Shown here: piece by piece, positions 1 through 64,000 of the stretch | Layout of the letters: the number at the start of each line of letters is the position of its first letter | How positions within the stretch are numbered: the first letter of the stretch is position 1 | Origin: Cyanophora paradoxa CCMP329 | Taxonomy: Eukaryota > Plantae > Glaucophyta | DNA length: 64,000 nucleotides | Reading direction: 5' to 3' | Assembly (NCBI GenBank): GCA_004431415.1 | Contig: QPMI01000106.1 | Span: forward strand, 186,001 to 250,000 | Program-made: the position numbers and the translations under genes | Notes under the pieces: model-generated | Databases searched by the model: none | Seen by the model: only the letters and a program-made list of their open reading frames with translations | What the model was told of the DNA's origin: nothing

Positions 1-247
1 GTATTACCATGATTTGGGTGCGCGTGCGAGCACAGCCTGGCAGCCTAGACCTATCGGTCGTCATGGAAATTAAATGGCTGCCTACTCGACAACATTAGTC
101 ATAATCACGACGTCGACGTCGACGCTCTTCATCCCTAGAATTCTTACATATTTAATTTCCCAGTGATTCCCACGGTGCTCGCCATATATATATGCATGAG
201 CGCTCCTCACCCTGCCGCGTGCGCGGGCCCCGGGGCCGGCGCCGCAG

Positions 248-696
248 GGGACGCAAAGCGGGCGCGGGAGCACTACACGGCGGCCCTGCGGGTCTACCGC
301 GAGCACTTTCCGGACCACTTCGCTGAGGGAAGCCTCCGCGTCGTCGCCATCCGACAGGCCCTCGCCGAGCTCGCCGCGCCCAAGTCTGCAGCTGCGGCCG
401 CGGCCGCAGCTACAGCTACAGCGCCTCCAAAGGCCAGCGTCAGCGCCGGCGGCGCCGTTCTTCGGGATCGAAGAAAGAATTTCGGGATCGAAGAAGCGGC
501 CATGGCCAAGAATCCGGCGGATCCGGAGCCGCCGCCGGCGCCAGCACCACCTCCACCGCGCGGCATCGCCTCCGGGATCCTCGACCGCCTGCTCAAGCGC
601 TCGGCGGCCCGGGCCCGCATCGCGCCGGAGACGTCGCTGGCGCCGCCGCCGCCGCCGTCGCCGGCGCCGTCGCCCGCGCGCCGAACTCCGTTTTGA
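248..696 (+). CDS. 3' exon(s) of a probable TPR-like protein that starts upstream of the window
   Basis: Follows an acceptor-like GCCGCAG at 247. GDAKRAREHYTAALRVYREHFPDH...VVAIRQALAEL resembles a TPR helix pair, followed by an Ala/Pro tail. Contains a copy of the 20-nt repeat. Confidence 0.4.
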
Positions 697-1889
697 ATTG
701 ATTTCTGATCGCAATTTATTTTGCATGCAAGCTAGCGCTTATTTTTGTTTTTGAGAGACTACGGTGGGGCGAACCCCCCGTAGGTAGTGATATTAAGTAT
801 AACAAAGTAATCACAAGCTTAAGACCAGTGTTCCGCGTTGATTTCAGCTAGCTTACGTGATCGATGTCATGATCTAACGTAATCACGACATGCTCTTTCC
901 TGGTAGAAATGTTGATATAGTTATATATAATTACCATACACATGCATATATATGATATATATGTATCTACGTACATTTACAGCTGCAGTATTACCTCCCC
1001 GCGGCCCCCCCGGCGCCTCCCCGCCTCCTTTCGAAATTTATGATCCTCGCCGAGCTTCTGAATTCGAAGTCTTCATGATCATGTGCATGTGCCTGCATCG
1101 AGTATATATGTATAATCCACTTAAGCGTTAAATTGACACTTAAGCTTTGACAAGTTGCTCAGCTCTTAGAATTGCGCCGCTACGTATCCGTATATACGTA
1201 TACCCCATTCGCGCATGCATGTGCTGCTGGGCAGCCGGCCGCGGGGGCGGGTGCGACCGCGATTGCAATTTTGGAGCGAGGGACAGGATGCCAAGGGAAG
1301 GCGGTTCGGAAAATCGGACCGCCCGAGGTGCACGTGGTCGAAATGGCCGGTGGTTGAAATCGCCGGATCCGGAGTACCAAAGAGTGGCGGCGACGCAGTC
1401 ACCCTCCCCCTTCGCCTCCGTCGGGCCCGAAGGCGTCGACGTCGCCGGCGCCTCTCTTCGGGATCGAAGAAAGAATTTCGGGATCGAAGAAAGAATTTCG
1501 CGGTCAGCGGCCCCGGCAGATCTCGGGCCCGAACGCGTCGACGTCGCCGGCGCCGTTCTTCGCCACGTCTGTGGCCGGTATCTCCAATCCAGGGCCAGCC
1601 GCCTCTTCTCCACCCCGCAGCAGCTCCGGATCCAGCTCCGGATCCGGTATCTTCGGACATGTACAGGCCTGCAAAGCTTATATAAGGGGCTTATAAAACC
1701 ATAAAACCAACGCAACCAAAGCTTATATTGGGGGCTCGGCTCTAGCTATAATGCTCTAGCTATATGACATGTACAGGCCTGCATGCGCGTGCGGCCGGCG
1801 CCGCGGTGCGAACAGCGGTCAGCGGCCGCGGCAGATCTAGAGTTAAAGAGCCAGAAAAACGAAAGCTTAGGGCTCAAGGGTGTCATGGA

Positions 1890-4800
1890 GAAGAAAGGGC
1901 ACCTCCGTAGCCCCCGTCTCCTCGGCGACGAACGCGACGGTCCGCGCCACTGCGCCTGCCACGTCCTCCCGCCGCCTGCAGGAAAGTCGATATCGAGCCC
2001 GATCGTGAGAAATAGATCTAGATTTAGAGCGGGCCGGGCGCGGATAATTATGTATATATATCGATCGGGTCGGATCGAAGTTAATTATGAAAGCACAAGA
2101 AAGTTAAGCACGTCGGGTCGTTCTTGCCGAAGGGCTCCCGCAGGCCGCGCCCGAAGAGTTTCCTGTAGAAGGACTCGCCCACGTATCCTGCGGCGAAAGG
2201 CGTCGACGTCGCCACGCTTCAGTTGTGAAGCTTAAGCCAACGCCAACGGGTGGGTGGGATCGGTGGGATCGAGGGGGGGGATCGGTGGTGGGTGGGGGGG
2301 GGTGGGGGGGGGGGTGCCGCTTCAGCTTAAGCCTCAGTCGGGGGGTGCCGCGCCGCACCCCTCTGGGGGAAGGCAAGCCCCCGCGGCCGCGTCTCGAGCT
2401 CGCCGGGAGCGGCGGAGGAAGAGGAGGCCGCTGGCGGGGGGCCCTCCGGCCCGTACCTGCATGCGTTACAGAACATTTGTGTTTGTATTGGTAGGATATC
2501 GATGTAGAACGAAATCAGCAGGGCGAGGCGGGCCCGGCAAAACATTTATATATGTATTGGTAGGATGTAGAATGAAATAAGCAGGGCGAGGCGGGCCCGG
2601 CCGTAGAATCGTATAGGATGTATAATTGAATCAGCACCAAAGCCCAGGCCCCAGGCCCCATTGGCAGGCCCCGGCGTTTCAATGCATCTTGATAAAAAGT
2701 ATATCCTTAAACCGACGGGGCCGGGCGAGGCAAGGCGGACCAGGCGATGCGGCAGCGGTCGCGGAAGCGGAGGGCCGCCTCGACCGACGGTAGAAGCGGC
2801 GAGATGACCTGCAGGCGGGGCGAGGCAGAAGATCGGGATCGAAGAAAGAAGTTCGGGATCGTAGCACGCGCACCCTCCTGTCCTCCAGGAAGAACGCGGC
2901 GAGGTACGCATGCTTAGGCGCCCCGTCCGAGCTTGAGCTCGAGGCGCCACGTGCACGGCCCCCGACGATCTCATAGACGCAAGGCGCCGCGGCCCCCACC
3001 CGCTGCATCCCGTGCGCGTCAGCCGCAGGCTCGGGGGGCCGGGGGGCACGGGCCGGGCGAGGGCGGGCGCGCCTTGCGCGTTGCGGCCGTCCAGACCCGC
3101 TCGAAGAGTTCGGCGTCGACCTGAATTTCAACGGAGAAAGGCGCGTGTGAGGAGAGCGCGCGACGCGGGGCGGGGGGTCAGACGGACCGGCGACGTCACG
3201 AGTTCCTTCCAGCGCGTCCCCAGGAACTCTGCGCGGGCAGGCGGAGTGGATGAATTAAAGAGGACGGGCACCAGGGAGCTGGAGGTCTGGAAGCTAAAAA
3301 AGAATCTCGGGATCGAAGAAAGAAGTTCGGGATCGAAGAAAGAAGTTCGGGATCGATCGCGAAGAAGAAAGAAGTTCGGGATCGAAGGGACGCCAGGACG
3401 GGCGCCAGGGAGCTGGAGGTCTAGAAGCTAAGATCTAGAACCGGAGGGGGTTAACGTCGCGCACGCAGAGCGAGCAGCGCGCTCGAATCGATGTCTGGAT
3501 CTGGATCCGGTTCCCCGCCGATCTCCTCGCGTTCGAGGCCTGCCGGCGCCGGCGCCGGCGCGGAAGCGTCCGGCGCCTGCATCTGGCCAGCCGCGGCCGC
3601 GGCCGCGGCCGCGGCCGGTTGGATCCATGTCGGAGTATCCTTGATCAGGGTTTTGAGCGCGTCGGCGAGCGCCTCGTGGTCCGCGGGGTCGAATCCGTCC
3701 AGGGCCCCCTCCTCCAGCCGCGCGAAGAGCGGGTCGCCCTCGTACTCGCGCCGGTCGAAGTGGAGGTCGGCGTCTGTGGGGCCACCGGCGCGCCCGTCCC
3801 GCCGGTCGAGCCACTGCGCAGCCAGGATGCAGCGGTCCTGATGTTGTGCAGCATCCTGCGCATGCGGCATTCCAACCGAGTTACAGGGCGCGAGCGCGAT
3901 AAATACCCACCGTTATATTGATTGCGATGCTACGATGCATTTAATGGGTGCGCCAGCGTCATTTATATCGATATTATGTAGTATCCAACATACACAAGTT
4001 ATACAGTACTGCCGCAGTGCACCTTTGGGCGATAGAATTGAGCGCATCCGAAGCGGCGACCCCGCCAAAGGAAGCCAGAGGATTTGTACGCGACTGGTTG
4101 CCGAAGACCCGATTTCAGGATTCCCAATTTCGACTTCCAGACGCGGGAAACGCCTTTCCACGGCCACTTGCTCCGCCGCTTTTTCGCCGTCCTCTTCGAA
4201 TTCGCCTTCCCTCCGGTCTCTTCTTGTGTCTCCGACCCCTCCGCGTCCGTCGCCCCGTCCTCCTCCTCGATCGCGATCGGCGGCTGCCCCGGACCCGGAT
4301 CCCCTGCGCATGTCGGCGCACGCGCGCCGCCGTCAACGGACGCGAGCGAATGGCGCGGGCGCGGCTGCGCTGCAGCTGCCCCCCGGCTTCTTTGCTGGAT
4401 CCGGAGCGCGTTTGCGTTTAAATTTCTCACCGCTGCGTTTCCTGACGAGCGCCGGCTGCCGCAGGGCCTCTGGATCTGAGACCGCGAAATTCGTCCTTTA
4501 ATATAAATTCGCTTTTTAATATAAATTCAACCCCGGCCCGCACCGCTCGCGTCGTGACTGAGCGCGTCTCCGGATCGGGGTCCTCCTTCATGATCAGCTG
4601 CAGGTGCTGAATTCACGCTGACCCGCCGCGGCCGCTTTCGACCGCTGCTGGAACTGATGTCGCCTTGCCAAAGTAGTTGAGCGGGCTGGTCCATAGGACT
4701 TGCTTTTCGCACAATTGCCGGTACCAGTCCCGCGATTGCAAGGGGGGCGGCTGCACGTGCACGCCCGTGGCTGCCTCCGGATCCGGATGCAGCTGCGGCG

Positions 4801-5210
4801 ACGCCAGCGCTGATGGAAGGCGACGCTTCGCATTCCAGGCTCGAGCTCGCCCCGCCATTCGAATCCACCTGGGGGCGACGGGGGCTGCCTGACATCGGGG
4901 GCGACGTCGACGCTTGCAGGCTCGCCCCGCCGTCCACGGCCAGCCCCTCCCGAGACGACCTGCGCGCGGGCGGGGCAGAAGTTCGGGATCGAAGAAAGAA
5001 GTTCGGGATCGAAGCAACGGCGCAGTCGGCGACCTCGCCCCTCCGTCCACGGCCAGCCCCTCGCTCCCTCCCGCCCCTGCGGCCTGCTCGTGCAGCTGGT
5101 CGCGCCGCCGCTTGTGTCTGGATCTGCTTTCGGAGTGCAGCAGCGCCAACAGGCCAGGGAAACCCTGCGGCGCTTCATGATCAGCCTCCATGAGTCCTCC
5201 GACGGCTCAA
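1890..5210 (-). pseudogene. Degenerate copy 3 of an unknown multi-exon gene family
   Basis: 3660-3850 (DRRDGRAGGPTDAD..YEGDPLFARLE) matches 8885-9075; 4600-5200 matches 6810-7290; 2685-2820 matches 8035-8150; 1895-1985 matches 5320-5405 and 7346-7432. Confidence 0.55.
2485..2640. repeat. ~65-bp tandem duplication (2 copies plus a partial)
   Basis: GTATTGGTAGGAT...TGTAGAA.GAAAT.AGCAGGGCGAGGCGGGCCCGGC at ~2485 and ~2554. Confidence 0.8.
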
Positions 5211-5299
5211 CGCAATCTGAGGTTGGGGCGGGTATATATGGATGCGTGACACCTCTAAGACTTCAACAAAACTTCTATAAGACCTTATAAGCCTTATAT

Positions 5300-7290
5300 A
5301 TATACACATGTAGGTATAGAGGGCACCTCCAGGGCCCCCGTCTCTTCGGCGACGAACGCGACCGTCCGCGCCACGGCGCCCGCCACGTCCCGACGCCGCC
5401 TGCGACAGCGCCGTCGGGACGTGAAGTTTCGGGATCGAAGAAACGGGCGAAGAAAGAAGTTCGGGATCGAAGAAACGGGCGGGGCGGGGGGCGGGGTAGA
5501 GAGGCCATGCAGATCTAGGGTCGGGCGCTTGCACGTTAATACAATCAATCGCAACTCACGCCGGGTCGTTGTAGCCGATGCGGGCACGCGTCGCCCTGGG
5601 TTCCCCAACGAGGAGCTTCCTGTAGAATTCCTCGCCCTGGTACCCTGCGTCCGACGGTCGCCAGTTAACTTTCTTCCTGATATGGCATTCCCACGTCTAA
5701 AAATCAAGATCTTCTGGGGTCTTCCGCCGTCGCTTCTATTATATAACTAGCTGTCTCTGGTTTTTCAAAACGGGTGCTGGTAGTTAATCTAATTAGTTGC
5801 GGACTAGTACTGCAATATTAATTATGGGACGACGTGCACCTTCCAGCGGATACATTAGCTTGTCGCCGGGGGCCTTGGCGCCAGCCAAAGGTCCCTTAGG
5901 GCCAAGCCTGGTGCCCCGGCCCGGTGAGGTGAGATGCAGTTCGGTCGCGAATAATTATAACCAGAAGCGTGCGCTGAGCGCGGGCTTCGAAAGTCATTTT
6001 AAGCGGGCCCGGCCGCACCAGGCGATGCGGCAGCGGTCGCGGAAGCGCAGTGCGTCCTCAGCCGACGGCAGCGGCGGCGAGACGACCTGTCGGGCACGCG
6101 CGCGGCGCCGGCGCCGGCGCCGTCACGATGAGACGGACCCGAATCAAAAGAAAGCTCCCATTAGTATTGAGCACCTTCTCGCCCTCCAGAGTGAAGGCGA
6201 TCACAAACGTGTCCCCGTCTCGTCCCCGCGACATGCGTTCGACGTGATACGGTCGCGACGGCCCCGATCGCGACGCGTACGGCTGCAGCTGCCACAAGGG
6301 TCATATGCATGCACGACTTTGCGGGGGCGATCGCGATTATACATATAAACGCATATTCAAAAAAAGAATTCGAAGCGCACCTTCTTCGATTTCATATGCA
6401 TGATTATGTTCCACGCCTCAGCGACGAGCTCCCGGTTCACCTGCATGCGCAGGGGAACAAATGTCAGCTCGAGCCGCGGGTTCAGTGGAGTGGTTGCAAT
6501 GGGCTCGGACCGGGGTCACAAGGACCCGCCAGCGTGTCGCCAGAAACACTGCGCAGCTCTCAACTTCGGGATGCCACATGCATATGCACACACGCTCCCA
6601 CGGCGACCAGAGAGGGTACGCACGCAAAAGCTCGGATGGCTTGGAGAACGGGGTGTCGAGTGCAGACTCGGATCCCTGCCCTTCGGAGGCGGCCGCCTGT
6701 CCGCCTGTATCCACAGCGTGAGCTCGCCCGAACCTCGAGCTCGACGCCTCGACTGGAGCCGCAGCAGAGCCCTCTTCGGATCCGGATCCTCCACCAGGTG
6801 CTGAGAAAGCGTCAACGTTGGCCCGCCGCGGCCGCTTTCGACTGCTGCTGGAATCGATAGTTTCGCCTTTCGGATAGTTTGGCTGCAGCTGGCCTGCAGC
6901 TGGGCCTTTCGGCTTTTTCGGCCTTGCTTTCTGCACAATCTTGCTGTCGGCCGCAATGACAAGCGGGGCGACGCTGGGCGCTGAGGGTGACGCTTCCAGG
7001 CTCAATGGCGAGCTCGCCCCTCCCTTGAGCTCGCTCCCTCCCGAGACGACCTGCGCGCGGGCGGGGCAGAAGTTCGGGATCGAAGAAAGAAGTTCGGGAT
7101 CGAATCAACGGCGCAGTCGGCGGCGCCGGCGTCGGCCGCCCACCTTCACGAGCTCGCTCATTCCCGCTCCTGCGGCCTGTTCCTGCAGCTGCAGCTGGTC
7201 GCGCCGCCGCTTGTGTCTGCTGTCGGAGTGCAGCAGTGCGAATAGGCCAGGGAAACCCTGCGGCGCTCAGTGATCAGCCTCTATGAGTAC
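5300..7290 (-). pseudogene. Copy 2 of the unknown gene family (gene or pseudogene)
   Basis: Peptides PFSKPSELLR, ESCAVFLATRWRVLVTP and FVIAFTLEGEKVLNTNGSFLLIR are paralogous to those in 7340-8800. Confidence 0.55.
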
Positions 7291-7338
7291 GTTGATATCG
7301 AATTCGTTCGACGTTTTGATGAAATCTATGGGACAGGC

Positions 7339-9093
7339 CTAGGGCGGGTACCTCGAGAGCCCCCGTCTCCTCGGCGACGAACGCAACCGTCCGCGCCACT
7401 GCGCCCGCCAAGTCTTCCCGCCACCTGCAGCAGGGCCGGCGCCGTCGGTCGCGGGCGCCCGCGGGCAGGAGCCAGATCTAGAGTCGGGTGCTAGAACGGC
7501 AACGCACGCTGGGTCGTTGTAACCGATGGGGGGGCGCTTCGCCGCGGGTCCGTCAACGAAAAGCTTCCTGTAGAATTTCTCGCCCTTGTACCCTGCGTGG
7601 CCGGTTAGTTTTATTGTCTCCTGATATGGCATTAATATTCCCACGTTTACAAAAGCGTGTATATGTAAGATTCTGGGTTCGTGATTCTTCCACCGTCGCT
7701 TGCATTAATATGACTAGCGGTCTCTGCTGAGGTTGAAACAGGTGCTGGTAGCGATAGCTTAGTTGCAGACTGCAATTACGGGACGACGCGCGTAGCTATA
7801 GTTTAATTTAGCTGCAGACTGCAATCACGGGAAGACGCGCACCTTCCAGCGGATATGCGAGCTTGTCGTCGGGCGCCTTATACTCGCGCGCGAAGGGTCC
7901 CTGGGGACCAAGCCTGGTGCCCGGGATTAAGCTTAAGAAATGTTTATAATGATAAGATGGACGTGTACACGGCCGCACTAGGAATTCTATATATATTGAT
8001 AGGATGCTTATCTTAAAAATCAACGTATTGATAAGATGCATATCCTTGAAACCGACGGGGCCGGGCGAGGCGAGACGGACCACGCGATGCGGCAGCGGTC
8101 GCGGAATCGCAGCGCGTCCTCGTCCGACGGCAGCGGCGGCGAGACGACCTGTCGGGCACGCGCGCGGCGCCGGCGCCGTACGCGTCACGTTGAGACGGAC
8201 CCGAATAAAAATAAAGCTCCCATTAGTATTGGGCACCTTCTCGCCCTCCAGAGTAAAGGCGATCACAAAAATGTCCCCGTCTTTTCCCCGCGACATGCGT
8301 CCGACGCGATACGATCGCGACGGCTCCGACCGCGACGGCTGCCACATGTACAAGGGTCATATGCATATGCCTTTGCGGGGCGATCGCGACTACATACAGA
8401 CGCACCCCCACCCCCTTGGTTTTCATGAATATGCTCCACGCCTCAGCAACAAGCTTCCGGTTTACCTGCAGAGGGCAAAGCGTCAGCTCACGGTGCTGCG
8501 GGTCCGATTAAACGGTTGGCTAGGACCGGGGGCGTCACAAGGACCCTCCAGCGCGCCGCCAGAAACACTGCGCAGCTCTCAATATCGCGATTCAGCCAGA
8601 TCTAGAGCATGATGGTATGCTCACGCAAAAGCTCGGCCGGCTTCAAGAACGGAATGTTGGGCGCATCGCCGACGTCTGCACTTGCCGCTGCCGCCTCGGA
8701 TCCCCGCCCTAGCCCTAGGCCTTCGGTGGCAGCTGCCTGTCCACCTCCGTCCACAGCACGAGCGGGCCCGAACCTCGACGCCTCGATGGGGGCCTGCATC
8801 CCGACTCTGCCCGCGGCCGCGAGCGGTTTCTCCGCCGGTGCCTGCACCAATCGCATGCTGTGGACCAGGTCCTTCACTGCTTGAATGAGCGCCCCGTGGT
8901 CCGCGGGGTCGACCCCGTCCAGGGCCCCCGCCTCCAGCCGCGCGAAGAGCGGGTCGCCCTCGTACTCGCGCCGGTCGAAGAAGTGGTCAGCGTCCGTGGG
9001 GCCGCCAGCGCGCCCGTCCCGCCGGTCGAGCCACTGCGCCACCAGGATGCAGCGGTCCCGGAACCGCGCGGCCTCCTGTACACGTGTATGCAC
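7339..9093 (-). CDS. Copy 1 of the unknown gene family (most complete; intactness uncertain)
   Basis: ORFs 8602-9093, 7808-8353 and 7339-7644 carry peptides conserved with copies 2 and 3, separated by intron-like gaps. Confidence 0.5.
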
Positions 9094-9433
9094 AATACGA
9101 ATATCAGATCAAGACCGGACCGCGGGAGGCGGAGAACGGGGCTCCGCGCCTCACTATTGCAATTGCGGAGTCCCGTCGCGGAGCCGCGGTCGCCAAACGC
9201 TCGGCCGCGCCAGCGGAAGCTGATCCGGCGGAGTGAGGCGGGCCTGTTCATCGGCCAGTAGATGCCCTTCGCGACCGCTTTGGCTGGCGACGAGCTTCCG
9301 CTCGCGATCGGGATCGCGATCGCCTCCAGATCCCCGGTCCCCTGATCGCGACCGTCGGACGCTCCGCGCCCCGACACGAGTGCCTGCGCAGATAAAATGT
9401 GTTATAAAAAAATTATTTTTTATTGATGACTCG

Positions 9434-11252
9434 TCAAGGGTACGGATCCCGATCAAATAATATCGATGCGCTCGCGTACCCGTGCCTGAGCGCTCGTCCG
9501 TCCTTCCCGTCCTTCTTCTGTGCCCGGCGCTGTTGCCTTGACCTTCTCTCGGCTCGCTTCAGAAGCCTTGTGCTGCGAGGCCCGATCGGAGACGTCGTGG
9601 CCCTGGTCCGAAAAAGGTTGCGAACCGCTATTGGCCGCGGGGGTACCGAAACTGCCGCCGGCGCGGGCGGGCCGACCGCCGGCCGAGGGGGTACCGCAAT
9701 TGCCGCCGGTACGGGCGGGCCGGCCACGCGCCACGGGGTTAACGCAACTGCCGCCGGCGCGGGCGGGCTGGGCGTGGGCCGTGGGAGTACCACAATTGCA
9801 GCCGGTACGGGCGGGCCGGGCGCGGGCCGCGGGGGTGCCGCAACTGCCGCCGGTTCGGGTGGGCCGGCCGCCATCCGTGGGAGTACCACAATCGCAGCCG
9901 GTACGGGCGGGCCGGGCGCGGGCCGCGGGGAAACCGCCGCTGCCGTCGGTACGGGCGGGCCGGGCGTGGGCTGCGGGGGTACCGCAATTGCCGCCGGCTC
10001 GGGCGGGCCGGCCGCGGGCCGTGGGGGTACCACAATTGCAGCCGGTACGGGCGGGCCGGGCGCGTGCCACGGGGGTACCGCCGCTGCTGCCAGTACGGAC
10101 GGCCGCGGGGCGGCCGCGGGTCGTGGGGGCACCGCCGCTGCCGCCGGCGCGAGCAGGCTGGCCGCCGGCCGCGGGGGTACCGCAACTGCCGCCGGCGCGG
10201 GCGGGCCGACCCGCGCCGTTTCCCGCGCGCCTGCGTCCTGCGCCGCCGCCCTCTCGAGGCTCGCATCGGGGGCCTTGAGCTGCGAGGCCGTTCAGTAAAG
10301 TCCTGAGCTGCGTCGCGGCCCCGGTCCGAAAAAGTGTGCGAACCACTGTCAAACAGGTACCGTCGCCGCAGACCGCCGGCCAGGGGGGTACGGGTACGAT
10401 CCGCGCCGCGTCCCTCGCGCCCGCGCCCGGCGCCGGGGCCCTCTCGAGGCTTGCACGTCCACTTTGCTCCGGGCGTGAAGCCGTTGAAGCGGAATTTGAT
10501 GGCGGGAACGAGGCGGAAGAGAGTGGTGGCGGGGGGAAAGAGTGGTGAGGCGCGGGCACGCTCAACCAGAAAGTGGAGCTCGCGATCGAGTCGCGGGCAA
10601 GCTCGACCAGGCAGGCTGCAGGGGGCGCCGGCTGCAGCGCGCCGGCTGGCCATGCACATGGGGGCGGAGCGGCGCTGGCTGCGTGCACGTGGTGCGGTCC
10701 GAGCGCTGCAAGATTCAGGGGTGCACCGGCACCGGGGCTGAAACTTAAGCTTAAGTTGTCATGACCATCGCACAGCGGCGCTGTCACGAACTTCGCCCGC
10801 GCCGGCCGCGGCACCGCGGCCGGCACTAGTGCTGCTGTCGGTTGCGATGGCGCCGGCCGCGGCACCGCGGCCGGCACTAGTGCTGCTGTTGGTTGCGATG
10901 GCGCTGAGTGCCGCGCGAGATCCGCCGCGGCAGCGGCGACAGTTGCCAGAGCGAAGGGGTCGGCAGCGTTCAGCATGCGCAGCGCCTCCGCTAAAGCCGC
11001 CGTCGACGCTGAGCTCGAGGGCGCTGGCCCATCGCCGGCGCCGGCCGCGGCCGCGGAATCAACGTTGCACGCTGGCATCGATATCGAAACGGAAGCCGCG
11101 CCGGGCAGCGGTGGCGGGCTGCAGCTGGAAGAGGCCTGTGAGGGCATATCCACCGAGGCCTCGCGATCAATTGGCCGGCAGCGCGCAGCGCCGTCAAAAT
11201 CCAAGGATCCGGAGCAGATCTGAGAATGCAAATGGATCAGATGAAGCTCCAT
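9434..11252 (-). CDS. Pro/Ala-rich hypothetical protein with 16-aa tandem repeats
   Basis: Long overlapping ORFs 9453-11252 and 9434-10132. The motif VR(T/N)LFRT occurs twice. Reading frame across the repeat is uncertain. Confidence 0.35.
9639..10210. repeat. 48-bp minisatellite, ~12 copies
   Basis: Unit ~GGGGGTACCGCAACTGCCGCCGGCGCGGGCGGGCCGGCCGCCGGCCGC, which reads PPVPAAIVVPPRPAAG on the minus strand. Confidence 0.9.
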
Positions 11253-12059
11253 CAGCCAATGCGCCTATGCATCTCCATCAGGAGCGCTCTAGGTGAGACT
11301 AGGTCTCGCATCGATATCAGCTAGCCGTACGTATATATACGCGTGGATCGGGATTCGGAAGTGGCCGCGCCGGCGCCGGCCGCGGTCGTGACCGCACATA
11401 TGCATGAAAGCACCTTAAGGTGCTCAAGGAGCATTCCGCGCGCCCCTCGATGGCGCGTACTCGTCCATCCGCATCGACGACGTCGACGTCAGGCGCGCGC
11501 GGCCTCGCTGCGGCGAGCTCGAGCCGCGAGGGCGCCAAACTGAAGAGCATATCAGACGAAGCCGGCGCCGCATCAGCTAATGTGCATCCTTCTCAGCCGC
11601 GCTCTCGCAGCAGCCGGACGGCGCTGGGTTGCGAGCGGCGTGGGATCGCTAGCTTGGGGGCACAGGGCGCGGCGACTGTACCTGACAACGCTTTGGCAGC
11701 GGTTCGCTCTGCGCCGCACGCCGCGCTTCCGCTACGCGTTTCAAAGCTGCCCCGAGGAAAATGGCCGCAGCCGCTCGTGCTCCGGACGCGCCAGTCGCTT
11801 GCACTCACGCACCCGTGCGTCGCTCTAGCGCTCTGATCGCTGAAGACTTACGACGAGCGAAGTGTGTGTGTGCTCGGGGGTCCGAGAGCAGGGCCGGGGT
11901 ACGCGTTCGGCGAGGCTCAGCGAGTGGAATTCCAGCGATGGCGCAGGTTACAGGCAGATCCGTCGTGAGCATTGAACCGGAGCTTGCGGGTGCGGCCGGA
12001 GCGCCCCTCGAAGCCGGGCCTGCGCGCTTTCTAACTTCGTCGCAGAGAAGCTGAGGGCG

Positions 12060-13068
12060 ATGGGCAAGCTGAACGAATCGGACCTTGCTGGCATGCTGGG
12101 CCCGAACGGCGAACCGATTCATGTGCCAACGGGCAGCTCCGACCAGGCTGCGCAGCCAGCACAGGCTTCCGCGACTTCAGCCCCTGCGGCCGGCCCGTCG
12201 AGTGCCCCCGCGGCGCCAGCTGCAAGCTCCTCGTCGTCCGCGGGCCCCGCTGCCGGGTCCTCGTCGGAGGCGAAGCCCGCTGGCGCGTCCGGCGTGGACC
12301 CGCGGCAAGTGATTGCGATGCTGGAACAAGGTTCGGTTCTTTCTACTGCGCTCGCATGCCGCTGGATACAATCGGAGAGTCCGAGCCCTTGAGCCAATCA
12401 AGCATCGCTTGCGCAGAGCTAAACCAGGCGAAGGCGGCGCTCGCCGCGAAGGACGACCGCATCGAGAAGTTGAGCCGCACGAACGTTGAGCTGACGAAGG
12501 TGCCGTGTCCACTCCGTACGTGAAGCGCTGAGTTCGGTCCGCGCCCAACGCCCGGGCAGGTCCTGAACCGCTGCGGCGCTGGCGGCCTGAAGCTCCGCGA
12601 AGCGATGGAGGAGCGTGAGAAGCGTATCCAGGTGATGAACAAGCAGCTTGCCTCCGCCCAGGTTCGCCAGCGCCCCTCCCCGGCCCGCTCTTCCTTTCTC
12701 CGCACCGTTCTTCTCCACAGATAGAGCGTGTCTGTTGGCCCTAGAGCTCTTTCTTTCTCTCGCGACCTTTCTCTTTTAGAAAGAAGCCTGAAGGACGAGC
12801 GGCGCCGCAGCAAGCGCTGAAGGCGAAGGACGCGAGGATCCAGCAGCTGGAAGAGCAGCTGCGCCAGATGGCCGAGAACATGTCCGAGTACGTGGTGAGC
12901 GAACGAAGTTTCCTGCTTCCTGCCTGACCGCGCCCGGCTTCGCTCGCCAGCTCACCGGGCCCGCAGGGGTACCTGAACTCGGGCGAGGCGCACTCGAGTC
13001 GTGGGCAGGAGCTCAAGGAAGCGGCCCTGAAATCGGTGGCGGCTGTCGCGGCCATGGGCAAGTCCTGA
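12060..13068 (+). CDS. Coiled-coil protein of unknown function (~5 exons)
   Basis: Spliced: MGKLNESDL...VIAMLEQ|ELNQAKAALAAKDDRIEKLSRTNVELTK|VLNRCGAGGLKLREAMEEREKRIQVMNKQLASAQ|...ARIQQLEEQLRQMAENMSEYV|GYLNSG...AMGKS*, with GT-AG junctions. Confidence 0.7.
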
Positions 13069-13266
13069 GCGCCATCGATACCCCCGCCAAGTGCTCGCCC
13101 CTCTACTACCCCCCCTCTCCCTCGAAATCCTTTCCGCACCCTCTCGCCCCCACCGCATCCCCGGCCCCGCCCGAAACCCCGCCCGCCCCGTCCACCCCCT
13201 CTTAACCGCTGTGGTTATATTCTATTCGGTATTCCAGTTCGGACTTGATCTGGGTTCTGGCGCCGC

Positions 13267-14516
13267 TTAGAGGTCGGCCTCCAGGGGCGGGGAGGGCGGG
13301 AAGGCGGGGAACGCGAGCCCCGCGCCGGCGGAGGAGCCGCGCGGGCGCTTGCGCGCCGACTTCTTTCGGAGGGGCGCGCTGACTTCTTTCGGATGGACTT
13401 CGTTCGCCTGGGACCGCAGCGGCTGGGAGACGCCGGCGGAGAGGGGGATACGGGGGAATCGGAAGGCGGGACCGGGTACGCCGCCCTTGTCGCTGCAGCT
13501 GGCCGGCGCCGTGGCCGTGAGCGGGAAGGGGCTCGCGATCGGGACCTGGTCCGGTCCGATGCTGCAGCTGCAGCCGGTCTCCGCTTCCGCGGCGCCGGCG
13601 CCGGTGCCGGCGGGCCCGGGGCGGGCGGCGGTGGAGACGTCGGGGGGGAAGGGCGTGGCGGGGCCCGGGGTCGCGAGGACCGCCGGCGTCGATGCATATG
13701 GGGAGAGGGCGCCGAAGGGGTAGGGGGCCGGGGCCCGCGCGAGGACCTGAGACTCCTGTGCGGCGCCCTCGCCTGCAGCTGTGGCGGCTCCGAATTCGAA
13801 GGCTGTCGGCCGGGGGCGCGCGCGCACTCCTCTGTCAGCCGAGGCCTCGATCTAGATCTCTAGATCTAGATTTAAATCTGGGCACGCGTATGAGCGGCCG
13901 GGGGGGAGGCCATCGTACCGGGACTCTGCACGTGCTCGAGCTCCGGAGGCGGCCGCGGGGGCGGCGGCGTGGTCGACGCCAGCTCGAGTTCGAAAGCGTG
14001 ATCATGAATCACGCCTTGACCCGCGGCCGGTGTTGGCGGAGCTGCTCCAGGGGACTCCAAATTCGCAACTCGAGGCTCTAAATCTGCAGCAGCGCATGCA
14101 GCTGCAGCTGCAGCTGCAGGCGTCTGCAGCTGCGGAGGATCCGCTGCAGCGGCCCCGAGCGCTAGCGCGTTGTCCTCCAGATCGATATCGAGCTCCTCCG
14201 GCGCGTGGACGACGAGACGCGGGGTCGACATGCAACGCCGCGCGGATCGCGCACCGCGCCTCGCCGACCGAGCCCGGCCGGGTGCAGCTGCAGGTGCCGG
14301 GACGGAGGCTGGGGCTGGAACGAGAGTCTCACCGGCCGGCTCCCCTAGGCCTGGAGCCCCTGCAAAATTTCCTCCAGCTGCGCATGCAGCTGAAGCCGTC
14401 GATGTCAACGCCGCACGCAAAGCCTCGGGGCCATGGCCAGCGCCAGCGCCAGCGGCCATGCATATGGCCACGGCGCCGGCATGCGGGAGTGGCTTGCTCT
14501 CCCACAGCACGGTCAC
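13267..14516 (-). CDS. Low-complexity hypothetical protein (possibly a pseudogene)
   Basis: ORFs 13872-14516 and 13267-13827, separated by a palindrome-rich block at 13848-13880. No recognisable domain. Confidence 0.3.
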
Positions 14517-15161
14517 ATCGTCGGCTCTGTGTCCTCGGATCAGCCGTCATTTAAAGTGCGAAATGGCTCTCACGCGCAGAGCGCTTGCGCCCAGAAATCG
14601 ACGGGGGCAAATTTGATCGCGGGCGCAATTTTCGAACGCGCGCACCGCTGCCAGCGCCCGTCGGGCTTCGGGCGGTGCGCGTTCTGCTGGAGCCTCTCGA
14701 ACTCTTCCCGGAGAAGGCTGCGATACGTGTACGACGTACGCGTGAGAGGCGGAGATTATTTAGGGCGACGTCGAGGCGAGATAGAGCTAGGGAGCACGAA
14801 TTCGAATATTTTACTTCACGCGGCGGGCGGTTGGAAGCGAACCTCGGAGGCGACCAGCCCGCTTCTAAATCATCAGCGGCCCCACCGGCCGCAGGCTTTC
14901 GCACGGGGACGAGGAGCGGCCGCCCGCGCGAGTCCGCGGCGATGGAGCGAAACAGCATCGCCGCGCTGGCTGCCGGCTGCTTTTCCACGGACTGCGCGGC
15001 TCGAAATCCACGTGTACGGGCTGCGCGGCTGCAGCTGCGTTTCGGCTTGGCCCGCGAAATCCGAGTCTCCGGTTCGGCTCCGCTCAGAAACTCTTAAAGA
15101 GATAACAGCGGACACAAGCCAGGCCGGCGCGCCGGGCAAACAGTATTAGGAGTGTTTCGGA

Positions 15162-16147
15162 ATGTGTGATCCCGATCACGTCGCGGTGAAAGAAGGCGAG
15201 CTGAGCCTAGACCAGCTCGCCCGCCACGTCTCCTCCAACCACGCCGGAGCGATTGCCACCTTCTCCGGTGCGTGCTGGAGACGCTCGCGGCCGCGCCCTC
15301 GCTCAACGGCGCGCAGGGACGACGAGGGATCACTTCGAGGGGAAGAAGGTGGTGCGGCTCGAGTATGAGGCCTACGTGCCGATGGCCGAGAAGGAGCTCC
15401 GGAGTATCTGCAAGCAGGTGATCGCCGTCTAGGCTCGGCAGGATCGCCCGCCGGGGCGGCCGGAGCCCAGGACCTGAATTGCCGTCCGCGTGCCCCTGGC
15501 AGGTCCGGGAGAAGTGGGAAGTAATGGCTGTCGCCATCGAGCACCGCATCGGAGTCGTGCCTGTCGGGGAGGCCTCCGTGATCATCGCCGTCTCGTCGGT
15601 CCACCGGTTCGCAACGGCCCCCTTTAGCTTCGCGCGCGCGCCCCCCGGCGCCGAGCCCCCGCCGCGCGCCCAGGCGGGAGGCCCTGGAGGCTGTTCATTG
15701 GGCCATCGACGAGCTGAAGGCGCGCGTCCCGATCTGGAAGAAGGAGATGTACGCAGAGGCAGAAGGGGAGGGTGACGAAGACAGCTCCGGTGCGCCTCCC
15801 GCGCGCACCCGCTCTGCGCCGCACGCCGCGCCGGGTGGCCGCCGACCGGCGCGCCCGCAGTGGAGACGAGCGCGTGGAAGGAGAACGCGGAGTACTACGA
15901 GACGCGGGGGATGAAGCCGCCGGAGGCGCCGGCGGCGAGCGCCGCCGCGCCGCACAAGTCCCACAAGCACCACCACCACCACAAGCGACACAGCCACGGG
16001 AGCTCGAGCGACCGCGACAGCACAAGCGCCCACGATTGCATGTGCAAGCGGTCCCGCCCCGCGGACATGCCGATCACCCCTACCAACGGCGGCGCCGGCG
16101 CGTGCGCCGGGGTGAACGGGGTGAGCCCGCGCTCGGACTCCGCATGA
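15162..16147 (+). CDS. MOCS2B: Molybdopterin synthase catalytic (large) subunit, 5 exons, His-rich C-terminal tail
   Basis: GAIATFSG|[27 protein letters not shown]...[22 protein letters not shown]|[24 protein letters not shown]...WKEN matches MoaE/MOCS2B/CNX6. Four GT-AG introns. Confidence 0.95.
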
Positions 16148-16936
16148 CGCCGGCCGCGGCGGCGGCGCCACGGCTGCTGCATGTGAGACAGGAGCTACAG
16201 CTCTTAGAGCAGCGCGCGCGCCGACATTGTACAGGTAGTAGATGCCGAGTTAGTTGTCACAGGGGCCGGTGCAGATCCATCTAGCTTCGGAGCCCTTCGT
16301 AGCTAGATTTCATGGGCGGGGCCTGCCTATCCATCGACATCCACGTCACGGCGTGCACTCCAATTTTGTTGCGAAGTCAGATATGTAGGGTCTTGCATTT
16401 CTACGCCATGATCATGATGCGCAATGTGATTGACTGCGTTACTCGTCTGAATTCAAGATTTTCAACACTCCGAGGCTCGTTTCACTTCCAAGCTCACGCT
16501 TGATCATGAGCTTAAATATAGAGGCCGGCGCGGGCGCTAGCTAGCGCTATATAGCGCTCGCAGCGGCGATCGACATCGAACCTTGAGTTTTAGCTATTAA
16601 TAAGTTAGCATGCGTAGCGAAAGCCAGCAGCAGGCCCAAATTTAAACGGCAAGCGCCCCTATTCGCATGCGAAGCGAAAGCTAGGCCCAAACGGCAAGCG
16701 CCCCTCACGCATCAAAGGTGAATAGCCGTCGAGTCTACCGGTGAGTGAGGGATTCCAAGCGCAAAAAAACAGCATTGGGGGCGCGGGAGGGGAAGGAGCC
16801 AGCGGGGGCCGGCACAGGGGTGGCACAGGGGTAGGGGAGGGAGGACACAGAGGGGCGGAGGCGCGGGCGGGGGCGGGAGAGGCAGAAAAAGAAGGCGCGG
16901 AGGGGTACAGAAATCAAGCTGGACTGGCCCGCCCCC

Positions 16937-17820
16937 CTACGGCTTCTCGTCCTCGAGGCGCTTCCGGACTGAGCGGAGGGCGGCTTCCATTCGCTCGAGC
17001 TCGGCAGTGGCGTTCGGGTTGAACTTGTAGAGGCCGTAGTACAGGTCGAAGCTGTCACGGCAGGTGTTCTCCATAAGGCCCCGCAGCTGCTCGTACCCCC
17101 GCGTGCTGATCTGGGTCGCCGGCGGGTTCAGCACCTCCAGCATACGCCCGACAGTGTGCGTGATGAACTGGCTGCTCGCCGCCTGCCGATCGTGCTCCTC
17201 GCACGACATTTCCACCATCGAGCACCCCTCGTCCTCGAATATCTGCCGGCAGCGCCCAAGGTGACGTTAGCTACGCGGGGGGCAGGGTGGGGCGGCGACT
17301 GGCAGCGCGGCGCGGCGCGGCAGGCGGGCGGGCGGGCGGCGGGCGGGCGGACCTTGAGGAACGCAGCACTGTAGGGGCTGCCTTCGACGCGGACGTTCTC
17401 GTACACCATCGGCAGGCCGCGCCACGAGTCCTTGCCCGACTGGGGGCCGAACATTGGGTGGCAGCACAGCAGGTCGAAGCGCTCGGCGGGCAGCTCCTTC
17501 GACAGGAACTGCTTCGGGAATACCTTCACCGAGAGCACGTCGACGAAGAGCACGCGCGTGGCGCGCTTCCCGTCGTGGAGCGCGTCCAGCCGCATTGACC
17601 TGAACACTTTCTCGAGGGACAGGATGCTGGGGCTGAGCACGACGCAGTCGGGCTGCATTCTGCAGAACTCGTCCATGTCCCGAGTAAAACTAACGCCTAG
17701 CTCCTTTGCGACATCGGCGTAGTCCTGGCGAGACGTCGCAATGACATCGTGCGCGTGCCTGCGAAATCGCGCCGCCAGGAACTGTCCGAAGTTGCCGAAT
17801 CCGACGATGCCTATGCGCAT
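16937..17820 (-). CDS. tyrA: Plant-type arogenate/prephenate dehydrogenase (TyrA), 2 exons
   Basis: Rossmann motif IGIVGFGNFGQFLA, plus FVDVLSVK, HPMFGPQSGK, EMSCEEHDRQAASSQFITHTVGR and DSFDLYYGL. Confidence 0.93.
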
Positions 17821-18085
17821 CCTGGCGCGCTCGACTGTCCGCAGCTGACCGAGGCCAAACGGGCGCGTGCGGCGCGCAGCTGAGGCTCGATTGGGTGACG
17901 ACTGCGATGATTACGCGATAGGCGCTCGTAGCTGCGGCAGGCGCTGCGCTCGGAGTTCGGCAGAGCTGTGGCCGATTTTTCCGGGTACGCGTTTAACAGT
18001 TGGGGGGGGGGGAAGAGAGGGGGGGTTGAAGGCGGTCCGACTCTTTGGTTTTGGCGCGCGCCGCTCGTCATCGCGCCGCGATCCG

Positions 18086-21000
18086 ATGGCTGCAGCTCAG
18101 CGACCGCACCTCAGCGCATGCGCCAGACCCCAGCAACGGAGGAAGGAGAGCAGCAGCGGCACGCGACGTACATGGAGCCGACGGCGCTGGACGACACGTG
18201 CGCGCCCCTGCCGCACGCAGGTGAGCCGCGCATCGATTGCCAACGCGGCGCCGGTCCCGCTGAAAGGCGACCTCGCTGCGAACCCTCGCAGAGACGCCGC
18301 GGCCGGCCGACCTACAGTTCAGGCAAATGCGTAAAGTCCTCGGGATCGACGAGATGATCTACCTCGTCAACGGGCGACGCCTTGGAGCGCCTTGCATGAA
18401 GAGACCGCCGTCGGCGAATGCGCAGCGGGAGGCGAAGCCGCCCTCGCCCGCCGCGCCCGCCGAGCGCCCGCCGCGGCCGGATCGCGACGCGGAAGATGAG
18501 TTTGAAGCGAACCCGATGGCGGCCGCGGCCCCGCGGCGCCCGCCCTCCCGGGACGCTGCTGGCGCCGAGCGGGAGCGGCCCGCCCCTGCCGGCGTACCCC
18601 CCGCCGCCGCCGAGCGGCCGGCCGCAGCGGCGCACCGGCCTTCCTCCGCCGGCGTCGTTCGCCCGGCGCCGGCGGCGGCGGAGCGTCCGCCCTCGGCCGC
18701 CGCGCCCGTCCGCCGCATCCTCGCGCCCGCCGCGTCCCCGGCTCCGCCCCGGCGCTGGGGGCGCCGCGGCGGCGCCTGCGCCGGCGGAGCGGCCGAGCTC
18801 GGCCGGGGGCGCGCGCCCCTCCGAGCGTCCCTCCTCCTCCGCCGCCGCCGCCCTCGCCGCGGCCGCGGCCGCCGCCGCCTCGCCCCCGCGCCTTCAGCCG
18901 AGGAAATCCCCTTCGAAGAGCCCCGCCCCTCCCGCCGAGGAAGAGTCGGACCCTGGTACCCAGTTTCCCTCTCGGCTCTCCCCATCTCCGAGTCCCGCTC
19001 AACTAAACTTCGGCCTTCCGATTAACTTGAATAGCTTCGTGTTACGGCAGGGGTGATTCCCTAGCCAAATCCGGCGCCGAGCTAGTCTAGTTCTCCTAAA
19101 CTTAACTTAACTGAACTAAACTTAACCAAACCAAACCAAACTAAACTTAAGCCGCTTAACCTACTCAATTAACTTCGGCCTTCGGCCTTCCCTCAGGGCG
19201 CGCCTGCGCTGCCAAGTTCTTCGAGACGCACATGCTGGACTACGGGGACCGCATGGAGGACGGGTTCTTCGACCCGGGGCGGGAGCACCCGGCGCTCCCG
19301 GCCCTCGCCCAGTTCCGCGCCGCCCGGCCCCCGGAGACCGTGCGCGCGCCCCCCTCCGCCCTTATACTGACCAAATTATGCTAGCTATACTAGCTTACAC
19401 ACTAACTTACTATGTTAGCAACTTCTAGCTTCTAGATCTTTTTCATGCTTTCCTTGTTGGACTTTAATGTAATATACTGGACTCTCTTAAACGCGCGGAC
19501 CTTGTCTCAACATAACTTTACTCTCCCGAACCAGTACGCGCGGGAGGCGCTGCTCTTCGACGGGCGGACGGACCGCGGGCTCCAGGACCTCCTCCGCGCG
19601 GGGGGCAAGGCCGCCCCCCTGGGGCCCGCCCCCACGGAGACCGAGCTCAAGGCCGCCTCCCGCGCCCTCGCCGTGTTCTGCGCCTCCCAGGTCCTCCTAC
19701 CCCTCCCGGGCTTCATCCCTCCCTCCCTCCCCCCCCCCCCCTAGGCCTCCTGCCCTGCCCCTGCCCCTTCGTACTACCTCTCCCGCGCTTCGTCGCCCCT
19801 CCTGCCCTGCCCCTGCCCTGCCCTGCCCCTGAGCCGCACGTACCCCCCGCAGTTCGGATTCCCCGGCTGGACGCCGGCGGGACATCACGGAGCGTGTGCG
19901 CCGCGCCCCCTTCGCGCCCCCCCCTCCCCCCCTCCCCTCTCTACCCACCTCAGGCCCCCCCCTTCCCCCTCCCCCCCCCTCCCCAAAGATGCTGGCGGAC
20001 GTGCGGGCCGTGATGCACGCGGAGGGGTGCCAGGTCGTCCCCATCGGCAAGGTGCCCGCCCCGCCCCGGCCCCCGCCCAGCTGCAAGCAGACCAAAGCCA
20101 GCGCTCCTGGCGGCGGCGGCGCCGCCGCCGCAGAGGGCCTTGCCTAACGCTAACGCCTTCCCAAGCGCCCCGGGAGCCTGGAGCCCCCGCCCAACAACGC
20201 TAGTGCTAGCTAGCGCCCCCGAGTTGCTACTACGCAGATGGAGAGCCCGAGCTCTAGCTAGCCGAGCTAGCCGGGCTAGCCGGGCTAGCCGGGCTAGCGG
20301 GGCCACGTCGAGGGCCCAGAGCTAGAGAGCGACAAGGCTCAAGGCTAGAGATTTTCATGCCGGGCTAGAGGCGGCTGCGGTGCAGCCTGGGGGCGTGTAT
20401 GGCGTGCGTCGTCTGGGGCTTCTTCTCACCGCACGTGTACCCCCCCCCCGACAGGTGCGGGCCGGCGTCTGCCGCCACCGCGCCCTCCTCTTCAAGTACG
20501 GTGAGTTAGTTGCTTGCCGTACCCCTCCCCCGCTCTTTCGCTGCCGTACCCCTCTTCCCGCTCTTTCGCTGCCGTACCCCCCTCGCGGCTCACCCTGCGG
20601 CCCGCCCGGCCAGTGGCGGACCGGATCGGGCTGCCGTGCCGCCTCGTGCGGGGCCACATGAACGCCGAGCGAGACCTCGCATCGGGGGCGCACGTCTGGT
20701 GCGACTTTTAAACTGTGAATCAGTTGTTTCGAGCTTCTCAAACTCAAAATCGCTCCTCGTTCCCGCAGGAACGTCGTCCTCGTGCGCCGCTACCCCCCTC
20801 CGCCTGCCCGCCCCCCCCCCTCCCGACGCGTCGCTTCGTTCGCAGATCGCGGGCAAGCACTACCTGTGCGACGTTATGATCTACCCCGGCGAGCTGTACG
20901 AGGAGGGCAGCGAGAAGGCCCAGCTCTACGTTCGCATCGAGCGGTGCCCGGGCTTTGAATTCGAATTCCAATTTTCGAATGCTTGAATCGCTCACGTACG

Positions 21001-21165
21001 GCTCGCAGGGTGGGGGCACGGGGCCACGTCGCGGCGGGGGGTATCGGCGGCTCCAGCGTCGCACCCGTCGCCCGCATCGCCGACATCCGCCTGGGCGCCG
21101 GCGGCCCCTCCCCCGCGCCCCCCGCCCCCGCCCCCGCCCGCCGCACCCCAAGGGCGCCGGCCTGA
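18086..21165 (+). CDS. EDR1/CTR1-type (transglutaminase-like) domain protein with no kinase domain
   Basis: Exons encode LDYGDRMEDGFFDPG, REALLFD...D..LQ, VVPIGK|VRAGVCRHRALLFK|YVADRIGLPCRLVRG...HVW|NVVL|IAGKHYLCDVMIYPGELY. The start is uncertain. Confidence 0.8.
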
Positions 21166-21302
21166 GCTCGGAGAGATAGACTGCTTCGAATATACAACAT
21201 GTACATTCCACGAAGACGGAACGATGGAAGCTGCGAGAAACGTGCTTCGAAATCTAGCTGAGGGGCAGGCGGCCCGATCCGCCGCCCGCAAGAGCTACGG
21301 GC

Positions 21303-21856
21303 CTAAGTAAGCGGACAAGGGATGGAAGCAGTGCCGCCCCCGCGACGCGTCGCTCGCCGACTGCCGCGCTGGGTTGCATGCGCGCGGCCGGAGCTGCCGC
21401 GCGCGTGGGGCTGATCAACGGTCGACTGGGCGAGCGGTTTGTGCGCTCCGGCCGCGGCAATGAAAACGATGGCCAGCGATGCTGTCGCGCGCTTCACGTG
21501 AGCGACAGGAGTATCTCCGAGGCGCTTGGGGGCTGTCGTTCGCTGGCCATGGCGCCAGCGCCGGCTGCGGCTGCGGTTGTCGTCGAGTTGCCCTGCGCGT
21601 CCCGCTCGCGAAGCGCCTCCGCCGAGCACGTCGGGGAGACCTCCGTCGCATCCAGGTGCACGTCGCTCATGTACGCGAACGCCCGCCAGCTCGCGAGGCG
21701 CGCCTGCTTGTCGTCCTTCACGTCGGGGAGGTGCTGCGCCGCCAAGATGGCGACGATGGCGAAATGCACTGCGAACACGACCGAGGCGATTAACAGCGCT
21801 CGATCGCTCCAACGCGTGCGCGCCGGCCGCTGGACGCTCGGGCCCGGCAGCTCCAT
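21303..21856 (-). pseudogene. Fragment resembling the N-terminus of an acid sphingomyelinase/PPN1-like metallophosphoesterase
   Basis: TM anchor (ALLIASVVFAVHFAIVAILAA), then FAYMSDVHLD (first DxH motif), then a stop. Later motifs not found. Confidence 0.35.
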
Positions 21857-22072
21857 CAAGACCAGGACCCCGCCGCCCTCGCGGACGCGAATCGAGTATA
21901 AGCTCCCGAGCTTCTGGACAGGTGGCTGCTGTAGCTGCTGCTGCTGGCATGCGCAGCTGGCAGCTTGCTGCTTGCTGGTCTGACGGGTACGGATCAATTC
22001 GCAAGCTGACGCGAAGAGCAGCCTCCGGAGTCGCGGCGCGAACTTTGGGAGCTTATTCGAGTGGCAGACGCC

Positions 22073-23817
22073 ATGGCGAGCCCCCGCCGACCCCAGCGCC
22101 AGCCCACGCCGTGCACGCACGGGCCACCGAGCTCGGCGTTCGCCGTCGCACTCCGCGGATCGGCGCGGTTCGCGGGCGTCCCACTTGTGCTTGCCGGACC
22201 GGCCGCGTCGACCGGCGAGCGCTGCATGTGCCAATCGAGGTGCCGGCGTGCAAGCGCCGCAGCGAGTCCACGGCCGCTGCGGCAGAGCGAGTTCACGCAC
22301 TCGGGCTACCGGGACCGCTTCTTCGGTTCCAGGGCCGCGCGCGCCCCCCCGGCGGCGGTCCCCGTCCCCGTTTCGAGCGGCCTGCTGCCGCTGGACGCCC
22401 TGCAGCTCCAGCACGCGGCGTCGGCGCTCCTGGCAATCCAGAGCGATGTCTCTGCCTTCCTGCAGCGCGGGCTGCAGAGCGCCGCGCTCCTCGCGGTGCA
22501 GAACGACGCTGAGTTCTTGGACGGGCCCTCGTCCTCGGACCTAGCCCTCTTCCAGCTCTACAGCGCACTTAGCGATTCCGCGCCTTACGTCAGCGCGGCC
22601 TTCTGGGCCGGCGCCCTCTGGTTCGGCTGGAACGAGGAGCGGCGCGGGGCCGAGCCCGTGGTCGAATTCTTCTACAGGCGCGTCGCGCCGCTGCTCGGCG
22701 TGCCAGCTGAGGCGCTGGCGCCTCCGGCGGAGGCGGAGGGCGAAGATGACGGCGTCGTATCCCCCACGGTCCGCACGCCCGCGCCGCGCCGCGCCCCGCG
22801 CCGGCGCCGGCCGACTTGACGACGTCGCCCGGCCGGCGGCGCTCGCTCGGCAGGACCCGTGGGGCCGAGCGGCGCGGCGCAAGGCGGAGGAGGCGGAGGC
22901 GGCGGGGCGCGCGGGCGAGCGCGCGGCGGAGCTCGCGCGCCGCGTCGCGACCCTCCTCAGCGTGGCGCGACCCTGCACCTTTTACCCCTCAAACAATACT
23001 AGAGCGAAGTTGAATAGTTAGAGCTGATCGCCGTACCCACCAGTTCCCCTTCTTCCTGGTGGGGTACATGCTGGACTCGACCATCCAGAGCGTTCTCGGG
23101 GACGGCTGGCCCCTCTCCTCCGGCATCCTCGCCTTCGTTTCGGGTACCCCCCGCCGCTTTCCTCCCCCCTCCCGCATCCGTCCATGAACCCCCCCGCAGC
23201 GCAGGTGTACGAGATCGCGCGGCCGAAGGCCCTGACGCCCGACGAGGCGGAGAAGGCGCGCCCCGTACCCCGCCCACCCCCTTTTGAAAGTTCCACCCGC
23301 CAGGATCCGAACCCGCGCGCGGTGCAGGAGATTCGGCTGGCGGAGGACTTCGCTTCGTTCGCTCGGGAGCGCCTCGAGGCGCGGCCGGACGCCTCCGTCC
23401 ACATCACGGTAGCCCGGAGCCTCCGCCCGCGATCCCCCCCTTCTCCTCCCCCCTTACTCTGCACCCTGTACCCCGCAGGACATCTCTCGGGCCTTCCGCC
23501 TCCAGTTCGGCCGGTGCGCGCGGCTCAGGGCTCCTCAGCTGAACCGGATCCGGCTACCGGTATCCGGCCTGATCGCGCCCGGCCCTGCCCGGCTCGCCCC
23601 TCAGGTACCGCACGGAGTCCCAGCTCCCCGAGGCCGCCATCCGGCGCCTCATGCGGCGCACGTACCCCGCCTCGCCCAGGCGCGCGCGCCCCTCGCCCCT
23701 CGTCCCTCCACCCTCCGCCCGCCCCTCCTCGCCCTGACTCCGCCGGGCAGGACGCGGGGCGGCTTCTACAAGGGCGTCGCCCTCAAGCCCTCGGCCCGCG
23801 ACGCCGCCTTCCGCTGA
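22073..23817 (+). CDS. Probable plastid-targeted membrane protein related to a small conserved cyanobacterial protein
   Basis: Transit-like Ser/Ala/Arg-rich N-terminus. Exons FWAGALWFGW, FPFFLVGYMLDSTIQSVLGDGWPLSSGILAF, VYEIARPK, FASFARERL, ISRAFRLQF, GFYKGVAL...*. Homology is recalled from memory, not searched. Confidence 0.65.
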
Positions 23818-24279
23818 GGCGCCGGCGGCCTTCAATTCCCTCCCGCGCCCTCTTCGTCCCTAAGCTTTGAGGCCTCTGAGGGCCTTCTTGACCTTCGTTT
23901 GCCAAGTTGCTCCGGCCCCGCGCCGCCCCCCCTCCTACCTACCTAGCCTCTACGTGCACGCGTTCAGTTTTGGATCCCACGCCACTCCCGCCGCCCGGCG
24001 GCCTCTGCCCCAGGCCCCGCGGCCGCGCACGATTTGGAATGCTGAATCCTAAGTTTGTACGCCAAAACACACACAGGAGCCAAATGAACTGAACTGATGA
24101 AGTAAAGGAATGTTCTATCTCGCAAGATTAAAGCTTAGTAAGCAAAGAAATTCAATCGTTATTGCCGTGGGGCGCGCGGCGCGCGGCCGCGCGCCGTCGG
24201 GCGGGGGGCCGCCCCGCCGCCGCCGCCGCGAGGCGCGCGGGGGCAGGCCCCTCTCTCGCGCTGATTCTGGTGCTCCTAC

Positions 24280-27200
24280 CTACAGCTGGATGGTCTTGGC
24301 GTTGGGGGCGTTGTCCCGGTAGGTGGGCGCCGGGCCGTACGACGGCTGGCGAGGGACGTCCTGGTACTCGGGGCGGGCGTAGTGGGGCGCGGCGGCCTCG
24401 TGGGCGCCGACGAAGGCGCGGTACCAGCGGCGGCCGATGTAGCGGTTGATGAGGGCGATGAGCAGCTGCACGCCGAGGACCGCCCACTGGAGGATGACGA
24501 GGCCGATGGCGAGGCGGTCGCGGTTGCCCTCCGTGTTGCGCTGGAGCACGAGGATGAGGACGTACGATAGGAGGTGGCCCAGCGTCGTGAAGAAGTCCAT
24601 GATGTTGAAGGCGGGGTCGCGCCACGGGCGGATGATGGCGATGTAGAGCAGCAGGAAGGCGTGGAACACGATGAACGAGGCGAGCTGCACGTACACCTCC
24701 GACTTGTCCGGGTAGTAGATGAGGAGGCCGATGGTGGCGCCGATGAAGAACTTGCGGGCGAGGTCGAAGACGCCGTAGAGGAACGAGAGCCAGTCGAACT
24801 TGTAGTCCTCGTAGAAGATGCCGAACCAGTCGCGGAAGGTCGAGGGCTTGATGAACGAGGCGATGGGGCCGTCCGAGAAGTACTCGGCGCCGACCCAGTC
24901 GCCGACGACGCGCTGGCCGGTGAGCACCGCCGCGATGTTCGAGGGGCGGAAGGCGTGCCAGCAGGCGCGGGCCTGCTTCTGGACGAAGCCGCCCTCGGCG
25001 CGGTAGGGCTTGGCGCGCTTCAGGAAGACGACGAGCTTGTTGATGCGGAGGTACCAGAAGACCAGCAGGGCCACGATGACCATCGGCAGGAACGCGACGA
25101 AGAACTGCGAGCGAAGTCAGCGAGGCCCCCGGGGGTACGGAGTACGCGTGCGGGGGCACGGGGTGCGCACGAGCATGAAGGCCGAGGCCCAGCGCCACTC
25201 GTTCTCGCCCTGGCGGGTGACGGTGGCGAGCGAGACGACGAAGCCGCCGTAGATCCAGACGAGGGTCGCCATCAGGGGCCGGGGCCAGCGGATGGTCGGC
25301 TGCAGCTTGTGGTCGCGGGTGGCGACGCCGCGGTAGACGAAGTAGAGGATGCCCTGGACGATGAGGACGAAGGCGATGGTGAGCATGCCGTAGAAGAGGT
25401 TGCTCTGCACCAGCGTCGACGCCATCGAGTAGGCGCGGAAGTCGCCCACGTAGGTCATCAGGCTCAGGAGGTTGCGCGTGCGGCCGGGGACCGTGAGGTC
25501 GTAGCGAGTCGGGCGCAGCGGGCCGCCCTGGTTGCCCTTGCTGTAGTACCACGGGAGGGGGAAGTGGCCAAGGGCCCAGCCGTTGGCGCGGGTGAACGAG
25601 GCGTAGCTCGCGGGGTAGTGGGGCGCGGCGAGGCCGGTGACCGGGACGTGCTGCAGGTGGTTGGCGAACTGCAGGATGTGGCCGCCGGGGCGGAGCGACG
25701 AGGTCGGGAAGACGGCGGGGCCGCCCGACAGGTCGATCGCGCCGATGGTGCCGGGCTCGAGGATCGACGCGCCGTACTTGTGAGCCTCGCGGTAGCCGAC
25801 TGCGAAGGGCGTGCGCGTGAGCCAGAGAAGCAGCGCGGGCGAACAGGGCGCGGCGCACGGAAGTTGTCGAGCAGGGAGATGCCGATGAAGCCGGCCATGG
25901 TGGCGCCGAAGGCGTAGCCGGTGCGCTCGTACACGGGGTCCACGAGGTAGTCGCAGAAGTCCTGGTAGCCGCCGCCGGGGCAGGGCGAGAGGACCGAGTA
26001 GGTGTAAGTCAGGAGCTTCATGCCACCGGGGGTGCCCGGGGTGGTGGTCGCGCCGTCCGCGACGATCACGAAGGCGGTCAGCTTGTACTGGTCGAAGGCG
26101 ATGGTCGTGTCGACCGCGCGGCTCTTGACGATGGTCGAGCCCCACGGGTACTCGCCGTTGAGCGGGTTCGAGTTGAGGTTGGCCAGGGTCGAGATGGAGG
26201 AGGGGACGGGCATGTTGGTCGTCTCGCTGACCTGGTTGGTCACGACGTCGCCGACGGTCATGTCGGTCGAGGTGAACTGGCGCTGCAGCTGCGAGTTGGT
26301 CATGAACGGCGTGCCGGCGCCGTCGACGAAGCCGAGGCCGCGGGCCGCCGAGGCAATGACTGCCGAGCCCGTGGCCGAGGCGGTGTGGCGGTACGCGTAC
26401 ACGGCGTCCGAGGTGTAGGGCAGGCCGAAGAACACCGGGAAGGGCGAGAAGGACGAGGCGTAGGAGTTGCCGATAGTCGCCGGGGTCGCCGCCTGCACGC
26501 CCTCCATCGCGAGCGTCTCCGCGTCGAGCTTCAGGATCGCCGACGGGACCGAGGCCGCCGCCGTGCGAGTCGCGTCGTAGACCAGAGCCAGGGGGAACCT
26601 GCGGCGGGGCGGGGCGAGGCGCGTCGGACGCCGTGGCGGCGGAAGAAGCGGCGGGGGCGGGGGGCGGGCGGGCGCGGCGGCGGCGCACCAGGCGTAGACC
26701 TTGGCGCGCTCGGTGATGCTGCCGGACGGGTTGTTGGTCACCTTCTCAGTGAACGCCAGGTAGACTGCGGCGCCGCTTCAGGAAAAGAAGGGAAAGGAGC
26801 CGTGCCCCCGGCCGCGCAGGCGGGCGCACTGTACGGGGCCTGCGAGATGAAGGGCGGGTCGCCCGAGACGGGGGCGGCCTTGGTGGTGGTCAGCTTCTGG
26901 CTGCCGGTGAGGGCGAACGACTTGACGTCGAACTTGAGGAGGCGGGCGGTCGAGGGCGACGCGTTGGTGATGCCGGTGAAGGTGGCGCCGCGCACGATGG
27001 TGTAGGTCGCCGAGGCGTCGTTGGCGGGGACGACCTGGGTGGCCAGGAAGACCGAGGAGCCGTCGTCGGTGAGGACGGCGTGCGGCGAGAGGCGCGTCGA
27101 CGGCATCGTGACGAACGCCGCGTTGTTGGCCGTGGTCATCGACGCCGTGCTGTCGGCGTTGCTCGGAATGAGCGACGGGTAGTGGTCCCACACGTGCTGG

Positions 27201-28424
27201 ATCTTGGTAATCGAGAGCGTCCGTAGGTCCACCATGGTGACGGCGTCCGTGGTCTGGGTCGTGCCGACCGGCAGGGAAGTCTTGATCGCTGCCCGGGCAC
27301 GTCAGCTCTGGCGCCAACGAAAGAGAGAGCAAAGCAGGGGGGCGGGCGGACCCTGGGGGACGGCGGCGCCCTGGGCGACGGCGGCGCCCGCGGTGGTGCC
27401 GTAGATGACGGCATCGCGGGTCGTGATGATCGCCGAGCAGGTGCCATCGGGGCTCGGGATGTAGAAGAGCGGGTTGCCCGCGGCGAGGGTGCCGGCGGTC
27501 GGGAAGCCGGTCAGGGCCTGCGCCTTGGGGGTCGCGCCGAAGTTGATCTGGTTGCGGCCGCTGCTGTTCTGGAAGTAGCCGAGGGTGCCGTTGGTCTTCT
27601 GGACTTCGGTCGGGTACAGGCGGATGAAGCCGTCGGTCACGCCGGTGTAGCCGACAACGATGTAGTTGGCGTAGCCGCCAAGACCCGCGCAAGCCGCCGG
27701 AGCTGCGCGAACAACTTCACTTTGCGATTCTCAAGAGACTGGGCGCATAAACGAACCCGCTTGGATGAACTGGATGACGGCGCCAGCGGGGGCCCCGGCG
27801 AGGAGGTTGTACGAGTACTCGGCCTGGATGCGGAGCTTGCCGGGCTCGTTGCCGGAAGCGGTCGGCATGCGGAACCGGCGGAGAGTCCGCTCGGCGCCGC
27901 CCACGCCGATGTCGACCTGCGAATCAAGTTAGGGGCGATTCAGCGAACACGGCGGGCACGGACTCACGAAGTAGCCGTAGTCACCGGTGGCGGTGAAAAG
28001 CTGAGCGCGATCCGCGCCGAGCGGGTCGTACGCGGTGCCCGCGGGGGCCAGGCCGGTGGCCTGAAGGGCGCGGTTCGACGGGAACTGGGTCGGAGCGTTC
28101 TGCTCGTAGATTGCCATCTTAGAAAGTTCGACTGCGAAACAACTCGTCTTAGCGAGAAAACGGAGGATCGGGCAAGATCGGGGCCCTCCGGACCATTGTA
28201 CTGAAGACCTGCGGAAGTCGGCGTTAGCGATCCGCGAGAGAGAGGGGACCGTTACGTGACGCACCAACGTTGCCGGCCGCAGAGATGCACTGGAGGCAGG
28301 CGAAAGCCAGCGCCAGGCACAGAGCAACCGAAACCTGAGGATCGACATCACGGTTAGGGTGAAGGGCACGAAATGGCGGGGCCGCTGGCGTTATTTCGCT
28401 CTCGAAGCGGATTAGAAGAGCCAT
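24280..28424 (-). CDS. Large membrane protein: signal peptide, long Ser/Thr-rich ectodomain, C-terminal multi-pass TRP_C/FLC(Pkd2)-like domain
   Basis: Signal-like VALCLALAFACLQCISA. C-terminal FGIFYEDYKFDW..LYGVFDLARKFFIG...QL...LLYIAIIRPWRD..FN pattern. Long codon-biased exons; start uncertain. Confidence 0.75.
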
Positions 28425-29199
28425 TGGAAGGGCCCGAGTAAGGCTGCGCTGGACAATTTGGGCAGATAGATGGCGCGAAGGGCCTGCGATACTGCAACCG
28501 AAACCGGGAAGGAGGCCCCGACGGCGGTTGTTCGCGACGGCAGTTCCATTTAAGATCCCCGTCCGACTATCGGGCCAAGTTTCGTGGGCGCCAGGCGGCT
28601 GGCTAGGGGGAGGAGCGATTGGGTGGCTGGGAGCCCACGCTATCTTCAGCTTACCCGCCGCATGGTCTCGGTGCTTAAACGACGCCGATGCCGCCGCTGT
28701 TTATTTGCTGCTCTCGGACGAGCTCCTCCTTTTTGATGGCCCTGTGGCTGTACCCCTGCCACCGTGACTAAGTGTACCAAGCACTAAAGCTGACTGAGCA
28801 GTGCCAAGCACTGCGAACTTCGTGCTAAGCAGAAGCAGCGAATGACCTTTATAGCTACAGTTCTCAAGTCGGCTGCGGCAGATGGCGCGCGGGCACTGGC
28901 CAGTGGGATAGCCTCAGCTCACGCCCGCGGCGCTGCCTGTCGCTGCTAGGCCGGCACCGATCGATATCTGCGGCCGTGCGCGAGCATGGGCTAAATTAAA
29001 CTTGAATCTGGCGCTAGAGCTAGCGCTGCGGATGCGATACATTTGAACTCCTCGGCCCAGTGGCTGGGAACGAGTTGCGATTGGCAACGCAAAGAGCAAA
29101 CGGAAATCGAATAAAAGGGGAAGGGCTTCGATATTCTGAACGACTCGGCAACGGGCGAGCGGCCCGGCGGCGAGCGGCGCGCCAGTGGCCTCGGCGTTC

Positions 29200-30869
29200 T
29201 TAGACGATGACCTGCCAGTCGAATTCAACGATTCGGAGGGAGCGGCTGGACGGCCTCGCCCGGCCCGCGCCGCGGCGGGCCGGGCCCGGGCTGGGCGGCT
29301 GGGTACCTGGAACACCATCTGGAGGAACTGCTCGTACCCCAGCGTCGCCTGGCCGCGGCCCTGCGTGTCCGCCCTGCGCCGCAGCGGAGTACGAGTCTCA
29401 GAGCTCGAGCCTGGGGCGGCCGTGGTGCTAGAGCTCGGGAGGGCGCCGGGCCGGGCCGGCGCCGGTCAAGTTATAAGCCATAAAATAGGCATGCACATGT
29501 ACTTTTAAGTCCCCATGAGAGGCATAATAGAAGCTATTAACATTTGCATTCTTTAAAGTTCTAGGGCCGGCGCACGCGCGGAACGAGTTGGTCAGCATCC
29601 GTAGCTGCACGCAGAGCTGAATGAAGCGGTCGAAGGGGATGTGGCCTTCTCAGGAGGTCAGTCAGAGTGGTTAGTCGGGCGCTGCCCCGCGGGGGGCACG
29701 GACCCGCCGCACCGCTCTTGTACTTCTGCGCGCCCGACCGCGGGTCAATCATGGAAAAAGACGCCCCCCGAAGGTGTTCAGGGGTACATACCTTCATAAG
29801 GGTACCGACGAACTGGGGGCTGAGGTTGTACCCGAAGGACTTCAGCGCCGTCTGCAGCTCGTTCGAGTCTGCGGGGGTATTAGAGCTCGAAGACGGGTAC
29901 AGGGTGCGGAAGAAGCGGCACCGATGGAGCCCGAGCGATCACGGTCGTAGCTGTCGAAAGTGCCTGCGGGGAGCGGAGTCCGGGCCGGGGCGTCGGGGGC
30001 GGCAGGCGCGAAAAGGCAAGGACCGCTGCCGATCGCAGGCGCCGCACCCTTCCACTGCATCACGTACTGCCACAGGGAGCAGAAGCTCGGAAAGTCGATC
30101 TGGCCGCTCCCGTCCCTGCGCCCGCGCGCGTCAGAGCAGAGTGGCGAACTCGGAAGCTGGGCGCGGGCGGCGGCCCGGGGGGTGACTCGCTTGTCGAAGA
30201 GGTTGATCTGAGCAGGGGGCGCGGGTGCGGCCTGAGCGGGGGCGCAGCGCGCGCAAGGAGCGGCGCGCCGCGGCGCACCATCAGGTGGACAGTGACGGGG
30301 CTGAAGGCGGACCAAGGGCCTGTGGAGCGGGTCACGGAAGCGCGAAGCAGATGCGTGTAGCAGAGACGCCAATGGAAGCAGCGCCGCACCGTTCCGGATG
30401 GCGGTTGCGAGCTCGTTCGCGTCGATGTGCCCGGACTTGTTCGCGTCCACCGCTGAGAAGAACTGCTGGAGCTGCGCCGTCTGCGGGTCCGCATTGGGCG
30501 GCGGCGGCGCGGACGGCGCGTAGCCGCCCTGCGCTTGCTGCTGCTGAGCGTAGAAGCCGCCCGACTGCTGCATCTGCTGGTAGCCTTGCTGCGGGGGTGC
30601 GCCGTATGCGCCCTGCTGAGGGGGAGCTCCGTATGCGCCCTGCTGAGGGGGAGCTCCGTAAGCCTGCCGAGGATTCAGGCGACGGGATGGAATGACTGAA
30701 GAAATGGACAGACCGGTTGTTGGGGGGCGTAGCCTTGGGGCGCATAGCCCTGCGGCGTTGTTCGCTTCACAACGGCGCAAACGGGTGGCCTGGAGCGCGG
30801 CGGCCGCGGGCGGACCTGAGGGGGCTGCCCGTAAGGCTGCTGTCCATACGGCTGCTGTCCAGGATACAT
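29200..30869 (-). CDS. Penta-EF-hand protein (peflin/ALG-2 family)
   Basis: Gly/Pro/Gln/Tyr-rich N-terminus. EF hands DANKSGHIDANEL, DKDGSGQIDFPSF and DRDRSGSIDSNEL, then FDRFIQLCVQLRMLTNSFR and YEQFLQMVF. Confidence 0.93.
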
Positions 30870-31232
30870 TTTGGCACGAGAGTAGCGGAGGCCGAGCTCT
30901 GCACCACGGCGGAATCAGATGAGACGGGTCCGGAGAGGCAGATCCTAGTCGAGGACGACGACGCCCCGGCGACGCACGTTTCTAGTCGAGGATGACGGCG
31001 CGCCGGCGGAAGCGGGGAGAAGTGGGCGGCTTCGACGTGGGCGCGAACGCTGACGACGGCGGCGTCAGCGACACGAGGCATTCCGGGATGGGCGCGCCTC
31101 CGCGCTCACCACAAGAAGCGGGATTCGCCGGGAGAAGCGGGTTTACGCGCCGAGGGTAAACGAGCCCTGTACCCGGCCCGGCCAGTTCGCGGGGTGTCGT
31201 GATCCTAGTCGGCCGAAGAGGCCAGTGCCAAA

Positions 31233-34016
31233 ATGGGCCGCACTACGTTCGTTCACAACACATCCGTGCGTCATCACGCCTCCCCGGCCCCCCCTGCCGC
31301 GCGCGCGAGACTTTGTCACGGCCGCGCGCGGCACGCGGCAGCGGGAACGACTGGCGCAGCTAGAACGGCCCAAGCAATCCGGGCACAACGCGAGTGCTAG
31401 CGGCCCTGCGTCGGCTAACCGTTGGCGCTCGCCCCCGCGCAGGACAAGCCGGTTGAGATCAAGAAGTCGGCGGAGGATGTCCTCAAGCTGCTTATGCGTG
31501 TTGAGGAGATCGCCAAGTGCTACCCGGACTGCGAGACCATCGAGAAGACCGGCAACGATGAGTTCTGCTGGACCATGACTGAGAAGCAGGTCTCCACGAT
31601 CAAGATGCGCCTTGTGCACAAGTGCGCTCGTTTTCGCGCGGACATTTAAGCTCGAGACAGGCCGATTGACGCGGCGGCGCTGCCGCGCGGCTCGCCTGCG
31701 GCCCCGCAGGTGCAAGTACTCGCGGTCCGGCAACTCCATCGAGTGGGGCCCCTCGAGCGAGGACCAGCAGCACATTTCGACCGGCAAGTTCACCGTGGCT
31801 GACGCCGGCGACGGCAAGTGCAAGCTCACTGTCGAGTGCAAGCTCGACACCGAGATCCCCATCCCCAGCATGCTCGTGCGGCCCTCCCCGCTCCCCGGCC
31901 TTCCCTTCCTTCAAGCAAGCCGACGCCCGACGCGTGGCGCGCAGATGGGCTTCGCGCGCAAGCTTGGTGAGCGCGAGATGAAGAAGACCTGGAACGCCTA
32001 CGTCGAGGCGATCAAGAAGGCGCGTCCCGCCTCCTTCCGCCAGCCCGCCCGCCCGCAACGCGCCTCGAATGAACCGCGTCGCTCACATATGAAACGCAGG
32101 GCGCCGAGGAGGGCAAGTTCCAGAAGGGCGAGCTCGACTACACCGACCCGCTCGGCGACGTGAGCCGCGTCACTCGCACGCGATTCAGAGGGATAGAGTC
32201 CTCATCGGTTCAAAAAGAAAGAAATCTGAAGCTGGGCGGCGGCGCGCAGATCCTGGAGCAGCGCAACGACCCGAGCGCCCGCGAGAAGAACTACCTCGAC
32301 GTGGTCCGTCCGCCCCGCTCCTCTTCTCCTCGCTCTCGCCCCAAAATTTTGCCTCCCTTCGTTTTCCTGATGCGACCGCCTCTTTACCAGGTGCGGGCGT
32401 ACTACGACGCGGTCACCGACCTGTACCAGACCGGCTGGGGCAGCCACTTCCACTTCGGCGTTCGCCCCGCCCAGCTCGCCCAGCTCTGCCGCGGAGAAGA
32501 AGGCGCGGTGCCGACGCCGCGCCCGTTCGTTCGTTCCTCCCGCGCAGGTCTTCTACGACGAGAAGGAGTCGGCCGAGGTGGCGATCAAGCGCCTCGAGAC
32601 GATGGTCATCAAGGCCGGCAACATCAACGAGAAGTGCTTCGTCCTCGGTACGCTCTGTTGTTCTATTCTTTTCTAGTGGGACTGCTCTGATCAAGTGGGA
32701 CTGTAGATGTCGGCTGCGGCGTCGGCGGCCCGACCTGCAACATTGCGCTCAACACCGGCTGCAAGATCATCGGCCTGAACATCAACCAGAAGCAGGCGCG
32801 CCCGGCTTCCTCCCCTCCTCCTCTTCCTCCTCTTCCTCGCGTCTCACGCCGGCCCGCCCGCGCAGATCGAGCGCGGCCGCGAGCGCGCCAAGGAGCTCTG
32901 CGTGGACCACCTCGTCTCGTTCGGTCCGCCTCGCCCGCCCCGCCTCGCCTCTCTCTCCCGCCTCACGCCCGCCCGCGTAGACAACGCCGACGCGATGAAG
33001 ATGCCCTACGCGGACGCCACCTTTGACGTCATCACCTTCTTCGAATCCGTCTGCCACATGCCCGACAAGAAGGCGAGTTTCGCCGAAACTTCACCGTTGT
33101 TTCCTCTTCTTCTTCTTCTTTCCGGGGCTGAGACGGGACGCGATTCTCGGCGTAGGCGTTCTTCCGGGAATGCTTCCGCGTGCTCAAGCCCGGCGGCCGC
33201 ATCTCGGGGACGGACTGGATGCAGTGCGACAACCCGGACGAGGAGGAGGTGCGGCGCTACGTCGAGCCCATCTGCTCGGCGCACGCCGTGCCCCACATGG
33301 GCTCCGTCCTCTCCTACGCCACCGATCTCGCCGTGCGTTTCCTTCCCTCTCCATTCATCTCCTCTCCTTTCCCTTCGTTTTCTTAAAGAGGGGTACGCTC
33401 TTAGGAGGCCGGCTTCATGGTCTCGACGGCGATCGACCTCCGCGCCGAGGGGGACATCCTCCGCAACTGGGAGATGCTCGACGAGGCGATGATCAAGTCG
33501 TACAAGGAGGTGCTTCTTGCTTTGCTTTTTGCTGTACCCGGCCCTCGCTTCTTCCCCCTTCTGACGCGCTTCGTTCGCAGCGGCCGAAGGAGCTGTACGA
33601 CAAGAACAGCGACCCGCTTATGGACATGCTTCTGACGGGCGGCGTGGGCCTCTCGGAGGGCGCCAAGGCCGGCGTCTTCATCCTCGGGCGCTTCCTCGCG
33701 CACAAGCCGACCTCGGAGCGCCGCTGGGACCCGCCGGCGAGCTACGGCCGCTTCCCGGACGCCGGCCTCGGCATCAAGGAGGTACCCCTCCCCGGCAAGG
33801 TCCGCCCTTTCTTTCTGTACCCGTTCTTTCTTTCGTTCCTTTGTTGATTCCGCGTAGTCGACGGTCGCCGTGGACTCGGTCCTTAAGGACCGCGCCGTCC
33901 AGCGGATCTCCGACGTCGCGGCGCCCAACGCCAAGTCCGATTCGGAGGGCGAGCCCACCTCGAAGAAGCGCAAGGCCGCCGCCGGCGCCTCCCCCGCCAA
34001 GCAGGCCAAGAAGTAG
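31233..34016 (+). CDS. SRPBCC/CoxG-like domain fused to a sterol C24-methyltransferase-like domain
   Basis: One continuous spliced frame. SMT motifs YYDAVTDLYQTGWGSHFHF, VLDVGCGVGGP, IIGLNIN, ADAMKMPYADATFD, ESVCHMPD and FRVLKPGG. The N-terminal ~150 aa have an SRPBCC-like pattern. Confidence 0.88.
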
Positions 34017-34199
34017 GCGGCGCGTCCGCGCACGCGTACCCCCGCCCGGGCCCCCGCGCGGCCCTATTCCACAGTCCACAGCTCGCTCCTTTTCGCTATT
34101 TGAATTCGATCCCCTGCCGCAACTCGGCTCGGATGGCCCGGGCCTTAGAAGGTCGAGCCTCAGGGTCCTTCGGGGGGCTTGCATCCTCACGTGTGTCGA

Positions 34200-35160
34200 C
34201 GTCTATGCCATGATGCATATGATGTAAGCTGGGCCCGGGGATGTGCATGCATGAGCTGGGCTCAGCCAGCCAGCTGGCCAGCTGGGCCCGGGGATGTGCA
34301 TGAGCTTAGCCGGGGGGATGGAAGCTCAAGCACAGCCTCGCTAGCTCGCCAAATTTCTTAAATCTAGATCTAGAAACCTCCGGCCCCGCCGCGGGCCGCG
34401 GGCCGTATATATGCATGCTTGCCGCTGCTCAGCGGCTCATACTCGAATTCCGAAAAGCTTGAGCTGTGATGATGCAAGCTCAAGCACAGCCCCGCTAGCT
34501 AGCTGGCTAGATCTAGACCGATATCTAGATCAAGAAACCTCGAGCTCCGGCCCCGCGCGCATGCATGCATGCTTGCCGCTGCTCGTGCTCGAAATTCAAA
34601 TGATTCCGAATTCGAATTCGACTCCTGCGAAGCCGGCGGTCGGTCATGATCAAGCTTACTAAGTTAAGATCTAGAGCCCTCGTCGGAAACCAAATTTAAA
34701 TCTAGATATCGTTCGACTCGGCGATCTCAGAGTCTAGCTGGCCCCGCGGCCGTGCCGCAGTGCTGCCAGGCTGCCAGGCTGGCCATGGCCGGGCCGGCGC
34801 CAGATCCGATCTAGAATTCGAAACCCCCGCCCGGCGCCCCGCATGCATGCTTGCAAATTGCCGCCGGGCCGCTGCTCATGTTCGACATTTCGAATTCGAA
34901 TCTTATGATCATGATCATGAAGCCGGCGGTCACCGGGGTCATGATCAAGCTTACTAAGTTAAGAGCCCTCGTCGACGTCGTGCATCCTCGGGGCCTCACG
35001 CATGTCCATGGTGCAACCTCATGTACCTCCGGGTACAGCCCAGCTGGCCAGATCTAGAAACCCCCGGCGCGGCCCCGCATGCTTGCCGCTGCTCATTTCG
35101 AATTCTTATGATCATGATCATGAAGACAGCGGCCATGATCAAGCTTAAGAGCCCTCGTCG
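34200..35160. repeat. Four degenerate tandem copies of the kinesin stop/3'UTR segment
   Basis: GAAACC...CCCCGC..GCATGCTTG..CCGCTGCTC..CGAATTC..(ATGATCAAGCTT..AAGAGCCCTCGTCG) at ~34370, 34530, 34820 and 35055. Confidence 0.8.
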
Positions 35161-38100
35161 GGGTCCTCCTCGGCCGGCCCCGAGGCGGCGCTGGAGGGCG
35201 CCGCCGCGCCCTCCCCCAGGCGCCCCCGCAGCTCCGAGATAATGCCCTTCTGCGGCCGGCGTCGGCCGGGCGGCTTCTTTCTAGGGGGGGGGGGAGGGGA
35301 GGAGGGGGGGTACCAGGCGCTGGATCTCCTTCGACTCGACGGCGACGGTCGCGTTGTTCGTGATGGTCTTCACGCGGGCCGCGTACTGCAGGCTGTTCGC
35401 CGACTCGTCCGCGTTGTAGTCCGTCGGCGACTGGCGGGGCGTAAGATGGGGGAGGGGGGGCGGAGGAGGACGGGGAGGGGGAGGAGGAGAAGGGTACGCA
35501 CGACATTGACGAACATGAGGGTCTTCGCGTTGCCGCCGAGCGAGTCCTGCATCAGCATCTGCGCGCGTACGCCCCCCGGCGTCGGCACCGGGCGAGAGGG
35601 CCGGGACCGGCGGCGGCGGCACGGGTACCGTGATCTTGTGGTTGCGGTACGGGATGAAGTCGGCGCCGCTCGAGCTGCGGGGCGGGGCGGGGCGGGGCGG
35701 GGGCGCGTGAGGCGCGCGCGGCCCAACAACGCCCAGCGCTCGCGCGCTGCGCCTCCTCCCATCCCATCACGGCGCACAGTGCGGCGATGACATCGCCGAG
35801 GGCGGAGAGGGACTTGTTGATCGACTGGGCCTCCTGCGGGCGGGCGCGGGCGCCTCAGACCAGAAGAAGAAGGAAGAGAGAAGAAGTAGAGAGGGGAGGC
35901 GCCTTGAGAGTGGCGCCCGAGGCCTCGGACTTGGCGACGCGCTCGGAGCCGGCGAGGTCGACCAGGGAGAGCTTGCCGGCCGTCTTCACCCCCGTCTTCA
36001 GGTTCTGCGGCGGGCGGGCGGGCGGGCGGGAGCCCCTCAGGCGCGCGGGCGCGGCGCGACACGGTCCGCGCGGGCGCGCGAACCGTCGCCTCGATCACGA
36101 CGGAGAAGACGAGGTGGGACCGCGAAGAGTCGGCGTTCATCCCTGGGGGGGGGGGGCAAATCGGCGGGGCGGGGGCGAATGAAGGAGGGGTACGGGAATC
36201 AAAGGCGCGCACGCGTCGAGGCCACGTGCCGCTGCTCGAGGCCTGCGGGCGGCGCGGCGCGGCGTAAGTGACGGGGTCCCCGAGAAGCTGTGAGGAGGGG
36301 GAGGGAGAGGGGGGGAGAGGGGGGGTAGGGGGTACCCTGCTCGAAGGTCGCCTTCAGATCGGCGAGGCTGTTCGCCTGGACCGTCGTGACGCCCGGGACG
36401 TAGACCATCCCCCGCGCGTCCTTCTTCACCTCCAACTTCGGCGCATTCTGGCCCCGGACCGGCAGGTTAGGAAGGGGAGCGGGTGGGGTGGGGTGGAAAG
36501 GTGGGGCGAACGGACCGCGCGCTGGGCGGGCGGCGCGAGGACGTCCCAGAGCTGCGAACGAAGTTAGTTAGAGGCGCCTTAAGAACCGGAGGGAGGGGCG
36601 GCGGGACAACAGGCGCGCCTGGTCCATGTAGAGCTCGAGCATGTAGGAGGAGACGGAGAAGGTGAACTTCCTGCGGACGCGCTCTCAGACGGCGAGGGAT
36701 CTAGGTCCCCAGCTAGGAGCTAAAAAGGCTAGGGGGCGGGGGCGGGGGCGGGGGCGGGGGCGGGGGCGGGGGCGGGGGCGGGGTCTCTCTCTCACTTCCG
36801 GTCGCGCTCGCAGACTAGGAGCGGGGCGTGGCGGAGGCGCAAGCTAGGCGTGCTCCCGTTCTAGAAGCGGCCCCTTTCTCTCTCTCTCGCGTGCGCCTGA
36901 GGATGCGCGCACTTGCGGTCGCGCTCGCAGATGGCGAAGAGCTCGGCCATGGCCCGCGGGGCGATGCCCGGGTTCGACGCGCTGCCCGTCATCGTGTACC
37001 TGCCCGCCCGTTCGCCCCTCAGCGATCCGAAGATATAGCCCATTCTAGAGGCGCTCGCTCGCCCCTCAGCGATCCAAAGAAATAGCCGATCCTAGGCGCT
37101 GGCCGATATTGAGCGCCGGCCGATATTAAGCGACGGCTTGACCTTAGTCCGATTCCACGCGCCGGCGCAGGGCGAGGCTCTAGCCGCTCCCTGGCCGGTT
37201 CTAGAGGCCCTGGCCCCGGCGCACGTCTTGCCGGAGCCGGTCTGCCCGTACGCCCTAGCCCATTCTGGACGCTCTATTATAGGAGGCGCTCTGATCTTTT
37301 GATATTAGAGAGGCGATCTAATCGCCCATCAGCGCCAGCTGGCCAAGTATAATAGGCGCCCCTCCGTTGACGCTCGCCCCTCAGCGATCCGAAGAGATAG
37401 CGCTGGCCGATTCTAAGAATTGGCCTGATTCTAGTCCACTTGATCCTAGTCCTAGCTTCTCCCCTCTACTTCGGTCGCCCCTCAGCCCAGCCCTAGCCCA
37501 TTCTAGGGGCTCTGGTAGGGGCTCTTCTCGGAGGGAGCGCTCCAAGCTAGAAGGGAGCGCCGATCCTCCTCGGCGCTCCCCTAGAAGGGAGCGCCGGATC
37601 TGAAGGCGCTAGCCCATTCTAGGGGCTCTATCAGTCTGGCGCACGTCTTGCCGGAGCCGGTCTGCCCGTACGCGAAGATGCAGACGTTGAAGCCGTCCAC
37701 CGCCGACTGGATCAGGTTCTGCGTGCGGGGCGCGGGGTCAAGCCTCAAAAGGGCGGGGGGCGGGGGTGGCGGCGGCGCTGGGCGCGGGGCGCGGGGCGCG
37801 CCTTTGTGTCCTTAGATGGGCGGGGGGCGGGGGCGTCTGTGAAGTTTAAAGTCTAAAGTCTATAAAGACGCAGGCGTGGGCGTCTATTAAGGAGGGCGGG
37901 CGCTGGGCGCTGGGGCGCGGGGAGCGGGGCGCGGGCGCGCCTTGGTGTCCTCGAAGACGCGCTCCTGGGAGGTGTCCTCGGGGAAGCACGCGTCGAACTG
38001 GAAGCTCTTCGTCTGCCCTGCGGGGGGAGTCGATGGAGGGGATGGAGACGGGGTGGAGGGGGAGGGGAGGGGGGGAGGGGGGGAGGTCGGAAAGAAAGGA

Positions 38101-40193
38101 GGCAAGAGGGCAGAGAAGCGCCCGCGCACCGTTGCGGCCAGGCACCTCGATCGTGTAGGGGCTGCGGGGGGGGGGCCAGGCAAGCGGCGCGATCAACAAG
38201 AAAGAGGGGTACGGGAAACGCGACGGTGCAGCAGGGGTACGACGCACTCGGGGAAGACGAGGACGGGGTTGCCCTGCTCAGAGGGGAGGCGGGGGCGGGT
38301 CCTCGCGAACACGCGGATCTTGCCTGAGATCAGATCAGATCAGATCGGATCAGATCAGATCTCGAGGTCTGCCTAGCCCGGCCGCAGTCACGATTGCCTA
38401 TGATGACATCGATTGCCTGTGCTATCGCCAGGAGCGAAGCGAAGGGAGATCAAATCTCGGCACCCTTCATGTCCTCGATGGTGTTGTAGTACTTCTTGCG
38501 GAGTATGACCTCGTCCTTGAGCGCGTGCTCCATCGCGGCCCGCCGCGCCTCCGCCTCCGCCGCCTCCTTCCGCGCCGCCTCCACCGCCGCCGCCAGCTTC
38601 TCCAGCTCGCCCTTGAGCTGCGCCGCCTTGGCCTCCTTCTTCTTCATGGACTCGATGACCGCCGCCGAGTCGGCGAGGGCCGCCTTCAGCTCCGCGATCT
38701 GCGCCTGCCGCTCGGCCTCGGCCGCCTTCAACGCCATCACGTCGGCCAGCCGCTCCTTCAGGTCAGCCACCTCGGCCTCCCGGGCCGCGAGGCCTTTTCC
38801 GAGCGCCTCCTTCTCCTTGGTCGCCTCGGCGAGGCGCGCCCGGTCGGCCGCCAGGTCGCCCCGAAGCGCCTCCAGAACGGCCTCGGTGCCCCCGGCCCGC
38901 GCGCTTGCCTCCTCGGCCGCCGCCGCCCGCGCCTCGGCCGCCGCCAGCGCCGCCTCGAGCTCCGCCGTCCGCCCCTGCGATGCTTTAGTTTAGAGTGCCG
39001 AGTCGCACGGGTAGGGGGCGGCCGGGCGCACCCGGAGCGAGGCCACTTCCTTCTCCAGAGCCTCGACCCTCGGCGCGTACGACTCCTGCGGCGAAAGTGA
39101 GCGAGGAGGGGGGGCGGAAGGAGTGGTCCGGGGGGGAGGGGGAGGGGCGCCGCCCACCTCGATGGCTTTGGCCATAGCGGCCCGCTGCGCGGCGAGCTCC
39201 TCGGGCGTCGGGCCCGGCGGCGGCGGCGGCGGCGGCGCGGACTGCGAGGCGGCCTCCTCGGCGCCCTCGTCCCGCCCGCCGGCCGCCGTCTCGTCGTCCT
39301 CCGAGTCCGGAGCCGGCGTGGCCGCCGGCTTGGCCTGCGGCTTGGCCGCCGGCTCGTGCCGGGGCGGAGCGACCAGGTCCTCGGCGGTGACCGTACCCCC
39401 CGCGATGCTCGCCTGCAGGTTCCGCAGCCGCCGCTCCGCGTCGTCCCGGTCCCGCTTCGCCTCCAGTAGCGCCCGCTCGAAATTGATCTTGTCGCCCTCC
39501 ATCTCCACGAGCAGCCGCGACATCTGCCGCTTCTCTGCGAGCGAGTGAGCGCGGACGGGAACGGAGGGGAAAGGGCGGCGCGCCCGTGTTGAGCTGCTCG
39601 ATCCGTTCGACGAGGGAGGACGCGTCTGCGCGCTCCTTCTCGAGGAGCTTCTCCAGGCGCTGGATCTCCTGCGTCACCGTCATCACGGCGTGCATGGGCG
39701 GAATTCGAATCGGGGGCGCTCGCTCGCTTGCCTGAGCCAGCGCGTTGCTCCCCACCGCCGCCTGCTGCGCGGCCTGCTTCCCCTGCTGCACCGCAGGCGC
39801 GGCCACGGCCGTCGCCTGCCTGATGACGCTCGCGTTCACCATTTGCCCGTCCTCTAAGTTGAGCTCGAACTGCACGTCCGAGACTGCGAGCAGATCCGCG
39901 AGCGCGTTCGGCTCCCCGCTCTCCGCCGCGCTTTGCTGAACGGCGCGGACGACGGTCTGTGTCTGTACGACGACCGCTTGCGCGGGCTTTGCCGGCGCGG
40001 CTGTCCCTCCCGCTGCCGCTCCTGTCGCCCCTCCTCCGCCCGGCTGGCTGGCCGGTGCGCCGGGCCCGCCGGCCCCCGCGGGGGCGGCGCTCGGCTTCTG
40101 CTTCGGCTCCTCCTTCTTAGCTGGTGTCGCTGGCTGAGCTGGTTTCTTAGCTACGTCGTTCGCTGCAGGCTTCTTGGAGCAGCAACCTCCCAT
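35145..40193 (-). CDS. Kinesin-14 (KCBP-like C-terminal motor) with an N-terminal acylation motif
   Basis: NTIEDMKG|[69 protein letters not shown] and a CaM-helix-like [12 protein letters not shown]. Starts MGGCCSK; coiled-coil stalk. Confidence 0.92.
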
Positions 40194-40334
40194 TCAAGCC
40201 CGCGCGGGGGCCATCGTGGCGAGGAGTGTTCTACTGCTGCGCTGCCAGTAAGGAGGCTGGGGAGCGCCGCCCCTGCACGCTTACCGAGGTTTTCCGAGGC
40301 ACCGTACGAATGGCGAAAGTCCCGTACCCTGCCG

Positions 40335-41511
40335 ATGGCCTTCGCCGCGACATCGATCGCACCGCGCGCTCCGGCGAGCGAGTTCGCTCCGCCGTGGCCG
40401 TCGACATGCGGCGCTTCGCCGGCCGCTGCTCCAGTGCGCGCCAGCCGCTCGGCCGAGCGCTCGAGCGCCGGCGGGCCCAGCGATTTCCTAGGCAAGCCTC
40501 TCGAGCGGCGCTTCGTCTCCAGCGGCCTCGCACGCGTTCCTGCACCGGTCCTGGACTCCCTGCGGCCCGCGGCGCCGGCGATTGTCATGGCGTCATCTTC
40601 GGAGCGTTGGCAGGACCCCGCTGTCGCAGCGCACACGCGCCTCCTGCTCTCCAGTTTCAGGAGGGTGGTCGGACGGCCCCTGGTGCGTCCTTGGCCCCCG
40701 CCTCCTCCGCCGCTCGCGCCGAGCGTCGCCCCTGCGCATGCCCGGCCGCCAGATGGACCTTGGCGGGAAGGACGAGAGCGATCCGGATGTGCCGCGCATG
40801 GTGTACGAGGCGCCGTTCGTCCTCGTGAGCCACGGCACGGAGCGTGCGCCTCCTTCGCCGCGTCGCCCCGCGCGCCCTGCAGCTGGCCGACGGGCGGCGC
40901 AGAGGAGCCGATCTTCAACTACGCGAACCGGGCGGGGCAGGCGCTGTGGGAGATGGACTGGGGCCAGTTCACGCGGACGCCCTCCAAGGACTCGGCGGAG
41001 CCCGGCCTGCAGGTCGGCCCGCCCCCGCCCCCTCCCCGGCCCCGACCCCGGCCCCCGCCGGCGCCCTCGCCCTCGCCCTCGCGCCCTCTGACCGCGGCCC
41101 TCGCTTCTTCCGCCGCGGCAGGAGGCGCGCCTCAAGGTCCTCCACGACGTGCGCCCCGCCCCGCCCCGCCCGCCCCGCCGCTGCCCTGCCCCGCCCGCCC
41201 TGCCTCGCCGCTGCCCGCTCACGCCCGCGCCGCGGCGCCCCGGCAGGTCGAGAAGGTGCGCGGGGCCGGCCGCCGGACCCCAGTCCGACGCCACGCCACG
41301 CGCGTGCGGGCCGCAGCTGCGGTCGGCCCTCGACTCCGCTCACCCCCCCCCCCCCCCGCAGCAAGGGTACACGGAGGGCTACTCAGGAGTGCGGATCAGC
41401 GCCTCGGGGCGGCGCTTCCGGATCGTGGACGTCGTCGTCTGGAACGTGCTCGACGAGGCGGGCGCCTTCCGCGGCCAGGCCGCCACCTTCCCCCGCTGGG
41501 AGTTCCTCTAG
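40335..41511 (+). CDS. Stand-alone MEKHLA-domain protein with plastid transit peptide
   Basis: MAFAATS...SDFLG transit peptide. LLLSSFRRVVGRPL, YEAPFVLVSHGT, PIFNYANRAGQALWEMDW, TPS, GVRISASGRRFRI..VVVWNV...GQAATF..W. Confidence 0.92.
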
Positions 41512-41598
41512 CCAGCTGCTTGTGGGCCGTAGCTAGCGCTGTATAACGCTTATCATCCCAGCTTCTGGAGTCCTAAGACTAAGACGAGACTAAGGACC

Positions 41599-41629
<31 letters not shown>

Positions 41630-41919
41630 TTAGACGAGCAGGGAATTCGAAGGAAGAGGGAATTCGAAGGGGGGCGAGGTCGAGGGATCCGGAGGAGGGA
41701 AGGGGGAGAGAGAAGGGGGAAGAGGAGGAAGGATCGCGCTCGCCGGGCGCGCGCGATCGAGCGCGAGCGGGCTGAGAGGGACCGGCGGGATCGGGGGCGG
41801 GAGCGGGGCGCAGCTCGAGGTGCGGCGGCGGCGGCGGCGGCGCGTGGCCACTCGAGGCCCCAGGGCGGCCAGGGCCACCTTGGGCCAGGGGATACGTGAT
41901 TTGTGGCCTTCATCAGGAG

Positions 41920-44054
41920 CTACGCGTGCGGTCCCGCGCCGCCCGCCTGCAGCAGCCGCGCCGCCCGCCTCTCTTGCGCGCGCCGCCGATTGTGCTCCGC
42001 CTGGCGCTTCCGCCAACACAGAGGGCATCCGCTCTTCTTCGATGTGCGGTCACTTGGGGTGGCCTGCCACTTGTGCCCGCACTCCTCGATCTTGCAGCGC
42101 CACCTGCCCACGCGTACGCAGGGGCATCAACAGAGACGCTTCGAATTTTCTCTCGCAGACGCGCGCTCCGCTTTTGTCAACATCGCACCAACGCTTCTCG
42201 TGCGAGCCCGGCATCACCTCGCTGGGCTTGAGGCCGCCGTTCGCCTCGACGTCCCACTCCGCGGCCACCTCGGGGAACCGCGCCTCCAGGTTGTTCCAGT
42301 CCGTCACCACCTGTCCCGCACAAGCGGGGCAACTGCGATCGAGAGGCGCTCATGATCAGTCGATCACCGGTACCGAATGTAAGCGTTTGATTTATATAAT
42401 TATTAATAAGATCGCACCCTCTCTTTGCGGTGGTGCGACCGCCTGGAGTCGCCTGCCATCTGCACATTTGCATGCAAATGAAGGTGTAAAGGCGGCATCG
42501 AAGGATGCAAAGATTAGATGTACAGAAGACTGACACATAAGAGCACGTGCTGCATTGCCACCAACACACGAGATGCGAATTCGCGCGGATGGTCTGCGGG
42601 GCAGGTGCGCCGTGATTATGAGAAACGAGGCCGAGGCCAAGAATAGCGATCGTGATTTCGACTGCGCACCTCCGGCGTGCGTGTGCCGTTCCTCTCTGGA
42701 TGCCACTCGGCGGCCGCCTTCTTGTTCAGCGCGGCGAGGCTCTTCTCCGGCGGAACAGCTCGGCCCGAGCCCTTCGAACAAAAAAAGGAATATTCACGAT
42801 CACGTATACGTGTGTGCACTGTGCATATGCATGAACAACAATAAGAAGAAGAATTTCGAGGCGGCCTTACAGAAGATGCACAATGCGGACAGCCTTGTCC
42901 TTTTCTGCGCGAATTCGGTGTAGCATCCCACTCGTGCGCATGATCCACCTGGCATCGCCACCTGATCGCGCAAGTAGTAAAACCAGCTGAAGATCTAGAG
43001 CGGAATGCATTCGTCGAATTAATATTCAATGATTCAGCACACCAGAAGCGCTTCGTGCTCCCGTACGTCACTTCGTCCGGGGTGAGCTCGTTCTTCTCGT
43101 GCCACTCCGCGACCTGAAATAGCATGCGAGCATCGCTGAACGCGCTATTCACTTGCACACGAACTCCAGCTAGAGCGCACCAGGTCGGGACGGACGACGC
43201 TCAACCTGCGCTCCTCGAACGGCGCGTCTCGAGGCGGCATACCCATCCGCGAGGAGCTCTTCTGAAGCTTGCCGCACTCGGGGCAGCCCGATGGATGTCG
43301 AAAGTGCGCTCTAGATGCGACCTTCGTTCTCCAGCGGTGCCCGCAGCCGCTGCACCTCCACCCCGCCCGATAGTTCGAACCGGCCGACACGTCCCGCAGC
43401 GTGACCTGCAGCTGCCGGCCGTCCGGCTCGGGCAGGTCATTCTCCTCCGCGTCCCACTCGGCGGCCAGGTGCGGGTGCGTGTCCGCGAGCGACGTGCCGG
43501 GCGCCGGAGGCTTCGGCCGCACTGCCCGAGTGCGCGGTCGCATTGCTGGTTCTGATGACACAAAGCTGATCATGAAGCCGCTGCTGCCGCGGCTAACGTT
43601 GACGCTGCTGGCTTCTGTCTGCAGCCTCCGCAGCGCTGCAGCTGCGCATGCGGCCGAAGGCCTGTGCGCGGACGGAAGGACGATGCCTGAGCACATCGTA
43701 AACCGAAGCTGTTGGAAGGCACGTAGGCTTAAGGCGCACCACGCTGAAGCCAGCCTGCGGCCGTACAGAGACATGTACATGTACACAGCTGCAGACCTGC
43801 GAGCGGTCAAAACGAGGCGGCGGCGCAGGCGGTCGATGGCGAGCACCCGCGCGCGGACAACTCCGGTCATCGAGCACAGCGCTCCGCTGCGTCGCCGCCC
43901 AGCTCGCTGGAGCGCCCAAGCCGACTCTGACCGAAAGCGCCGCCGCCGCCGCCGCAGCTCCCAACACGCCAGCGCCACTTCCCGGTCCCGCCTGTGCCGA
44001 CCGCGCCGCCCGCAGCGCCCCAGCCCACTCGCGGGCGAACCGCGCCGCCAGCAT
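41920..44054 (-). CDS. Four-repeat DUF4379-type zinc-ribbon protein with organelle-type presequence, copy A
   Basis: Four repeats of SLA..P.LAAEW...N...P..V..GS...WW.C..C.H.W.....R....GCP.C across spliced exons. N-terminus MLAARFAREWAGALRAARS. Confidence 0.85.
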
Positions 44055-44108
44055 TGCACACTGAACGGCCTGCGTACCCAGCTCGTCGACCACCCTGTAC
44101 ACCCTGCG

Positions 44109-45347
44109 ATGTTCGTCAGCGCTGCGGTCGACCTGGTGCAGGGCGGCAGAAGCGTACAATGCGCAGGCTCGCACGGCGTGGCTTCGCACGCGCGTGCGGC
44201 GAATTCCAATCATGCCGCCCTTCGCCGCCCCGTCGTCTGGCAAGCCTCGAGCAGCGGCTCCGAACCCAGCAACAAGCCTCCCCGCCGCCCAGCCGCTGCG
44301 GAAGGCGCCAGCTGCAGGCCCGCAGCTAGCGAGGGCCGGCTGAGGTCATCGGCCATCGCGGGGGTCGCAGCCGCGCTCCTCGCGGCTGCATCGGGACCGG
44401 ATGCCTTCTGCTCGCGTGCGTTGCTGACAAGCCGCGCCGCGCCGCCCGCCCACGCCGCTGGCGGCCGCTGACAGCGAGCCGCGCGCGCCGGCCCACGCGC
44501 TCCAGCCGGATACCCGCTCTCGTGCCCCGTGGAGGACGCCGTGTCGATCGCTCAGTGCTCGGAGAGCTCCCGCAGCTGCGTCAGCGTCTTCAACGAGGCG
44601 GGCCCCGCCCCACCCCGCCCCGCCGGCCCCGCCCCGCCCCGCCCCTGACTTGCGGCGGCGCAGGACGAGGCGCACTTTGCGGAGCCGTGGATGTACGACG
44701 GGCCGCGGGAGAAGGCGCTAGCGAAGCTCCGGCGCCTCCTCGCCTCCCGCGGGGACGTCCGCGTCGTGGAGGACGCCGCCGAGCGGGGGTATATCTACGC
44801 GGAGTTCGCGGGGAAGCTGGGCGCGGTGGACGACGTCGAGTTCTACCTCCCCGCGGACGATGTCGTCGTCCTCTTCCGCAGCAGCTCGCGCCTCGAGCGC
44901 GGCGGCGCCGACCAGCGCCAGCGCATGGAGGAGCTCCGCATCGCCCTCGGCTTCGAGAAGGCCCGCCCCCGTACCCCCAGGCGGCCCCATCCCCCTCACT
45001 TTCGCCGCAGCTGCCGGTGGTCCTCGCGTGGGACCCGCGGTGGTCCAGCAGCGCCGCCGCGCCGTGGGAGCAGGCCCGTACCCCCCTTCCTCCCCCCCCC
45101 TTCCCAGCCCCACGCCTCTTTGACTTTTCAGGGCGTCCCCCGCAGGTCTTCAAGGTTTGGTCCCTCTCGATCCGCGCGCCGGTAGCGCCCGCCCGGTTCT
45201 TGTACCCCTCTGACCCCGTCCGTCCCCTTTTCCTGCCACGTAGCCCTTCGAGCCCCTCTTCAAGGTCGGTACCCACCCCCCTCCCCCTCTCGCACCGCCC
45301 GAGGCCCGCTCACGCCCCCGCAGGAGATCAGCAAGACCCTCTACTAG
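44109..45347 (+). CDS. DUF1499-family protein, plastid transit peptide, copy A
   Basis: MFVSAAV... transit peptide, then CSESSRSCVSVFNE|DEAHFAEPWMY...GYIYAEF..KLGAVDDVEFYLP.DD.VV.FRSSSR....DQRQRMEELRIALGF. Confidence 0.85.
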
Positions 45348-45408
45348 GCCCCGCCCCCCGCTGCCCTTCGACCGGGGTACACGTGCGAATCGGAAAGAAA
45401 GAGGCCGA

Positions 45409-46044
45409 GGCCCCTGGTGCGTCCTGCTCGGCCCCCGCCCCCCGCCGCCCCCTCCGCTCGCGCCGAGCGTCGCCCCCGCCCGGCCGCCAGATGGACCTCG
45501 ACGTGCCAGATGGACCCGCCCGGCCGCCAGATGGTGCACGAGGCGCCATTCGGCCTCGCGAGCCACGACACGGAGCGTGCGCCCCCTCAGCCGCATCGCC
45601 CTGCGCCCCGGCCCCTGCCCCGGCCCCGGCCCTCGCCCTCGCGCCCTCTGACGGCGGCCCTCGCTTCGTTCGCTGCGGCAGGAGGCGCGCCTCAAGGTCC
45701 TCCACGACGTGCGCCCCGCCCCGCCCCGCCCCGCCCCGCCCCGCTCATGCCCGCGCCCGCGCCCGCGCCCGGCAGGTCGAGAAGGTGCGCGGAGCTGGCC
45801 GCCACGTCACGCCACGCGATGCGCGTGCGGGCCGAAGCAGCGAGGGTACACGGAGGGTACACCTTCGAGTCCGCTCACCCCCCCCCCCTCGCAGCAAGGG
45901 TACACGGAGGGCTACGCGGGGGTACGGATCAGCGCCTCGGGCCGGCGCTTCCGGATCGTGGACGTCGTCGTCTGGAACGTGCTCGACGAGGGGGGCGCCT
46001 TCCGCGGCCAGGCCGCCACCTTCCCCCGCTGGGAATTCCTGTAG
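45409..46044 (+). pseudogene. 5'-truncated MEKHLA duplicate
   Basis: Lacks exon 1 (transit peptide) and the PIFNYAN exon. Exon 2 is rearranged; the last exon is intact. Confidence 0.85.
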
Positions 46045-46661
46045 CCCGGCACTTGTGGGCTGTAGCTGTAGCGCGCGAATCATTCCAACATCCGAGCGCG
46101 AAGCCCTGAGCCCTAGAACTAAGACTAAGACTCTGAACACTGAGAAATTTATGTAATTACGAAAGGCGGAGAGCGGGGCTGGGAGCGGGAGGAGGGGGCG
46201 GGCGGGCGGGCGGGCGGGCGGGCGGGCGGGCGGGCGCGGCGCCGGCGCGACTGGTGCGCCGCGAAGGCGCCGCCGCCGAGGGGGACGATGTCGCGATCGA
46301 AGGGGAGGCTCGAGAGGGAAGGCGCGGCGCCGGCGCGACTGGTGCGCCGCGAAGGCGCCGCCGCCAAGGGGGACGATGTCGCGATCGAAGGCGCCGCCGA
46401 GGGCGGGCCCGGCAGGGAAGGGGGAAGGCCTGAGGGGGGAAGGACCGCGCGCCGCCGGCGAGCCCGGGCGCGAGCGCACTGAGAGGGACCGGCGGGGCAA
46501 GCGGGCCAGCAGGGAGAGGGATTTCTCGAGCCAGCAGGGAGGCGGGAGCGGAGCGGGGAGCGAGCTCGAGGGGCGGCGGCGGCGGCGGCGCGTGGCCGCT
46601 CGAGGCCCCGGGGCGGCCAGGGCCACCTTGGGCCAGGGTGATTTGGGCCCTTCACGAGGAG

Positions 46662-48739
46662 CTACACGTGCGGCTCCGCGCTGCTCGCCTGCAGCTGCTG
46701 CGCCGCCCGCCTCTCTTGCGCGCGCCGCCGAAGGTGCTCCGCCTGGCGCTTCCGCGCACACGGAGGGCAGCCGTTCTTCTTCGATGTGCGGTTATTTGGG
46801 CTGGCCTGCCACTTGTGCCCGCACTCCTCGCAGCGCCACCTGTCCACGCGGGGGCATCAACAGAGCCGCTTTGAATTCTTTCTTGCAGATGCGCGCTCAG
46901 CTGTCGATTCTAGCGCACCAGCGCTTCTCGTGCGAGCCCGGCGCCACCTCGCTCGGCTTGAGGCCGCCGTTCGCCTCGACGTCCCACTCCTTCGCCAGCT
47001 CGGGGAACCGCGCCTCCAGGTTGTTCCAGTCCGTCAGGGCCCGTCTTGCGCAGGCGGGGCAGCTGCGATTGAGAGGCGCTCATGATCAGTCGATCAGCAA
47101 ATGCAAGCGTTTGATGAAACAATAAGATCGCACTCTTTCTGGCCGGAGGTGCGACTGTTTGGAGTCGTCAGCCACCTGCACGGCCGCGCACAGCCGCCGG
47201 CGAGTCAAAGAAGTATACGTAGTCACCAGTATTGATAGATCGTTAAACGCACTCATGCAAGCACGCGCTGCATTGCCACCAACACATCAGGTTCGAATTC
47301 GCGCGGATGGTCTGCGGGGCGGGGGAGAAACAAGCTTGAAGACCGAGGCCGAAAATCGCGAGTTCGACTGCTCACCTCCGGCGTGCGAGTGCCGTTCTTC
47401 TCGAGATGCCACTCGGCGGCCGCCTTCTTGTTCAGCGCGGCGAGGCTCTTCTCCGGCGGAACAGCCCAGCCCTTCGCCCAGGGGGAGAAATATTAACGAT
47501 CAGCTTACGAAAAAAAGCATTCAAAGCGGCATAAACATTGAAAAAAGCATTCAAAGCGGCCTTACCGAAGTTGCGCAGTACGGACAGCCGTGTCCTCTGC
47601 TGCGCGTAATCGGTGTAGCCTCCCACTCGTGCGCCGGGTCCGCCTTGCATCTCCACCTGACCACGAGAGGTGGCTAGATTAGCTGAAGAGCGAAAAGCAT
47701 TCGTCGAACTCTGCGCATGCACACCAGACGAGCTTCATGCTCCCATACGTGACATCGTCTGGTGTGAGATCGTTTTCCGGATGCCACTCCAGGACCTGCA
47801 AAAGCACGTACGCGTAAGCGTCGCTGAACGCGTAACTCAATCGTGCAAGAGAGGTGTCGACAGCTGAAGCGCACCAGGTCGGGGCGGACGACGCTCAACC
47901 TGCGCTCCTCGAACGGCGCGCCCCGAGGCGGCATGCCCGGCCGCGGGGAGCCCATCTGAAGCCTGGCGCACTCGGGGCAGCCCGTCGTATGCCGACCGTC
48001 CGCTCTCTGTTTAACGAGCGCTTTCCAGCGGTGCCCGCAGCCGCTGCACCTCCAGCCCGCTCGATATTGCGAGCCGGCCGACACATCCCGCGGCGTGATC
48101 ATGACCTGCAGCTGTCTACTGCTCGGCTCCGGCAGGTCGTTGTCCTCCGCGTCCCACTCGGCGGCCAGGTGCGGGTGCGTGTCCGCGAGCGACGCGCCGG
48201 GCGCCGGGGGCCTCGGTCGGGCTGGCCGAGTGCGCGGTCGCGTTGCTGGTTCCGACGACGCAAAGCTGAAGCCGCTGCTGCCGCGGCTAACGTTGACGCT
48301 GCTGGCTTCTGTCGACGTCTGCAGCCTCCGCAGCGCTGCGGCCGGCGCCGGCGCTGGAGGCCTGTGCGCGGATCCGGACGAAAGACCGACGCCTGCGCAC
48401 ATCGTAAACGGAAGCTGTTGGCAGGCACATCGGCTTAGGTCGCACCGCGCTGAAGCCAGCCTGCGGCCGCGCAGAGACCTAGGCCTACGAGCGGTCAAAA
48501 CGAGGAGGCGGCGCGGGCGGTCGATGGCGAGCACCCGCGCGCGGACAACTCCGGCCATCGAGCACAGCGCTCCGCTGCGTCGCCGCCAAGCTCGCTGGAG
48601 CGCCCAAGCCGACTCTGACCGAAAGCGCCGCTGCCACCACCGCTCCCGACACGCCGGCGCCACTTGCCGGTCCCGCTTGTGCCGACCGCGCCGCCCGCAG
48701 CGCCCCAGCCCACTCGCGGGCGGACCGTGGCGCCAGCAT
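46662..48739 (-). CDS. Four-repeat DUF4379-type zinc-ribbon protein, copy B
   Basis: Same repeat exon structure as copy A, with Cys/His ligands retained (WRCSGCGH..CPEC, WRCKADPAH..CPYC, WQCSAC..CPAC, WRCEECGH..CPPC). Confidence 0.8.
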
Positions 48740-48811
48740 TGCAAACTGAACGGCCCGCGTACCCAGCTCGTCGACCAGCAGCACCAGCCGCCAGCGCCTG
48801 TACACCCTGCG

Positions 48812-50050
48812 ATGTTCGTCAGCGCTGCGGTCGGCCTCGTGCAGGGCGGCAGAACCGTACAATGCGCCGGCTCGCACGGCGTGGCTTCGCACGCGCGTGC
48901 GTCGAGTTCCAATCATGCCGCCTGTCCCCGCCCCGTCGTCTGGCAAGCCTCGAGCAGCGGCGCTGAACCGAGCAACAAGCCTCCCCGCCGCCCGGCCGCT
49001 GCGGAAGGCGCCAGGCCCGCAGCTAGCGAGGGCCGGCTGAGGTCATCGGCCATCGCGGGGGTCGCAGCCGCGCTCCTCGCGGCTGCATCGGGACCGGATG
49101 CCTTCTGCTCGCGTGCGTTGCTGACAAGCCGCGCCGCGCCGCCCGCCCACGCCGCTGGCGGCCGCTGACAGCGAGCCGCGCGCGCCGGCCCACGCGCTCC
49201 AGCCGGATACCCGCTCTCGTGCCCCGTGGAGGACGCCGTGTCGATCGCTCAGTGCTCGGAGAGCTCCCGCAGCTGCGTCAGCGTCTTCAACGAGGCGGGC
49301 CCCGCCCCACCCCGCCCCGCCGGCCCCGCCCCGCCCCGCCCCTGACTTGCGGCGGCGCAGGACGAGGCGCACTTTGCGGAGCCGTGGATGTACGACGGGC
49401 CGCGGGAGAAGGCGCTAGCGAAGCTCCGGCGCCTCCTCGCCTCCCGCGGGGACGTCCGCGTCGTGGAGGACGCCGCCGAGCGGGGGTACATCTACGCGGA
49501 GTTCGCGGGGAAGCTGGGCGCGGTGGACGACGTCGAGTTCTACCTCCCCGCGGACGATGTCGTCGTCCTCTTCCGCAGCAGCTCGCGCCTCGAGCGCGGC
49601 GGCGCCGACCAGCGCCAGCGCATGGAGGAGCTCCGCATTGCCCTCGGCTTCGAGAAGGCCCGCCCCCGTACCCCCCGTCGGCTCCATCCCCCTTACTTTC
49701 GCCGCAGCTGCCGGTGGTCCTCGCGTGGGACCCGCGGTGGTCCAGCAGCGCCGCCGCCCCGTGGGAGCAGGCCCGTACCCCCCGGACCCCCTCCCCCCCC
49801 ATCCAGCCCCACACCTCCTTGACTTTTCTGGGCCTCCCCCGCAGGTCTTCAAGGTTTGGTCCCCCACGACTCCCGCGCTGATAGCGCCCGCTCGGTTCTT
49901 GTACCCCTCTGACCCCGTCCGGTCCGTCCCCTTTTCCCGCCCCGTAGCCCTTCGAGCCCCTCTTCAAGGTCCGTACCCCTCCCCCTCCCCTCTCGCACCG
50001 CGCGGGGCCCGCTCACGCCCCCGCAGGAGATCAGCAAGACGCTCTACTAG
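48812..50050 (+). CDS. DUF1499-family protein, copy B
   Basis: Near-identical to copy A, with intact splice sites and stop. Confidence 0.85.
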
Positions 50051-50163
50051 GCCCCGCCCCCCGCTGCCCTTCGAGCGGGGTACGCATGCGAATTGGAAAG
50101 AAAGAGGCCGCGATTTGAAGGCAGAGGCGTGCGGGAAACGGGTACGGGTGCATGCCTTCCCTC

Positions 50164-53100
50164 TTACATGAAAGCCTCCTCGGCAAGGTCAACCGCCCGC
50201 GCCTGTTGTGAAGGGGGTACGATGAGCTCGAGGGTGCGGCGGGGGGTAGGGGGGTCGCAGAGGAGGGGAGGGTACCAGGGCGGCGGCCTTGTTGACGGTC
50301 TCCTGGTACTCGCTCTCCTTGACAGAGTCCGCCACGAGGCCGGCACCCGCCTGGAAACAAACCGCTCAGAGAAGCGCGAGGAGAAGAAGGAGAAGAAGAA
50401 GCAGCAAAAGCAGGTAGGGACCTGGATGTGGACGGTCCACTCCGGGCGCTGGCCGGGGGCGGCGGCGGCCTCCTGGCCCTTCTTGACGGGGACGACCTGG
50501 GGCGCAGGTGTGAGGGGGCGGGAAGGAAAGGGGGTACGGAGGGCAAGGGGAAAGGGTAGGGGTGCGGGGCGTTGGCGGGCAACAACAACGCGAAGCTCCA
50601 GAAGGGGTTGCTCTAGAACAACGGACTCTAGAACGACGGGGGGGAAGGGGAAGGGGGGTACCATGGTGCGCAGTGCGAGGGCCATGTCCATGTTCCCCTC
50701 GAAGCCGACGACGCCGATGCCGCCGCCGTAGGGGCCCCGCCGGTGCTTCTCCAGCTCGTCGATGATCTGGGGGAGGGGGCGGGTTCAGCGGATCGGAGAT
50801 TTGATTCAAGCGGGAGCGGAGGGGGAGGGGATGGAGATCAGCTGATCGGGGAGGGAGCAGATTCAGCAGATCGGAGATTCGAGCATGCTAGCGTGTGCTC
50901 GCGGGTTGAGCGGATTGAGGCGTGCTATTTTAAGCGGGTTCGGCGGATCGGAAGTCTAATTCAAGCGCGCTCGCTATTTTTAGACTCGCCTGGATGGCGC
51001 GGATCTTGGGGGCGCCGGAGACGGTGCCGGCGGGGAGCTCGGACTGGAGGGCGTCCCACGCGTCCATGCCGTCCAGCAGCTCCCCCGTCACCGTGCTGCG
51101 CCCCCGCCGCCCGCCCGTAAGAGAGCAGGCAAGCAAGCAAGCAAGCAAGCAAGCAAGCTTAAGCTTAAGATTAAGCTTCAGGCTTCCCAGCTAAGGTTAA
51201 GAAGCAAGAGAGCTGCGGCCGATGGCCGGCCGTAAGCAAGCAAGCTAAAGCTTAAGATTAAGATTAAGCTTGAGGCCTCGCTTGGGGCGAGGCGGCGCCC
51301 CCTCTGTCCACCTTACCATCGATCCCATCCGAGCCGCCCTAGCCCCCGATCCGAGCCCGAGCCCCCCGAGGCCCGGCCCCGGCCCCGGCCCGGGCTCGCC
51401 TGGAGATGTGCATGACGTGGGAGTAGCGCTCGACGACCATCAGCTTGGGCACCCGCACTGTCCCCGACTTCGACACCTGCCGCCCCCGCCCCGAGCCTCG
51501 GCGAGGGCGAGGGGGAGGGGAAGGAGGAGGAAGGGCGAGGGGGCGAAGAGAGCGCCGAGGAAGGGCGGGGGATTAAGAAGGGGGGATTAAGGCGCGGGAG
51601 GCGGTGCAGGGCGCGAAGGAGGCGGGGGGACCTAGAGGCGCTAGGAAGGGAAGGGAAGGCGAGGGCAGGTCGGCTAGGAGGCGCTCGAAAGCGGTCGGCT
51701 TGGGAGGGCGAAGGGAAGCTAGAAGCCAAGGAGGTGGCCGGGGCGGCGCGGGGCAGGGCCGCGCGGGGCTCGCCCCGGGAAGGGAAGGCGAGGCGGGGGC
51801 AGGCAACAACGGGGGCGGGGGGGGAGGGGACTTGAAGATCCGCGGAAGGAGGGAAGGGAAAAGCGCTAGGAGGCTCAACGGGCGGGGCGGGGGCGGGGCC
51901 GAAGCGGGGAAGGGATGGCGAGGCGGGGGCGGGCTAGAAGCCTAGGAGGCGCCGGCGGGGCGGGGCCGGGGCAGGGCGGGGCCGGGAAGGGGCGCGCCTT
52001 GCCGACGTCGTTGCGGCCGAGGTCGACGAGCATGACGTGCTCGGCGCGGTCCTTCTCGTCGGCGAGCAGCTCGCACTCCAGTGCCGCGTCCTCCTCCGGC
52101 GTCTTCCCCCGCCAGCGCGTCCCCGCCAGCGGCCGGTTCGTGATCTCCCGCTTGTGGATCCGCGTCAGGATCTCCGGCGAGGACGCTGAGAGAGATCAGA
52201 TCATTAGAGAGATCTTAGGGCGGTCCATCTATCTATCTGTCTGAGGGGTCGTCTGACCGACGAGGACGCAGCCGCGGCACTGCATGTAGATCATGTAGGG
52301 CGAGGGGTTCACGACGCGGAGCGCGCGGTAGATCTCCAGGGGCGTCGCCTGCGTCTTCCGCTCGAACCGCTGCGCCCCGCCCCGCCCCGCGTCGGCGGCG
52401 GCGTCCTGCCCTCGGACGCGCCCTCTTCGCGCTCCCACCACCTAAGCCTGCCCGGCGAGCTCCCTCCCTTCCCACCTCCTCCTACAGACCTGGGACAGCA
52501 CGATTTGGAAGGAGTTGCCCTCCCCGATGTGGTGCATCGCCCCGTCGAACCCCTTCATGAACTCCTGCGGGCGAAAGACGTCTCAGCGGACTGTTGTTGG
52601 GTAGATGATGCCGCTCGGGCGGGGCGGGCCTCCTTGGTCATGTTGGAGGCCATGACGCCGGGGCGGCGGCCGGCGAGGTCCAGGGATACCTCGCCCACCG
52701 GGAGCCCGTCGTCCGCCGCCGTCGGCTTCGTCAGCTTCGCCACGAGCTCCTCCAGCTCCAGCTTGCCCGTGCCAAGCGCCTCCTCCGCGCTCACTGTGGT
52801 GGCGTGAGCGAGCCCGTCCGTCCGTCTGTCTATCCGGCCAGCGCCCCACCCCGCACCGTGCTCGCGCATGTCGACCCACAGGATCGCGTACGCCAGCTTG
52901 CTCACGTTGTCGAAGACGACGACCTGGGTACGGAGAAAGAAAGGGGGGGTAAGGGGACGGTGGAAAGGAAGGAAGGAAGGGGGGTACGCCTAACGCGCCT
53001 TTCGGTAGAGCCCCAGGTTGACGTCGGGGAGACGGCGGTCGTCCTCGGGCGCGTTCTCGAAGGGCAGAGACTCTGTCGGCGCCATGAGGAAGGAGGAGGA

Positions 53101-54049
53101 GGAGAGGGGGGCTAAGCGGACGGACCGGCCTCGGTGTAGCGGACGGTGTCGTAGCTGACGTATCCGCTCCATCCGCCGCAGAAGGCGTCGGGCAGGCCCA
53201 CGGACTGGGCGGGCACGGGGTTCCACTCCTGCTGGACCTCCTTCACCAGCTGCGCGCGCGGCGGCTCAGGCGGGCGGGCGCGGGCGCGGGCGCGGGCGCC
53301 GGTTCGGAGGCGGGCCTTGATGGGGTCGTCGGCCTTCATGTGCTCCATTTGGATCGAGCCGCCGCGCGGGTGCCGCAGGACCTCGACTCCGTCACCGCGC
53401 GCGAGGATCTCCATCGCCGGGTCCGAGCCTGCATGCGTTCCGAGCGCTCGAGCGGCCCCGCGGCGGGCCCGCGGCGGCCTGAAAGGGAAGGAAAGACGCA
53501 CCAACGAAGCTGTAGCGGCCCTGCTGGTCGCCGTTGACGACGGACTCGAGCAAAAAGGAAGGGACGGTGGGGTCGTCAGTCGGGTTCAGCCTCCGGTACG
53601 CCATCACGGGCGTCAGCTGGTCCGAGAAGATGCGGCGATAGATGGGAATGAGGTTGTAGCCCGCCTTCGCGTGCTCCATGAACTGAGCGTCGGCTGCGAC
53701 GGGACTCAGGGCGCGCGCCGAGATAAGGCGCCTCTCCGGACGGCGGGGGCGACGCACTGCGCGCGGTCGCCGACTGCGATTCAGTGCTCGATGCATCCTT
53801 CACTTGCTGCGACGACGCGACGGCCGGCAGGGCGACGCTTGCGGCCACCGCGGCGGATCGCGCCGCGCGGCGGCCGGCGAGGAACCGCCTCCCTGCCCGC
53901 TCGCCAAGGAACTCCGACGCGCTCGAAGGCTGCGCCTGCTGGACGCCGCTCGGCGCAGGGAGAGGGGCGGCGGCGCAAGACTGCGCGCTGGCCACGATCT
54001 CGGCGGGCCGACCGCGCCCCGCACGAAGCGGCACCGCCGTGGAGAACAT
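50164..54049 (-). CDS. trpE: Anthranilate synthase component I (alpha subunit), plastid-targeted
   Basis: [20 protein letters not shown]...[96 protein letters not shown]-like [21 protein letters not shown]...SEFLG transit peptide. Confidence 0.96.
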
Positions 54050-54255
54050 GCTGTCGCTCGCCTAGGCACGAACGCCCGCACAGCCGGCTCTGGAGTAATC
54101 CGCGAGGGGTACGTGCGAGGATAAATCGGACTCATTCCCCCCCGAAGGACGGTTGAGCAGCTCTGACGACGCGGGGGCCCTGAGGCGCCCTTTAAGTGTA
54201 GCTGAGCCTGCCTGGCTGACCTGCGGCTTGGGCGGAGCTAGCTAGGCGCGCCAAC

Positions 54256-57200
54256 ATGGCGGCAGCGGAGGGGCCGCCAGCCGCGACTGGCGCGCCGCCG
54301 CCGCTCCGCGAGGAGGAGATCGTCATCGAATACTCGAAGCCTCAGCCATTCACGGGAGGCGACGAGGTTAGCTGCGACCCAGGCTGGCTTAGCCGCGTAG
54401 CTCCGTGAGCCCTGCACTGGCCGAGGCTGACGCTTGTGCTCGCGGCCTCTCTCCCACGCGCGCAGATTCAAGGCGTGATCAAGATCCCGCTCGTCAAGAG
54501 GAGCGACATCGAGGGGATCAAGGCGCGAGGAGCCAACCACACCCCGCCCAACCCGCGGCTCACGCCCCGCGCCGCAGATGAAGGCATACATGGAGCAGAT
54601 TCTGGAGCCGCCGCCAGCGATGCTCAAGAACCGCCTGCCGCTCGGGCCGCGGCTGCCGAAGGGCGGGACAGTGAGCGGCAACAAGATCTCCCACGGTGCG
54701 CACGGCCGCCCGCAGCCGCCGCCGGCGCGGCGCCGGCACGCCAGCGGGAGGCGCTGAAGTTGCGGGCGCCGCGCAGTGACGCCCGTTGTCAAGGAGATCC
54801 CCGTGTACTCGCTGGCCCAGGACCGCTACATTCGGGAGATGGCCGGCTTCGGTGGTGCGCCCCAGATTTGATCCGGGGGCGCGGCGCGCGCGAGCTGACG
54901 CGGGGCGTGCCGCAGAGGACTACTGCGACCGACCGACGGAGGACGGGCGACCGGAGGTGCGGGAGTACGCCTTCTCGGTGCGGCCGGGCCCGGCGCGGGC
55001 GCTGCACTCCTCCTTCGCGCGGCCCGGGTGCGGCTTCACGGTGAAGTACGTGCTGGTGGCCGCCGTGGAGTTCGCGGGCGGCGCCGTGCTGGAGCGAAAG
55101 GTCCCGTTCGAGCTGAAGGCCTCCTTCAAGGACCGCTTCCCCGAGAGCGGCGAGACGAGCCGCGAGCGGGCCTCCCAGTGCACGCGATACTTCGGGCGAG
55201 CGCGCCCCATCCATCCATCCATCCATCCATCTATCTTTCTATCCATCTCATCTACAGCAGGGCGGGCAACGTGACGATGTCGGCGCGGGTGGACGAGGGG
55301 GTCGTGCCCACGCCGGGGAGCGAGTTCACGCTCTTCGTCGACGTGCTCAACTGGACCAAGAAGGCGCGCGCGCCCGCGCCCCGCCCCGCCCCGCCCCGCT
55401 GGGCTCTGCCCTGAACAACGTGGCCTGGGCTGGATCTACCGCGCGCCCATGCGCCCCGCCCCGCCCCGCTCGCCTCTGACCAGTCCTGTCTTGGATCTAA
55501 CGCCCGCGCCCACCCGCGCCCCCCTCCGCCCTCCCGCCCGGCAGGCCTTCTAGAATCAACAGAGAGAGGGTCCTCTGACCTGTCGTCCGCGCGGCAGGCC
55601 TTCACGGAGATCCTGGTGCGCATCAAGCAGGTCGCCGACGTCAACGCCCTCGGGTGCGCCTCTGCGCCCCCGCCCGCTCGCTCGCGCGTCCGCCCGTAGA
55701 GCTTAGAGAGGTTCGAGCTTAGAGGGCTTGGAGAGATTCAATCCGACTCGCCCCCGCCCCCGCCCTCCCGCACGCAGGCTGGCGTACAAGAAGGAGGTGG
55801 CGGTGTTCGAGACGCGGATCAACACGCAGGAGAGCGGGCAGATCCTCTCCTACGCTAAGTCCACCATCGCTCTCGACCTCTTCATGCCCGACGACGGTCC
55901 GCCCGCCCCCAGATCAGATCAGACGTGCCCCTCCGCACCTCCCGACGCCGGGTGCGCAGCGGTGCCGTTCACGTCGGGGAGCGTGGACGTCTACTGGACG
56001 GTGCTCCTCCAGGGCTCCATCGAGGACGCCACGGACGCACCCCTCGAGGTGCCCGGGGAAGCGGGGGCGGGGCGGGGCGGAGGGCTGGGGGCCAGGAGAA
56101 GAAGCGAGAGGCGGAGCTTAAACCCTTCTCCTCTTCCTCCTCCTTCCCGCTGAGCGAGGCCGGCCGCGCAGGTGGAGGTGCCGCTGACGCAGGCGGCGGT
56201 GGCAGCCGCCTCCAAGTCGCGCCGCTCGATGGCCCCCTCGGGCTCCCAGGCGGACGTGAAGGCCGACCCGCCCCCGCGCCGCGCCCCGCTCCCCCGCGTG
56301 CGCTTCTTATTCTTAAGACTAAGACTTGTACTGATTGCTGCTTACTGTCTTCTTCAGACGACGAGCGTGATCAGGACGCCCCAGCAGCGGGCGGAGGCGG
56401 AGGCCAAGGCAAAGGCCGAGGCCGAGGCGAGGGCCAAGGAGGCCAAGACCGCGGCCGAGCGCGAGGCGAGGGAGGCGGCGGAGCGAGAGGCGGCGAAGGA
56501 GCGGGCCGAGCGGGAGGCGCGGCGGCGCGCGGAGCGGAACGAGCGGGAGGCGGCGGCCGCGTCCGATCGCGAGGGATCCGGCACGGAGGACGAGGGCCGC
56601 GGCGGCGGGGGCGGGGGAGGGCGGAGCAAGCGCCGCATCGTCAGCTTCGGAGAGGGGAGCGAGGCCGAGGGCGGCGGGGGCGACGTGAGCGATGACCCGG
56701 CTCCGGTTCAGGCTCCGCTTTCCTCACCTGATCTGACCTCCACCGCCCGCCCGCCCGCCCGCCCGCCCGCCTCACAGGAGCCGCGTACGCCGAAGGAGGG
56801 CGGGCGCCCCGGGAGCGCGGCGAGCCTCAAGTCGCCCTCGGGCAAGTCGCTGCGGCTGCGGCGGAGCGCGAGCCGCTCGGGGAGCCGCAAGTCCCTCGAG
56901 GCCGCCAAGCGCGGCTTCTCCGTCAAGGTGGGTAGTCGGAGCCGTCCAGCCCCGCTTTCCTAGCCGCTAAGCGAGCGAGAGAGCTAGCCAAGCCAGGAAG
57001 GGGCTTGATTCAAGAAGATTCCTCTAGTTCTGTACTAGAAGAATCCCCCAAGTCCTAAACCATGCAAGCTGAGCGAGCGTGCCTGCCCAGGTGAACCACG
57101 AGGCGACGTCGCGGCGGATCAAGCAGAGCATGCCGCAGAGCGCGACCCGCAAGAGCGTCATCGACGGCATACCCCTCAAGTGAGTCGGCCGCTCTACCCC

Positions 57201-60200
57201 TGCTTCCATTATCCAGCCCGGCTCGAGCGCAGCGGACGATAGCGCAGCCGTTTCTTCGTCCTGACGCTGTTTCTCTCGCAGCGCGAAGCTCTCGAAGACG
57301 CTGGGCCTCGTCACGCTCGCGGCGGCGGCGGCGCGCGCAAAGAAGCGCGCCGACGCCGCCGCCGCCGCGGGGGCCGCCGACGCCGCCGGCGATGGCGGCG
57401 CCGGCGGCGCGGCCGGGGCGGGGCAGGCGCCGGCGCCTCCGCCGCCGGACGAGGACGGCAGCAAGTTCAAGCAGGCGGTCCGGCGCGTAATGTACCAGAG
57501 AGTGCGACTCCTACCCGCCGCCCGCCCGCCCGCCTGCCCCGCAGCTCGAGCTAAAAAGCAGCGCTGACCTGACCTTCTTCTTAAGTAAAGAAGAAGCTTT
57601 ACAAAACATAAAACAAGCAGTAGAACTTAGAAAGCGAGCTGACCTTCCAGCTTCTCCCTTCTTCTTCTGACCTCGCCGGCCGCAGATCCTGGTGGGCAGG
57701 TCGGATTCGATGCTCTCCCGCGGGAACAACTCGATACGGGGCCCCGGCGACCGCGCCGCCATCGTGCGCTGTACCCCCCGTCCGTTCGTCCGTCTGTATG
57801 ACGACGCTGTACCCCTCCCCCGCCCTCCTCAGATGGCGCGGGCGCGCTCGGACTCGATCGCGAGCAGCAGGGGGGGAGGAGGCGGCCGCCCCGCCTCGGG
57901 GTCCCTCCGCGTCCGCTCCAACGGCTCCTTGAAGGGCGTCGTGGCGGCCTTCGTCGTCGGCGGGGCCCGCGCCGCGTCCACTCCGCCCCGCACCCGCACC
58001 GTCCGCATCGCCGGCGACGCAGCCGCCGCCGACGACGACGCCAAGTCCGAGGGCGGCAAGTCCGAGGGCGCCAAGTCCGGCCGCTCGGAGGGCAGCGGCG
58101 CCAGGCGCGCCCCGGGCCTCCCCGCCTCGGCCAGCAAGGCCGGATCCCGCCGGAACCTCCCCACTTCCCCCTCCCGCAAGGGCGCCTCCCCCGCCTCCGC
58201 CCCCGGCGCCGGCGGCGCCGGCGGCCGCCCCAAGAGCAGCAAGGTCCGTGTATCCCCCTTAGCCTGCCCGCTCCGCCCGTCCCGCAGGCTCCTAAGGGTG
58301 CGCGCAGTCGCTGAAGGGCGTCTCGACGACGCTGCTTCGATTCCCGCTGCGGTCGGCGAGCAAAGGCGAGGCGCTCAAGGGCTCCGCGGGGGGCGCCGAC
58401 TCGCCGGCCGACTCGGCGGCCTCCGGAGCCGAGGACGCCGAGTCGGAGGGCTGGCGGGACGGCCGCGGCTCGGCCGCCTCACTCCGCAAGGGCCCCTCCG
58501 GCGCCTCCCTCGCCGCCGCCGTCGCCGCCTCGCTGGCGGCGGCCGCGCCCGCGCCCGGGCCCGGCGGCGGGGCCGCCGAGGGCGGCCTGCTCTCGACCAT
58601 GTCGATGTCGCTGGGGCCCGAGCCCCTCTCGCCGCTGGCGGACCCGCTGGCGCCCTCGCCGGCCGCGGGGCCCCCGGCCTCCCCCTCGCCTTCCGTGCCG
58701 GCCTCGAAGTCGATGCGGGCGCCGCGGCCGCTCATCGTGGAGCCCGAGGACGAGGACGAGGACGAGGAGGAGGGGGGGGAGGGCGCCGAGGGGCACGGGC
58801 ACGAGCCGCCGAGCCCGGGAGGCGGGGTCGGGGGGCTGCTTGTACCCCCCGGGGGCGGATTCCTATCGGTCATCGCCGAATCCGAGCGCGAGAACGTCAG
58901 CGTCGCCACTGCGCGCTCCATGACGCCCTCGCCCCGCGGCGAGCCGCCCCCGTTCTCCGTCCCGTCCTCCCCGGGCGCCGGCACGCAGCGGCGCCACGTG
59001 ATGGCGCACCCCCCGCCGGCGCTCTCGCTGCCGCTGCCGAGCGTGCAGCCGCCCATCGACCTGATGCTCGCCGTGCCCCCCGTCTCGCCCTCCCCCTCCA
59101 CGCCCTCGCCTCGGGCCCAGCGGCGCCCCGCCGACGGCCGCGACCGCTTCTTCTTCGGCTCCGACGCCTCCGGCGCCTCCACCCTCTCCGCCTTCGCCGA
59201 AGGCTCCGCCTCCGCCTCCGCCTCCGCGCCCCTCTCCGAGCCGGCACCGGCGCCGCCCTCGCCGGGGCCCGGGCCGGCCCCCCGCGACTTTCTCTCGGAC
59301 CTCCCGCCCCCCTCGCCGCCGGGGACGCCCCCGGGCCGGGGTGGGGGTTGGGGGCGGAGCGGCCCCGCGCGCGGGCGCCGCCCGTCCCGCCGCTCGTCTT
59401 CGTGCACGTGCCGAGCGCCCCGGCGGCGCCCCGCGAGCGACCGGGGCGGCCGGCGCCGGGGCGGGATGGCGGGCCCCGCTCGGCCCGCGGGGCGCAGCAG
59501 CAGCCGCGGTCGGCGCGGCCCAAGCCGCCCGCGAAGACCGTCAACGGCTTCGCCTGCGCCCCGGCGCCGCCGGCGAATTCGAAGCCCGCCCGCGTCTGGG
59601 CCGTCCCCGTCGCCCCGGCGTGGGCCCCGCCCCCGACCGGCCGGCAGCGCGAGCCAGGCCGCAGAGCGCGCGCGCCGCCTCGGCCGGCGTCGGGGCCCGC
59701 CCGGTGGCCACGTCGGCGCCGAGCTCGCGGCGGGCGTCGCCCGAGCGGCCGCGGAGCGCGCGGGAGCCGTTGCCGGCGCCGGCCCCGCCGCCCCACTTCT
59801 TCATGGACGACGAGGAGGACGGCGAGGAGGAGGAGGAGCGGGCCCTCTGGCTCCGCGCCGAGCGCCGCGCCGCCGCCGTCGCCTGGACCGCCGCCGGCGG
59901 GCCCGATCGCGACGCCGGCCGGCCCCGCGGGGCGCGCCCCGCCGGCGCCGCCATGTCGGCTGTCCGGCACCGGCCGGGCGCCTCGGGCCTCCTCCGTACC
60001 CCGCTGGAGCTCTGGGGCGCCGAGCTGTACCCCTCCGTGCCCTCCCCCTGGACCCGTACGCCGGGGCGGCCGCAGCGTCTCGCCGAACTGGCAGCCGCGC
60101 CCGCCCTCCGCCGGCGCCCCGCGGCCCGCGCGGCGCCCGCACAGCGCCGGCGGCGCCTACGACCGCCGCTTCACCGTCGATTCCTCGTACCCCCTTTTCG

Positions 60201-60208
60201 GAAGCTGA
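54256..60208 (+). CDS. Arrestin-fold (N+C domain) protein with a very long low-complexity Ser/Pro/Arg tail
   Basis: PFTGGDE|IQGVIKI...REYAFSV...LHSSF....FTVKYVLVA...GNVTMSARVD....TPGSEFTLFVDVLNWTKK...SVDVYWTVLL...VEVPL. The 3' end and the exons of the tail are uncertain. Confidence 0.7.
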
Positions 60209-62319
60209 CCAATGATCGTTCGTCGCTCGCTCCAAGCTTGAGATGCACAGCTGTAGTGATCCGATCCCTAGTTTTTCGCGATTTCACTAGTGTAATTATA
60301 GGCGACCACGCGCCCCTGACTGGCCCCCTTTCACAGTGTAACCGCCGGTCTTCTTTGCCAGGTCTTCGAGTTCTGAATATTAATACAGATTTTACCAGTT
60401 GGCCGCATTAATATTGCAATTGAACATGCGTCTACATTTTGCAAGCTCATGATCAAGCTTAGCTTAAGCTAAAGGGGAGACGCATCAGCTCAGTCTCACG
60501 ATCAATATATATCATGATCAGCCATGCATTCGGCCATCGATACACGCACGGCTCAGCGTATCGCACACCAGGGGCCCCTGCAGCTGCCCGGCGCGCGTCG
60601 TGCCGCGGGTGCAGATGCGAACGCGCCAGCTCTTGTTGGCGCTGAAGTCGCCGTGGGCCCACGGGCCGGAGCAGACGATGCCCACCTTGCAGTCCCGCAC
60701 GACGCTCTCTACGACCTGCAGGAAAATATTAAAGGCCGCCCGTGGTCAGGCGCCCGTGAGCGCGAGCGATAAGTTAAATATATAGCAATAAGTCTTTAAT
60801 TGTTACAATTATAATTATGGAGCTCAGGCTTGATCACGATTCAAAGATCGCGCCTCGACGCGGCAATTCCGATGCTCAAATCTGACGCCGTTGGTGCAAT
60901 TGGCGATTTCGCTCCGGCTCACGCGCACAGTTGCACCGGGCTGGTTGCAGACGATGCCATGCTGCGCGCGTTCGCAGGCGGCCGATCACGATCAGATTCG
61001 GAGCGGGCGCGGGCGCAGCGCGGGCGGACTCCAGAGCATCCGGGATCTCGAATGTGCGCATGCCATTTTCGCAATTAATATTTCGGCGTAGGCGGGGCGA
61101 ATTCTGACCTGGGGCTTGCAGTCCGTGATGCGGCACGCTTCGAACGCGAGCGTGGACTGCAGCTGGAGCTCGCGAATGTCATCGAGGACTGGGCACCCGT
61201 CCTCGTCTTCCTATCCGGATGAGCTTGCGATATCGATCGAGCTCGAGAAGGCTCAAGCTTCGAACGCGAGCGCACGCGTAGACCGGAGGAGCGCCAGGTC
61301 GGCCCCGCGGGCCCCCGAGGTGGCGAAGACCCCCGTGGAGCCCCGCCCGACGATCGCACAGTTCTCGAAGCGGCTGTCGATTGCAATCAGGATCAGCGCT
61401 GGCGCCGGGCGCCAGTACCTAGCTATATATATAGTTTTTAGGAGTGCGAAAACCCTAAGAGGCGCCGCAGCGAAAATATTAAGCGCGAAGCCGAGTATAA
61501 ATGCGGCATCGTGCACCATGTAACCCCATCTCCCACGAGAAGCGTGCTGCCGCGAAGCTCCAAGTCTCGGAAAGTTACCTTCGCCTGCAAAATGTACTAA
61601 GTAGCGCTCGCGACTCGGCAATCAGAGCGAAATTAAAGCGAAACCCGGTTTGCCTGCGGACCGGATCGATATCCGAAGCGCTAGCGCGCATGCGCACCGA
61701 CTTTCCGCGGAAAGCGAAGAGGGCTCGCGACGGGGACTCGGACTGCAGAATAGTCGGGCTTGCGGAGTTCCCGGCGCATGCGATTGTGAGGTTGCAATTG
61801 GAAACCTGCTTCCCATTGTCAACGACTCGGCCGCGGGGGAGCGCATAATGGGAGCGCTTGAGTTAACCTAGGCCTGCTCACCTGCAGCGTCGTGCGCTTC
61901 GGAAAGACATGCAAGCCCGAGAGCACGCGGATCTCGATCTTGTCACAGCGGTCCCGCTGCGCTTGACTCCAGGCCTGCGCATGCGGCGCGCGCGTTGCTA
62001 CGCTATTTCTGCGCCTCGAGCTCGCGCAGCTAATTATAAGGATCGGCGCTCGAGAGCGCGGGCACCGCAGCGAAGGTCGGGAATTTGAGGGCGTCGTCGA
62101 TCTCGCCGCCCGCGGCGCCGGCGCCGGAGGCCGCATCGTCGGATGGCGGCGGTAGGACCCAGTAAGTGCGCGCGCGCAGCATCGCGTGGTCGCCGGGCGC
62201 CCGATCGTTCGGAATTAATATTCGCGCTCCGGATGCTCTCTCTATAGCTACAAGCTCGTGGCGCCCACAGCCGCTCGCGATCGATTGAGCAAATTTCGCG
62301 GCTGTCGCGAAAATCGCAA

Positions 62320-62471
62320 GTTCTCGTAGCTCAAATGGTTAGAGCGCCTCGAAGCTCTGGGCGATGCTCTTCGGATCGAGACCGGGTTCGAACCCGGGTT
62401 CGGACCCGAGCGAGCCCCGAAGAGTTGAAAACAGTCACGAGATGATCCGGGTTCGACTCCCGGCGAGAACA
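62320..62471 (+). tRNA. tRNA-like gene or pseudogene with an ~80-nt insertion in the anticodon loop; isotype not assignable
   Basis: Acceptor stem GTTCTCG/CGAGAAC-A, D-arm GCTC-AAATGGTTA-GAGC, anticodon stem CTCG/CGAG, T-arm CCGGG-TTCGACT-CCCGG. Confidence 0.6.
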
Positions 62472-63175
62472 TCTTGCTGCCAAAGCTGCGTCTTCGAAGT
62501 TGTCTTGAAAATCGTGATTTAATGATTCCTGGCGGGGTGCCCTGGCGCATCCGATGATCGCAATGACGCCGAGTCGATATCGATTCAATCGATATCGCGG
62601 TAAAACACGTGCACCGTGCACGGCGCTTGCAACTGCGCGGACATGAATAATTGAAAACTATGCATTGAATCGCAAAACCGCATTAATATTCTATGCATCA
62701 TTATAATTATTATTAAATCGCGCAGTACTTGGTTTTGCGTAGTTTCGCGAACTTGTTTAGCTTCGAAATTCGCCGGCGCCATCGAATTCGAATTATATTA
62801 GTGCTTACTGAGTCAACGAGGGCGGCCGCGCCGGCGGGGCGTTTCTGAGCGTGACCGCCAAAGGTCTGATCATATTTCGCCGAGTCGCCGGCGGATCCGA
62901 TTCGGATCGAATATCCGGACCAGACTCTGAGAATTCGAAGATTTGCGCTCCGTCGCGAGTTTCTGCCCCGCAGGAGCTCGTGTACTTGCCAGCGGTACCG
63001 GTCCAAATTTTGAAAGGAAATCAATTGAGGGGCCTGGCCGCCCGCTCGTGTGGTCTAGCTATAGTCAACGCAGAGGTGTGCGTGCACATGTGCATGTCCG
63101 CGACGAGGCCTGACTCGGTGCTTGTCACAGTGTCCTGTATAGATATAACTACATAGCCGAGGCAAGCTGGCTTCT

Positions 63176-64000
63176 CTAGATCTTGGGGCCGCCGCGGGAG
63201 GCCGGGCCCTGGAATTCAAAGTCCTCGAGTGCGCGGGCGAGCTCGCGGGCGAGCTCGGGGTGGGAGGCGGGGAGGGCGCGGTACTGCCCACTGCGCACGG
63301 TCTGCCGGCGCGTCTCGACGGCGCGCCGCAGCGCCAGCGCCCGCAGCGGCTGGCACGCCTCCTGCTCGGCAAGCACCAGCGCCTCGATCGCCACCCCGCC
63401 CTGCCGCAATCATGCTCATGATCCTGAGCGCACCGCGAGGGTGCCAGGCGCACCGCGAGGGTGCCGCGGCGGGCGAGGCTCTCGAGCAGGGGCTGGAGAA
63501 AGGCGGGGGCCCCGAAGAAGCGGGCCGCGCGCACGGCGTCCAGGTGGGCCCGGGCCTTGTACGGCGCGGCCGCGTTCGCGAGCGCTGCGATCACGACGCG
63601 CGTTTGCGATGCAAGACAATGTTAGCTGAGGCAGGACTGGCCGCGCCCGGGCCCGGGCCCGGGCCCGGGCGCACACAGAACGTCGTCCATGCGGAGCCCC
63701 TTGCAATTGGAGTGGACTTTGCCCGTGCACATGTAGCAGAACCGGAGGAACGAGCGAACTGTGTCCAGGTCGAAGCCGTGAACCTGCTGGTGCGCCGGCG
63801 CCGGCGTCAATTCGAATTTCTGGGGAACTAGAACTGGTGCTCCGGCAGGTCTACATCTAGAATTCGAAGGTATGGACAAGCTTAGGACTGGGGAAAGGAC
63901 TGGGCAGGGACGGGGTACGTGCGCGCCTCAACAACGCGGCTCAGGGACTCGCGCATCCCGGAGCTGAGCACGGCGCGGAAGTACTCGCTGTGGGGCTGCG
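63176..64000 (-). CDS. 3' part of a BTB/POZ-domain protein (possibly decaying)
   Basis: SEYFRAVLSSGMRESLSRVVE|VHGFDLDTVRSFLRFCY(MC)TGKV, then BACK-like helices (AIEALVLAEQEACQPLRALAL). Confidence 0.75.

Follow-up and report, generated by a model that had tools for sequence, protein, structure and literature searches.

Two neighbouring, expressed nuclear genes of the glaucophyte Cyanophora paradoxa, here called A and B, encode proteins with four DUF4379 zinc-ribbon repeats each and differ mainly on one face of the ribbon. From sequence and predicted fold, we infer localisation, binding and a change of specificity, and we lean towards the view that A and B are organelle-targeted nucleic-acid binders, paralogs that differ in target. 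On this view the two proteins, themselves without a nuclease, would be related to the DUF4379/CapR-type arrays by which homing endonucleases are guided in bacteria and phages, and also to mS66 and mt-SAF33. Since the origin of the paralogs, the N-terminal, helical half of the repeats has been conserved, and about nine putatively exposed positions per repeat in the zinc half have changed as fast as the neutral rate or faster. The variable patch would surround both knuckles and take in the outward side of strand 2 and the opening turn of a short helix; read as the ligand-contacting face, it would make the paralogs differ in target. The genes do not represent a novel type of system: earlier records cover the domain, its use in tandem, the nucleases it is paired with and its organellar members.

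The duplicated locus and its two genes

The window is a stretch of 64,000 nucleotides of C. paradoxa nuclear DNA. It contains a tandem segmental duplication (40800..50110, no strand assigned), which was delimited by direct-repeat families spaced 4.5-4.75 kb and by the identity profile along the units (unit 1, ~40800-45400; unit 2, ~45530-50110). The duplication is ~4.7 kb in length, and each copy holds one intact 10-exon DUF4379 gene on the minus strand together with a divergent DUF1499 gene on the plus strand, Pfam DUF1499 being matched in both units. A homogenised tract at 43800..45080 (likewise unstranded) spans the intergenic DNA of the divergent pair along with the 5' end of each gene; it is 92-100% identical to 48490-49780, and the identity is 100% over 44315 to ~44800. 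Because intron identity between A and B falls to 68% in the zinc-ribbon part, the tract looks like the product of a recent gene conversion.

Gene A (tig00000430_g639) lies at 41920..44054 on the minus strand. In our own model it encodes 487 aa in 10 exons (44054-43847, 43796-43740, 43686-43181, 43113-43043, 42961-42871, 42771-42670, 42593-42535, 42459-42418, 42332-42189 and 42103-41920); its frame is open throughout, and its introns are all GT-AG and 50-99 nt long. The start codon at 44054 was set by analogy with copy B, and the N-termini of A and B are those of gene models. The public model of copy A (P0001) is wrong: it is truncated, with one exon skipped through a modelling error. The joined model of gene A was used in local comparisons only, and the profile and protein searches used exon sequences or database proteins. 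Gene B (tig00000430_g641, P0003; 46662..48739, minus strand) encodes 480 aa in 10 exons (48739-48535, 48484-48446, 48392-47875, 47795-47725, 47656-47566, 47471-47376, 47311-47253, 47175-47134, 47062-46919 and 46839-46662), and its spliced translation is exactly identical to P0003, that is, EukProt tig00000430_g641.

Three RNA-like runs, drawn from two studies, contain spliced contigs for both genes. In gene A, the introns 43739-43687, 42669-42594, 42534-42460 and 42417-42333 are spliced out in RNA-like contigs, and exon 42961-42871 is an internal piece of one such contig. In gene B, five introns (47565-47472, 47375-47312, 47252-47176, 47133-47063 and 46918-46840) are skipped in the RNA-like runs X1, X2 and X4, and the same five are not skipped in contigs of the DNA-like run X8. 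Gene starts at the in-frame ATGs 43870 (A) and 48558 (B), inside a long ORF, were considered and dropped; RNA contigs show a 53-nt intron at 43739-43687.

An earlier note on this DNA had allowed that one copy might be an unexpressed pseudogene, in which case the differences between A and B would be those of decay. The whole-gene dN/dS of 0.59 (codon-level rates here are for the A-B pair only) is fairly high and points to generally relaxed constraint, and a truncated public model would suit a decaying copy A. But the truncation is the modelling error described above, both frames are intact over 10 exons with conserved GT-AG introns, the zinc ligands and core residues are all retained in A and B, and dN/dS in the scaffold is 0.40. 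Both genes prove to be spliced; since RNA-like contigs skip predicted introns of both, neither is a dead pseudogene, and we give hardly any credence to decay as the source of the differences.

Repeats, N-terminal extensions and predicted fold

A and B each encode four Pfam DUF4379 (PF14311) repeats. DUF4379 is the only domain matched, four times at 204-233 bits, when the paralog proteins are scanned with Pfam; P0003 reaches 233 bits over four stretches, above the curated cut-off of 24.5 bits, and exon 1 of A and exon 1 of B score 52-53 bits each. Full-length Pfam scans of P0002, P0003, P0004 and P0015 showed no nuclease domain, in line with the nuclease-free protein described in the earlier note. 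The paralog family in the C. paradoxa nucleus numbers at least five genes, namely A, B (P0003), P0002, P0015 and P0004, and its members consist of a long N-terminal extension, basic and poor in acidic residues, then four DUF4379 repeats and then a basic C-terminal helix. The repeats are ~30-40% alike, and the repeat part has a pI of 8.8-9.1.

The earlier reading of the repeat, W-x4-XX-R between two zinc knuckles with four repeats per gene, holds after splicing. The predicted zinc ligands, C-x2-C or C-x(3-5)-H in knuckle 1 and C-P-x-C in knuckle 2, are present in 8/8 repeats of A and B. In gene A, the inter-knuckle segments of repeats 1 to 4 lie on the minus strand at 43274..43333 (di-residue AS, 43318-43313), 42880..42930 (NS, 42915-42910), 42320..42458 (with one intron inside; GG, 42443-42438) and 42016..42069 (SD, 42054-42049). 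Those of gene B, on the same strand, lie at 47968..48027 (KQ, 48012-48007), 47575..47625 (IT, 47610-47605), 47050..47174 (again with one intron inside; NS, 47159-47154) and 46758..46811 (NN, 46796-46791).

The N-terminal extensions are 120-150 aa long, rich in Arg and Ala, as had been noted before, and scarce in acidic residues; their first 45 residues contain 17-18 Arg+Lys against 3-5 Asp+Glu, and zero Phe. An N-terminal Phe is usual in cyanelle transit peptides (PMC4510345). The extensions suggest import into an organelle, more probably the mitochondrion than the cyanelle, and an organellar role in nucleic-acid binding would have a precedent in the trypanosomatid mitoribosome relatives.

The AF2 model built from P0003 (gene B) has a mean pLDDT of 91 and adopts the DUF4379 fold. 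Its closest solved chain is mt-SAF33 (6sga_Fd; Z 12.0, rmsd 3.5 A, 89/96 residues aligned), followed by mS66 (Z 10.2) and 6yxx_E2 (Z 8.8; Foldseek E-value 2e-14); in the structure comparison, all other folds stay at Z 2.4 or below. The sequence matches to these three chains have E 2e-7 to 6e-5, and the only solved relatives found are kinetoplastid (trypanosomatid) mitoribosome proteins. mS66 and mt-SAF33 are homologous to the C. paradoxa proteins in both sequence and fold; they are not shown to be orthologs, because the matches cover one or two repeats, at just 17-25% identity, and hundreds of bacterial proteins score far higher.

Variable positions in the zinc-ribbon half

A and B are 79% identical, with 57 differences over 236 aligned repeat cells. 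The two residues before the conserved Arg had been called a hypervariable di-residue, and 8/8 of them are indeed changed (AS/KQ, NS/IT, GG/NS and SD/NN, A/B) against a background of unchanged ligands, W and R and a mostly conserved scaffold. They do not, however, form a distinct hypervariable unit. Column 54, directly before G-C-P-x-C, is also changed in 4/4 repeats, columns 30, 39, 44 and 52 are changed in 3/4, and over four paralogs, with 24 comparisons for each column, the di-residue columns (48 and 49) reach 20 and are slightly exceeded by columns 30 and 54, which reach 21. An adjacent column pair with 4/4 changes arose in 0.08% of trials when changes were spread evenly, in 0.2% when they were restricted to family-wide variable columns, and in 13% when they were restricted to variable inter-knuckle columns. 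Set against the other variable zinc-half columns, the di-residue has 8/8 changes versus 23/40 (Fisher p = 0.038, uncorrected for the post hoc choice of columns). In family-wide entropy (2,309 repeats, 259 proteins), column 48 is the top of 60 (3.67 bits) and column 49 ~13th. The sites are thus essentially no more variable than other exposed positions, an outcome that the note itself had named as contrary to its proposal, and as these alignments read the di-residue is two positions of a variable patch, not a self-contained code.

The code proposed in the note was of TALE-RVD or PPR type, with the two residues of each repeat addressing one or a few nucleotides and evolving under diversifying selection in a programmable organellar binder. 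Besides the 8/8 changes and the top rank of column 48, the predicted structure is in its favour: the di-residue occupies helix positions N2 and N3, at the start of a short helix after a beta-hairpin, the first turn of the helix often makes base contacts in C2H2 fingers, and a run of three repeats can be superposed on arrays from bacteria and phages with TM 0.5-0.6. It is opposed by the equal or greater variability of columns 30 and 54 among paralogs and by the rank of column 49. There is also no small alphabet, as 257 distinct pairs occur among ~2,300 repeats (most frequently SS, AS, SN, NS, AN and NN), the commonest pair makes up 5% and the coupling is 0.15 bit. TALE, PPR, PUF and OPR proteins likewise consist of tandem repeats whose variable positions recur at the same place of the repeat, and PPR and OPR proteins are nuclear-encoded and organellar; but theirs are helical repeats with a demonstrated one-repeat-one-nucleotide code and a small alphabet, whereas the C. 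paradoxa repeats have a zinc-ribbon fold, a broad residue spread and about nine variable positions each and, at just ~30-40% likeness, are unlike TALE repeats. A recognition code is not shown, because the di-residue is only part of a wider variable patch, and we regard it as very doubtful.

A broader proposal is that all of the ~nine variable positions per repeat, the di-residue included, form a base-reading face, DUF4379 arrays being a modular, re-targetable recognition scaffold with which A and B would each recognise organellar sequences of their own. We think this improbable. If true, bacteria and phages would combine the scaffold with nucleases, and glaucophytes, green algae and kinetoplastids would employ it nuclease-free in their organelles.

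About nine putatively exposed positions per repeat in the zinc-ribbon half hold most of the A-B divergence. Among family-wide variable columns, 31/48 cells of the zinc half are changed versus 7/51 of the N-terminal half (Fisher p = 1.7e-7). The inter-knuckle segment has a dN of 0.36 and a dN/dS of 1.9, against 0.40 for dN/dS in the remaining repeat region. Measured by the intron distance of 0.41, this segment would be evolving roughly neutrally, and plain loss of constraint would give the same.

The variable positions might accordingly be the unconstrained surface of a small zinc-stabilised fold, randomised after duplication by neutral drift with function unchanged, the proteins having a structural or scaffold role (e.g., mitoribosome-associated) through their conserved faces. 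The closeness of dN in the inter-knuckle segment to the intron distance is what drift would predict; these columns also rank near the top for variability over 2,309 repeats of unrelated proteins, the whole-gene dN/dS is the relaxed value given above, and the solved relatives belong to protein-rich mitoribosomes. Yet N-terminal-half columns that are equally variable family-wide have barely changed, and therefore loss of constraint alone fails to explain where the changes lie. In addition, dN is 0.61 in the hot columns (95% range 0.42-0.87) versus 0.08 elsewhere, and 1.2 in the di-residue (lower bound 0.68), above the intron distance, although these values are biased upward because the columns were picked with the data in view. 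We hold drift with an unchanged function to be rather unlikely. For the preferred reading, in which A and B bind different nucleic-acid targets in an organelle, the locus holds a pair of adjacent, expressed genes whose products differ chiefly on a single zinc-ribbon face, so that a specificity test is cheap to design.

Relation to known DUF4379 and CapR proteins

The earlier note was right that bacteria and giant viruses have tandem DUF4379 repeats, frequently beside nuclease domains; phages have them too, and the neighbouring nucleases are of Vsr/DUF559 type. Its claim of an undescribed family does not stand, as this is a very large Pfam family (~19,400 cluster representatives matched) with solved structures and a published proposal of modular DNA binding (PMC12350094). 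The PF14311 arrays of these organisms, annotated as 'probable treble clef zinc finger', have the same repeat unit of ~60-70 aa as the C. paradoxa proteins and share its conserved residues (L-x4-P-x-L-A-x-E-W, N, G-S, W-W-x-C, H-x-W, R and G-C-P-x-C); models also predict the same regular inter-repeat geometry in both. To our knowledge, DUF4379 has no tested function. The bacterial proteins among the best matches have a median of 9 repeats and up to 18, often with a Vsr/DUF559, MTES_1575, NUMOD or DUF723 part, unlike the C. paradoxa proteins; in these the repeats number exactly four, the nuclease is absent, an N-terminal extension precedes the array and the genes contain introns.

mS66, mt-SAF33 and 6YXX chain E2 have the same fold and are nuclear-encoded, nuclease-free and part of organelle RNA machinery. 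mS66 and mt-SAF33 are mitoribosome-associated, a place that the C. paradoxa proteins may or may not share. As protein makes up most of the trypanosomatid mitoribosome, contacts between proteins may be the main mode of action of mS66-type proteins. mt-SAF33 is among the factors on the immature h22/h23 rRNA region (PMC8784144).

CapR-, DUF4379- and DUF723-like zinc fingers are DNA-binding modules, proposed or shown (PMC12350094). The CapR, CasPR and DUF723 fingers, compact zinc domains rich in Cys that often come in tandem, bind DNA sequence-specifically, and CapR and the CasPRs are nuclease-free derivatives of phage homing endonucleases, domesticated as repressors (PMC8096241, 10.64898/2026.02.23.707548, PMC12350094). 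These proteins are bacterial or phage, not organellar. We know of no recognition rule for CapR. Pfam CapR (PF21817) matches repeat 4 of P0015 and P0002 only, at 19-20 bits (E ~1e-3), below its threshold of 24.2, and P0002, P0003, P0004 and P0015 lack the linked nuclease of a homing-endonuclease module.

Together with the members from trypanosomatid mitoribosomes and from green-algal clusters, the presequence-bearing, nuclease-free four-repeat proteins of a glaucophyte hint that the fold has been used in organelles repeatedly, where it would stand beside the PPR, OPR and HAT repeat proteins; we take this as a lead and not a result. No close eukaryotic orthologs were among the best 120 matches of three protein searches, which carries little weight because long bacterial arrays lead the ranking by summed repeat score. 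Chlorophyta clusters of similar size are listed by the ESM Atlas feature search, which is a feature listing and not an alignment.

Two spliced paralogs in a tandem duplication

The window is taken to be nuclear DNA of the glaucophyte Cyanophora paradoxa on the basis of its GC content (58-81% in 2-kb windows), its short GT-AG introns, the presence of its proteins in EukProt under identifiers of the form tig00000430_gNNN, and the use of contig-style names like tig00000430 for genes of this species (10.1101/674762). Two units of ~4.7 kb lie in tandem at ~40800-45400 and 45530-50110, each with a zinc-ribbon gene (copy A, 41920-44054; copy B, 46662-48739; both on the minus strand, 10 exons each) and, divergent from it, a DUF1499 gene (plus strand, 44691-45400 and 49388-50100). 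Identity between the units is very uneven, being 52-91% across the zinc-ribbon exons and introns and 92-100% across 43800-45080, a homogenised tract that covers the 5' parts of both divergent genes and the DNA between them. Within the tract, ~480 nt are 100% identical (44315-44800 and 49012-49497), and because neighbouring introns in the zinc-ribbon part are only 68% identical (Jukes-Cantor distance 0.41), recent gene conversion is read there. The locus thus looks like an old duplication with a recent conversion tract at the 5' end of the genes, comprising the common divergent promoter and first exons. In agreement with this, A, B and P0002, a paralog on another contig, are about equidistant in the repeat region (76, 76 and 73% identity).

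The model of B translates exactly into the public protein P0003 (tig00000430_g641, 480 aa), and a parallel model of A reads through 487 aa without an internal stop. The joined A model entered the direct comparisons, and searches ran on exons or on database proteins. The public model of A (P0001, tig00000430_g639, 325 aa) lacks exon 42961-42871, and with it the repeat-2 zinc knuckles, as well as the N-terminal extension, beginning ~160 aa too late. A start of both genes at an ATG inside a long ORF was considered and rejected, since a 53-nt intron, 43739-43687, is spliced out in RNA contigs.

Contigs of three runs from two studies (X1, X2, X4) lack exactly the predicted introns, four listed for A and five for B; the RNA nature of these runs is guessed, and the contigs give splicing rather than expression levels. 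The skipped introns have CT..AC ends on the plus strand, corresponding to GT..AG on the minus strand, and one X4 contig contains A's exon 42961-42871 internally. In the DNA-like run X8, none of these joints is seen and the introns are covered. Both genes are transcribed and spliced, so the reading of one copy as an unexpressed pseudogene fails. A and B are real, intact, expressed genes.

Several further features of the genes and their surroundings were observed. In repeats 2 and 4 the introns coincide in position and phase, each splitting the first Trp codon of W-W-x-C behind its second base (A, 43042-42962 and 42188-42104; B, 47724-47657 and 46918-46840), and the positions of the remaining introns do not match between repeats; the matched pair may record an internal duplication of two repeats, or introns gained in parallel. 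Exon 2 is 18 nt longer in A (43796-43740) than in B (48484-48446) by a TGT/ACA-rich run encoding a Cys/Thr repeat, a microsatellite-like expansion in the N-terminal extension. The first DUF1499 gene is covered by RNA-like contigs of ~2.4-2.5 kb that contain joints at 44958>45009, 45074>45242 and 45262>45322, the last with GT..AG ends on the plus strand; at 44792, 45338 and 45372 each of the three RNA-like runs has different letters, whose source may be the paralogous copy or another strain. Upstream of A, a long plus-strand ORF contains a MEKHLA domain match (45 bits, ~40899-41006), and the second unit retains only parts of this gene (45531-46067, 81-93% identical). Downstream of B, an 81-nt direct repeat (46223-46303 and 46311-46391, 94% identical, 88-nt spacing, GC-rich spacer) has no counterpart downstream of A.

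Divergence of the zinc-ribbon half

The earlier note had singled out the two residues XX of W-x4-XX-R, between the zinc knuckles of each repeat, as a hypervariable pair acting like a TALE or PPR code. The observation behind it holds: A and B share 78.7% identity across 474 aligned residues, with four Pfam DUF4379 repeats each, and they differ at all eight di-residue positions before the conserved Arg (AS/KQ, NS/IT, GG/NS, SD/NN). Repeat HMM extraction provided the wider comparison, with 2,309 repeats from 259 proteins and 60 match columns, among which the di-residue occupies columns 48 and 49. Column 48 has the highest entropy of all 60 (3.67 bits), closely followed by columns 52, 54, 23, 19, 38, 46 and 39 (3.64-3.38 bits), and column 49 ranks only about 13th (3.25 bits), with S, N, D and H preferred.

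Between A and B, columns 48, 49 and 54 are changed in four of four repeats, and columns 30, 39, 44 and 52 in three. In 24 comparisons per column among A, B, P0002 and a further paralog, P0015, the scores are 21 for columns 30 and 54, 20 for columns 48 and 49, 17 for columns 38, 44 and 46, and 16 for column 52. By permutation, an adjacent pair of columns changed in all four repeats is expected in 0.08% of cases if differences are evenly spread and in 0.2% among family-variable columns; among variable inter-knuckle columns the figure is 13%, which is unremarkable. The di-residue (8/8 changed) differs from the other variable zinc-half columns (23/40) with Fisher p = 0.038, uncorrected for the post hoc choice of columns. 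The pair is therefore not a distinct hypervariable unit, with columns 30 and 54 scoring higher in the four-paralog comparison. Nor is there the small alphabet of a code: 257 distinct pairs occur in 2,300 repeats (commonest SS, AS, SN, NS, AN and NN), and columns 48 and 49 are coupled by 0.15 bit. A true modular code is thus quite improbable.

In each repeat, what diverges between A and B is a surface patch of the zinc-ribbon half, and the di-residue is part of it. Family-wide variable columns, picked independently of A and B, served as a proxy for exposed, tolerant positions; in these, A and B differ at 31 of 48 positions of the zinc half versus 7 of 51 of the helical, N-terminal half (Fisher p = 1.7e-7). 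Over the 53 inter-knuckle codons (Nei-Gojobori), dN is 0.36 and dS 0.19, a ratio of 1.9, and the ratio in the remaining repeat region is 0.40. Divergence is lower at synonymous sites (0.2-0.25) than in introns (0.41), a gap that codon bias probably explains, and against the intron rate the inter-knuckle segment evolves about neutrally. For the nine hottest columns dN is 0.61 (bootstrap range 0.42-0.87) versus 0.08 for the others, and for the di-residue 1.2 (lower bound 0.68), both values being biased upward by post hoc choice of columns. Positive selection and complete loss of constraint are both compatible with these data, which do not separate them.

P0003 residues 140-465 were modelled with AF2 from 143 four-repeat segments aligned in register, giving a mean pLDDT of 91 and a pTM of 0.62. 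Each modelled repeat consists of two short helices, a beta-hairpin with the first knuckle, a helix of 5-6 residues, and then the second knuckle, and a basic helix (residues 308-325) closes the model. The di-residue lies in the first turn of the short helix, where K70-Q71 precede R72 and I155-T156 precede R157 in the numbering of the model. Judging by their positions in the fold, the most diverged columns would form one face.

Relatives and putative organellar role

The family is large, with 19,396 cluster representatives at E <= 1e-3 and 4,860 at <= 1e-30. The tandem occurrence of DUF4379 in bacteria and giant viruses, often near nucleases, is borne out: some bacterial relatives carry DUF559/Vsr, MTES_1575, DUF723 or NUMOD parts, and Lausannevirus and Insectomime virus combine four DUF4379 repeats with a restriction endonuclease domain (PMC5513546). 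A paper on homing endonucleases of phage group II introns describes a Vsr-type nuclease preceded by three to five domains of 60 aa, relatives of CapR, DUF4379 and DUF723, and proposes these as DNA-binding modules (PMC12350094). CapR, a repressor that binds DNA, descends from an endonuclease of this kind (PMC8096241), and in the literature on CasPR anti-CRISPR repressors CapR domains are required; among the Cyanophora paralogs, Pfam CapR matched repeat 4 of two only, below threshold. Superposition of three successive repeats from the model on arrays of bacteria and phages gives TM 0.5-0.6 over 210-226 residues, so the arrays share a regular inter-repeat geometry. The bacterial members among the best matches have a median of nine repeats versus four in Cyanophora.

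A sequence search of the PDB returned trypanosomatid mitochondrial ribosome components only, namely mt-SAF33 (6sga_Fd, E = 2e-7), the multi-repeat chain E2 of a large-subunit assembly intermediate (6YXX), and mS66 (7aor, 7ane, 6hiv). Foldseek and the VIA search, which is independent of it, concur (Z 12.0, 10.2, 8.8 and 7.3), and the fold search gave nothing above Z 2.4 beyond mitoribosomal chains. mt-SAF33 is listed as one of the factors that bind the h22/h23 region of the rRNA in its immature state (PMC8784144), and from the common DUF4379 fold we infer that mS66 is the homolog mentioned there. Nuclease-free DUF4379 proteins of the organellar RNA machinery are thus already on record, and the earlier description of A and B as an undescribed organellar family gives way to a known one, whose organellar members mt-SAF33 and mS66 have been solved.

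The complete models P0003, P0015 and P0004 (the last another paralog) have an extension of 122-148 aa before repeat 1, with 17-18 Arg+Lys versus 3-5 Asp+Glu and an amphipathic stretch near the N-terminus (helical hydrophobic moment ~0.5). No Phe occurs in the first 45 residues of these three extensions, whereas cyanelle transit peptides usually have one within the first 10-18 residues, its absence being recorded in 42 of 187 nucleus-encoded cyanelle proteins (PMC4510345). Of the proposed Arg-rich, mitochondrial-type presequence, the basic, acid-poor character stands; a mitochondrial destination is therefore a better guess than the cyanelle, but only a guess, with start codons taken from gene models. 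The most likely role for A and B is putative organellar nucleic-acid binding, with targets differing between paralogs.
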